This document shows, one piece after another, positions 1 through 64,000 of a stretch of DNA of 64,000 nucleotides. Numbering within the stretch: position 1 is the first letter of the stretch; every line of letters starts with the position of its first letter. Where the stretch lies: NCBI RefSeq assembly GCF_004010195.1, contig NC_057719.1:14727849-14791848 (forward strand). Reading direction: 5' to 3'. The DNA comes from Chiloscyllium plagiosum. Taxonomy: Eukaryota. Both the position numbers and the translations under genes were made by a program. A model generated the notes under the pieces. It searched no databases and was not told where the DNA came from. It saw nothing but the letters and a program-made list of their open reading frames with translations.

Positions 1-315
1 TCTGGCTGTCAGTTCAGAAATGCTCTTGATGTACGGTAGTTTGGCTAGTCCTTTGGGTTGTGGCATGTCCTCATTCTGTTGTCTTTCCCTTAGGCATCTG
101 TTGATGAAATTGCGGGGTTATCCGTTTTTGGCGAATACATTGTATAGGTGTTCTTCTTCCTCTTTTTGCAGTTCTGGTGTACTGAAGTGTGTTGTGGCCC
201 TTTTGAACAGTGTCTTGATGCAACTTCTTTTGTGTATGTTGGGGTGGTTGCTTTCGTAGTTCAGGACTTGGTCTGTGTGTGTGGCTTTCCTGTATCCCTT
301 TGTGGTGAATTGGCC
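1..315 (-). mobile_element. Penelope-like element (Poseidon-type) RT C-terminal/thumb fragment
   Basis: Minus-strand ORF 118-363 reads YRKATHTDQVLNYESNHPNIHKRSCIKTLFKRA, matching the PLE YRKxTHTDxxLxxxSxHP motif. Confidence 0.8.
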
Positions 316-555
316 GTTCGGTGTTCTCTGTACATCACATCTAGGATTGGGAGCTGACCTCAAGTGTACAATAAAATCTCATGGAGAGGTGCTTCTGATG
401 AGTTTAGGAGGCCTGTTAAAGAGGACCCTTCCCACGTTTGGTGTTCTCTGTACATCACATCTAAGATTGGGAGCTGACCTCAAGTGTACAATAAAATCTC
501 ATGGAGAGGTGCTTCTGATGAGTTTAGGAGGCCTGTTAAAGAGGACCCTTCCCAC
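316..555. repeat. 120-bp tandem duplication (316-435 / 436-555)
   Basis: Two copies with period 120, differing at about 2 positions. Confidence 0.95.
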
Positions 556-765
556 CAGCCACCAGACAATGCAGGAAAACCTGCACAGCCGTGCACTTGG
601 CATGGAAATCTCCCATCGTGGTCAAACCCTGGAGGCAGTCAGATGAGACCCTGTAATGAACATTCACTATCCACATAAGGACCTCAGTTGGGTCCAACGG
701 CAAGCAGACCAGTCCCCAATAACCCTTTGCTGCTGATTGGTGGCACTCCATCTACTGACTTGAAT

Positions 766-970
766 TAACTCCCCCACTCACCTATTGTACTCCATGCTAC
801 TTTCTCCCCATCCCCACCCTCCTCGAGCTTATCTCTCCACGCTTCCGGCTGTCTGCCTTTATTCCTGATGAAGGGCTTTTGCCCGAAACATCGATGCTGC
901 CTGAATTGCTGTGCTCTTTCAGCACCACTAATCCAGAATCTGGTTTCCAGCATCTGCAGTCATTGTTTTT
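766..970 (+). mobile_element. PLE 3' terminal (pLTR) fragment with hammerhead core and tail
   Basis: Homologous to 25985-26176; contains cctgatgaagggcttttgcccgaaacatc and the tail tctggtttccagcatctgcagtc. Confidence 0.85.
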
Positions 971-1182
971 ACCTACTGAATGACATGGAGTTGACTGAGG
1001 ATCTCTGGTGTAGCTTAGGTTCAGCACAGCATTGCGTTGCAAGGTGCAAAATGATTTTCAGCCAAAGTAAGCAAGATTAATAGCACTACTAGTGGAAGTC
1101 AATCTAAAAAATAGCTGATCTCTATGCTAACCTCAAATTTTAGGCATCTATAGGAGACTTCATTTGATTCAGCCACCCTCCT

Positions 1183-1470
1183 ATGATGGCTCAGTGGTTA
1201 ACACTGCTGCCCCATAGTGCCAGGGACCCGGGTTCAGTTCCAGCCTGTGTGGCATTTACACATTCTCCCTGTGCCTGCATGAGTTTATTCTGCGTGCTCT
1301 AGTTTCCACCCACAGTCCAAAGCCATACAGGTTCGTTGGATTGGCCATGTTAATTTATCTACGGAAGTGTAGCTAAGGGAAAGATGGTGTTAGTGGGACA
1401 CTCTTTGGAGGTTCAGTATGGACATGATAGGCCAAATGGCCTGCTTTGGCACTGTAGGGATTCTATGATT
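1183..1470 (+). mobile_element. HE1-type V-SINE, degraded
   Basis: tRNA-like head ggctcagtggttaacactgctgcc...gacccgggttc, V-domain, CR1-like tail. Confidence 0.85.
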
Positions 1471-1580
1471 AACTGCTAATGTTGAGAGAGGCTTTTCTGT
1501 GCAATTCAGCAAACGTTGCCAAGAGCAGCAGTAAAGGCAGTTTGGGGTTTAACAGCTGGTCTGCTTTCTTAGAGTTGAGT

Positions 1581-2042
1581 ACAAAGTGTGGTTCTGGAAA
1601 AGCACAGCAGGTCAGGTAGCATCCGAGGAGCAGAAGAATCGACGTTTCGGCCAAAAACCCTTCATCAGGAATGAGGCTGTGAGCCGAGGGAGTGGTGAGA
1701 TAAATGGGAGGTGGTTGGGACTGGCGAGAAGGTAGCTGAGAATGCAATAGGTAGATTGAGGAGGGGTAAAGGTGATGGGTCGGAGGGGAGGTGGAGCGGA
1801 TAGGTGGGTAGGGAGATTGACAGGTGGAACAGGTCATGAGGGCGGTGCCGAGTTGGAAGGTTGGAACTGGGGTAAGGTGGAGGGAGGGGAAATGAGGAAA
1901 CTGATGAAATCCACATTAATGCCATGAGGTTGGAGGGTCCCGAGGCAGAATATGAGACGTTCTTCTTCCAGGCGTCTAGTGGTTAGGGAGTGATGATGGA
2001 GGAGGTCCAGGACCTGCGTGTCCTTGGCAGAGTGGGAGTTGA
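1581..2042 (-). mobile_element. 5'-truncated PLE (GIY-YIG end plus pLTR) with 15-bp TSD
   Basis: TSD ttcttagagttgagt at 1566-1580 and 2043-2057; hammerhead core on the minus strand at about 1637-1672. Confidence 0.9.
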
Positions 2043-2084
2043 TTCTTAGAGTTGAGTCTATTGGATACAGTAATGGTTTTTCTA

Positions 2085-2260
2085 TTCAGTCACAAGATAT
2101 AGGTTTCACTGACAGGCCAGGATTTATTGCCCATCCCTAGTTGCCCTTGAGAAGGTGGTGGTGAGTGCCTTCTTGAACTGTTGTAGTTCACCTGCTTTGG
2201 GTTGACCCACAATGCCATTAGTGAGGGAACAACAGGAATTTGACCCAGTGATTTACCCAG
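2085..2260 (-). mobile_element. 3' end of a CR1/L2-clade LINE (family B)
   Basis: ggccaggatttattgcccatccctagttgcccttgagaaggtggtggtgag recurs at about 13975, 35545 and 36820. Confidence 0.7.
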
Positions 2261-3134
2261 AGGGTAATTAGGTGTCAAAAAAATTGGATGGCATAGAGTA
2301 GGACTCCTGGCTGTAGTTCATCTGCTCCAATCGCTTTTCTTTCTTCTTGTTTTCTCACTTTAAGTTCTTTTTTTCCTTTCCCTACTTACCTTTTAGTGAG
2401 AGGTTGGTCGTGCAGGCAGTGGCAAACTTTTCTTAATTGAATTTAGATAAATGCAAGGAGCTGCATTTTGGAAAAGCAAATCGGAGCATGACCTATAAAC
2501 TTAATGGCAAGGTCCTAGGGAGTGTTGCTGAACAAAGAGACCTTGGAGTGCAGGTTCATAGCTCCTTGAAAGTGGAGTCGCAGGTAGATAGGATAGTGAA
2601 GAAATGTTTGGTATGCTTTCCTTTATTAGTCAGAGTATTGAGTACAGGAGTTGGGAGGTCCTGTTGCCGCTCTACAGGACATTGGTTAGGCCACTGTTGG
2701 AGTATTGCATGCAATTCTGGTCTCCTTCCTGTTGGACAGATGTTGTGAAACCTGAAAGGGTTCAGAAAAGATTTACAAGGATGTTGTCAGGTTTGGAGGA
2801 TTTGAGCTATAAGGAGAGGCTGAATAGTCTGGAGCTGTTTTCCCTGGAGTGTCAGAGGCTGCGGGGTGACCTTATAGAGGTTTGTAAAATCATGAGGGGC
2901 ATGAGTAGGATAAGTAGACAAGGTCTTTTCCCTGGGGAGTGGGGGAAGTCCAGAACTACAGGGTATAGTTTTAGGGTGAGAGGGGAAAGATATAAAAGGG
3001 ACCTAAGGGGCAGCTTTTTCTCACAGAGGGTGGTGCGTGTATGGAATCTGCTGCCAGCGGAAGTGGTGGAGGCTGGTACAAATACAGCAGTTCAAAGGCA
3101 TCTGTATGGGTATATGAATAGGAAGGGTTTAGAG

Positions 3135-5572
3135 TAGACCTGGACATTTTACGGCCCACGTGCCATGTCCAGCCCTTTGGTCGTTGCTGTCCCACATGAG
3201 GTCAATCTTAAATTAGAACATAATGAAAAAGTATTTATGCCATGCACGCAATACAACTGTGTTGCTTTTGTTCTGAAAATGATTTTTTAAAATTTACATA
3301 TGGACGCACATGCGCATGTATGTGCATACGTGCGTGCGTAACAGCTAAAAGTGATGCTTGCTGGTTAGCCCTCAAAATGCCAGCTCAAGCAAAAAAAAGC
3401 AAAGTTGATATGGAATGCCGCATTTTTAGCAAGACGTGGACTGCTAGATATTCATTTCCAGAAATCGGAGGTAAAGCCATGTGCTTGGTTTGTGGTGCAC
3501 AGGTCGCTGTGTTCAAGGATTATAATTTGAATCGCCACTACGTGACCAAACACGCCGAGAAGTACAACAATTTGTCTGATCAAGAGCGGGCAAAGGAGTC
3601 GGATGCTTTGCTAGCTAAGCTGCATAACCAGCAAAGACTTTTTACTCAACTTCACATATCCAGAGATGCAGCTGTCAAGACAAGTTATGTCATATCCCAC
3701 AAAATCGCCAGAAACAGTTAACCATTTTCTGATGGAGAGTTTATTAAGGAGTGCTTGTTGGACTCTGCAGAACTAATGTACCTGGAGAAAAAGGAGGCAT
3801 TTGAGAATGTGCCCCTCTCCTGACGCACTGTAACGAGAAGGATTGGGGACATCACGAGAAATCTGGAGCTTCAGCTGCAGCACAGAGCGGTCAACTTTGA
3901 CTTTTTTTCCTTGGCTCTGGATGAGAGCTGCGACATACGTGACACAGGCCAGCTACTCATCTTCGTACATGGGATAACTACGGACTTTAAAATCACGGAG
4001 TAGCTGGCCGCCATGCAGTCAATGAAAGGAAAAACAACTGGTAATGATTTGTTCATGGAGGTAAATGCATGTTTGGACACGTTGGGACTAAAATGGGGCA
4101 AGCTGGCCGGTGTGGCAGCGGATGGTTGTCCAAATCTAATGAGAAAACATGTTGGATTCTTAAAGAGAATGCAGGATAAAGTGACAGAAATTGATCCTGA
4201 ACAGAAATTGGTATTTTTGCATTGTATAATATATCAGGAAGTGTTGTGTAAGTCAGTGTTATGTAAGTCATGTGGTTGATGTTGTAACTAAAATAGTTAA
4301 CTTCATCAGGGCAAGAGCTTTGAATCAAAGGCAGTTTGTTGCACTTTTGGAGGAAAATGAGACTGAACATCGTGACATAGGCTACCACACAGCTGTCAGG
4401 TGGCTCAGCCTGGGCAAAATGCTGAAAAGTGTATGGAACCTGAGAGAAGACATTCAAGATTTCTGTGTGAAGAAAGGGAATGGCATTCCACAGCTTTCAG
4501 ATGCAGACTGGATTGCAGACCTTGGTTTTGCTGTTGATGTGACTGCACTTATGAATGAACTAAATGTGAAACTACAATGCAAGGGCCTTTTTGTGCATGA
4601 AATGTTACAACTCGGTGAAGGCTTTTATGAGAAAGTTGCAACTTCTCTCAAGCAAAATGGAGGACAATATTCTCACCCACTTGCCAACACTGAAGGAAGC
4701 CGCACCTTCAGCTGATCACCTCCACAGGTACTCATCTATGTTAGAAGCACTGCATGGTGAATTTTCGAGACGATTTCAAGACTTTAAAACGGTTGAGAAT
4801 GAAATGCACATGATTTTTTTCCCCATTTACATGCAATGTGGAGAGTGCACCTAGTGATGTTCAGCTTGAACTCACTGACCTGCAGTCTGACACACTTCTG
4901 GCAGAGTACTTTAGGTCAGTCTCACTGCTTGATTTTTACTCTTCCCTCAAAGAGCAAAACTTTCCACACATGAGGAGGCATGTTTAGAAGATTCTAGTCC
5001 TCTTTGGGTCTACCTATATATGCGAACATTCTCAGTGATGACGTTCAACAAATCCAAATACAGATCCTCTATCACTGATGATCACCTCTCAGCTGTCCTT
5101 CGCATTTCCACCTCAGACATTCACCCAGATTTCAGTGCACTTATTCAAGCCCAAAACAGACTGGATTTTTGACACTAAACAAGTAAAATGAACTGAAAAA
5201 CATCAAAAGCACTTATTGCTTTTTGTATAAAGTTGTTTGTTGTTTGTAATGCTGAACAATAATGAAACAACTTTTCATTATTGGTTTGTGAGATTAACAT
5301 GTAAAAAATAAAATGAAATACTGAAATTATTGTTTTTACTGTTTATTTCTTCTATATTTGACCTATTCCACAATTTCATGTCTTTATTGTAACAGAATAT
5401 CCTTATTCTTTTGATTATAAGTTTGAGTGCAAAACTATATAATTTAGTACTTTTTACAATGGGAGAAAATTAATATTGAGCAGAATTATGTTCAACTTAT
5501 TGTTAGTTCGGCCCTCCAACACAACTCAGGTTTCTCATGTGGCCCCTTGGAAGAATTAATTGCCCACCCCTG
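3135..5572 (+). mobile_element. hAT-superfamily (Charlie/Buster-type) DNA transposon, 2438 bp
   Basis: 8-bp TSD gtttagag/ctttagag (3127-3134, 5573-5580); right end ttgcccacccctg (reverse complement caggggtgggcaa); left end tagacctggacat; internal transposase. Confidence 0.92.
3377..5178 (+). pseudogene. Disrupted hAT transposase (GTF2IRD2-like), about 600 codons
   Basis: BED-like CLVC...RHYVTKH, SLALDESCD, DG, HCIIYQE, VRWLS, FGSTYICE; several stops and frameshifts. Confidence 0.92.
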
Positions 5573-7814
5573 CTTTAGAGAGATGTGGGCCAAGTGCTGG
5601 CAAATGGGACTGGGTTAGGCGAGGATATCTAGTCAGTGTGGACAAGTTGGACCGAAGCATCTGTTTCCATGCTGTACATCTCTGTGACTCTATGATTCTA
5701 TGAAATCAAATTCCACCATCTGACCTGGGGGAATTTGAACCTGACACCCCAGAACATTACCTGGGCCTCTGGATTAACGATCCAGTGATAATACATCCTT
5801 CTCCAACTGTTAACAAAACTACTTGTATGCTCTGTATTTCGAAACATTACCTTTGAGAAGTGCTTTCCATGAAGGTGTGCGGAAATAGAGAGAAGGAAAA
5901 CAAAGTAGGAAATGATGGTGACATTGTATTGACCAAGCGACCACGTTCGAGGTGAGATGCAATGTTTCTTTTTTTGTTGTGGAAAGTTAAAATTGCTTTT
6001 GCACATTTGCATTAGATTAAATAGTGTTTTCTATTTGTTGAATTGAAATATCAATTTTTGTCAACAACATGCATAATTTAGCCCGTGGAAAGAACGAACC
6101 CCATTGGGGACTGCTTTGTACGGCAGTACATAAGTGCATGTGGTCCCTAATTGCTTATACGTCACTCAGTATGGGCAACTGTTTGAGTATTTTCTTATGT
6201 AAAAGGCACACTTCCAGCGGGCAGGGTTCCCAGCCACATTGTGCACTTGGAAAATTATCTCTAATGTGTTTTCCTAATGTGCTTATCAGCAGTTATGAGT
6301 CATGTATTTCTATATATGAGTAGCGTCTGTGCCTGTGATCAACGTGCTTCCCTAAGCCAAGAGGCAACACATTAATGCCAACTGTTATATTTGAAATTTA
6401 GTGTGCCCTCTGGCAGGGGTTGCAGCCTCTGAAGTATCTTGTATTGAATCATGGTGTAACTCCTTTGTTTTGGTCACGGAAGGAAGCCATTTGGCCCATA
6501 TCTGTGCCAACTCTATGCTAGAACAATCCAAAGTTAATTCTACAGCTCTACACTCTGTCTTTTTCCCTGTAACCCTGTAACCTCCCCTGCTTCAAACGTT
6601 TAGCCAAGTTTGTCTTAAATTGTTACTGTGTGAATCATTTCCAGTGGCAACACATTCCATACCCACTATGGAAGGAACAACTGCTAATTCTCTTCTCATA
6701 AGCGTCGTGCTTTTTTTACCGATGATCCTTCATCATTGATGCCCCAACCAAAGGAAACAGGCCTTAATCTGTTCACTTTAACAAAACATTTCTGCATTAA
6801 TACTTTCTCCCACGTTTCATAACTGAATTCCTGGTATTAAATTGGTGAATTTACATTGTACATGATTTGAATGTCCTTTTTATCATAACTCAAAATTGCA
6901 TCATACTTTTAATAAAGCCTAATAAATGTTTTGTACAATTCCATAATTACTTTTCAATTCTTGCTCACACTGAAAGTATAATAACATTTCTTGTGGTTTT
7001 AGTTAATTTCATTTATACTTTCAGAAATCCTGGAAGTTCCTTTGTTTATCCAAAGTCTTCAGTGTCTTTAGATTATATCTAGTCCTTTTTTTTTCTTTCA
7101 ATATATACTGCCTCACTGTTGTCCACATTATTCCACCTGCCCTTCATGTTCCATTCAGCTCTTTGTGTTTTTCTGAAGATTTTTTTGATCTTTTTAATAG
7201 TTGGCATATCCATTCATGCTCGTATACCCAATGCCCAAGCCTAAATCAACAACCTGCACATTGAACATAATAAATATCCAAGTCATTTCACAGAGATGTA
7301 ACTTTTAAAAAAACAAATTCCTGTAGCACTCTTTTATTTGTTTCCTGTCAATCAATTCTTTCTATATCAAAACATTTCCTCTTGCACAATAACCCCAGAT
7401 TTTTCAAACAAACACAAAGCACATTAGAAAAGCAGAACATTTTCAATATATAACGAAGCTCTCCAATTTAGTTCATATGTGTCAAACAGCAGAAAGTGAA
7501 CTCCAGCCTAGTCCCACTTGCCAGCTCTTGGTCTGCAGTTCTGTCAATTATAGATCAGTTCAAGTGCATATCAAGGTATTTTTTGAATATGAAGATGGAA
7601 TCTGTTTTGTTGAGCATCTTCAAAAAAAAATACATTAACCTTGAATCTGTTGCATCTAGTGTATCATTTATTAAGAATGTTCTTTCAATATTTGTCAAAA
7701 CACAATCATAAACCTGCCTGTTACTCCTTCTGGTGACATTCCTAGAATGTCTTGTGCAAAGTTTGGCACAAGCACAAATCTGACACGATGTATCTGTCAG
7801 TCGTTGTTTTTTAA

Positions 7815-9050
7815 TTCATTCATAGCGTGCGAGTGTTGTTTCAAGGACAGTATTTGTTACCCAATCTATTTGCCTATAAGCCAGCTTCTTCAGCCACTGC
7901 AGTCCATCTTGTATAGGCATATCCACAGTGCTCTTTGGAAGGGAGTTCCAGATATCTGACTGAGTGACAGTGAAGGAATACTTTAACTCCAAGGCATGAT
8001 GATGTGTGACTTGAAGGTAAACTTGAAGGTATTGGTATTTCCATGGTGTTCTTTTAAATTGGTGAGGTTGTGAATTTGGAAGCTGCTGTTGAAGGAATCT
8101 TAGTGAGTTGTTGCAATGTGAATTGTAGATAACACACACTGCTGCCACGATATGTTAGTGATAAACGGAGTGAATGTTTAAGATGGTGGATGGGGTGTCA
8201 ATCAAGGCGGCAACCTTTTACTCGGATGGTGTCAAATGTCTTGAGAGCTGTTGGAGTTGTACTCATCCAGGCAAGTAAGCAGTATTCTACCACACTCCTG
8301 ACTTGCACCTTACAGATGGTGAAATGGTTTCGGGGACTCAAATGTGAGTTACTCATTGCAGAGCTTCTGTTGCTGATCTTCTTTTACAGACACGGCAATT
8401 ATATTGTTGGCAACAAAAACAAAAACAGAAATCGCTGGAAAAACTCAGCAGATCTGCCAGCATCTGTGGAGAAACGTTAGAGTTAACAGAGTTTCGGATC
8501 CAGTGACCTTTCTGATTTCTCTGCACAGGTGCTGCCAGACCTGTGGAGTATTTCCAGCAATTTCTGTTTTTGATTTTAATCTGATTTCCACATTCCACAG
8601 CTCTTTCATTTTTTTTCTTTAGAATTATATTGCTTTTCTGGGTAATTCTCTCATCAATGTTGACTATCGACATTGGTGGGATATTCAGCAACAGTATCAC
8701 CATTGAGTGTCTAAGGTAGAATGGTTAGTTTCTCTCTTGTTGGAGATATTTATTGCCTGACATCTAAGTGAAATGAATGTTACTTGCCACATTCTCAACT
8801 CAAGCCTGAAAGCTATCGAAGTTTTTCTGTACCCAAACATACACTGATTTGGTATTTGAAGAATCATAAATGGTACGAAACACTGTGCAATCGTCAGAAT
8901 GTTCCCACTTTATGTTGGAGGAAAAATCTTTTATGAAGCAGCTGAAGATGGTTAGGACTTGGACACTATCCTGATGAACCATGTAATGATGTCCTGGGGC
9001 TAAAATGATTGGCCTCTAACAGCCATCATCCTTTTGCGCTAGGCCCCAAG
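7815..9050 (-). mobile_element. Family B LINE RT/3' fragment, degraded and interrupted by a PLE mini-insertion
   Basis: Minus ORF 8800-8982 (HQDSVQVLTIFSCFIKDF...DDCTVF) resembles RT motifs PQGSVLGP and ADD; same tail as 2085-2260. Confidence 0.75.
8407..8622. mobile_element. Palindromic PLE-terminus mini-insertion (second PLE family) with 10-bp TSD
   Basis: Inverted arms acagaaatcgctggaaaaactcagcagatctgccagcatctgtggagaaa versus tttctctgcacaggtgctgccagacctgtggagtatttccagcaatttctgt; TSD aattatattg at 8397-8406 and 8623-8632. Confidence 0.75.
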
Positions 9051-9718
9051 GAGACATTTTTTCTTTTATTCTATTTACTTGGCAGATAAACTGATATTTT
9101 CACAAAACTACCTAAGAGATTTTCAAATAATATTTTCCATCCTTTCAGTTTGCTGATTATTCTTGGTATTCATCTTGACCAAGGAAGTCCATGTGAAATT
9201 GTAAATTCACCTTTGGCAGGCTAGCCCATATTGTGGCAATCTTAAAAACATAATTTACTTCAAAAATACATTGTTGGTTACTTGCTTGTAACCAATTAAT
9301 TGAAAAATAGAACTCATTATTGCTTGGAATAGTGAGTGAAAATTGCCTTTATTGTTCTAGGGCATGAGTTGGAGTCCAGGAAAGACAAAGTGATGAAAGG
9401 TTGTTCCTGCTGCCTTTATGTAAGTCTTGTGCATTAAAAAGATTTTGTGCAGTTCCAAGTTACTCTTGGATATGCATTCCCAACACAAAGATGCCTCTAA
9501 TTCATCACATGTGAGTATCAAATTGTTTACCTTAATGAAAAATACTGAAGTATATTCGATATGGGAAAGGATGAAATTCACTCAGGTGCAATGGAGGGTC
9601 TTCCGAGGTTGAGTGTTGTGGATTTTAGTGGGAATCTAACTCCACATTTTGTCTATTCATTTGATTTAGGCTGAGGGGGCTGAATGTTGGAATTGGGTGG
9701 TAAACGAAGAATTGAGAG

Positions 9719-10075
9719 GTAATGGCTTAGTGATAATATCCCTGGGCAAGAAGCCCATGAGTCATAGATTAATCCTCTGAAGACATGGCTTTGGATCTCA
9801 CCATGGCAGATGGTGAGAACTGAATTCAGCTAAAAAAAAATCTGGAATAAAAAGCTTGTTTTTGTGTAATGATGGCTGCTATTGGGTGTTGTTTTTTCAA
9901 AAAAAAATCTGGTTAATTAATGTCATTTAGGGAAGGAAATCTGCTATCCCTACCGAGTCTAGTCTACATGTGTCTCCAGATTCACAACAACATGATCAAC
10001 TCTTAGCTGTCCTCTGGGCAAGTGAGGATGGACAATAAGCGCTGGTCTAGCCAGCGATGCCCCCATCCCATTAAT
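9719..10075 (+). mobile_element. tRNA-derived SINE (family 2) sharing its 3' tail with family B LINE
   Basis: tRNA-like head; core agggaaggaaatctgc...atgtgtctccaga; homologs at 12757, 32790, 38360 and 47185. Confidence 0.75.
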
Positions 10076-10106
10076 GATTTATTTTTGTAAAAATGCACAA
10101 CATTGA

Positions 10107-10390
10107 TATTAGATTAGATTCCCTACAGTGTGGAAACAGGTCCTTTGGCCCAACAAGTCTACACCGACCCATTTCCCCCTGACTAATACACCTAACACTG
10201 TGGGCAATTTAGCAAGGCCAATTCACCTGGCCGACACATCTATGGACTGTGGGAGCAGCCAGGGGAAACCTGCACAGACAAGGGAAGAATGTGCCAACTC
10301 CACACAGGAAGTCACCCAAGTCTGGAATTGAACCTAGGTCCCTGGCATTGTGAGGCAGCAGTGCTAACCACTGAGCCAACGTGTCACCCC
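10107..10390 (-). mobile_element. HE1-type V-SINE
   Basis: Reverse complement of the HE1 body with ttagattagatt tail. Confidence 0.88.
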
Positions 10391-11281
10391 ATATGCCTCA
10401 ATATCACCTTGTCCCATTGCAATAAAATAATTATGGCTCTTTAACTCATCTGTTAAAATCTTTTAAAAGTGTGCATTATATGTTATTGACTCATTAAGGC
10501 CAGAATATGTTCTTAACATGTTTAAAACATAGAATCCACCGATGCAGTTACTTGATTGATGTTGCCCATTCTAATTCTCCAATTCATAGTGATGAGTGTA
10601 TTCTGTTATTAGTCATAATAATTAGCATGCACTAGCCTAGAGCTCTGTAATGAATTGCAAATGCAATAATGCAACAGTTAATGCTGGTTCAGGATGAAGC
10701 ATCAGCAGTTAATTAGCCAAAGAATTGCCTTCAGGCAGAGCGTACAAACCATACCATTTTGTTCCTACAACAGTTCTATAATGAAAGCTATTAGGCAGCA
10801 GTGAAAAGCATGCTTTACAGAGGACGTCCTTCAGGGCCTCAAAGTTGTAGTCAAGGAAAGACAAAATGGTATAACCTTGAACCAACTAACCTCAAGGTAG
10901 CATTTGAGCAATGACTAACCCTGCTCCAGCACCTAATGAAATTGGTTGGAGGTTCATAAAACCTCATGAGATATGAAGAAAGGCTCCAAGGTGAGCACTC
11001 ATATAATGGAGCAAGAGAAAAGCAAACTATGGGTGATCTAGCTGTCAGAGACTCATAAACAATTTTCTAAACTTGCATGAAATATAAGCTCAGGAAACTG
11101 TTTAAGATCCATGTGCTGTGTTGCAGGAAGTTTGATGACAGCATAAATGTTTTCTCAAAACTACTGGTATATGGTATTTATTACCTAGATGGTTCTCAGG
11201 TCCATGTCTGAATTTCAGAACGAAGAATAAATACTTATAGGTCCTTGCTAGTATTGAAACAGGATCTTTGAATAAACTAGC

Positions 11282-11845
11282 GTCATGGAGTCACTGAGAT
11301 GTGTAGCACAGAAACAGACCCTTCCGTCTAACTCGTCCATGTTGACCAGATATCCTAGATTAATCTAGTCCCATTTGCCGGCATTTGGCCCTTATTCCTC
11401 TAAACCCTTCCTATGCATATATCCATCCAGATGCCTTTTAAATATTGTAATTGTACCAGCCTCCACCATTTCCTCTGGCAGCTCATTCCATACACGCACA
11501 ACACTTTGCATGAAAAAGTTGCCTCCTCGGTCCCTTTTAAATCTTTCAGTTTCACCTTCTATGCCATTTAGTTTTTGACTCCCCCACCCTGAGGAAAAGA
11601 TCTTGTTTATTTACCTTAGTCATGCCCCTTATGATTTTATAAACTTCTATAAGTCACCCATCCGAAGCTCCAGGCAAAACAGCCCCAGACTATTCAGTTT
11701 CTTCCAATAGCCCAAATCCTCCAAACCTGGCAACATCCTTGTAAATCTTTTCTGAACCCTTTCAAGTTTCACAGCATTCTTCTTACAGCAGAGAGACCTG
11801 AATTGCATGCATTATTCCAAAACCTAGCCAATTGGCCTGACCAAT
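11282..11845 (-). mobile_element. CR1 3' fragment
   Basis: Reverse complement of the CR1 RT C-terminus and 3' UTR seen at 2700-3134/5581-5703. Confidence 0.9.
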
Positions 11846-12756
11846 CTTGTTGACGCTTTTCACATCGCATTTGTCAGACAATTTGTCAAAAAAAAAACAA
11901 ATGTAAAGGGAAAACAACATTTATACTGGCTGAGCAAAGACTAATTATTGGTTACCAATATCCAAGTTTGGCAGTCCGCTGTCAGTTCTTATCTAACTGG
12001 TGCATTTTCCATGGCAACACCTTCACCAATTAGAGTCCGCTTGCAAACCAATCAGCACTTTCCTCTCATACAGTCTAATTATTGTTTTTGCTTTACGATG
12101 TAATTTAATGTGAGTTGTCCCGGTGAGTTGAAGATTAAAAAAACTGTAGCATTATTGAAATGTTTACACAAAGAAGGAAGAACAGAGGCTTGCAGAAGTT
12201 TGTAAAATAAGGATAATTCTAAAGGGTGAGGTATATCAGCCAAGATTCTTCTTTTTCTGTGAAAATATATTGTGTTTATGAAATGTGCAAAGTACATTAC
12301 ATATAATGAATTGATTAAGTGCAGTCATATGCATTACGTGAGGTGCTTCATTCACTATGTTTGCCATTGCTGATTATATTTAAAATGTGCATTTGAATTT
12401 TGTGTCAAGCATGTATTCAACTCAAGAGATTTTACACTGTTTCCAGCTCCTCAGTATATAATTGGCAAGAGGGCTCAAGATAATGGGTCTTTCCCTTTTG
12501 AACTTTTGCAACAGCTACCTCAATCATCAGTGCATCCCTCAGGCCTGAACTTTGGAATGGGACAGTCTGTAACACTCAGTCATCAACAGTAGAGGAAAAC
12601 CAGCAAAGTTAAGGCAAACCAAACAGCAGCTTTCAACAATCTGATGGCTCACCAGCTAAAGGTCTGGGCAAAAGCCAGACTGGAGACCAGATTATAGTGT
12701 GAGGCATTTGTATATTGGCTTTAAGCTGTTAAAGATATCCTAAAGCACATCACTGT

Positions 12757-13015
12757 CAGATGGTGGAATATGAATTCAATAAATACATGGAATTAAGAAT
12801 CTAATGATGACCATGAACCTATTGCTGATTGTCATTTAAAACCCATCTGGTTCACTAATGCCCTTTAGGGAAGAAAACTGCTGTCCTCATCTGGCCTACA
12901 TGTGACTCCAGACCTACAACGATGTAGTTGACTCTTAACTGCTCTCTGGCCAATAAGGGATGGGCAATAAATGCTGCCTAGCCAGACACACCCTTATGCC
13001 ATGAACGAATAAAGA
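12757..13015 (+). mobile_element. tRNA-SINE family 2, 5'-truncated
   Basis: cccatctggttcactaatgccctttagggaag...gatgggcaataaatgctg; A-rich end. Confidence 0.8.
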
Positions 13016-13944
13016 AAAAGAAACATTAAATCTCTCTTTCATGAGCCTTAGTACTTAGCCAAGTGTTAATTGACATCTTTTCAACAGAATGTTTCAATTT
13101 GCCAGCGTTGGCCTTATTACATGAATATATTCTTTTAAAAAATCAACACTTATCGATTAACTGAATTGTCACAGCATGAAGTATTTTACTACGTGTATGT
13201 TAAAACCAACGTCAGAAAAAAAGAAAATCTCTTGGTGTTGGAAGATGCCCAACCAGAAACAGAAATTTAATTGGAAGAATCTTGGAGAAGTTCTGATGCT
13301 GGCCTACAGGTAGGGTGTTGACCTCATTGACGAGGTCCTCAACTCGCTGCCACACGACTGGTGACTGTCAGGAACATAATCGAAAGGAGAGCTGACATGT
13401 CATCTGATCATCCCTTGAGTTCAGTTTTTAAGGTGTAGCCAATCTTTACTGACAACACCATCAGGGCATTACAAAACTGTACTGCAAAGATTAAATTTGC
13501 ATTTTGGGTGACTTTAATTGAACTTCAACAAGAGCCAACCTAAAAGAAATTGCTGTACTTTAACAGAGCAAATGTCATTCATCAGAATTATTGCATACTG
13601 CTCGTTAAGGCTTTGAGATATGTCTTGTTAGCCGCAAACAATGTGTGGTCTCCAGGAATTAAGAATCCTTGAGAGAAAATCAAAATACTTCTACCTCTCA
13701 CTGAAGTTCCAAAGTATTAATACCACTGTGAAACTAAGTTGGGAATATTCCTGATGGTCATTTGTCTTTACTCAGGTTCTCCTTTTAAAGGGCTTCCATC
13801 AAATAAGTGAAGCTGGATGACACAATTCATAAAATTCCGTCCAATAATAGTGAACAAAATGAAGACTATTTTTTACAAAAATCCTCACTTCCATTGGATT
13901 GGTCCACACTTGGTGTTGACGAGATGTGTCGTTTTTAAAAAATA

Positions 13945-16075
13945 ATTCATGGGCATGTATGCATCACCGGCATCATTTACTGGTCATTCCCTAATTGTCC
14001 AGGAGATGATGGTGGTGAGCTGCAGCATCTATGAGCTGTACCCACAATGCTGTTAGGGAGGGTATTCCAGGACATTAACCCAGCGACACTGAAGACAAGG
14101 TGATCCAGCTCCATGTCAAGATGGTGAGTGGCTGGGAGGGTACCTTGCAGAGGATGGTGTTCCCATGTATCTGCTGCCTTGGTCCTTTTAGGTGATAGAG
14201 GTTTCAGGTTGTTGAAGGAGGCTGAGTGAGTCTTGTATATGGTACATACTGCTGCCAGAGTGCATTAGTGCCAGAGAAAATGAATGTTGAAGCTATTAGA
14301 TGGGCTGCCAATCAAGCAGCCAGCTTGGTCCTGGATGTTTTCAAGTTTTTTAAGTGTTGTTGGAACAGGCCCCATCCAGGCAAGTGGGGAGTATTCCAAT
14401 ATCCTCCTGACCTGTGCCTTGTAGATGGTGGACAGGCTTTGGGGAGTCAGAAGATGACACTGCTCTGATCTGCTTTTGTAGCTATATGGCGAGGAGAAAC
14501 TGAGGACTGCAGATGCTGGAGATCAGAGTCAAAGAGTGTGGTGCTGGAAAAGCACAGCCAGTCAGGCAGTATCCGAGGAGCAGGAGAGTCAACATTTCGA
14601 GCATATGCTCTTCATCAGGAATGGAGGGGAGCTGAGACATAAATGGGAAGGGTGGTGCTGGGTGGAAGGTAGCTAAGAATGCAATAGGTAGATAAAGGTG
14701 GGAGGTGATGGCGATAGGTCGGAGTGGATAGGTGGGAAGGGAGATGGAAAGGTAGGGCAGTTCAAGAGGGTGGTGCTGAGTTAGAGGATAGGATTTGGAA
14801 TAAGGTGGAGGGAGGGGACATGAAGAAACTGATGAAATCAACATTGATCCCATGTGGTTGGATGGTCCCAAGACGGAAGATGATGCATTCTTTCTCCAGG
14901 CATTGGGTGGCTAGAGTTTGGCAATGGAGGTGGCCAAGGAATTGCATGTCCTTGGTGGAGTGAGAGGGGAAGTTGAAGTGTTCGGCTACATGGCAGTGGG
15001 GTTGATTGGTACTTGTGTTCTAGAGATGTTCTTTGAAACATTCCACAAGTTGGTGACCTGTCTCTCCAATGTAGAGGACACCACATCAAGAGCAACAGAC
15101 ATAGTAGATGACATGTGTGGATGTACAGGTAAATCTTAGTCGAATGTGGAAGGATCCTTTGGGGCCTTAGATGGAGGTGAGGGGAGAGGTGTGTGTGCAG
15201 GTTTTGCAATTCCTGTGGTGGCAGGGGAAGGTGCTGGGAATGGACAGTGTGTTGGTGGGGGTGCATGGACCTAACAAGGGAGTCACGGAAAGAATGGTCT
15301 CTAAGGAACACAGATAGGCGTGGGGAGGGAAATATATCCCTGGTGGTGGGGTCTGTTTGTAGGTGACAGAAGTGGCAGGGGATGATGTATTGTATCCAGA
15401 GGTTGGTGGAAGGAAAGATGAAGACCGTTATGGGAGGGGATCTGTCCTTGTTGCGATTGAAGGGATAGGGTTCAATGGCAGAGGTGCATGAAGTGGAGGA
15501 GATGTGCTAAAGGACATCATTAACAACATGGGAGGGGAAATTGTGGTCTTTGAAGGAGGATGCCATCTGGTATGTTCTGTGGTGGAATTGGTCCTCCTGG
15601 AAGCAGATGTGGCAGAGGCAGAGGAATTGGGCATAAGGAATAACGTTTTTACAGGAAGCAGGGTGGGAGGACGTACAGTCCAGGTAACTGTGGGAGTCAG
15701 TGGGTTTGAAGTATATGTTCGTGTTGAGTCAGTCTTCCTTCTCCCACTCCACCAAGGACATGCAAGTCCTTGGCCTCCTCCACCGCTAAACTCTAGCCAC
15801 CCAATGCCTGGAGGAAGACTCATCTTCCCCTTTGGGACCCATCAACCACACGAGATCAATGTCAATTTCACCAGTTTCCTCATTTCCTCTGCCCCCACCT
15901 TATCCCAGACCCAACCCCCTGACTCGGCACCGCCCTCTTGAACTGTCCTACCTAGCCATATGGCAAGTCCAGTTCAGTTTCTGGACAATGTTAACCCCCA
16001 AGATGTTGATAATGGGGCATTCAGTGAAGCCAATGCTATTAAATATCAAGGAGATTGTTGGATTCTCTTTTGTTG
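13945..16075 (-). mobile_element. Family B LINE fragment hosting a PLE insertion
   Basis: 13945-14490 and 15953-16075 are collinear with 7815-8750. Confidence 0.7.
14491..15952 (-). mobile_element. PLE (RT C-terminus, GIY-YIG, pLTR and tail) with an inverted 5' segment 15735-15952
   Basis: Minus peptides KECIIFRLGTIQPHGINVDF and FLRDHSFRDSLV; near-perfect TSD tagcYatatggc at 14479-14490 and 15953-15964. Confidence 0.88.
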
Positions 16076-16370
16076 AAATAAAACAAAGAACTGTGGATGC
16101 TGGATACCTGAAATAAAAACAGGTCAGGCAGCATCTGTGGGAAGAAAGCATGGTCAACATTTTGAATCCAGTAACCCTTTTTTAGAACAGTTCTGATGAA
16201 GTGACACCAGACGTAAAATGTTAACCACTAGCCCAGCATTAAATCCATCAATTTTCTTCCTTTCTTCACGTCTGAAGAAGAGGCAGATTTGACGTGAAAT
16301 AAGAATTCTATTTCTCGTTCCTCAGATGCTGCCAGACCTGCTGAATATTTTCAACACTGTCAGCTTTTAT
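16075..16370. mobile_element. Degraded inverted PLE termini (second family) with hammerhead remnants
   Basis: caggtcaggcagcatctgtggg versus ctcagatgctgccagacctg; gttctgatgaag...aaaatgttaac. Confidence 0.6.
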
Positions 16371-17244
16371 CTGAGGGAAGGGCCAAGTGTTGTTTCAATG
16401 AGTTATTGCTGACTGTGTTTAACAATCACTGAGTTGCTTCAAACAAACATTGTAGGAATTCTGGTCAGGAAGTTGGGAAGTGGCATGTTAATGGGAAACT
16501 AAATTATACATGTAACCGAGAGAAATCAACAAGGGAATGATTAGAGAAGGAAGTGGGAGAAGTCTAGTTTTCTTTTAAAATCCATGCCTTGTAAAAGGGC
16601 AAGGGTCAATAAGCTGGAATTGGACTAACATATACACAATGGACGTTCTGTGAAAGACCCCATGTTACAAATATTGTGACACATGTCCCATTCCCCCAGT
16701 GGTTTGAGTTGCCAAATTCAGCTCATGGATCTTGGGCTGTAGTTCATATTTTAATTTAATTTGTATTTTCATTTCCTTGCACAGTATTCTTTGGGGGTGA
16801 GGTGGGAGGCTGAAAATCAGCTCAAGGGGATTGCAATGGACTATTAAACCTGGCCTGCTTGCTTGCATGCAGACAACCTGAAAGGTTTGCGCTGCCTATG
16901 ACGATTACAGCTTTCTGTCCAGGACTAGATGCACTCCTGAGTGACTGCGCCCCTCAGCAAGGGGCTCAAGTATGTGTGAGGCTGGCATGAGTTAAAAATC
17001 ACAGAACTGCCATAGTATAGAAAGAAGACATTTGGCCCATCATGTTTGCACTGTCTCTGAGTATTTTAGTTTAGCACCAATCTCCTGCCTTATTCCCACA
17101 GTTCCTGCAGCCCGTCCTATTTAAATATTCATCCAATGCCCTCTTGAATGCCTTAATTGAACCTGTCTTCACCACATTAACATACATTCCAGATTCTAAC
17201 AGCTTGCTGAGTGAAAAAAGGATGTTTGAGTTTCAGTTTCAGTT

Positions 17245-17810
17245 TGATTTATTGTTGTCCCATGTACTGAGATATAGTGGAAAGTGTTGTTTTGCACACT
17301 ATACAGGCAGATTGTACCATACAAATTGCATCGGGGTAGCAGAATAGAACACAGAATACAATGTTACAGCTGCAGAGAAGGTGCAGAGAGAGATCAGAGT
17401 TAACATTTGTGAAGTCCATTCAAAAGTCTGATAATAGCAGGGAAGAAGCTGTTCTTGAATCTGTTCGTACATGTTTTCAAACTTTTATATCTTCTGCTCG
17501 ACGATAGAGGAGTATAACCAGAGTGCGAGGGGGCTTTGATTATGCAACCAGCTTTCCTGAGGCAGTGGGAAGTATAGATGGAGTCAATGGATGGAAGGCT
17601 AGTCTGTGTGATGGACTGGGCTGTGTTCATGACTCTGTAATTTCTTGCCATTTTGGGAAGAGCAGTTGCTGTTCCAACCTGTGATACACCCAGACAGAAC
17701 ACTTTCTATGGTACAACTATAAAAATTGATAAGAGTCTTTGTGGACACGTTGAATTTCCTTAGCCTCCTGAGGAAGCAGAGACATTGATGTGCTTTTTCT
17801 CACATTGCAT
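17245..17810 (-). mobile_element. Rex1/Babar-type LINE 3' fragment, inside an old CR1 (about 17000-18180)
   Basis: Minus ORF 17400-17702: LPSIDSIYTSHCLRKA...RRYKSLKTCTNRFKNSFFPAIIRLLN. Confidence 0.8.
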
Positions 17811-18408
17811 TTGCTTCTTATGCAAAACACTTTAAAACTGTGCCCTATGGTTGTCAGTCCATTTCTGAGTGGGAACAGTTTCTCCCCTATTCATTGTATT
17901 CAGACCCCTCACGACTTTGAAACCTTCTGTCAAAAGTCCTCTTAGCCTTCCCACTCTCCAGTGGAAACAGCCCCAACTCATCCAATCTTCCTCATAATCT
18001 TTCCTTATGTCTCATAACTGGAACCATGCTTGAAAACTTCTTCTGGACTGTCTCCGATGCAGGTATATCCTTCCTACAACGTGGTACCCAGAACTGCACA
18101 CAATAGACCAGCTGAGGTTAATCAGTGTCTTGTGGAAGTTCTGCTCTTGTGCTTTATGTCCCTATTAATGAATACTGTACACCTTATTAACACAAAGTCA
18201 AAATACTGTTGATGCTACAAATCTGTGGAGAAAGTAACAGAATGAAGATTTTGAGTCAAATATGACTGTTTCAAAAATGGAGGTGGTTGGAAGATTGTGT
18301 TATTAATGCTGTAAACAAAGGGGCAATTGGAACAGGCTGTATGGGGTTCAGAAACAAAGACAACAGAGTTGCCGATGGTAGTAAAGTGAAGATAGGATGC
18401 AAGAAATG

Positions 18409-18532
18409 TCTGTGTGTATGTGCGTTTGTGCATGTGTGTGTCTGCGTGTGTGTGTCTGTATGTCTGCGTGTCTGCATGTGTGTGTGTGTGTCTGTGTGTC
18501 TGCGTGCAAGTGTCTGCATGTGTGTGTATGTG
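18409..18532. repeat. Compound (TG)n microsatellite
   Basis: Direct reading. Confidence 0.95.
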
Positions 18533-18711
18533 TTGGAGGGGAAAAGCTAGGGTGTCGTCAGTAGGATCTTCTTTTTCCAAATCTGCTTGATACGAAGACC
18601 AACATACCATTTGCCTTTCGAATTCCTTGCTATACTCGCACGCTAACTTTTAGTGACTCATGGATCAAGGTCAAAATCTTTTGGATTCCCACACACTTCT
18701 CAAACTTTCAT

Positions 18712-19220
18712 CATGTTGTGAAATTTGAAAGTTTTCAGAAAAGATTTACAAGGATGTTGCCAGGGTTGGAGCGTTTGAGCTATAGGGAGAGGCTGAGTAG
18801 GCTGGGGCTGTTTTCCCTGGAGCACAGAAGCTGAGGGGTGACCTTATAGAGATTTATAAAATCATGAGGGGTATGGATAAGGTAAATAGATAATGTCTTT
18901 TCCCTGGGGTAGGGGAGTTCAAAACCAGAGGGCATATGTTTAAGGTGAAAGGGAAAATATTTAAAATGGAGCGAAGGAGCAAGTTTTTCACACAGAGGTT
19001 GGTGCATGTGTGGAATGAGCAGCCAGAGGAAGTGATGGAAGCTGGTACAATTACAACATTTAAAAGGCATCTGGATGGCACATGAATAGGAAGGGTTTAA
19101 TGGGATATGAGCCAAGTGCTGGTAAATGGTACTAGAATAATTTAGATATCTGGTTGACATGGATGAGTTGGACCGAAGGTGCTGTTTCTGTGCTGTTCAT
19201 CTCTATGACATTGTGACCTA
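18712..19220 (+). mobile_element. CR1 3' fragment
   Basis: RT C-terminus and 3' UTR homologous to 2745-3134. Confidence 0.92.
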
Positions 19221-19309
19221 TTTATGAGATATTCTGCTTTTCTGGGTTTTTTTTACCTCAGTGAATAACTTCATACTTGTTAAGTTTTATTCCATTTGCC
19301 ATTGGAAGG

Positions 19310-19850
19310 ACAAATAAGATGCTGGCCTTCATTGCAAGGGGATTTGGGTAGAGGGGTAAAGATGCATTGCTGCAGTTGTATGGCATCTTGATGATGTCAC
19401 ACCTGGATTATTATGTTCCGTCTGCATCTTACAATTGTCTTGGTGATGCGTCATCTAAAGATCTTGGAATGTTCCCTTTTTTTTTCTGAAGCAGGGATGT
19501 ACTTGTTACAGAGAGAGTGTAATGAACGTTCACCAGATTAACTCTTGGGATGGCAAGATTGCATTAGAAGGAGAGATCGGGAAAACTGAGTTTTTATCTA
19601 GAGTTTGCAAGAATGTAAGTTGGTTTCATTGAAACTTACAAAACTCTTACAGGACATTACAGGGTGGATAGAGATAGGATGCTTCCCCTCGCTGGTAACT
19701 CTACAACCAGGGTGATAACCTCAGAACAAGGGGCAGGCTATTTAAGGAGAAATGTCTACATTTGAAGGCTAGTGGATCTTTGGAATTCTTTATGCCAGAC
19801 GACTGTGGATAATTGATTATTAAGCAAGCTCAAGACAAAACCCAATGAAT
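19310..19850 (+). mobile_element. Old CR1 fragment (second CR1 family)
   Basis: gatgctggccttcattgcaagggg...gttcaccagatt...gaaacttacaaaa. Confidence 0.7.
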
Positions 19851-19886
19851 AGAAAGGTAGATAATTGTTTGCACCTTTTTATCTGA

Positions 19887-20245
19887 GGTGGCACTGTGGC
19901 TCAGTGGTTAGCACTGCTGCCCACAGCACCAGGGACCTGGGTTTGATTTGATTCCAGCCTCAGGCGACTGTCTGTGTGGAGTTTGCACATTCTCCCCTTG
20001 TCGGAGTAGGTTTCCTCCGGGTGCTCCGGTTTCCTTCCACAATCCAATGATGTGCAGATTAGGTAAATTGGCCATGCTAAATTGCCTGTAGTGTTCAGGG
20101 ATGTGTAGGTTAGGTGCATTAGTCAGGGGTAAATATAGAGTCGGAGGGGAATGGGTTTGGGTGGGATACTTTTCAGGGGGTCAGTGTGAACTTGTTGAAC
20201 CTGTTTCCTGTTTCCACACTGTAAGGATTCTATGATACTATGATT
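19887..20245 (+). mobile_element. HE1-type V-SINE
   Basis: A/B-box head; V-domain tgtgtggagtttgcacattctcccc; tail ttctatgatactatga. Confidence 0.92.
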
Positions 20246-20279
20246 ACTTTAATAACCGTAGATTGCGGAGAAGGAAAGG

Positions 20280-20968
20280 AAATGAAACCTGGGTGTCCTT
20301 GTTTACCAGTCGCTGAAAGTAAGTGTGCAGGTGCAGCAGCCAGTAGAGAAGGTAAACTGTGTGTTGGCCTTCACAGCCAGAGGATTTAACTACAGGCACA
20401 AAGATGTTTGCTGCCATTATACAGGGCATTGGTGAGTCCATATCTGGAATATTGTGCGTGGTTTATCTGAGGAAGGATGTTCTTGATATAAAGGGAGTGC
20501 AGCGCAAGTTTAACAAATTGATACCTGGGATGACAGGACTGACATATGAGGAGAGATTTTGTCAGCTAGGATTGTATTCACTGGAGCTTAGAAGAATGAG
20601 GGGTGATCGCATAGAATCCTAATTGGACCAGACAGGTTAGCCACAGGAGGGATGTTACCAATGGTGGGGAGTCTAGAAGCCAGGGTCACAGCTTAAGGGT
20701 AGTTTAAACTTGTTTAGACTGAGGTGAGGAGAAATTTCTTCACCCAGAGATGGTGAACTTGTGGAATTCATGATCACAGAAAGTGGTTGAGGCCGAAACA
20801 TTGTGTTTCCAAGAAAGAGATAGATGTAACTCTTGTGACTAAAAGATGGGGTGGGGGTGCTAGGACTAGGGTACTGACCTCAGTGATCAGCTATGAACGT
20901 AATAACTGGCAGAGCAGGCTCAAGGGGTTAAATGGCCTACTCCTGATATTTTCTCCTATGTTTCTATG
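20280..20968 (+). mobile_element. CR1 3' fragment (second family)
   Basis: ORF 20359-20622 LRKDVLDIKGVQRKFNKLIPGM...LYSLELRRMRGD; tail cctatgtttctatg. Confidence 0.85.
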
Positions 20969-22409
20969 AATTTCTGAAGAATACTGACATTCAGGGATAG
21001 TGCAGAAAACATGTATCTGAAGAATTAATAATAGAAAGTAGAAAGATGGCAGATGAACTGAACATGTATTGTGCATTAGCCATTACCATGACAAGCTCAT
21101 CCAACAGTTCTAGATTATACCCTAAACTCTAATTTTATTTTTTATCTCCGTTTCTACCACAGTGTACTTCCTATTGTCTCCTACCTCAAATGTGAAATGT
21201 AGCTGATGTTAAATTAATGACATAATGTGTGAATACATTTTTGCTCTGAAGTTGCTCCATTGTGCACTGTTGCTGGCTCATATCGACCTAAAGAAAGCTA
21301 AAAGTTTCTTAATTTTAAAAAAAAGCAAAAAGCTTTTGTCATTGGTTTTGCTGCAATGCACCTGGTTGAGATGTTGAATTTAGGACCAATCAAATCATGA
21401 ACGAGGTTATTAAATTGGTAATTTAATTTCCACAGACCTCCTGTCTCAAAGGCAGGATGTTTCATTAGCCTCTGGCTACTTCTGGCTGTTGATAGCATAA
21501 CGAGGTGAATCTTCAGAGAGCTCTGTGTGTCCTTTCAGTAGTTCTTAAACATGTTGTTGGGTGAAGAATAAAGGCCGCAGGTTTGATCCTTGTTTTCGGA
21601 TTATATTATCTGATTGTTGTTAGGGAGTATAACTGTCGTCGGCACTCTTGGGTTCAGGGTGGGAAATAGCCTCCAGCTTTAATGGTCCCTATCCTGTCAT
21701 CACTGCTGAGATTGTGCTCAACTGTTAAGCACCAATTACCCCAATTGACCATGAGTCAACACTCATAGATTGCATCTGGTGAGTGGTTGCCTGAACCATA
21801 AGCACCATGAGTCCATTACCCTCCCAAGAAAAGATGATAAAGTTTGGAAAAAAGGAGAAAAAAAAAATCAAAACTGCAAAACCTAAAGAAAAATAATGTC
21901 GCAGAAAGGCTTTTCAATTTTTGACCTTTCAGCACAATGCTAAGAATGCAGGTTACAGGGTCAAGAACAGCAATTGCACATGGCCATACACAATATGGAG
22001 ATTCTTCCCTCAAACAAAGATGCAACAGTTCACTTACAGTGTGGAGCTCCAAATGTAAAGAGGCTGTTCAAAAGCAGCCTCTGTCAGCACTTCAATTTGT
22101 CATCCGTTAACCAGTACATCAATGTGAATTTTTGTATTTCTCCTGTTCACTCTCACAATCTTTAGTTAAAAATAGACTCTGAAAGGGAGTATCTCAGAAT
22201 TTCTCACACGTCCCACAGCTATAAAAATTTTAATGTGAGTAAAGTTTCTGTGCTCTCCATAACAATTAGGTTGGAGCATTTACTGATGCTATCGAAGGGG
22301 TGTCTTTTTATGACATTCTACAGAGTGCTGTGTACAGGCATTCAATCTGTAACCACTAAAAACCTGCTCGAATTCTCAGTTTTCATAAGTAAATTAACAG
22401 CCAAGACCT

Positions 22410-22518
22410 TTAAAGGGTCAGTTAGACTCGAAACGTCAGCTCTTTTCTCTCCTTACAGATGCTGCCAGACCTGCTGAGATTTTCCAGCATTTTCTCTTTT
22501 GGCTTCAGATTCCAGCAT
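22410..22518 (+). mobile_element. PLE terminal fragment (second family) with partial hammerhead core
   Basis: aagggtcagttagactcgaaacgtc...cagatgctgccagacctgctgag...ccagcatctgcagt. Confidence 0.75.
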
Positions 22519-22884
22519 CTGCAGTAATTTGCTTTTAACCAAAACTTATGAGTTCTCTCGTGTCCCATCACAGTGGGGCAATGTAATATAGGACAGACCT
22601 CTTTGTTTTTGCACTTTGCACTGGGGGCTATATGAGATATCAGGCAATAAATATAAAACTCTCAGCTATCATTTTCAGGTTAGAACCAATAGTTCAGAAG
22701 AAATGATAGAATGAAAGTGGAATATAGTAGCGTGGTCTGCCTATGCTGGCATTTCCAAATTCAAAGACTCAGAACATGAGGGGAGTAAGCTGAGGTGCAA
22801 CATAATTTGTGGGGTGCAGGCCCAGTAAATAGTTGCTAAATCTCCACTGAACATTTTGACTCCCCACTGAACAAAGAGTTCAAG

Positions 22885-23738
22885 GACATTATAACAAGGA
22901 TTTGGGTTGGACTACCATTTGGGTCAATGGGCTGAAATATTACAGCTGGAGTCCAATCTGGATATGTGCAAGGTATTGCATTTTGTTAAAAAAAAACAGA
23001 GGTAGGATTTATACAATTAATGGTAGGGCCTTGGGCGGTGTTGTAGAGCAGAGAGATCTAGGGGTTCAGGAGCATAATTCTTTAAAGTTTGTGTTACATA
23101 AAGAGAGGGTGGTTAAAAAGGCATTTGGCACAGTTGCCTTCATTGCTGAGTCCTCTGAGTATAGGAGTTGAGAAGTCATGTTGAGGTTGTACAGACATTG
23201 ATGAGGCCTCTTCTGGATTACTATGTCCAGTTCTGGTCGCCCTTATAAGAAGAATATTATTAAGCTGGAGAGGGTTTGGAAAGGGTTTACAAGGATGTTA
23301 CTGGGTATGGAGAGTTTGAGTTATAAGGAAAGGCTGAATAGGCTGGGACATTTTCACTGGGGCATGCGAGGTTTAGAGGTGACCTTACAGAGGTTTATAA
23401 AATCATGAAGGATATAGATCAGATTAATGGTGGGTAGCTTTTACCTAGGATGGGGGATTTCAAGACTAGAGGACACTTTTTTAAGGTGAGAAGAGAGAGA
23501 TTTAAAAATAACATGAGGGCAATTTTTTTCCACAGAGGGTAGTTCACGTGTGGAATGAACTTCCTGAGAAAGTGGTGGATGTGGACACAATTAGACATTT
23601 AGATATGTATATGAATAGGAAGGATTTGGAGGGATATGGACCAGAGCAGGCAGGTGGGACTAGTTTAGTTTGGGATTCTGTTCGGCATGGACTGTTGGAC
23701 TGAAAGGTCTATTTCTCTCTGACTCTATGATTCTATGA
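22885..23738 (+). mobile_element. CR1 3' fragment
   Basis: EQRDLGVQ and LERVWKGFTRML peptides; ctctatgattctatga tail. Confidence 0.9.
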
Positions 23739-24254
23739 CCTCCTCAAGTAATGGCCAAAGTGTCTGAGTACAAGAAATACCTGTTTTAAGCATCTGCTCA
23801 CAGTGGTGTTACTCCTGTCCGTCCAATGCTGATGAACGGGCCCCTCTCTGAGCCTGTAAATTCCATGTACGTTGCCACCAAAGGGCACAGTCAGCTAGGA
23901 TCCTTGCACAAATGCTGAGATTGGGCCACTTCAAAGATGGAGGTGTTCTGTTTAGTTGGACGATGATACCTTCCCTCACCCTCTGACTTTGTACATCCCA
24001 GAAACCACACTAAACCAAACCCTCTCCTGCTCGAATTTCCTCACTGAGGACAAATTTCTTGAACTATTTCAGAATCCAGCTACTGCCTGATTTCGATGGG
24101 GTGAGGGAGTGGAGCAGAGATGTAACATTGGAAAATTTTGGATGAACTCCCATTCCCTTCGACCCCTTCCCCCCTGATTCATTGTGTTTAGAATTTCTGT
24201 GTTAACATGTAACAGAATCAAAATGGTGGGTGAAACTGGCCGACTTGAGATCTT

Positions 24255-24271
24255 GTGCCACCTAGTGGCGA
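24255..24271 (-). promoter_or_regulatory. Candidate CTCF site
   Basis: Minus strand TCGCCACTAGGTGGCAC matches the core CCASYAGRKGGCRS; motif match only. Confidence 0.4.
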
Positions 24272-24450
24272 AAGGCTTATAAGTACAGTGTGACAATAAA
24301 TAAGATTTTGTCATTCAAAAATGTTGACATGGGGTTTTACCATTACAAAGGCTGACATTAATTCTGTCACACAAATATCAGACAATGGAAAATATAGTTA
24401 AAATGGGCATGAAATGAATGGGGTATACAAGACAAGAATGGGGTATACAA

Positions 24451-26176
24451 CCCCGCACTGCCCGGTTCTACCTCCTTCCCAAGATCCACAAGCCTGACCA
24501 CCCTGGCCGACCCATTGTCTCAGCATGCTCCTGCCCCACTGAACTTATCTCTACATACCTCGACACTGTCCTATCCCCCCTAGTCCTGGAACTCCCCACG
24601 TACGTTCGAGACACCACCCACGCCCTCCACCTCCTCCAAGACTTCCGTTTCCCCGGCCCCCAACGCCTCATCTTCACCATGGATATCCAATCCCTCTACA
24701 CCTCCATCCACCATGACCAGGGCCTCCAAGCCCTCCGTTTTTTCCTCTCCAGACGTTCCCAACAGTACCCCTCCACCGACACTCTCATTCGTTTGGCCGA
24801 ACTCGTCCTCANNNNNNNNNNNNNNNNNNNNNNNNNNNNNNNNNNNNNNNNNNNNNNNNNNNNNNNNNNNNNNNNNNNNNNNNNNNNNNNNNNNNNNNNN
24901 NNNNNNNNNNNNNNNNNNNNNNNNNNNNNNNNNNNNNNNNNNNNNNNNNNNNNNNNNNNNNNNNNNNNNNNNNNNNNNNNNNNNNNNNNNNNNNNNNNNN
25001 NNNNNNNNNNNNNNNNNNNNNNNNNNNNNNNNNNNNNNNNNNNNNNNNNNNNNNNNNNNNNNNNNNNNNNNNNNNNNNNNNNNNNNNNNNNNNNNNNNNN
25101 NNNNNNNNNNNNNNNNNNNNNNNNNNNNNNNNNNNNNNNNNNNNNNNNNNNNNNNNNNNNNNNNNNNNNNNNNNNNNNNNNNNNNNNNNNNNNNNNNNNN
25201 NNNNNNNNNNNNNNNNNNNNNNNNNNNNNNNNNNNNNNNNNNNNNNNNNNNNNNNNNNNNNNNNNNNNNNNNNNNNNNNNNNNNNNNNNNNNNNNNNNNN
25301 NNNNNNNNNNNNNNNNNNNNNNNNNNNNNNNNNNNNNNNNNNNNNNNNNNNNNNNNNNNNNNNNNNNNNNNNNNNNNNNNNNNNNNNNNNNNNNNNNNNN
25401 NNNNNNNNNNNNNNNNNNNNNNNNNNNNNNNNNNNNNNNNNNNNNNNNNNNNNNNNNNNNNNNNNNNNNNNNNNNNNNNNNNNNNNNNNNNNNNNNNNNN
25501 NNNNNNNNNNNNNNNNNNNNNNNNNNNNNNNNNNNNNNNNNNNNNNNNNNNNNNNNNNNNNNNNNNNNNNNNNNNNNNNNNNNNNNNNNNNNNNNNNNNN
25601 NNNNNNNNNNNNNNNNNNNNNNNNNNNNNNNNNNNNNNNNNNNNNNNNNNNNNNNNNNNNNNNNNNNNNNCCCCGTGGCCCAACATTTCAACTCCCCCTC
25701 CCACTCTGCCGAGGATATGGAGGTGCTGGGCCTCCTACACCGCCGCTCCCTCACCACCAGACGCATGGGGGAAGAACGCCTCATCTTCCGTCTCGCAACA
25801 CTTCAACCCCAGGGCATCAATGTGGACTTCAACAGCTTCCTCATTTCCCCTTCACCCACCTCATCCTAGTTTCAAACCTCCAGCTCAACACTTCCCCTTG
25901 TCTTGTCCGGAATTGTCCGACCTGCCCAGCTCCTTTTCCACCTATCCACTCCACCCTCTCCTCCCTGACCTATCACCTTCATCTCCTTCCCCACTGACCT
26001 ATTGTACTCTATGCCACTCTCTCCCCACCCCCACCCTCCTCTAGCTTATCTCTCCACGCTTCAGGCTCTCTGCCTTTATTCCTGATGAAGGGCTTTTGCC
26101 CGAAACGTCGATTTTGCTGAAGCTCCTCGGATGCTGCCTGAACTGCTGTGCTCTTCCAGCACCATTGATCCAGAAT
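24451..26176 (+). mobile_element. Young 5'-truncated PLE (RT ... GIY-YIG ... pLTR), spanning an assembly gap
   Basis: Open frame FYLLPKIHKPDHPGRPIVS...FTMDIQSLYTSI (RT); VAQHFN...EERLIFRLATLQPQGINVDF* (GIY-YIG end); CpG-rich; acaagac repeated at 24427-24433 and 26181-26187. Confidence 0.93.
26078..26113 (+). ncRNA. Minimal type I hammerhead ribozyme core in the PLE pLTR
   Basis: CUGAUGA (26082-26088), A, GGGC-UUUU-GCCC, GAAAC, GUC; helix III reduced to the palindrome ACGU; helix I weak. Confidence 0.75.
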
Positions 26177-27586
26177 ATACACAAGACTTCTTCTGTGCTA
26201 TCAATACAGAATTGGATATAAAAAGTTTATAGGTATATTGTCTATTTAATTTAATGTTATGCTTTCAATAGTGGAGAAAAAACTCACCACCTTGAAGGAA
26301 GTTATTTTGCAAAAGAAAATAGGTTGGTTAATCATAGAATTTCATGAGGCAGATATTACTGGAAGCTACCACAATGCCAATTCCACATGATGTTAGCTTG
26401 ATATCAATAACATAATTGCAGCGTCACAACTTAAATGAGATTACCATGAGGTCTATGCACTTTGGGACCCTTTACACAGCTCCCAATATGCTGCATGAAT
26501 GAGAGGTGTTTGTCTCATTCTCATAAGGTAAAGGCAAGCAAAAGATTTCTTCCAATTTTATGATCTAATGGGGAGGGGTGAGTTGGCTCCCTAGTTTTAG
26601 GGCTCTCTGGTTGGTTGCATTAATGGTTTGAGTTCTTCTTAGGACTTTCTCCAAAGAAAATATAGTTAACTAATTTTTATAATAGACATAATGAGCCAAT
26701 CGCAACATTTTCTTAAGTGAGAGAAATAGCAAATTTATTACCTCCTAATGTCAAGGAAAGTATTGAAGATGTAACATCAAGCCTTCAGTCTTTGTGCAGT
26801 CCTGTAGGACTACGCACAGACAAATGTACAAAGGTGATAGTGTCCAGTACAAAAGGAAGACAAAATAATATGGAGTTTAGAGTAGTGTCATAGAGTCACG
26901 GAGTCATACAGCACAGGAACAGACCATTATATTCACTCATCCACACGGAAAAAGTTTCCCAAACTAAACTAGCTCTAATTACCTGTATTTTGCCCGTATC
27001 TGACTAAACCTTTCCTATTCATGTACAAATGTCTTTTAAATGTTGTAACTGTATCTGCATCTACCTCTGGCTATTCATTCCACATACAAACCTCTCTGTG
27101 TGAAGAAGTTACTCCTCAGGTCTCTTTGAAATCTTTCTCCTCTCACCTTGAAAATATGCCCCCTAGTTTTGAACTCCCTCACCCTAGGGAAAAGACCTTT
27201 GCTGTTCACTCTATCAAAGCCCCTCATGATTTTATAAACCTTTATATAGTTACCCCTCAACCTCCTAAGCTCCAGTGAAAGAAGTCCCAGCTTATCTAGC
27301 CTCTCCTGTTAATCCATTACCTCAGTCCTGGTAACATCCTGGTAAGTCTTTTCTGAACCCTCTCCAATTTAGTAATATGGCAAGGCGACTAAATTGGACA
27401 CAGTACTCCAAAATCAGCCTCCTGTGCAACCTCAACATGACATCCCAACTCCTGCATTCAATGTTCTGAGAAATGAAGGCAAGCATGCTAAATGCCTTCT
27501 TAAAGATCTTGTCTACTTGCAATGCAACTTTCAAAGAACAATGTGCCTGAACCCTAAGGTCTCTCTGTTTGACAACACCACCCAAG

Positions 27587-27920
27587 GTCAAAACGTGGGC
27601 ACTGGAAAAAACACAGCAGGTCAGGCAGCTTCCGAGGAACAGGAGAGCCAACATTTCAGGCATAAATCCTTCATCAGGAATTGGTGGTATCGTTGACAGT
27701 GAAGAAGGTTATCTAAGATTACAAAGGGATCTTGATCAATTGGGGCAATGGGCTGAAAAGTGGCAGAAGGAGTTTAATTTGGATAAACTCCCGATGAAAA
27801 GCTTATGCCCAAAACATTGACTCTCCTGCTCCTTAGATGCTGCCTGACCTGCTGGGCTTTTCCTGTGCCACCCTTTTCAACTCTGTGTCCCCAGCAGCTG
27901 CAATCCTCACTTTCTCTAGT
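27587..27920. mobile_element. Palindromic PLE mini-insertion enclosing about 107 bp of inverted CR1 filler
   Basis: Arms at 27587-27680 (minus) and 27788-27880 (plus) plus tail to about 27920; filler 27681-27787 is the reverse complement of 27974-28080. Confidence 0.88.
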
Positions 27921-28267
27921 TGTGCCCAGGGCCCTGCTATTAAATATATATTACCAAAATACAACACTTCACATTTATCCAAATTAAAGTCCTTCTGCCA
28001 CTTCTCAGCCCATTGACCCAATTGATCAATATCCCTTTGCAATCTTAGATAACTTTGTTCACTGTCAATTATGCCAACAATTTTGGTGTCATCTGCAAAC
28101 TTACTAATCACACCTTCCATAATCTCATTCAAATCATTTATATAAATGACAAACAACAGTAAACTTAACACCGATCCCTGTGAAACACCTCTGGTCACAG
28201 GTCGCCAGTCTGATAAACAAACCTTCACTACCACTCGCTGTCTCCTACTGTCAAGTCAATTTTTTTT

Positions 28268-28583
28268 TTAGATTAGATTAGATTAGATTACAGTGTGGAA
28301 ACAGGCCCTTCGGCCCAACAAGTCCACACCGACCCGCCGAAGCGAAACCCACCCATACCCCTTTTTACCCCTTACCTAACACTACGGGCAATTTAGTATG
28401 GCCAATTCACCTAACCTGCACATCTTTGGACTGTGGGAGGAAACCAGAGCACCCGGAGGAAACCCACGCAGACACGGGGAGAACGTGCAAACTCCACACA
28501 GTCAGTCGCCTGAGTCGGGAATTGAACCCGGGTCTCTGGCGCTGCGAGGCAGCAGTGCTAACCACTGTGCCACCGTGCCGCCC
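28268..28583 (-). mobile_element. Young HE1-type V-SINE inserted in CR1
   Basis: CpG-rich, near-identical to the 52294 and 56194 copies; (ttaga)n tail; short TSD caatttt. Confidence 0.95.
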
Positions 28584-30879
28584 ACAATTTTGAATCCAAC
28601 TGGCAAGCTCTCCCTGAATCCCATGCGAGCTAACTTTACTAATCAGTCTACCATGTGGAACCTTGTCAAAGGCTTTACTAAAATATATGTAGACAACATC
28701 TACCACTCGGCCTTCATCTATCTTTTTGGTTACATCCTCAAAAAACTGAATCAAGTTTCTGAGACACGATTTTCCATATACAAAGTCATGCTAACTGTCC
28801 CAAATCCAACCTTGCCTCTCCAAATATGTGTAAATCTTATCTCTCAAAATCCCCTCCAACAATTGACCTACTAATGTTGTCAGACCCACATGTCTATAGT
28901 TCCCAGGCGTTCCTTGCTGCCTTTCTTAAATAGCCACTCTCTAATTTTTCAGCACTTCACCTGTAGCTGTATATGATGCAAATATATTTGCTAAGGGCCC
29001 CGCAATCTCTTCCCTAGCTTCCCACAATGTCCTGGGATACACTGGATCAGGTCCCAGAGCTGTCTCCACCTTTATGTTTTTTTTAAGACCTCCAGCATCT
29101 CACCTTCTGTAATGTGGACTGTTTTCAAGACATCAATATTTATTTACCGAGTTCCCAAGCCTCCATTTCTTTCAGCAAAGTAAAATCTGACACAAATATT
29201 AATTTTGTATCTCTCCCATCTCCTGTAGTTCATAAACATAGATGATCTTGTTGATCTTTATGGGGACCTATTCTCTCTCTCGTTGTTCTTTTGCTCTTGT
29301 TGTACTTGTAGAATCTCTTTAGGTTATCTTGAACCTTATCTGCCAAGGCTATCTCATATCCCCTTTTTGCCCTTCGGATTTCCCCCTTAAGAATATCCCT
29401 ACACCTCTTATACTCTTCAAGAAATTCACTTGATCCTAATTGTCTAGATGTGACTTATGCCTCCTTCTTATTCTTCACCAGAGTCTCAATAACTCTATTC
29501 ATACATTGTTCCCTACTCCTACCAACCTTACCCTTCACTCTATCAAGAACATAATGCCTCTGAACTCTCGTTATCTCACTTTTGAACACCTCCCACTTGC
29601 CTTCCATTTCTTCACCTGCGAACAGTCTAACCAAATCAACCTTTGAAAGTTCCTGTCTCATACTGTCAAAATTGCCTTACTCCAGTTAAGAACTACAACT
29701 TTTATACAAGGTCTATCTTTTTCTATAACTATTTTAAAACTAATAGAATTATGATCACTGGTCCCAAATGTTCCCCCACTAACATTTCAGTCACTTGCCC
29801 TGTCTTATTTCCCAAGAGAAGGTTGGGAAGGTGGCTCCTTCTCTAGTAGGTACATCTCCATACTTATAAAGAAAATTTTCTTGTTCACATTTAATGAATT
29901 CCTCACCATTTAAGCCCTTCACACTATGGCAGTCCCGGTCTATGTTTAGAAAGGTAAAATCTCCTACTATTATAATCCCATTATTTTTACACATATCTGA
30001 GATCTCTCCACATATTTGCTCTTCAGTTTCCCATTGATATTGGGGTGCATATCGTACAATTCCATCAAGGCAATCATCCGTTTCTTATTTTTGAGTTCCA
30101 CCCATATAACTTCACTGGATGATCCCTCAGTAATATCCTCTGCAGTAATGTTTTCCTTCATCAAAAATGGCACTATCCCTTCTCTCTTGCCTTGCTTTCT
30201 ATCCTTTCTACAGCAACTAAACCCCAGAACATCAAGCTGCCAGTCCTGTCTCTCCCTCAACCATTTTTTCTATAATAGATATGATGTCCCAGTCCCACGT
30301 TCCAGCCTTATCTTTCTTGCATTGAAAGAAATGCTGTTTAATTCTTCTGAGTTATCTTGGTCTCTGACTTGCTCTTGGCTGCCTTGTCTAATTAACTTGC
30401 TCTTTTTAACGTTAGAAGCCACCTCGCCTGTCTTTCTATTCACATTACTACTTAACCCCCTCCCCTGCATCTTCCCTACCTAACCCCACACACACTCTTC
30501 TCTACTAGTTTAAAGGCTTTCAAATAGAACTACCAAATTTCCTCACCAAGGTATTGGTCCCCCTCCCTCTCCAGTTTAGATGAAACCCATCCATTTTGAA
30601 CAGATCACGTATGCCCCAGAAGAGATCCCAATGATCCAAACATCTGAATGCTTGCCCACTGCACCATCTCCTCAGCCATTGATTTATCTGCCCTAACTTC
30701 CTAAACCCATTCTCACAAACACATGGCACCCAGGAGTAATCCAGAGATTGCTACCTCTGAAGTTCTGCTTTGCAACCTCCTTCCTAACTTCCTATATTCA
30801 CTCTGCAAAGCCTCAACTTTTTCAAAGCAGTATCTCAAAGGATTTTTGGATCATTGGGATCTCTTCCAGTCTACTGAAT

Positions 30880-31467
30880 TCACTGCTCACAATGTGGTCT
30901 CCTCTGCAGTTGGGCAGACTGGCTGACCGCTTCACAGAACATCTATGTTCTCTCTGCAAAATAGACCCTGAGCTTCCAGTTGCCTGGCAGTTCAACACAC
31001 CACCCTGTTCCCTGGCCAACATCTCTGTCTCAGGCTTGCTCCAATGCTCTGCTCAGCTCAGGCTGGAGAACAGCACCTTGTTTTATGCTTGGGGACTCTA
31101 CAGCCTCCTCACATCAATATCGAGTTCAACAATTTTACAGCTTGAGCACTATTCGCCATGGTTTCCCACACCCCCACCCAGCAGGCCTTGTTATCACATG
31201 GTCTGCTATTACACACAACCCATTGTTAGCCACTAATAGTCACCATTAACAACTATTCATTCTCCCAGACTGACTTTTACCCACTCCTTTGACTCTCCAA
31301 CTGTTTTTTTTCTCACTTTGGGCTCTATCTCCCCCTATCGTTTACTCCTCACCCCCTTCCCCCACTCTGCCTTCTGCATAAGAACCAACTTTAGCCTAGC
31401 TACCATCAGTTCTGAAGGAGGGTCACTGGACCTGAAACATTAACTCTGATTTCTCTCCACAGATGCT
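30880..31467 (+). mobile_element. PLE GIY-YIG end and pLTR (second family)
   Basis: GRLADRFTEHL...PVAWQFN...RLE peptide; hammerhead remnant agttCTGAAGGagggtcactggacctGAAACATTaact. Confidence 0.8.
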
Positions 31468-31705
31468 AGTAGAAAGTGAGGCCTGCAGATGCTGAAGATC
31501 AGAGTCGAAGAGTGCGGTACTAGAAAAGCGCAGCAAGTCAAGCAGCATCTGAGGGGCAGGAGAGTCGACGTGTGGAGCATGAGGAATGTTCCTGATGTTC
31601 CTCTTCATCATGTTCCTGATGAAGTGTTTATGCCCAAAACATCGACTCGCCTGCTCCTCAGATGCTGCCTGACCGGCTGTGCTTTTCCAGTGCCACATGT
31701 TTTGA
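31468..31705. mobile_element. Palindromic PLE mini-insertion with 15-bp TSD
   Basis: TSD ctctccacagatgct at 31453-31467 and 31706-31720; inverted arms; tail on the left. Confidence 0.88.
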
Positions 31706-32789
31706 CTCTCCACAGATGCTGTGCAGTTTGTTCGGGTTAGTTTTAAGCTCTGAATATGTTTTTATTAAAAAATCTAACCTTGCCTTAAGTTTTTAAGTTT
31801 GTAAGTTTAAGTATGCAAAAAAAAAGAAAAAAAAAATTCTTAAAATCCAGCATCCACCTTGAACTCTGGCAACCAAAAACAGTCTCTTCCTCAGATCCTC
31901 TATCAGTTGGCTCTCAACTCTTTGGCTCTAAGTAAAGGCACTTTGTTCCCTCCTATTCCTAGGTTCAGCCTTACAAAAATAATGATCCAGGAACCTGCTC
32001 CCCATTATTATTTAAGTTACTACAAATGAACCCTCAACAAAAGAAAATCTTTTCTGGAGCCTTCGACAAATACGTGGGCAATCCAGTCTCTAGAGTAGAG
32101 GGATGACTGTTTTAACCTGAAATCACATTGGCTAGTAACATTCTTGGACTGTCAGCAATAGGAAATACTGCATTTACAACGGTTGTTGCTGTCTCTGGAC
32201 TTTTTCTTTCATGACAGACAGTGGGAGATCCTTTTTCCAACCTGATTCAGTTCTGCAGTCAAACATCCATCAACACTGCCTTTTGGCAAAGAGCTCCTTA
32301 AATATGGAAGCTACTTGTCTGTTCTCTGTCTACTGAAGTTTTGTTTTGTTTCTCTAGGTTTGATAGGTGTCAGTGAGGTTCCATCACATTGGAGATAAGA
32401 TTCATTTTCACAGCTCTCAGGATGAGTTTTATTGGTTTCACTGTCTTGGAATAAAATATCAACGCGTCTACAATTTGTGTATTCCACTCACTTCATGACA
32501 CCTCACTGACTTGTAGAGTAAGTGATGCTTGTAATCCCTCTAAGTTAATGTTTTGCTCTCCTTATTAAGCTTTTTCAGATCATGAATGTCCCAGGTATTA
32601 AAATAGAAAATGGAATGCAATGTCAAAATCCATATTCTGTCCAATTGTGACAAGTTCCTTCGGTTCATTGAAAGATACCTGTAGAGTATAGAACACTTTG
32701 GTACCCTGTTTTACTGAACAGCTATAACTGTTTTTTTCCCAATGGCAAGGAGAATAGACAGGCATAACAGCAACAGATTTGTATTTTTA

Positions 32790-33112
32790 AAAATTCATTC
32801 ACAGGGTGAGGACATCACTGGCTAGCCCTGCATTTATTGCACAGAAGGCAGTTAAGAGTCAGCCGCATTGCTGTGGTTCTGGAGTCACATGTAGGCCAGA
32901 CCAGGTAAGCATGGCAGCTTCCTTCCCTGAAGGACATTAGTGAGTAGTTGGTCTTTTCCTGACATTCATGGCCATTATTTGACTTTTAATTCTGAATTTT
33001 TATTGAATTCACATTCCACCATTGCAGGGTTTGAACCCAGGTCCCCAGAACATTACCTCGAACCTTCCCCATTAATAACCCAGTGATAATATCACTAGGC
33101 TATTGCTTCTCC
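32790..33112 (-). mobile_element. tRNA-SINE family 2
   Basis: Reverse complement of 9719-10075. Confidence 0.8.
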
Positions 33113-33413
33113 TAGTACATATAACACACATATATGAAGTAAATCAACATCGTGTCAATCATGATAAGTAAATTCTACTAATCATAGACAGATGTGCTCT
33201 TACTTTTTTGTCTTTCTGCATAAAACATACAGCAGCTGTTCACAAGATGACAGGGAGGAACATACAGTTGATGCATCACTAACACTGCTCATTTGCAAAA
33301 CCTCAAAGGAATGATATTCCCAGATGACAGATTCCATTGAAATAAACAAACATGTGAAACTTGTTGCCTTCAAACCTTTTCAAACTTCCATGAGTCAGTC
33401 ATACTTGGTGTAA

Positions 33414-33583
33414 GTCGACAGTGTGGAGCTGGAAAAGCACAGCAGGTCAGAAACTCATTCCTGATGAAGGGCTCTTGCCCAAAACGTTGATTTTCTTGCT
33501 CCTCAGATGCAACCTGAACTGCTGTGCTTTTCCAGCACCACATTCTCGACTCTGATCTCCAGCATTTGCTGTCTTCACTTTCT
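33414..33583. mobile_element. Palindromic PLE mini-insertion (170 bp) with 15-bp TSD
   Basis: TSD tcatacttggtgtaa at 33399-33413 and 33584-33598; short inverted arm, then hammerhead core, arm and 33-nt tail. Confidence 0.92.
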
Positions 33584-34574
33584 TCATACTTGGTGTAACT
33601 CCAGTCATCACAGCACTTTGACAATAAGGGCTTTGGGTTAGGTCTACTCAATATGGAGACCAGGTCAAACACTGCCATTGCCCTCCACAGTTACTACTCG
33701 GATGTGAGACACCTGGGAATGATGTAATTACCCTAGCTATAAACTAAACATAGATCTCAAATATTGTAAACGTAGAAATACAGATATTTAGGTGTGATTA
33801 GAAGGCAGCAATCTAATCAAGCAATTTGGCTGACATCACAAAATTTTATGTTATTAGTTGATATATAACTGCATTCTGTATCCGGATGTGATTTTCTGTT
33901 CCATCTATAATTTTATAGGATAAAGCTGCGGTGATCCTAAAAGCCAGAGTATAATTCCTAAAGTAAGTTTTGTTAAAATGTCACTGGACTTGTAATGTTA
34001 AAATTGCATTCTTTCCAACGACGCTGCCAGACCTGCTGAGTTTCACCAGCAAATTCTGTTTCTGTTTCAGATCTCCAACATCTAGAGTTCTTTGTTTTTC
34101 CTAAAGTAGGCTTAGTGATCTGGTTGGAAAACGTCCCAATCTGCTGGCCTTTCATTCATAAGAACAAAGGAATGTAAGACATGGGAGCAGAAGGAAACCA
34201 TTCAACACTCCGAGCCAGCACTATCTTTCAGTAAGATCAAAGCTGAGCTTCTATATTGATTAAACTTTACTGTAAATCAGCAATGTACCAATTTTGGCAG
34301 GTTTCATGGACGGTTACTCTCCATGAGGCCTGGTGAAATTTCTCATTATTTCCTGAAATTCGTCTCACTTAGCTATGCACCGCATGATTATGGCACCCCA
34401 CTTGTAATATCTTTCCTCTTGCCATATTCATTACTGCCAGGATCGCAAAAGATTCCTGGTGCTGGTGCCCTGTTTATGAACAGTTGTTCACCAAGTCAAG
34501 TGCAGAAAGTTCAGAGCTGCTTTGCATATTCCTTCATCCAAAGCATTGCACTGGACTTGGCAGATCGAGGAATA

Positions 34575-35455
34575 TTGGCACTCCACTGTGATGACAGTGA
34601 CTAACAGTTCAGGTGGACAAGGTATTGCAGAGAAAGACTGTTCCATTCCCTCAGGATCGGCAGAGGTGACCGTGCCACCAGACTCTGCCAGCCTGTTCTA
34701 AGGTTGCCACCTGGGTCAGTGCAGTTTCAGTGATCCAATGGAACCTACAGTCATGCCACAAAAGGTGCCACTCGTACTGATATTTTTCTCTCTGCTTCCT
34801 CTCATTAATCTATTTCTGCTCGATCACCCATCTCCCACCAAGGTTCATGTTCTACCATTCTCACACAGTCCCTCCCCCCATTCAGTCTCATTAATCAAAT
34901 CTCCTCAGATCACTAACCCTGCACAGGCTTTGCGCTGCGTACTCACTTACTTGGGATGCCTCCTTACCTGCAAGATCACTCACAGCCTGCGCCAGACACT
35001 TGCATCTCACTCAAACCCTCCTTTTGGAGATGTTGGTCCACATTAGGGCAGGATAGCCAAGACAGTTCTTGGGGCACCTACTCACCTTGCCACTCCCTTT
35101 GAGGTTAGGATCATTGCCCTGGCTGCTCAGGACCATGACCATTCCTGTGGTGATGCTGAAATATTCCTGAAGCCACAGAGCATTCATTGTCCATTGCTGT
35201 GCTGCTCTCCTACTATCACCACTGGGAATTTACACTTAACAAATCTGATCTTCTACAGCTTTTCCATCTGGCTTTCCCTTTTTTGTCTCCTGAAGATGCC
35301 AGAGATATCTGCACAGTCTCCATCATTATGGGTGTGGCCCTGTAAGATATCCCCTGGACTGCCTCTGAGGAAGATAGCATGGATCCCTCAGAGGTAGCAT
35401 TAACAAGGCTCCTGCAGTCTCCACTAGCTCAGATACTGACACCTCCGTAGGTACT
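34575..35455 (+). pseudogene. Decayed PIF/Harbinger Myb/SANT-like DNA-binding protein gene (three exon-like blocks)
   Basis: 34613-34768 VDKVLQRKTVPFPQDRQR*PCHQTLPACSKVATWVSAVSVIQWNLQSCHKRC; 35050-35163 RIAKTVLGAPTHLATPFEVRIIALAAQDHDHSCGDAEI; 35361-35452 ASEEDSMDPSE.../PAVSTSSDTDTSVG. Confidence 0.65.
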
Positions 35456-35519
35456 TTATTCCCATTACTGTCGGGAGCACTTGCTGGTTAGCACCTCACT
35501 GCCGCGTCTTCTTTTTTAA

Positions 35520-35765
35520 CTCATTTGTGGGATGTGGACATCGCTGGTTGGATCAGCATTTATTGCCTGTCCCTATTTGCCCTTGAGAAGGTGGAGGTGA
35601 GCTGCCTTCTTAACTGCTGCAGTCCATTGTTAACCCACCATGCCATTAGGGAGAGAATTCCAGGATTTTGACCCAGCGACAGTGAAGAAATGGCAGTATA
35701 TTTCCAAGTCAGGATGGTGAGTGGCTTGGAATGAGCTTGCAGGAGGTGGTGTTCCCATGTATCTC
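35520..35765 (-). mobile_element. Family B LINE 3' end
   Basis: Same tail as 2085-2260. Confidence 0.8.
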
Positions 35766-35806
35766 TTGGTCAGCTATGGAACTGAAAGCAAATAAAGTCA
35801 ATCATT

Positions 35807-36530
35807 GGATGTAGGTTTGCTTGCTGAGCTGGAAGGTTCATTTCCAGATGTTTTGTCACCCTACTAGGTAACATCTTCAGTGGGCCTCAGGCGAAGCACT
35901 GCTGATAATTCCTGCTTTCTATTTATATGTTTGGGTTTCTTTGGGTTGGTGATGTCATTTCCTGTGGTGATGTCATTTCCTGTGGTGAAGTCACTTCTTG
36001 TTCCTTTCTCAGGAGATGGTAGATGGTGTCTAACTCGATGTGTTTGTTGATAGAGTTCCTGTTGAAATGCCATGTTTCTAGGAATTCTTGTGCATGTCTT
36101 TGTTTTGTTTGTCCTAGGATGGATGTGTTGTTCCAGTAGAAGTGGTGTCCTTCATCATCTGTATGTAAGGATACTAGTGAGAGAGGGTCATGTCTTTTTG
36201 TGGTTAGTTAGTGTTCATGTATCCTGGTTTAGAACAGAGTGGTGCTGGAAAAGCACAGCAGGTCAGGCAGCATCCAAAGAGTAGGAAAATCGACGTTTCG
36301 GGCAAAAGCCCTTCATCAGGAATAGGCTTCCTGCCTCTATTCCTGTTGAAGGGCTTTTGCCCGAAATGTCGATTTTCCTGCTCCTCGGATGCTGCCTGAC
36401 CTGCTGTGCTTTTCCAGCACCACTCTGATCTAAACTCTGGTTTCCAGTATCTGCAGTCCTCACTTCTGCCTTCATGTATCTTGGTGGCTAGTTTTCTGCT
36501 TGTTTGTCCAATGTAGCGCTTGTTACAGTC
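35807..36530 (-). mobile_element. Poseidon-type PLE 3' end (GIY-YIG plus terminus with hammerhead remnant), split by a mini-insertion
   Basis: Minus strand reads like AQEFLETWHF..NSINKHIELD; core CTGAAGA-t-GTTACC-tagtag-GGTGAC-AAAAC-ATC at 35845-35882. Confidence 0.8.
36229..36470. mobile_element. Palindromic PLE mini-insertion (242 bp) with two opposed hammerhead cores and 15-bp TSD
   Basis: About 97-bp inverted arms, about 10-bp spacer, 35-nt tail; TSD ttcatgtatcYtggt at 36214-36228 and 36471-36485. Confidence 0.93.
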
Positions 36531-37224
36531 AATCTTTTTTTGGTAAAAGACTGCTTATAATATGAATTTTAAAGTGTGAATGACAGTGTTGACTGTATAA
36601 AACAGATTACAATATAATCCAGGAAGCCTGCACGTTTTAACTGAAAACCACAAATGCTGGAAATCACAGTGTGTCAGACAGCATCCATGGAGAGAGAGCG
36701 AGCAAACACCGAGAGAGAGCGAGCAAACATTTTGAGTCTTGGTGACTCTTCATCAGTGCTTGTACCTAAGCCTCTAATTTATATTTTGTTCACTCATGGG
36801 ATTTGGACATCCCTGGCTGAGCCAGCATTTTATTGCCTGCTCCTAGTTGTTCTTGAGAAGATGGTGTTGAGTTCCCTCTTGAACCAGTGCAGCCCATCCT
36901 TTGGTGGTGGTTATTTTTCGCATTGCTGCACATCGGTCATCAGTGTAATATTCTTTTTCAAGAGTCATGTTTGGGAATTGCTGTTATGTTATGTCATTAT
37001 CATTATATTAAATGGCAGGCAATTAGCTTGAGAATATACATGAATAGTCTAATTTCAGGGCACTGGCCTAAATATTACCGATAAAACATTTAAGATCATC
37101 TTAAACTAAATGTACGTAAATACAAAAGCAATGAAATATGGAATAATTAAAGGGTCCGGAAAGCACAATCCATTGGGATTCAAATTTTAATTCAGTCCAG
37201 TTGTGACCTCTGTAAGAGAAAAGA

Positions 37225-37375
37225 AAAGCTTGCATTCATGTAGCACCTTTTGTAACCTCAAGACGTCCCAGCGTGCTTTGCAATTATTAAGTACTTTTGA
37301 AGTGTAGTCACAGTTGTAATGTAGGGGAAAAAAAACAGTCTCAATTAAATGCAAGTTCCTGGTATAACAATGCAT
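37225..37375 (-). mobile_element. DeuSINE/L2-type 3' tail fragment
   Basis: cttgcattcatgtagcacctt...gacgtcccagcgtgcttt...gtacttttgaagtgtagtcac. Confidence 0.6.
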
Positions 37376-37685
37376 ATTTTTTCAGTTAACCTCTGCCTGA
37401 CTCTAACTTCTTCCAAACCCCCAAAATATACTTTTTCACGTCATGTAAGAGTAATTGGCATAGCAAAACCTGAAGCTGTACAAGGTGAGTAGTTGATAGT
37501 TAGGACGCATACAAGGAACAATGGTGAGATTCAAATATATCCATTGAAGACACTTTGCCCCATTCCCGAATTCAGACAATGGCTGTCTGACACGTCGGCC
37601 TACAATCCAAAAGGCTATTTATTGCCCATCCCTGATTGACCTCATACTGGATGGCTTGTTAGATTATTTTAGAAGTTAGTTCACA

Positions 37686-38360
37686 ATCATAGAATTGTAC
37701 AGCATATAAATAGACCCTTCAGTCCAACTTGTCCATGCTGACCAGATATGCTAAATTAATCTAGCCCTATTTGTCAGCATTTGGCCAATTTCCCTCTAAA
37801 ACCTTCATGCACCCATCAAGATGCCTTTTGAATATTGTAATTGTATCAGCCTCCATCACATCCTGTGGCAGCTCATTCCATATATACACCACATTCTGCA
37901 TGAAAAAGTCACCCCTTAGGTTTCTTGTAAATCTTTTCCTTCGCAATTTAGACCTATGCCGTCTAGTTTTGGACTCACCTACCCTGGAAAAAAGACCTTG
38001 TCTATTTATCCTATTCCTGCCCCTCATGATTTTATAAACTTCTATAAGGTCACCCATCAACCTCCAGTGCTCCAGGGAAAACAGTCCCAGCCTATTCAAC
38101 CTCTCCCTGTAGCTCAAACCCTCCAACCCTGGCAACATCCTTGTAAATCTTTTTGGAAAACCTTTCAAGTTTAACAACATCTGTACTATAAGAGGGAGAC
38201 CAGAAGTGAACACAGTATTCCAATAGTTGGCCAAATCAATGTCTTGTACAGCCGCAGCATGACCTCCCAACTCCTATACTCAATGCTCTAACCAATAAAG
38301 GCAAGCATAACAAATGCCTTCTTCACTATCCTATTTACCAATGATTTCCATTTTCAGGAA
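37686..38360 (-). mobile_element. CR1 3' fragment
   Basis: Minus ORF 37767-38270 KRFTRMLPGLEGLSYRERLNRLGLFSLE. Confidence 0.92.
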
Positions 38361-38612
38361 ACAGTCAGCCATATTCTGTTTAGCTATAGGCCAGGCCAGG
38401 CAAGAACTGATGGTTTTTTCCCCAAAAGGATATTAGTGAACCAGATAGATATTTATGACATCTGCTGCATGGTCACCATTGAACTTGCTTTTAAATCCAA
38501 TTCTTATTGAATTTGAATTTCACTATCTGTAACTGCAGGATTTGAACCTACGTTTTAGGAATATTCACTGGTTTATTAGGCCAGTGACATCATAACCAAG
38601 CCATCACCTCCC
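38360..38612 (-). mobile_element. tRNA-SINE family 2, degraded
   Basis: aaaggatattagtgaaccagat...ttattgaatttgaatttcac...ccagtgacatc. Confidence 0.65.
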
Positions 38613-38964
38613 CTATGTTCTGGATCAACTGAAATTGCAAAAATATGATTGATAGATATAACAAGTACCTCAAAAGGTATAGAACAAAAGCAGATAAATA
38701 GACTTGAGATATAAATCAGTCAGGAATTTACTGCATGGTGACATGACCTCCTATATCTTACCTTATCTCTCAACATTCTAAGCTTCAAACCATTACATTA
38801 ACTAACTGTGGTTTTAGGCTATCTGCTGACTGCAGGGGGAATGAAGCAAGCTGCTTATTATCAAAGTATTTTGCTAACTGTTGATAAATACAGCAGTGAC
38901 TCCTCACTAAGATTGTAGCCCAACATCAATGGTTCAGAGATTATTCTTCAGCATGTAGCTGAAC

Positions 38965-39365
38965 AATCACATGGTATCAACATCAACTTCGCCAGTTTCC
39001 AAATCTCCACTCCCTGCATCTCATCCCAGATCCAACCCTCCAACTCCATAATGTCCTCTTGACCTGTCCCACATGTTCATCTTCCTTCCCACCTATCCGC
39101 TCCACCCTCCCCACCAACCTATCATAATTATCCCCCACTTGCTTCCACCTATCACCTTCCCAGCTATCTTCTTCCCAGCCCTAACCCCATCTCCCGATTT
39201 ATCTCTCAGACCCCATGCCACCCCATCAGCGCACATTCCTGATGAAGGGCGTATGACCAAAATATTGACTCTCCTGCTCCTCGGAGTCTGTCTGACCTGC
39301 TGTGCTTTTCCAGTGCCACACGTTTTGACTCTGACTCCAGCATCTGTAGTCCTCACTTCCTCCAA
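38965..39365 (+). mobile_element. PLE 3' fragment with hammerhead remnant and tail
   Basis: Homologous to 25800-26176; cctgatgaagggcgtatgaccaaaat. Confidence 0.85.
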
Positions 39366-41182
39366 ACTTACTAATAGGATTAATATTCGAAGTAAGGTCA
39401 GGAACCAGACAATCGGATGAATTCTATGTCCTCGTGCTGTTCATGCGCTATTATTTTGGAATGCATATATTCTTTTGTGCAAGAGACAAACTCAAGGCTA
39501 GATGTGGCCTGTCTTGCAGCAATGGTAAAGGCAGATGATGACCAAATTGGAGTTTGCTACTGCCTTGTTGAAAAGACCACTTGGTACATCAGAGGGATGG
39601 GAGGATAGATCATTGCGAATGAGGGTAGCTGGGTCAAACTGAGGTTATATGTAAGTTCTGAAGCAGATTGTCCCAGAATCTGATCATTTCCAATGTCGAA
39701 AGGGGAACCTTTCTTTAACCCAGCGGTGAATCTGAAGCTGTGTTTTGAGGTGCAATAGATTGTTTCAGTTTACCGAAATCAGTTTTAAAAATTGTGTTCC
39801 CAGATCCGTGGCCCCTAAACAAGCCCCTCAAGGGAGTTAATAGGTTGTTAATTTGGCAGCCAGCTGGTTTCCCTTCATCCCACCCCTGCCAGCACTTTGT
39901 AAAGAAGACAATCTCCAGGACCATGATTTGAAGTCATACCAATACATGAGTCCTAACCCCATGTGGATTTACAAATCTGGCCATTCTTAACCTTTGAATT
40001 GGTCGCAGTCCCACCACTGTGTCAACAGGTTTTTGGTACTAAATCCTATTGTAGTCGTGAGCTTATCATCTTGGTCTTCAGGGAGCAAGGAGAATCATGC
40101 AGGTCCCTTTAATTCCCAAGCTACCGTTATACTCTGGACAGCTCAGGGACAATTACTGCCAAATGGCTCATTATGGAGCCAAATTAACATCTTGTTGGCA
40201 TAGCCAAGGATTCCAGTGATGGACCCTTCCTGCTTAACTTAATTAGGGACAATTTGATTGATGAATCTAATGAGAAAACCCCATTCAACTCTTCTACTCA
40301 ACGGGGCATCATGCTTACTCCAGCACCAGTGAATTACAACCATTATATTGAAGAGTTGACAATATATCAGTTCAATTCCTCCTCTATGTTGCAATATGGA
40401 TTTCACTCCTGTCACAATTTCACATGTTGAAGGAGGCAATAAATCATATTTCAATAGGCAATTTGTGTTTTACATTAAAACAGCATCATTCATTCACATT
40501 GCTTGATTGTGCTGGTCTCTGTCTGCCCAATATTCCTCTGTAGAATATTCCAATGCTATCTGACCAGCCTTCCATATCATCTTCCACAAACTGAGGCCAT
40601 CTGAAAATGAACAGCTTATCTTTTCGCTCATCACCCAGTTCCAGTTGATTCCCAGCTATGCAATGCCTTCATTTCAAAATCCTTATCTTTGTTCCACCTT
40701 TTTCATGACTTTGTTCCTAACAATCTCTGTAACCTCTGCCAAACCTAGAACCTTCAGAGATAACTAAAATCCTTCAAATGTGGCCTCATGCCTTCCAAAT
40801 TGTAATGACACATTCGAAGATACTTGAGTCATTGGTGTGTAGGAGGCATACCCCTGTGTTGTAGCCCATTTGTTCTGATGTCAATAACCAGGCTGTTGTA
40901 TGCCATTAGATCTTTGCTGCTGCAAGGACATGCTCATCAAAATTGATCTTGGTTAAAAGTTGCCTTCACCTCTGATTTCTCCTCCAGTAAGATCTTTCCT
41001 AAAACCTACTATGTTAGCTTTTGGTTCCCTATGTATTTATATATTTTAAGATGATTCAATATATAAGTGTATTTGCTAATAGTTTCATGTAATGCCTTGG
41101 GATGTTTTACGATATCGAAGGTGTTCCACAATTGCAAGTGGTCGTTGTTGTGTAAGAGAAAACACAAACGTAAATGTTGATT

Positions 41183-41646
41183 GGGTGGCACGGTGGCTCA
41201 ATGGTTAGCACTGCTACCTCACAGCACCAGCGGCCCAGGTTTGATTCTACCCTCGGGCGATTGTCTGTTTGGAGCTTCCACATTCTCCCCATGTCTAGTG
41301 GGTTTCCTGTGGGGCCTCTGGCTTCCTTCCACAATACAAAGATGTGCAGGTTAAGTGAATTGGCCATGCTAAATTGCCCATAGTGTAGGTTACGTACATT
41401 AGTCAGCAGAAATGTAAAGTAGGGGAAAGTGAGGACTGGAGATCAGCCCTGATTCTCCTGCTCCTCAGATGTTGCCTGACCTGCTGTGCTTTTCCAGAAC
41501 TACTCTCTCGGAAATGTAAAGTCATAGGGTAAGTGAATGACTCTGGATGGGATACTCTTCAGAGTCTTGGTGGGATACTCTTCAGAGGTTTGGTGTGGAT
41601 TTGTTGGGCCAAATGGCCTGTTTCCACACTGTAGGAATTCTGTGAT
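41183..41646 (+). mobile_element. HE1-type V-SINE containing a 90-bp PLE mini-insertion (41421-41510)
   Basis: HE1 head and V-domain; insertion flanked by 12-bp TSD gaaatgtaaagt (41409-41420, 41511-41522). Confidence 0.88.
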
Positions 41647-41729
41647 TGGTTTTTAACTAACCCGTCTGATTTCTATTAAAACGGAGTGAGGAACTTGCTC
41701 TTGAATGAATAGCATTCATGTTCATTTAG

Positions 41730-41748
41730 TGACCTTGACCTGTGACCT
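41730..41748. promoter_or_regulatory. Triple nuclear-receptor half-site TGACCT-TGACCT-g-TGACCT
   Basis: Three perfect TGACCT; includes TGACCTTGA (reverse complement TCAAGGTCA, the ERR/NR5A site); motif only. Confidence 0.35.
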
Positions 41749-42212
41749 GTGTTCTTCCACCTGTGACCATATACTTCATATATGGTCAGTATAAATAGTG
41801 GAAGGTGCAGATTCAACCGAATGCTTTTAATTCAATTGTGACGGAAGTGGGATTCTTCTCCTTGGCTTCCTTCCTGACATATGAATGTCAAGGAGCTGAG
41901 CTTCTTGAGCTGTGACCTATTGCTCTCTTAACTGCTGTCAAACAAAGAGTACTTCAGTGTGCATGCAATGAGATTTTGTATCAGGTTTGTGAGCGCTAGC
42001 TCTCAAGTTTCTAATCACCAATACAATACCTGGATTATCTGCTGTTTGCTTCTTAGATAGGATGAAAAAAATTATCTAATTTCCTGTTTGTTAGCATTGC
42101 TAATCTATGACTATTGCAGCTTAACTTTGACTCTGTTGCTCCAGGGCTTATTTCAACTCTGCCCTGCTTTCATATTAAACCATGGTTTGCTATTTTCAGG
42201 TGGACGGAACAG

Positions 42213-42489
42213 TAGTACAGTGGTTAGCCACTGCCTCACAGTACCAGGGACCTGGGTTCAATTCCCACCTCAGGCAACTTTCTGTGTGGAATTTGCATAT
42301 TTTCCCTGTGTCTGCGTGGGTTTGCTCCAGATGGTCTGTTTTCCTCCCACAGTCCAAAAATGTGCAGGTTAGGTGAATTGGCCATGCTAAATTGCCAGTA
42401 GTGTTAGGTGAATGGGTCTGGGTGGATTGGTCTTCGGGACTTGTTGGGCCGAAGGGCCTGTTTCCACACTATAAGTAATCTAATCTAAT
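42213..42489 (+). mobile_element. HE1-type V-SINE
   Basis: V-domain and taatctaatctaa tail. Confidence 0.88.
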
Positions 42490-43290
42490 TTGTCCTGCTG
42501 CTTCCAGTGAGAACAGAGTGAGTGAGTGGTCAGAATGGTGGCTGGATACTCCTCCCTGCATACACAAGGTGTTAATGTCTGTTTAACTGCTGCATTGCTG
42601 GCAATGCAACTCCACAGACAGGCGAAGAACTCATTACTCAGCTGTTGTCCAGCATCCGATGATAATACTCTGACCCAAATCTCAGCAGTGACACCTGTTT
42701 AACACTATCAGCAAGTCAGAGGATGGCTAGAATAAATCTACAAAAATCTAACTGTCCCTCCCCTTCCTTGTGGGATGGAGTGTTCCTCTGAGTGCATTAT
42801 GAAAAGTGTATGTTGCCCCATTTCATCCCATACTCACAATAACCTCCTGCTACCCCTCATCCCACTTACATTAAACCTAAAAACCTTTGTTCAGGGCACC
42901 AACTGCCCAGAATCCAAAACCCAATCCATCACTTCAATAAGATATTGGGTCTGACGATGTGTCACACACGTACAAGATCAGGTTTTGGAATTCTCATGTG
43001 CTATTGTGAACCTGCTGACGGGACAATGCCGCGTCATCTCTGTGGAGCAAACATTTGGGGAGTTTGCAAGATACATTTTCCCATAACAAAGATCACGAAA
43101 GATGCTAGAAACTCACCCATGTCAATTACCATTCATTTCCTTGGACTGACATGTCATTGCACAGCATGTGTTCTTTATTTCTGCCTGGCACTTTAGTCAT
43201 GCCTCTGCTGTGTGGTATTTATCTATCCCACCCCTTCAAGTGTTGCTGTAATTCCAACGCAAGGTGTGATTGTGATTCAAACTTTCCTTT

Positions 43291-43670
43291 ATAGAATTCA
43301 CCACAGTATGGAAGCAGGCCATTGATCCATGGAGTCCACACTGACCTTCCTGAAGAGCAGCCCACCCACACCTACCCACACCCACCCTACAACCCTGTCC
43401 CTGTAACCCTGCATTTCACCATAGTTAATCCACCGAGCCTGCACACTATAGGCAATTTAGCATGGCCAATCCACCTAGCCAACACACAATAGGCAATTTC
43501 CCCTGGCCAGCCCAATTAACCTGCACACCTTGTAGGAAGAAACTAGAGGACCCGAAGGAAACCCACACAGGCACAGGGAGAAAGTGGAAATTCCACACAA
43601 GCCTGGAGTCGAACCTGGGTCACTAGTGCTGTGAGGCAGCAGTGTTGACCACTGAGCCACCGTGCTGCCC
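43291..43670 (-). mobile_element. HE1-type V-SINE, older
   Basis: Reverse complement of HE1; internal duplication of aggcaattt...ggcca. Confidence 0.85.
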
Positions 43671-44254
43671 TATTCCTTCTTCTCCTTCTTGTGCACATGA
43701 CCATTACCTCCACTGTGTTGTTTGCAACAGATCAAGAATGCAAGACTGTCTCGGGTGAAAATTTCCTCTGGCCCATTGGATCAGTGAACAGGTACAGCAC
43801 AGAGGTCTCTGTGCAGTAATGTGCAAGGCTACTGGTCTGGAATAATCTATAACAAATCTCAGGAATAAATTAACATTCCAGCACCATAGCCCAGCTTTAA
43901 GTTACAAAAAAAAATGCAATAGAAGAAAGAGAAGCTAACTGTTTCTGCTCATGCAGAAAGTCTCAGTTACAGATGTTTGCTTGATAAATGGCTGCTTTTT
44001 ACTTTCTGATTTGTTCAGGCTCAATCTATCAACATTGGATAATTCTGGTAGAAATTCCAGGGCTGGGTCAAGGGCAGATCCCACGGCTCCTGTTAGCTAC
44101 ACCGACTAATGTAAATACTTCAACCTCTCACTCCTATAATTTATGCATCTACTTTAATTTACTCGTTTTCTTTTATGTGTTGTTCCTTCCAAAGGCATGA
44201 AGATAGCTGACTGTTAGATTCAATTTGGAGAGTATGGCTCATTTGAAGTTTGGA

Positions 44255-44660
44255 CTAGGAACACAGGAACAGGCATAGGCCATTCAGCCCTTCAAACTAG
44301 TTTTGCAATTCAGTGAGATCATGGCTGTTTTATGGCCTAATCCCTTAATACCTTTGCTTCATAGAAATTTATCTATCTCAGATTTAAAACTAACAACTGA
44401 TCCAGCATTCGCTGCCATTCGTGGAAAGGAATTCCAAACATCTACCACCTTTTACGTATAGAAATACTTCCTAATATCTCTCATGAACACTCTGGCCATA
44501 ATTTTTAGACTCTGCCCCCTAGTTCTAGAATCCCCAGACAGTGATAATAATGTATCTTTATGTAGCCTTCCCTTTTCTGTTATTATTTTGAGCATTTCAA
44601 TTAAGATTGCCCCTTAACCTTCTAATTTCTAGAAAAAAACCCAGAATTAATTTGTAAGAT
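44255..44660 (-). mobile_element. CR1 3' end (second family), degraded
   Basis: taggaacacaggaacaggcataggccattcagccc tail; ctctgccccctagttctagaatcccc. Confidence 0.75.
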
Positions 44661-45446
44661 CTCTCGATTAGGGGCCGAGGGGCTGGATCAAACCCAAGAA
44701 TTTGACACGTTGGGCGATCCCATCCAGGACCATAATAATTTAGGGGACCTCACCTAGGGCCTGATTAATTGAAAAACCAAGCTGATTGAAGCCTTTGTTT
44801 CTTACAGCCTGACTGAACTGCACAAGGGAAACTGGTCGAATTCTGAAACCTTGCAAAATCTGCTTTCTGATGTAGCCATCACAATGTGTTCCTGGGCTCT
44901 ATCAAACTGCAACATTTTATGTTAGCACCTTTCTGATTTGCCTTAAAACTGGCTACACTGTATTCCCGAATATCGGGGAATTATGCATTCATGCACTTTG
45001 TGAGTTCATATGTAATGATGCAATTGACCATTGCCCCTGTGTGCAATAATTATATTTAAACTCAGTAAAAACAGAAAAAGTACAAGAGCATATTTCTCAA
45101 GATGGTCCTGGGGGAAAGTTGCAGCAACCACCTCTGTTAACTTGGGTATGACTATTTTAAATCAGATTCACTGAACAATTAGAGATTAACAGGGCCAATC
45201 AGTTCAGAGTTGACAGTATCTGTCAACTTCATCACTGCAGGCAATGGGGCATGAATTATCAATGTTAAAGATCTATTTATCCTTCAAACTCTATTCATAC
45301 AATTTTAAAGTACATCATCTGTTCTTGGTGTTTTGTGTTTTCTACCTTTCTTGTTGCTCTTTAGATGGTTTGCAGAAGATATTGTTTATAGTATACACAA
45401 TCTTGCCACACCATTCCTTTGTAAAGCTGTCTTTAGTTTTAATTAA

Positions 45447-45712
45447 TTAGAATACCTACAGTGTGGAAACAGGCCCTTCGGCCCAACAAATCACACTGAC
45501 CTTCGAAGAGAAATCCATCCCCCTATATTTACCCCTGAGTAATCCACCTAACACTATGGGCAATTTAGCATGGCCAGTTCACCTGACCTGCACATCTTTG
45601 GAATGTGGGAGGAAACCGGGGCACCCGGAGGATATTCAAACAGACACGGGGAGAAATGTGCAAACTCCACACAGACAGTTGCTGTGAGGCAGCAGTGCTA
45701 ACCACTGAGCCA
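45447..45712 (-). mobile_element. HE1-type V-SINE with internal deletion
   Basis: cagtgtggaaacaggcccttcggcccaac...gcagcagtgctaaccactgagcc. Confidence 0.88.
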
Positions 45713-45769
45713 CATTACTGTGGGTTTGTGTGCTTTCTTTGTAACAGGTACGTTTTCACTGTTTCGGCA

Positions 45770-46120
45770 TGAGCTGGGGCTCAGGGGGTAGCACACTGAA
45801 ATTGGGGTTGCAAAGTTGTGGGCTCAAGTCCAATTCTGGAGACCGGGAAAGAAACATCAGCTGACGATCCAGTGTGGTGCTGTGAGACTGCTCTGGTTTG
45901 TAAAATGCTACTCTTCACATGAGATATAAAGCCAAGACACTTTCAGGTGACCATAAAAGATCTTTTGCCGACATTTCATTGATTTGGAGAGTCATCCCCA
46001 GTATCCTGACCAATATTTATCACTGAATTAACCTAATGGAAACAGATTAGGTGGTCTTTCATTTGCAGTCCCTCTGCTCAGGGTCACAGGTTTCTGCTGT
46101 GGGTCTTCATGTGAACTGAA
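45770..46120 (+). mobile_element. Ancient DeuSINE (SacSINE1/AmnSINE1-like)
   Basis: tRNA-like head, then a Deu-domain-like stretch tcaggtgaccataaaagatc...ccccagtatcctgaccaatatttatc...aacagatt. Confidence 0.6.
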
Positions 46121-46379
46121 CAGGTTGATTGCCCGGGTTTGTGGTCACATCAGCAGGACTTCCCACAAAGTAGTAGGATCCTTTCCTTTCCTTCTCTGCT
46201 GCTGTTAAGGCCACAAGAAATAAAAGCAGGAATAGGCCATTTGGCTTTTCAAGCCTGCTCCACCATTCTATAGGATCAAGCCTGATCTGAACTCTACCTC
46301 ATCGTTATGATGTTATGATGCCAAGTGTGATACAACTTGATGGATGAGTTGTTAATGCTCTGAATACTTTGTAACAATT

Positions 46380-46965
46380 TCCACTCAATTATTAATGACA
46401 ATGCTGTCAAGCTTTAAGGAGGACCTCGGAATGTCTTTGTAGCATTTTCTTTGTCCTTCCTTGGAACAGTTGAGGAATTGAGGAAACAGAAGCTGGCAGG
46501 GAAGACATTTCTCGCCATCCAGACACAACATCCGATCCATCTTAATTGGTTTTGCTGGAGTTTTACCTGAATTCTCATAGAGTTGGCTTCCAGAACGACA
46601 CTGGCATTTACTTAACAATACTCTCCTAACATCTGGAGGATGCATGAGACTTTGCTGATGGAATTTCTCCAGCATTCCTGAAGCAGTCGAGGTGTCACTG
46701 TGCCTTTAGGAGTGTGGGACCAACTGTTCTGTGCATTCGGAATGCTGATTGGTGGAGGTCTTTGTTGTCAAATACTCCCTGCTGTAGTCTGAAAGAAGCT
46801 GAGCTCTACGTTGTCATCAATGGTGACCTTTTGAGAGCAGTGGCTGTCAAGGTGTGAGAGATGCTTAACATGTTCCAGAGTCTTCCCTCCAACATAAAAG
46901 TGAGGTGGAATGTTTGACTGGCTGGTTGTGGATTTATAGAGTTTTGTTTTGGCAACGTTCAAGGG
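46380..46965 (-). mobile_element. RTE-clade LINE fragment
   Basis: Minus peptides LEKFHQ, LPCQLLF..GQRKCYKD..SSLK and MNVAKTKL...LEHVKHLSHLDS. Confidence 0.7.
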
Positions 46966-47184
46966 CAGGTTCCAAATTCTAGGGAATCTAATCTCTAATC
47001 AGGTCAAATTTCTAGTATGGAGAATTGAAGAGATCGAGACTGGCTTGCAAATCTGGTACAGAGTGCACATTCTGGAGATCATTTATAGTCAGGTTAGTTT
47101 TAGCATGGAAGTTTCTGACGTTAAAGAGTTCTTCATCTCGGCGATATGCAGAACAAAAACAGGCAATGCTGGAAAAGAGAGCTG

Positions 47185-47462
47185 ATAGCCTAGTGGTATT
47201 ATTGCTAAACTACAAATCCAGAGACACAGAAAGTAAAAACCTGGAATTAAGAGTCTCATGATGACCCATGAAATCATTGTCAGTTGTTGGGGGGAAGCAC
47301 ATCTGGTTCAGTGAAGTCCTTTAGGGAAGTAAAGGCCTGGCCTGCATGTGACTCCAGACCGGCAGCAATGTGGTTGACTCTTCACTGCCACTGAAATGTC
47401 TCAGTCAGCCATTCAATGCAAGGAATGGACAATCCAAGATGAAGGATGGGAAAAATTTCTGG
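47185..47462 (+). mobile_element. tRNA-SINE family 2
   Basis: ctagtggtattattgct...ctggaattaagagtct...atgtgactccagacc. Confidence 0.75.
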
Positions 47463-47651
47463 CTGTAACAGCTGCTCATTTTTTTGAGGTATTTTAGGTG
47501 TTGGAGGTGATTTCCTCCAATTCCAGGAGCAGCAATTACTGTTTCATATGCTGCTGCATTGCTTTGGAACTTTGGAAAAAAAAAAGTCAAAACAACAGCA
47601 GTTTTAAAAGGGAGACGAACAGACAAAGGAAGCACATGGTGAGGACAGTGC

Positions 47652-47653
<2 letters not shown>

Positions 47654-47690
<37 letters not shown>
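47654..47690. repeat. (GA)n microsatellite in the CR1 5' region
   Basis: Direct reading. Confidence 0.95.
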
Positions 47691-47695
<5 letters not shown>

Positions 47696-48000
47696 AAACC
47701 TGCACAGTTACTGCCTTTGCTGTTTGAATTCATGTTTCACTGGACATCGGAGTGCATCTGGAAAAATTAACAAACAGTGAAATTCACAACTAATCTTGGA
47801 GGAACTGTTGGGTGAAGTTCGCAGCATAGAATCAGATAAGTTAATTGTTTTAAGTGGACTACAGAAAGTCTGCAGTAGTAAGTAGAGTGGGTTCTTTCTT
47901 GATTTTATGTTTTTGTGGATATGTCTCTTGATTAAACTTAAAATATAAGCCATAACTATTAATTTAACCTGGGGTAGTATTTGTAGAGGAATAAGATGGT

Positions 48001-48243
48001 GATATTTTCTGGGTCTGTAGATTGTGAAGGAGCAAAAATGGCCTTTAGTAAAGTGATATGTGCTTCTTGTCGGATGTGGGAGTTTAAAGAGAGTTTAAGG
48101 GTTACTGCAGATTATATCTGCCGATATTTTCTGGGTCTGTAGATTGTGAAGGAGCAAAAATGGCCTTTAGTAAAGTGATATGTGCTTCTTGTCGATGTGG
48201 GAGTTTAAAGAGAGTTTAAGGGTTACTGCAGATTATATCTGCC
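48001..48243. repeat. 122-bp tandem duplication across the ORF1 start
   Basis: 48001-48122 and 48123-48243 are identical except for a 1-bp deletion. Confidence 0.95.
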
Positions 48244-51200
48244 ATAAATGCTGTTGGTTGCGAATCTTATCAGATCGATTGGATTGGTTGGAGAGACAGT
48301 TAGAAGCAATGAGGAATTTCCAACAGCAACAGTATGCGATGAATGGCAGTTATAGGAAGGAGGGAACGTCTCAGATACAGTCACATAGATGGGTTAACTC
48401 CAGGAAAGGTAAGAGAGGTAGGCAGCTAATGCAGGAGTCTTTTGTGGCTATACCCATTTCAAACAGGTATGCTGTTTTGGAAAATGTAGACGGTGATGGA
48501 TTCTCAGGGAACGTAGCACATACAGCCAAGTTTCTGGTATTGAGACTGGCTGAAATACAATGAAGGGTACATCGGGTTCCAAGAGATCAATTGTGTTCGG
48601 GGACTCTCTAGTCTGAGGTACAGACAGACGTTTCTGTGGCCAGCAGCGAAAAAACAGAATGGTGTGTTGATTCCCTGGTGCCAGGATCAAGGATGTCTCA
48701 GAGAGGATGCAGAATGTTCTCACAGGGGAGAGGGGCTAACAAGAGGTCATTGTCCACATTGGAACCAATGACATAGGAAGGGAAAAGATTGAGATTCTGA
48801 AAGGAAAATACAGAGAGTTAGGCAGGAATTTAAAAAGGAGGTCCTCGAGAGTAGTAACATCTGGATTACTCCCAGTACATCTGGAATCTCTTTTGGGGTA
48901 GAAATGACCTGTACAAGAAGGACAGATTACACCTAAATTGGAAGGGGAACTAATATATCTCTTTTGGGGTAGAAGTGACCTGTACAAGAAGGACGGATTG
49001 CACCTAAATTGGAAGGGGACTAATATACTGGCAGGGAAATTCGCTGGAGCTGCTCGGGAGGATTTAAACTAGTAAGGTTGGGGGGTGGGACCCAGGGAGA
49101 TAGTGAGGAAAGAGATCAATCTGAGACTGTTACAGTTGAGAACACAAGCGAGTCAAACAGTCAGGGCAGGCAAGGACAAGGTAGGACTAATACATTAAAC
49201 TGCATTTATTTCAATGCAAGGGGCCTAACTGGGAAGGCAGATGAACTCAGAGCATGGTTAGGAACATGGAACTGGGATATCATAGCAATTACAGAAACAT
49301 GGCTCAGCGATGGGCAGGACTGGCAGCTTAATGTTCCAGGATACAAATGATACTGGAAGGGTAGAAAGGGAGGCAAGAGAGGAGGGGGAGTGGCATTTCT
49401 GATAAGGGATAGCATTACAACTGTGCTGAGGGAGGATATTCCGGAAATACATCCAGGGAAGTTATTTGGGTAGAACTGAGAAACAAGAAAGGGATGATCA
49501 CCTTATAGAACTGAGAAACAAGAAAGGGATGATCACCTTATTGGTGTTGTATTATAGATCCCCTAATAGTCAGAGGGAAATTGAGAAACAAACTTGTTAA
49601 GGAGATCTCTGCTATCTGTAAGAATAATAGGGTGGTTATGGTAGGGGATTTTAACTTTCCAAACATAGACTGGGACTGCCATAGTGTTAAGGGTTTAGAT
49701 GGAGAGGAATTTTTTAAGTGTGTACAAGAAAATTTCCTGGTTCAGTATGTGGATGTACCTACCAGAGAAGGTGCAAAACATGACCTTCTCTTGGGAAATA
49801 GGCAGGGCAGGTGACTGAGGTGCACATTGGGGCCAGCGACCATAATTCTATTAGATTTAAAATAGTGATGGAAAAGGGTAGATGAGATCTAAAAGTTGAA
49901 GTTCTAAATTGGAGAAAGGCCAATTTGACAGTATTAGGCAAGAACTTTCGAAAGCTGATTGGGGGCAGATGTTCGCAGGTAAAGGGACGGCTGGAAAATG
50001 GGAAGCCTTCAGAAATGAGATAACGAAAATCCAGAGAAAGTATATTCCTGTCAGGGTGAAAGGAAAGGCTGGTAGGTATAGGGAATGCTGGATGACTAAA
50101 GAAATTGAGGGGATGATTAAGAAAAAGAAGGAAGCATATGTAAGGTACAGACAGGATAGATCGAGTGAATCCTTAGAAGAGTATAAAGGCAGTAATATAC
50201 TAAAGAGGGAAATCAGGAGGGCCAAAAGGGAACATGAGATAGCTTTGGCACATAGAATTAAGGAAAATCCAAAGGGTTTGTACAAATACATTCAGGACAA
50301 AAGGGTAACTAGCCAGAAAATAGGGCCCCTCAAAGATCAGCAAGGCGGCCTTTGTGTGGAGCCGCAGAAAATGGGGGAAATATTAAATGAGTATTTTGCA
50401 TCAGTATTTACTGTGAAAAAGGATATGGAAGATATAGAATGTAGGGAAATAGATGGTGACATCTTGCAAAATGTCCACATTACAGAGGAGGAAGTGCTGG
50501 ATGTCTTGGAACGCATAAAGGTGGATAAACCCCCAGGACCTGATCAGGTGTACCCTCGAACTCTGTGGGAAGCTAGGGAAGTGATTGCTGGGCCTCTTGC
50601 TGAGATATTTGTATCATCGATAGTCGCAGGTGAGGTGCCAGAAGCCTGGAGGTTGGCAAATGTGGTGCTACTGTTTAAGAAGGGGGGTAAGGATAAGCCA
50701 ATGAATAACAGACCAGTGAGCTTGACGTCAGTGGTGGGCAAGTTGTTGGAGGGAATCCTGAGGGACAGGATGTACATCTATTTGGAAAGCCAAGGACTGA
50801 TTAGGGATAGTCAACATGGCTTTGTGCGGGGGAAATCATGTCTCACAAACTTGACTGAGTTTTTTGAAGAAGTAACAAAAAGGATTGATGAGGGCAGAGT
50901 GGTAGATGTGATCTATTTGAACTTCAGTAAGGCGTTCGACAAGGTTCCCCATGGGAGACTGATTAGCAAGGTTAGATCTCACGGAATACAGGGAGAACTA
51001 ACCATTTGGATATCGAACTGGTTCAAAGGTAGAAGTCAGAGGATGGTGGTGAAGGGTTGTTTTTAAGACTGGAGGCCTGTGACCAGTGGAGTGCCACAAG
51101 GATCGGTGCTGGGTCCTCTAATTTTTGTCATTTACATAAATGATTTGGATGCAAGCATAAGAGGTACAGTTAGTAAGTTTGCAGATGACACCAAAATTGG

Positions 51201-52059
51201 ACGTGTAGTGGACAGCAAAGAGGGATACCTCAGATTACAACAGGATCTTGACCAGATAGGCCAGTGGGCTGAGAAGTGGTAGATGGAGTTTAATTCAGAT
51301 AAATGCGAGGTGCTATATTTTGGGAAAGCAAATCTTAGCAGGACTTATACACTTAATGGTAAGATCCAAGGGAGTGTTGCTGAACAAAGAGACCTTGAAG
51401 TGCAGGTTCATAGCTCCTTGAAAGTGGAGTCACAGGTAGATAGGATAGCGAAGAAGGCGTTTGGTATGCTTTCCTTTATTGGTCAGAGTATTGCGTACAG
51501 GAGTTGGGAGGTCATGTTGCGACTTTACAGGACATTGGTTAGGCCCTGAGGTGGGGGCAGAGTGGTAGATGTGATCGGTGGGGGGAGTCCAGAACTAGAG
51601 AGCATAGGTTCAAGGTGAGAGGGAAAAGATATAAAAGAAACCTATGGGGCAACTTTTTCAGCAGATGGTGGTACGTGTATGGAATGAGCTGCCAGAGGAA
51701 GTGGTGAAGTCTGGTACAATTGCAACATTTAAAAGGCATTTGGATGGGTATATAAATAGGAAGGATTTGGAGGAATATGGGCCGGGTGCTGGCAGGTGGG
51801 ACTAGATTAGGTTGGGATATCTGTTCGGCATGGACGGGTTGGACCGAAGGGTCTGTTTCCATGCTGTACATCTCTATGACTCTATGACTCTAACTGCAGC
51901 TAATGTAAGCCATTGCTGCGTCCTGTTTTATACCCATTGTGGTCCATGTAAGGTCTTGAGTATAGCAATCTGATGGTGGACATTAAAATGTGACAGTCGT
52001 ATTTACCAATATTGCAATACAGTGAACATATATTTGCTTAGATATAATAAACTTGCATT

Positions 52060-52185
52060 TAGAGTCATAGAGATGTATAGCATGGAAAGAGACCCTTTGG
52101 TCCAACCCATCCATGCCGACCAGATATCCCAACCCAGTGTAGTCCCATCTGCCAGTACCCAGCCCATATCCCTCCAAACCCTTTT
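52060..52185 (-). mobile_element. CR1 3' UTR fragment
   Basis: Reverse complement of 51765-51890. Confidence 0.88.
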
Positions 52186-52293
52186 AACAAATGAACAGGA
52201 ATAAATCGCCATCTAAAAAAGACAGTGAATGTACTCAGAAGGGGGAAGTGGACTTAACATGGTTAATGTGCACTCAAGTGAATGTGTACTAGT

Positions 52294-52597
52294 GGGCGGC
52301 ACGGTGGCACAGTGGTTAGCACTGCTGCCTCACAGCGCCAGAGACCCGGGTTCAATTCCTGTCTCAGGCGACTGACTGTGTGGAGTTTGCACATTCTCCC
52401 CGTGTCTGCGTGGGTTTCCTCCGGGTGCTCCGGTTTCCTCCCACTGTCCAAAGATGTGCAGGTCAGGTGAATTGGCCATGCGAAATTGTCCGTAGTGTTA
52501 GGTAAAGGGTAAATGTAGAGCTATGGGTGGGATGCGCTTCGGTGGGTCGGTGTGGACTTGTTGGGCTGAAGGGCCTGTTTCCACACTGTAAAGTAAT
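52294..52597 (+). mobile_element. Young HE1-type V-SINE
   Basis: gggcggcacggtggcacagtggttagcactgctgcctcacagcgccagagacccgggttcaattcc (A/B boxes), V-domain, CR1-like tail. Confidence 0.96.
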
Positions 52598-53599
52598 TCC
52601 ATTCTATTGTAAAATAATATGGCCTTAGTTGGAATAATTCTCCAAACATATTCTTGTATTGATACAGGGCGATAATGGGGTAGGTATTTCCTGTTTGTGG
52701 AACTAAAGGTGGGGTGGGGGTGGTCATGCAGGTGTACAAAGAGTCTAATGGGTTAAATGGCATCACTCATTCCTAACTCGTGTTCCCACATCCTACATCC
52801 GATGTGATACCAATGACTCATTATGTATCCTCCTCGATGTTTCATTCATTACCAGAATAATTACAATGACTTCCTGCTCCAGGAAGTCGTGTTCAAAACA
52901 GATCCAAGAGATCTGAACCAAATAGACTGCTAAAACTGTTGAAATAAACAAAGAGGTCATTGGGTGTCCATGTTTTTGCTTCTTCCAGTCCCTGTAAAGA
53001 TTCATAATGGGTTTTGATTATCCATTTAATGAATATCAGATCAAGAACTTCCCGGTATCTGTGTTTTTCAAAATAGGCTGAATTTATTGGAAACTTTAAT
53101 TATTTAGCTGTTTCTAAGACATCTTGATACTGTAGTAGGTGAAAAATTCAGCAAGATACAAAAATACCATTGTTTCTCCTTACTGCTCTTTAATATATTA
53201 CCAAAGGTTGCATTAGGGCACATACCAATTTCTATGTTTCTCTTTTAATGAGATTCATTGTTGTCTTTAATTGTCCTTGCTAATTTTCTGTGCTCACCTT
53301 TTTCTACTGTCTCTGAAATACCATACTTCTTTGTTTTGATATGTTTCTGAGTATTATCTGCCCCCTGCAACTCACTTAAACCACTATTGATCAAATGTTT
53401 CCACTTATGCATTTTGTAATAGTTTTTTTTGGTTTGCTACTGACCAATTTACTGACTGCAGCACTGACCAATTTCCTTAACACTGCACTACTAAAGACCA
53501 TTGGAGCATAGCATGTCTTCAGCCTTCTTGATTGAGCTAATTCAACGTACGTAAGAGATTAAACCTAGAGCCTTTCTGTTCAGCTAATCATTCAGAAGA

Positions 53600-54032
53600 C
53601 TTGATTTGATTTGACTTGATTTATTGTTGTCACATGTACCTAAGTACAATGAAAAGTTTTGTTTTGTAAGCAGTACAAGCAGATCATAGCAAGCAAGGAC
53701 ATATAGATCATAGAGTGCTTAGTCAGAGCAAAGCATATAATGTTAAGGCTGCACAGGAGATACATAAAAACAAGATCAACATTAGATTTGAAATTAGAGA
53801 GGTCCATTCAACAGTCTAATAACAGCAGGGAAGAAGCTTTTCTTGAACCTGTTGGTGCATATGTTCAAGTTTCTCTATCTTATGCCTTATGAAAAAGGAT
53901 GGAAGAGAGTATCACTGGCGTCAAACAGGTCTTTGATGATGTTGGCAGCCTTTTGGTGACAACGAGAAGCATAAATGGAGTCCATGGATGGGAAGGTGGC
54001 TTCCATGATGGTCTGGGCTGTGTATACAACTT
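53600..54032 (-). mobile_element. Rex1/Babar-type LINE 3' fragment
   Basis: Homologous to 17245-17640; (ttgat)n-like tail. Confidence 0.78.
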
Positions 54033-55218
54033 AATCCTTATCATTAAAAATCTTGAGCATGGGTCTTAGGGCATAGTGATAATGTATCTACCTCTGTACC
54101 AAGTCACCTGGGTTCAAGTGCCAACACATGTAATAAAATTTCTGAACAAGTTGATTAGAAAATATCTTAAAAACCTTGAACATGTTATGCAATTCCTGGA
54201 CATTGTGCAAAATGCATACAATTCCTGTCTCAACAGGAACCAAAGCTCTAAGGATTGCATCTAATCATGATTTAAGAAGGTTTAATTTTCATGTTATTCT
54301 GGGGACATCACAAACGTTAAAGAATGTTGCAGAACCCTGGGGAAAATGTTTTCAATACCAGAATGGTCAGCCATTCTGGAAGGGGATGGTGAGGGATACT
54401 CTGGAAAGCATTTGCCTAACCAATTCCATTTTTGGGAATTTAATTTAAATGGATGCCTAATGGGAAAAGAAGTGTTAATCTCCATGCTCACTCTGCATTT
54501 ATGAAGAGTTCCTCTGTTGGTCAGTTACAACGCAATCATAGAATTTTTTTTTCAGAATTTCTATTGAATCTTCGAATAGAAGGGAACCATTCAATAGATT
54601 GTGCCTAGACTCATGTCTCAGTTAATTAATTCTGTCCTGTCCCATCTCCACATCCTTTCCTCATTTTTCAAATACTAATCCAATTTCCTTTGCAATGAAG
54701 TTATAGTGTCTGCCTCAACAGCCACTTGAGGTTAAGCCTTTAGTGTTCTGAGAAATTGCTGTGTGAAACAAGATTTCTAATTTCTCTTTTGTTCCATGGA
54801 TAATTTGGGTTCTAAAAATAGTGAGCAGTGTTCTGAAGTCATCCAATATCATTTCACGTAATCGTGGCAGGTTTTAGCTGAATGCGCTGCTACTCCAGAC
54901 TAAGATAAGGATTCTGATAGTTTCCCATACCAGTCAAATATGTGGCCTCATTGACATGACGGACCATTTAATGCCATTTTTTCGTTCATAAATGAAGAAT
55001 AAGAATGAACGGATGTTGAGACTGATACTAAAAATTGTGCAGCTGTGGAATAATGCCAACACAAAAAGAAACATCACATTATTGTTTGTAGCTTTTCAGG
55101 CCAATGTACACAGTGAAAGCATGAGAGAAATATGTGACACAGTGGCATGGTATTTAACCAATGATAAGTTGATGTATGATTTATGTAAACATTTCTTCTT
55201 TGCCAAGAAATGGAGACA

Positions 55219-55426
55219 AAATAACAAGTGTAAAAGAATGGGACACACACACACACACACACACACAGGTACACACAGACAGGTACACACACACACACAC
55301 ATTTAGATTCAAATAACAAGTGTAAAAGAATGGGACACACACACACAGGTACACACAGACAGGTACACACACGCACACACACAGGTACACACAGACAGGT
55401 ATACACACACACACACATTTAGATTC
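55219..55426. repeat. Tandem duplication (92 and 116 bp) containing (CA)n tracts
   Basis: aaataacaagtgtaaaagaatggg(ca)n...catttagattc present twice. Confidence 0.92.
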
Positions 55427-56193
55427 AAATATTTCAAAGTTCTCAGGAGGGTATCCATTTTCCTTCGGTTTAAATTCATAGCAAGTGTTGTAGGCCCATT
55501 CTATTCTGCATCACTGACCCAATTGTACTGTATGGCCTATGGACACTGAATTAAAATGATTTGCTTCTATTTAAGTTTCGCTATGGTCTTGACCTTCCCA
55601 TTCCAACCCCACAAGTCAATTATCAACAAACCCCTGAAAATTTCTATGTTGTTCTGACTGTGAAACCTTGGACATATTTTCCTTTCTTGGAGGGAGGAGG
55701 AAGTTGAATACTAGTGCCACCCCATCTAGCAGGACTTCCTCATCTTTGCTTCCAAACTGGGGTATTGATTTTCTCATGTTTGCCATGTCTGGGGCAAATG
55801 TCAGGAACATGCAGGGCAGCTCCGACTGACAGTGTATGTTTGGGTGCACAACTGGCTTTTAAAGATGGTGTGGGCTCAAAGGATTCATTCTGGGATATCT
55901 CAGCAGGAGCGAGGTTGTTCTGAGAACAGCACTTGATGGAATGGGGCTGAAAACAGACATGAGGGACACCATGAGGGCGTGGTAGCGAGTTAATGAGGCA
56001 CCTTTGATAACATATGGTGGGAAATCTGACCGTGCCTCACGGTAGAAAAATCCTCCAAAATACTCAGTGCAACTCATAATTAGCCAAAATGATATCAGAT
56101 TCACTCCACAATGTGTGTCCCACATTATCAATGAGTTCAAGGGGAATGCAAGCTTGGTCCAGGTCAAGGTAAAGTAGCGTCTCAAGTCATAGT

Positions 56194-56520
56194 TTAGATT
56201 AGATTAGATTACTTACAGTGTGGAAACAGGCCCTTCGGTCCAACAAGTCCACACCGCCCTGCCGAAGCGCAACCCACCCATACCCCTACATTTACCCCTT
56301 ACCTAACACTACGGGCAATTTAGCGTGGCCAATTCACCTGACCTGAACATCCTTGGACTGTGGGAGGGAACCAGAGCACCCGGAGGAAACCCACGTAGAC
56401 ACGGGGAGAACTTGCAAACTACACACAGTCAGTCGCCTGAGGCGGGAAATGAACCCGGGTCTCTGGCGCTGTGAGGCAGCAGTGCTAACCACTGTGCCAC
56501 CGTGCCGCCCACCGTGCCGC
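56194..56520 (-). mobile_element. Young HE1-type V-SINE with a duplicated 5' terminus
   Basis: ccaccgtgccgc repeated at the head. Confidence 0.95.
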
Positions 56521-57171
56521 AGTTTCACTCTGACAGATAAGTCAAGAGGAGGGGCAGAGTGGAATGTTTAGATGCTGGCATTACCACATCATTCCAAATC
56601 TGATTTAACTGTTTCTTTAGGGCAGGTGTCCTCTGTCTGCCTGAAGAGATACTGGGTTGGTGGCTGTAGTGAGGTATGATTTGTGATGACATATTGCAGC
56701 CCAATTATCTTCCTGATAGATTTTATACCATTATTGAATTGAACAGGAGAAAAAGTGGCCATTTGGCCCATTGTGCTTGGGCTGGGTATTTCAATCAATC
56801 TCATACCATTTTCTCAGCCATTTTTTCATTGAATTTCCTATTGCAAGCTGCTGTTGAACCTATATTCACCATCTCGTTGGACAGTACACAGCAAATCCTA
56901 ATGGAATAAAGGAAATCTTTTCCTCATGCCTCTCTGAATGTGTTGCTAGTCTGGTTCCCATTTATCAACAGTTTCATGGTTTCACTATGTGTAAATAACA
57001 AGATCCCACAAAATAGCAAACTAATAATGACCATTTACTATTTAAAATCTACCTGGTGGTAGTTACTCACCTCAACTAAGACCACCCACCCTTTGGTGTC
57101 ACTGTGAAACACTGCAAGCTCTGAAAAAGAGTCACGCCGGACTTAAATGTTAACTCTGTTTCTCTCCCCAC

Positions 57172-57770
57172 AAACATTGCCCTTATTGGTCAGTGCATTG
57201 AGTATGGAAGTTGGGAGGTATACTGCGGCTGGACAGGGCATTGGTTAGGCCACTTTAGGAGTACTACATTTAATTCTGGTCTCCCTGCCATAGGAAAGAT
57301 ATTGTAAAACTTGGAAAGGTTCAGAAAAGATGTACAATGATATTGTCAGGGTTGGAGGGTGAACGGTAAGGAAAAACTGAATAGGCTGGGGCTATTTTCT
57401 CTGGAGCTTCAGAGGCTGAGAGATGACCTTATGGGGGTTTATAAAATCATGAGGGGCGCGGATAAGGTGAATAGTCAAGGTTTTTTTTCCCAGGATAGGG
57501 GAGTCCAAAACTAGAGGGCATAGGTTTAAGTGAGAGGGAAAAGATTTAAAAGGGACCTAAAGGGCACAGTTTTCACTCAGAGGGTGGTGCATGTATGGAA
57601 TGAACTGCCAGAGGAGATGGTGGAGGCTGGCATAATTACAACATTTAAAAAGCATTGGAATGGAAATATGAATGGGAAGGGTTTCAAGGGATATGGGTCA
57701 AATGCTGGCAGATGGACCTAGATTAATTTAGAATATCTAGTCGGCATGAACAACTTGTACCAAAGGGTCT
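57172..57770 (+). mobile_element. CR1 3' fragment
   Basis: FTQRVVHVWNELPEEMVEAG peptide. Confidence 0.9.
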
Positions 57771-57840
57771 TACTCTGTAACCCTGCTGGAGTTCATTTTA
57801 TAATTCATTGGATGTGGGCAATTCTGGCAAGGTCAGCATT

Positions 57841-58290
57841 TAGAGTCATAGAGATGGACAGCATGGAAGCAGACCCTTCGGTCCAACCCGTCCATGCTGA
57901 CCAGATATCCCAACCCAATCTAGCCCCACCTGCCAGCACCCAGCCCATATCCCTCCAAACCCTTCCTATTCAATACCCATCCAAATGCCTCTTAAATGTT
58001 GCAATTGTACCAGTCTCCACCACTTCTTCTGGCAGCTCATTCCATACACGTACCACCCTCTGAGCGAAAAAGTTGCCCCATAGGTCTCTTTTATATCTTT
58101 TCCTCTCTCACCCTAAAGTTATGCCCTCTAGCTCTGGACTCCCCAACCCCAGGGAAAAGACTTTGCCTATTTACCCTATCCATGCCCCTCATAATTTTGT
58201 AAACCTCTATAAGGTCACCCCTCAACCTCCAACGCTCCAGGGAAAACAGCCCCAGCCTGTTCAGTCTCTTCCTATAGCTCAAATCCTCAA
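57841..58290 (-). mobile_element. CR1 3' fragment
   Basis: LEDLSYRKRLNRLGLFSLERWRLRGDLIEVYKIMRG. Confidence 0.92.
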
Positions 58291-58309
58291 GCACACTCAC
58301 TCTCACCGC

Positions 58310-58570
58310 ACCTCTGTAATTCAGCTCTTTTGTCCAGCTTTGAACCAAAGCTGGAATGAGTTCAGGAGCTGAGTGGCCCAAACTGGGTGTCACTGAGCAG
58401 GTTATGTCTGAGCAGGTGCTGCTAGATAGTACTGTTGATGACACCTTCCATCACTTTACTGATGATTAAGTGTAGACTGATGGGGCAGTAATTGACTGGA
58501 TTGGATTTGTCCTGCTTTTTATGCACTGGACATAACCTGGGTAATTTTCCAAATTGTCGGGTAGATGCCA
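58310..58570 (-). mobile_element. Family B LINE RT N-terminal fragment
   Basis: VHKKQDKSNPVNYCPISLHLIISKVMEG. Confidence 0.75.
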
Positions 58571-58861
58571 ATCTAATATTATCTCCAAGTCCTCTTTTCT
58601 CATTTTCAAATACTTTCCTATCACTTCTGGGACTTAGGTTACAAATCAGTTCAGGTATAACGACATCTCTACAACAATTATAAAGAACCTTACTTGACTT
58701 TACTTCAGTTAAATTAACTCCATTGCAAAAGGGAGCAAATATGTAGCAAAATTTGCTCCAAAATTGGCAATAGCAATTGGATGCCATTGTGATAAGAGAT
58801 ATAGAGCATCAAAGATGTCACACTGGTGCAATAGAGATCCCACATCAAATAATGAAATGAA

Positions 58862-61482
58862 ATAGACAATAGACAATAGGTGCAGGAGTAGGCCATTCTG
58901 CCCTTCGAGCCAGCACCACCATTCATTATAATCATGGCTGATCATCCTCAATCAGTATCCTTTTCCTGCCTTATCCCCATAACCCTTGATTCCACTATCC
59001 TTAAGAGCTCTATCCAACTCCACAGCCTTCTGGGGCAGAGCATTCCACACACTCACCACTCTCTGGGTGAAGAAGTATTTCCTCATCTCTGTCCTAAATG
59101 GTCTACCCCTTATTTTTAATCTGTGTCCTCTGGTTCGGGACTTACCCATCAGCGGAAACATGCTTCTTGCCTCCAGAGTGTCCAATCCTTTAATAATCTT
59201 ATACGTCTCAATCAGATCCCCTCTCAGCCTTCTAAACTCAAGGGTATAATAGCCCAGTCGCTCCAGTCTTTCAATGTAAGACAGTTCTGCCATTCCGGGA
59301 ATTGACCTCGTGAACCTACGCTGCACTCCATCAATAGCCAGAATGTCTTTCCTCAAATTTGGAGACCAAAACTGCACACAATATTTCAGGTGCGGTCTCA
59401 CCAGGGCCCTGTACAGCTGCAGAAGAACCTCTTTGCTTCTATACTCAATTNNNNNNNNNNNNNNNNNNNNNNNNNNNNNNNNNNNNNNNNNNNNNNNNNN
59501 NNNNNNNNNNNNNNNNNNNNNNNNNNNNNNNNNNNNNNNNNNNNNNNNNNNNNNNNNNNNNNNNNNNNNNNNNNNNNNNNNNNNNNNNNNNNNNNNNNNN
59601 NNNNNNNNNNNNNNNNNNNNNNNNNNNNNNNNNNNNNNNNNNNNNNNNNNNNNNNNNNNNNNNNNNNNNNNNNNNNNNNNNNNNNNNNNNNNNNNNNNNN
59701 NNNNNNNNNNNNNNNNNNNNNNNNNNNNNNNNNNNNNNNNNNNNNNNNNNNNNNNNNNNNNNNNNNNNNNNNNNNNNNNNNNNNNNNNNNNNNNNNNNNN
59801 NNNNNNNNNNNNNNNNNNNNNNNNNNNNNNNNNNNNNNNNNNNNNNNNNNNNNNNNNNNNNNNNNNNNNNNNNNNNNNNNNNNNNNNNNNNNNNNNNNNN
59901 NNNNNNNNNNNNNNNNNNNNNNNNNNNNNNNNNNNNNNNNNNNNNNNNNNNNNNNNNNNNNNNNNNNNNNNNNNNNNNNNNNNNNNNNNNNNNNNNNNNN
60001 NNNNNNNNNNNNNNNNNNNNNNNNNNNNNNNNNNNNNNNNNNNNNNNNNNNNNNNNNNNNNNNNNNNNNNNNNNNNNNNNNNNNNNNNNNNNNNNNNNNN
60101 NNNNNNNNNNNNNNNNNNNNNNNNNNNNNNNNNNNNNNNNNNNNNNNNNNNNNNNNNNNNNNNNNNNNNNNNNNNNNNNNNNNNNNNNNNNNNNNNNNNN
60201 NNNNNNNNNNNNNNNNNNNNNNNNNNNNNNNNNNNNNNNNNNNNNNNNNNNNNNNNNNNNNNNNNNNNNNNNNNNNNNNNNNNNNNNNNNNNNNNNNNNN
60301 NNNNNNNNNNNNNNNNNNNNNNNNNNNNNNNNNNNNNNNNNNNNNNNNNNNNNNNNNNNNNNNNNNNNNNNNNNNNNNNNNNNNNNNNNNNNNNNNNNNN
60401 NNNNNNNNNNNNNNNNNNNNNNNNNNNNNNNNNNNNNNNTTTTTTTCCTTTCACATACCTAAAAAAGCTTTTACTATCCTCCTTTATATTTTTGGCCAGT
60501 CTACCTTCGTACCTCATTTTTTCTCTGGGTATTTCCTCCTTAGTTATCCTCTGTTGTTCTTTAAAAGCTTCCCAGTCCTCCGTTTTCCCACTTATCTTTG
60601 CTATGTTATATTTTTTCTCTTTTGACTTTATATGTTTCTTAACTTCCCTCATCATCCATGGCCACCCCTGCCTCCTCTCAGGATCTTTCTTCCTTTTTGG
60701 AATGAACTGATCCTGCATCTTCTGCATTATACTCAAAAATACCTGTCATTGTTGTTCCACTGTCATCCCTGCTAGGGTATTGCAACACTGAACTTTGGCC
60801 AGCTCCTCCCTCATAGCTCCATAGTTCCCTTTATTCAACTGAAATATTGTCACTTCCGATTTTACCCTCTCCCTTTCAAATTGCAGATTAAAGCTTATTG
60901 TATTATGGTTACTACCTCCTAATAGCTCCTTCACTTCAAGGTCCCTGATTAAATCCGGTTCGTTGCACAACACCCCAGATCCAGAATTGCTTTCTCCCTG
61001 GTAGGTTCCAGCACCAGCTGTTCTAAGAATCCATCTCTGAGGCACTCCACAAACACCCTTTCTTGGGGTCCAGTACCATCCTGATTCTCCCAGTCTACCT
61101 GCATGTTGAAATCCCCCAAAACAACTGTAGTAATATCTTTGCAACAGGCCAATTTCAGCTCCTTATTCAACGTACACCCTACATCCAGACTACTGTTTGG
61201 GGGCCTGTAAATAACTCCCATTAGGGTCTTTCTATCCTTAGAATTTCTCAGCTCTATTCATACTGACTCTACATCCCCTGATTCTAGGTCCTTCTGCACA
61301 AGGGAATGAATATTATTCCTTACCAACAGGGCGACACCATCCCCTCTGCCCATCAGTCTGTCCTTACGATAGCACGTATAGCCTTGAATATTCATTTCCC
61401 AGGCCTTGTCCACTTGAAGCCACATCTCCGTTATCCCCACAACATCATAACTGCCAATTTCCAAATGAGCCTCAAGCTCATC
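58862..61482 (-). mobile_element. CR1 (second family) ORF2, fairly young, spanning an assembly gap
   Basis: YDVVGITEMWL, GVIYRPPNS, LGDFN, LYRALVRPHLKYCVQFWSP; tail (tattgtc)2. Confidence 0.93.
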
Positions 61483-61977
61483 AAATGGGATAGTAAAGTG
61501 AGTATTATCTTGTATATAAACAGTTATGAAGAAATACTTGCTGCAGGTGCTGAGCTTTGAAATGGGACAACGGTTCCATTCCTCAGCAGTGAGGTATCTT
61601 CAATTGATGTGCACAGAATTTACATTACCCTGTCTATAACAGATGCCATAGGTCCTTGCAACTTTGCTCAGAGGAATATATTTGGGAATATATGCATTCC
61701 ATTTGAACAGTGGAGAAAGGGGCAGAGTCTCTGAATGAAATAATGAAAAATTAACCAGGGTCAGGATCTTTGTGAACAATCCATTATTGGTGGATTCTCT
61801 TGTCCCAACCTCTGGAATTTCCTTTCCTGATTCATCCACATCCTTATTCCTCTTTCTGTCATCAAGAACCTCTCTAAATCCTAACGTTGTGCCCAAGATT
61901 ATTTTGTTATCTGTCCTGATATCCCCTTATGTGACCCAGTGTTACTCAGATTTTCTTTTGAGATGCGCTGGTACATT

Positions 61978-62285
61978 GGGGTGGCACGGTGGCTCAGTGG
62001 TGAACACTGCTGCTTCACAGCACCAGGGTCCCAGGTTCGATTCCAGCCTTGGGTGACTGTCTGTGTGGAGTTTGCACATTCTCTGCGTGGGTTTCCTCCA
62101 GGTGCTCTGGTTTCATCCACACTCCGAAGATGTACAGGTGAATTGGTCATGCTAATTTGTCCCAGGAATGTGTAGGTATGAGTCTAGGGTAAATGTTGAG
62201 CAGTAGGGGAATGTATCTGGGTAAGTTACTCTTTGGAGGATTGGTGTGGACTTATTGGGGTGAAGGGCCTGTTTCCACACTGCAG
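61978..62285 (+). mobile_element. HE1-type V-SINE
   Basis: Head, V-domain and tail present. Confidence 0.88.
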
Positions 62286-62543
62286 TGTCTCTATATCATT
62301 AGAGGTGCTATGTATTTGCAAAAATGAACTGAGCAGGGGAGTTGGATCGATGCTAGTGACAGTTGAGAAACTTTGGAGAATTGATATTCTTGTTCTTCTG
62401 AGATTCAAATGGTCATTTCATGATTTGTTTTTATTTATGGGTATATTAACTATGAAGCCTGAAGTACCTAGACATCCACCAGAATTCTTGAATTGAATAC
62501 AAAGATTCAAAGTGTAACCATTTGTTTTATGTCTCCAAGCAGT

Positions 62544-63172
62544 TGTTATGGACTAGATCAAACCCACTCAAAATATATTAAGAAGATTGCCCTAATGCCA
62601 AATTTTCCTTATTTTTAAAGGCAAGTGTAAAGCATTGTAGGTCCAGACACAATTTGATTAGTCAAATAGCAGATTTGAAGCAAAACACACTTTATTCTTA
62701 CACTACAGTTAAAATACAAACAAAAGAAAGAAGAATTTGTACAACAACTTTTGAAAAGCTTAACAGAAAAATAGATGATTTAACTACTAAACAGCTACCA
62801 TTCCAATGTTGTAACATCCCATAAAAACACCCTTGGTAAAGGCAAATTCAGATAAATAAATTGTCTCACATTTCGATTGTCTAGTCTTGGAGAAAAAAAC
62901 ATCAACAGAAAGCTCTGAGACATAAAGAGAGAGAGAGAGAGAACTCAAGCATTTTGCTGTAGTAGGGAGAGATATTTAGCAGCTTCCAAATCACAACAGC
63001 TACTGAAAGCTAGACTGAAATCCTAGCTCTGTGGGAGCTTGACCCTACCCCTTCATGCTGCTTCTACAAGCTGTTTACTTTATTGGCTTGGAACAGACTA
63101 CTCGTCACCTCTGTCTAACCTCCCTTTATAAAAACAAAATAAAATAGACCTCTTAAAGCCATGGTATCGTTA
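62544..63172 (-). mobile_element. Probable solo LTR (Gypsy-like)
   Basis: Minus strand ends ...gtccataACA; AATAAA (tttatt at about 62691) about 145 bp before that end; (TC)n interior; the TG start is degenerate and no TSD was confirmed. Confidence 0.5.
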
Positions 63173-63547
63173 GTAATTCCTTAAAAGAAACTTTTAAAAC
63201 TGGAATTTCCTCTTTAGGCCTTTGTATACTTGTTTCCTTAATGATTGCATTTGTCAGCTGGGCCTACAGTTAATGTTATGAAGCCTATGTAACTTAATAT
63301 TTTCACACCATAGACTCAGAAGATTGTACCTTACGTCTTTTGGCTAACTGGGAATTGCATTGTGTTTTTTGGAAGGATTCTCACTGTGAGGCACAGCAAA
63401 ACTTTTGGCAGCTACTTATAAAATTCGCTTCATTGACTACCTGCCCTATCCATATAGCATCTCTCAAATCCAAGTCAAGCCCAATTCTATAACCGTTCCC
63501 AGAACAATTCACCATTCAGTACATATCTGCTGGAAGACTGACATCAT

Positions 63548-63727
63548 CAGAGGCTCAGGGGTGACCTTATAGAGGTTTACAAAATTATGAGGGGTATGGA
63601 TAGGATAAATAGACAAAATCTTTTCCCTGGGGCGGCAGAGTCCGGAACTAGAGGGCATAGGTTTAGGGTGAGAGGGGAAAGATATAAAAGGGACCTTCCA
63701 TGCTGTACATCTCTATGACTCTATGAC
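63548..63727 (+). mobile_element. CR1 3' fragment with internal deletion
   Basis: ggggtgaccttatagagg...ctctatgactctatgac. Confidence 0.88.
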
Positions 63728-64000
63728 TTGTACTTGTGCCAGGTTTGAAAGTCCACTGTGCACCCAGCCAAGTGTTGCAAATCCAGTATTGCCCCTCACC
63801 AGGAATGTAAAGGCACAGCAGCCTCAAAGCCAACCTTCTCACTGGACAAAACAGGCATGGCTAACACTCCCTCACAAATAAACCACACACCCCAACCTAC
63901 CCTTGTTCTCTTATCTGATCACCCTTGAAAAAAAAATCACAAACATAACTCTGGTGCAGCCGCACTTGGAGTATTGCATATAGTTCTGGTCACTGCACTA

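Follow-up and report, generated by a model that had tools for sequence, protein, structure and literature searches.

The 64-kb window, the whole stretch of Chiloscyllium plagiosum DNA that was analysed, contains ten loci that match one short insert by BLAST. Five are two-armed, all of them head-to-head, and are called here A (36229-36470), B (33414-33583), C (31468-31705), D (27587-27920), and E (41421-41510). The other five are solo copies, named by position (847, 1585, 14498, 26063, and 39235). Read on the ORF strand, the PLE end that these loci share consists of a pyrimidine-rich 3' UTR, the motif ATTCC, a minimal hammerhead, about 65 nt of further sequence, a boundary, and a tail. The original prediction held all five two-armed loci to be palindromic PLE termini. 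A to D are indeed head-to-head inverted copies of this end, but E is no palindrome: only the tail (26 nt, with a 9-nt internal gap) forms its left arm, sequence from upstream of the tail forms its right arm, the arms do not overlap, and the locus folds no better than shuffled sequence (z 0.19; 110 of 200 shuffles as good). Arm lengths across the inserts range from 37 to 146 nt, without any ORF. The tail is present on exactly one side in all five, and its length of 33-36 nt in A to D agrees with the one-sided tail of 33-38 nt expected beforehand. Coordinates are collected in Table 1.

Table 1. Positions of the two-armed inserts, their parts, and the copies used for comparison
Feature	Position	Strand	Remarks
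Control solo tail-less copy 1581-2042 with 15-bp TSD	1566..2057	-	ends at tail boundary
Control and parent fragment: tailed copy 14494-15952	14479..15967	-	RT-thumb, Cys-rich linker, and GIY-YIG remnants; inverted segment 15741-15952
Parent fragment of A's subfamily	24434..26177	+	RT remnant, N gap, GIY-YIG end, 3' UTR, intact core, tail-less end
D, whole unit	27587..27924	+	
D, tail-less antisense arm	27587..27682		
D, filler	27679..27787	+	reverse complement of right flank 27974-28082 (LINE RT fragment)
D, sense arm	27788..27881		
D, tail	27882..27916		then 8-9 extra nt
C, whole unit including TSDs	31453..31720	-	
C, left TSD	31453..31467		
C, tail	31468..31503		
C, tail-bearing arm	to 31588		11-nt deletion
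C, centre	31589..31612		short repeated pieces of both arm ends (stutter)
C, tail-less arm	31613..31705	+	
C, right TSD	31706..31720		
B, whole unit including TSDs	33399..33598	+	
B, left TSD	33399..33413		
B, tail-less antisense arm	33414..33450		37 nt
B, sense arm	33454..33550		
B, tail	33551..33583		
B, right TSD	33584..33598		
Host of A	36000..36540	-	remnant GIY-YIG ORF from another PLE family, into which A inserted
A, left TSD copy	36214..36228		14/15 match to 36471-36485; in-frame five-codon duplication in host ORF
A, tail-less arm	36229..36326	-	just upstream of ATTCC to tail boundary
A, intact minimal hammerhead core	36292..36319	-	CTGATGA, 4-bp stem II, GAAA-CG-TC; motif scan and stem check
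A, tail-bearing arm	36325..36435	+	begins 15 nt upstream of ATTCC at AG common to both arms; mutated core 36343-36370
A, 35-nt tail	36436..36470	+	
A, right TSD copy	36471..36485		
E, whole unit including TSDs	41409..41522	+	
E, left TSD	41409..41420		
E, antisense tail-only arm	41421..41446		followed by 4 nt
E, sense arm	41451..41510		
E, right TSD	41511..41522		

Other elements in the window have a comparable look. A sixth head-to-head insert, built from a second PLE-end family, lies at 8397-8634 with a tail-less antisense arm on the left, a tailed sense arm on the right, and an 8397/8623 direct repeat (11/12). At 16080-16360, a tailed antisense and a tail-less sense arm of PLE-like ends stand head-to-head about 60 nt apart; a TSD at their outer ends was not identified. 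A short solo end of the second PLE-end family occupies 33955-34113, with a direct repeat 33955/34098 (11 bp perfect, 14/16). The ORF pieces at 3227-4715 are an apparent transposase remnant, which we take to resemble the hAT type (SPIN/GTF2IRD2-like).

The inserts are flanked by target-site duplications (TSDs), whose predicted coordinates in A, B, C, and E were all confirmed: 36214/36471 in A (14/15), 33399/33584 in B (15/15), 31453/31706 in C (15/15), and 41409/41511 in E (12/12). As a chance control, a repeat of at least 12 nt with at most one mismatch was found at 14 of 20,000 random intervals. A TSD of about 15 bp had been proposed as a trait of the whole family. Four of the five inserts are enclosed by 12-15 bp, but D has no 15-bp TSD and shows just an imperfect 6-7 bp duplication (27581-27586/27925-27930) plus 8-9 extra bases. 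Among the solo copies, 1585 (1581-2042) has a perfect 15-bp TSD (15/15), 14498 (14494-15952) has one matching at 13/15, the best direct repeat of 26063 is 9/10, and a convincing TSD was not found for 847 and 39235 (two of the five solos).

The host of A makes its duplication legible at the protein level. The TSD corresponds to five host codons duplicated in frame, T(K/R)IHE; when the flanks are translated separately, TKIHE closes the right one and TRIHE opens the left, a duplication of exactly five codons. Pfam gave no hits for the 69-aa GIY-YIG piece of this host. The host flanks are high-copy in the reads, and many pieces end at 36228, as expected of empty paralogous sites. Likewise, the target is present once in the in-window paralogues of the SINE-like host of E and the LINE host of D. 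C sits in the end of another PLE family (31410-31467), and that host sequence does not resume past the right TSD.

The parent of the inserts can be recognized from longer copies. RT/GIY-YIG remnants at 14494-15740 and 24434-26177 terminate in the same end. The RT piece of the latter has 97% identity to a Chiloscyllium punctatum RT protein, and longer homologues of this piece carry RVT_1 and GIY-YIG domains. Pfam gave no hits on four short ORFs of the window, and the parent element was classified via the domains of its homologues. As judged from sequence, the inserts are truncated ends of a PLE predicted to encode RT with a C-terminal GIY-YIG domain. A Cys-rich CxxxxCxxC linker precedes the endonuclease in the 14.5-15.7 kb copy and in homologue P0010; the available text of one survey gives such a linker between RT and EN for Neptune and Nematis (PMC8557442). 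The element may be Neptune-type; the linker is also found in Nematis. Three subfamilies can be told apart among the arms (A with 847 and 26063; B with E and 1585; C and D with 14498 and 39235), and all five solos extend hundreds of bases further upstream than the arms of the inserts.

Within the copy 14494-15952, the inverted segment 15741-15952 copies the element's own 14750-14966 with 34 differences in 212 positions. Its outer end lies in the 3' UTR and not at the tail boundary, which indicates that other start points or fold-back also occur. N gaps at 24812-25670 (in a PLE) and 59451-60439 (in a LINE) both fall inside retroelements that look young, so the assembly collapsed or was gapped at such repeats.

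The outer ends of the inserts are not placed at random. The tail's far end forms one of them and its near boundary forms the second; solos use either. In A to D the tail-less arm ends between GAC or AAC and TCTG, so the common stop point claimed for these four better-preserved inserts holds, given an overlap of 0-4 nt with the TSD; the corresponding end of E is about 2 nt short of this boundary. The boundary is not specific to palindromes, as solos 1585 and 26063 (two of five) end there and 847, 14498, and 39235 (three of five) carry the tail. Tail boundaries are therefore non-random across copies, with A to D and two solos stopping at one point. Among the contigs aligned to A, the largest loose-end class listed is at 36423 (1,976 in X1 and 1,616 in X9); it falls about 10 nt short of the boundary, where A differs from the common variant. 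Because solos stop at the boundary and this class lies near it, the boundary is a family-wide end. Moreover, tail-less solo 1585 with its perfect duplication indicates that it can be a primary end without a hairpin. In Anolis Poseidon, two RT start sites bound the tail, and the protein nicks and extends both strands of the target (PMC11167929).

Each arm of A carries a hammerhead core. The scan for a strict core with paired stem II found four in the window (A-left, 847, 14498, and 26063). The expectation of one intact and one mutated core in A was borne out by motif scan and stem check, the minus-strand core being intact and the plus-strand core having two changes. A minimal predicted hammerhead is thus present in the PLE end. 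Rfam returned no hammerhead family hit and five sub-threshold hits, three of which are hairpin matches on A or B; these two inserts score as miRNA-like hairpins, below the Rfam thresholds. A SNORA53 match at 40785-40932 also falls below threshold (34.2 bits against a gathering score of 38) and is probably due to chance.

Of the ten arms, one (the sense arm of E) has its first base directly after the predicted hammerhead cut site. The top joint in the reads, 36323-36371, was considered as a further start at the cut site and rejected, being at least partly alignment loss over a CpG-rich patch, which leaves E alone. In four of the five solos, a CAG follows a long pyrimidine tract 4-13 nt upstream of ATTCC (26060-26078, 1672-1682, 14622-14636, and 39224-39235). 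The right arm of A begins exactly at the AG of this CAG in its subfamily, a possible splice acceptor at the hammerhead edge.

The centres of the inserts bear on how the arms were joined. A lacks a spacer: relative to ATTCC, its left arm stops two bases upstream and its right arm begins 15 bases upstream, with an AG common to both (2-nt overlap). This centre is a natural 4-bp hairpin that also occurs in solo 26063. The arms of A are identical at 87 of 93 positions (six differences; 4% non-CpG difference) and are each other's nearest match. At the centre of B there are about 3 extra nt, and at that of E 4 nt. The centre of C is a stutter of both arm ends that opens with a 5-bp hairpin. In D, the filler is identical at 98 of 109 positions to the reversed flank, which lies 50-160 bp away, and the next copy in the window matches at 78%; short letters are common to both sides at each junction. 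We favour copying of this filler from the adjacent flank; a similar source elsewhere in the genome may exist, yet the matching segment is the adjacent one. Differing spacers had been taken as a sign of independent formation. The centres of all five do differ, but they are not true spacers, given their absence in A, the few bases in B, the stutter in C, and the reversed flank in D.

The arms of C differ at three linked non-CpG sites. The tailed arm has T, T, C, like solo 14498, and the tail-less arm has C, G, T, like D-left and solo 39235; the stutter piece 31601-31610 carries the 14498-type stem II base. The C-left column at the stem II site is misaligned by the deletion and was left out of the variant count. 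The arms of D differ at two of four variant sites, and D-right is a mosaic. Total arm-to-arm differences (22/84 in C and 23/93 in D) arise partly from misalignment and exceed the TSD difference (0/15 in C); divergence of arms against TSDs was rejected as a clock because it is too noisy.

Inner arm ends cluster as well. Counted from the A of ATTCC, the ends of the ten arms lie at -15, -3, -2, -1, 0, 0, +1, +32, +57, and +96. Six of them stop within 5 nt of the hammerhead 5' edge, with a chance of 3e-5 under a uniform model in which the interval was chosen after the data had been seen and the offsets were entered by hand. TCATTCC and its variants presumably fit the initiator consensus. Upstream of CATTC, the consensus of loose ends before 36347 (506 contigs in X1 and 448 in X9) is A/T-rich with low agreement, in contrast to the C-rich UTR, and weakly supports an RNA 5' end near ATTCC. 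The pile of joints at 36321-36323 is partly forced by the stop of A's left arm and so does not confirm the clustering independently. In Drosophila Penelope, as described in the available parts of two papers, an intron ends at the hammerhead 5' edge and transcription starts about 120 nt earlier (PMC4209133; PMC2377424). Run-off at the 5' end of the RNA is possibly what stopped the arms near the hammerhead edge, and it is the reading we prefer.

Reads and contigs bear on whether A is one unit of a family. No centre was matched across its junction by another locus of the window in six junction queries. Records aligned to 36060-36630 number at least 150,405 in X1, 105,502 in X9, 3,901 in X21, and 19,746 in X16. 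Among the best 15 of 973 joints in reads aligned to A, 12 link the left and right arms at varied places, two are strand switches, and one runs from flank to flank; the other 958 may include further kinds. The best joint occurs in 16 contigs, and some of those listed recur in 6-16 contigs and in two organisms. In X1, depth is 54,017 at the junction (36327) as opposed to 3.83 million in the arm (36315), or about 1.4%. Across 162 nt, the longest listed piece over the junction of A differs by 21 mismatches and 8 gaps. Full-length copies could be missed among the contigs, because these break at repeats and palindromes and the locus of A itself is not listed in one piece. Head-to-head pairs are common and varied, and no copies of A as a unit were seen among the contigs listed. 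A 30-nt family pattern had no matches in viral or in metagenome contigs, and no tandem array of insert units was found in 27-42 kb, where the cores lie on opposite strands.

We consider it reasonably probable that the two-armed inserts arose from two cDNAs primed from both staggered nicks of a target and then end-joined. The GIY-YIG endonuclease would make the nicks, which would account for the 12-15 bp duplication observed in four of the five inserts. Reverse transcription would begin at two internal start sites, as the Poseidon reactions in vitro suggest; the outer end at the tail's far end would come from one, and that at the near boundary from the second. Microhomology and brief templated synthesis would then link the free cDNA ends. 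As both ends are antisense, they cannot pair with each other directly, and a bridge by snap-back or template-switch synthesis would be needed, made by a polymerase-theta-like enzyme or by RT itself. Polymerase theta carries out templated extension both in cis and in trans, as the available text reports (PMC4912351). For the filler of D, the 3' end of the lower-strand cDNA may have folded onto its own flank, copied about 106 nt, and paired with the other cDNA. The products would be dead-on-arrival, non-replicating scars. A hybrid of two primers and snap-back synthesis that makes the overlap would account for all five inserts.

C, D, and E speak for two primers. Self-copying should yield identical arms, so the mixed variants of C point to two templates, and the reversed-flank filler of D also favours two end-joined cDNAs. 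We favour reading E as adjacent, non-overlapping parts of one RNA end, as two primers on one RNA would give. E could also have been a longer palindrome whose middle was later deleted, as a 9-nt internal gap is already there. Further points weigh against two primers: the case for different templates consists of three sites in C, two in D, and five comparison copies; the same variant polarity in C and D is also expected from a common two-pLTR or palindromic source; and the in-vitro data come from Poseidon, whereas the family here looks Neptune-type.

The next contender, fold-back alone, is unlikely in our judgement. Here one cDNA from one nick would snap back at the template end, copy itself to the tail boundary, and join the other side. 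It fits A as well as two primers do, the centre being a short natural hairpin with a 2-nt slip between arms that are nearest to each other. The 5-bp hairpin that opens the centre of C and the same subfamily of both arms in four of four palindromes also agree with it, and central palindromes have been read as self-priming in the available part of one review (PMC3846280). However, fold-back gives no reason for a stop at the tail boundary, a primary end in solos, or for the three linked variant differences in C, and the sense arm of E has no template in its antisense arm. Fold-back as originally proposed thus suits the centre of A and fits C and E poorly.

More doubtful still is an origin in two events, with a second PLE end inserted in or beside the first, or with later gene conversion or deletion reshaping the arms. 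PLE ends are dense in the window, A and C themselves lie within other PLE sequences, and cleavage in the element's own pLTR is noted in the available text of the Poseidon study (PMC11167929); the excess of arm over TSD divergence in C and D points the same way. Against this, the two arms of A, B, C, and E lie within one TSD each and no inner duplication was seen, the tail is one-sided in every insert, and all two-armed loci (five of ten) are head-to-head.

The least credible alternative, a self-amplifying, non-autonomous palindromic family of MITE- or retrozyme-like kind mobilised in trans by PLE proteins, is very improbable: the similar sizes, fixed outer ends, and very high copy number (the X1 contigs above), the same variant on the tailed side of C and D, the joints that recur across contigs and two organisms, and the ability of PLEs to mobilise sequences in trans (available text of PMC3846280) would suit it, but every centre is different (that of D matching its own flank), the arms fall into three subfamilies, the joints are heterogeneous, junction depth is a small fraction of arm depth, tandem same-strand units are lacking in 27-42 kb, and the hammerheads lie on opposite strands when minimal ones, which cut poorly, need two same-sense copies as described in the available part of PMC4209133. 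With opposite-strand hammerheads, only a single copy is in sense in any transcript, and a long duplex is predicted to bury it. Of the two options first put forward, independent products of PLE reverse transcription are therefore supported, in the published layout of PLE insertions, and the inserts are likely to have been made one at a time rather than as a MITE or retrozyme family.

A strong hairpin had been expected at every insert. The predicted fold supports this in A to D (z against shuffles -27.9, -8.7, -11.0, and -4.6, respectively) but not in E. If A is transcribed, one of its cores is antisense, and the predicted fold buries the second in a -189 kcal/mol duplex. One poly(A) single-cell RNA run (X21, about 2% read) yielded 3,901 family reads on both strands, 44 of them at 99% identity or more. 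In this 2% of a library unsuited to small circles, no reads fell on the unique flank 36540-36630 and no piles of starts or ends were seen. The share of A>G and T>C changes was considered as a sign of RNA editing and set aside as uninformative (132 of 430 change places in X21 as opposed to 64 of 253 in X1); the reads are mixed paralogues, so these counts say nothing on editing. If transcribed in introns or UTRs, A to D would be predicted to form long double-stranded RNA.

Complex insertions of EN+ PLEs, in the available texts, consist of an inverted 5'-truncated copy with a one-sided tail of 30-40 bp and a TSD (Arkhipova et al. 2013, PMC3846280; Craig et al. 2021, PMC8557442; Schostak et al. 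2008, PMC2377424). The inserts resemble them in the head-to-head inverted pLTR, one-ended tail, outer TSD, and microhomology or palindrome at the junction. Unlike the insertions in these accounts, both arms here are as short as noted above and lack any ORF, and the TSDs measure 12-15 bp as opposed to 8-10 bp in the rotifer examples given. Going beyond what those texts present, the arm ends cluster at the hammerhead 5' edge and some centres hold templated filler. The hammerhead survey describes dual minimal hammerheads on opposite strands, 100-700 bp apart, and ascribes them to truncated PLEs (Cervera and De la Pena 2014, PMC4209133). These share the minimal type I core, the extra base before stem II, and the palindromic 2-nt helix III; the pairs are from Schistosoma, are presented there without TSD or junction analysis, and differ in spacing from the cores here, which are 25-120 bp apart.

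The mechanism has its closest parallel in Poseidon PAc in vitro, with two RT starts bounding the tail, both strands nicked and extended, and a predicted dimer (Frangieh et al. 2024, PMC11167929); it belongs to another clade, and inverted insertions are not modelled in the available portion of that account. Non-LTR retrozymes, as far as the accessible texts describe them, are built as direct tandem repeats whose hammerheads, all on one strand, release circles (PMC7229834; bioRxiv 10.64898/2026.07.22.740005). The inserts are similarly small, non-coding, hammerhead-bearing, related to PLE pLTRs, and flanked by long TSDs, but they are inverted pairs and not direct tandems. In the window, the form that twin priming would give, non-overlapping segments of one RNA, is found only in E (one of five). 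Ostertag and Kazazian reportedly described L1 twin priming in 2001 as priming from both nicks that leaves an inverted segment inside one TSD with junction microhomology. The arms overlap in A to D, so two templates, displacement, or snap-back are needed there. In MITEs, terminal inverted repeats reach flush to each end, and many copies have a single uniform internal structure; unlike them, the inserts have a tail and not an inverted repeat at one end, five different centres, and at least 973 joints in reads.

The layout is therefore one already published for PLEs and does not define a new family; what is new is its bearing on mechanism, through the arm variants of C, the non-overlap of E, and the flank-derived filler of D. 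The origin of inverted PLE structures and of the one-sided tail is called an open question in the available parts of two studies (PMC8557442; PMC11167929). No paper on shark PLE palindromes or on a two-primer account of them was found in the literature outside subscription papers, repeat databases, and supplements. For annotation, such loci should be recorded as truncated PLE insertions rather than as members of a new MITE, miRNA, or ribozyme family.

Because both primed ends and the junction are kept within 250 bp, a genome-wide tabulation could separate two-primer from fold-back origins. A tentative extension of the two-primer reading, possible though short of probable, is that a dimeric PLE protein primes both nicks on two RNAs from the tail boundaries, the arms being run-off cDNAs of a 'strong-stop'-like kind. 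If so, thousands of such scars in sharks would map the transcription start, nick spacing, and template use of PLEs.
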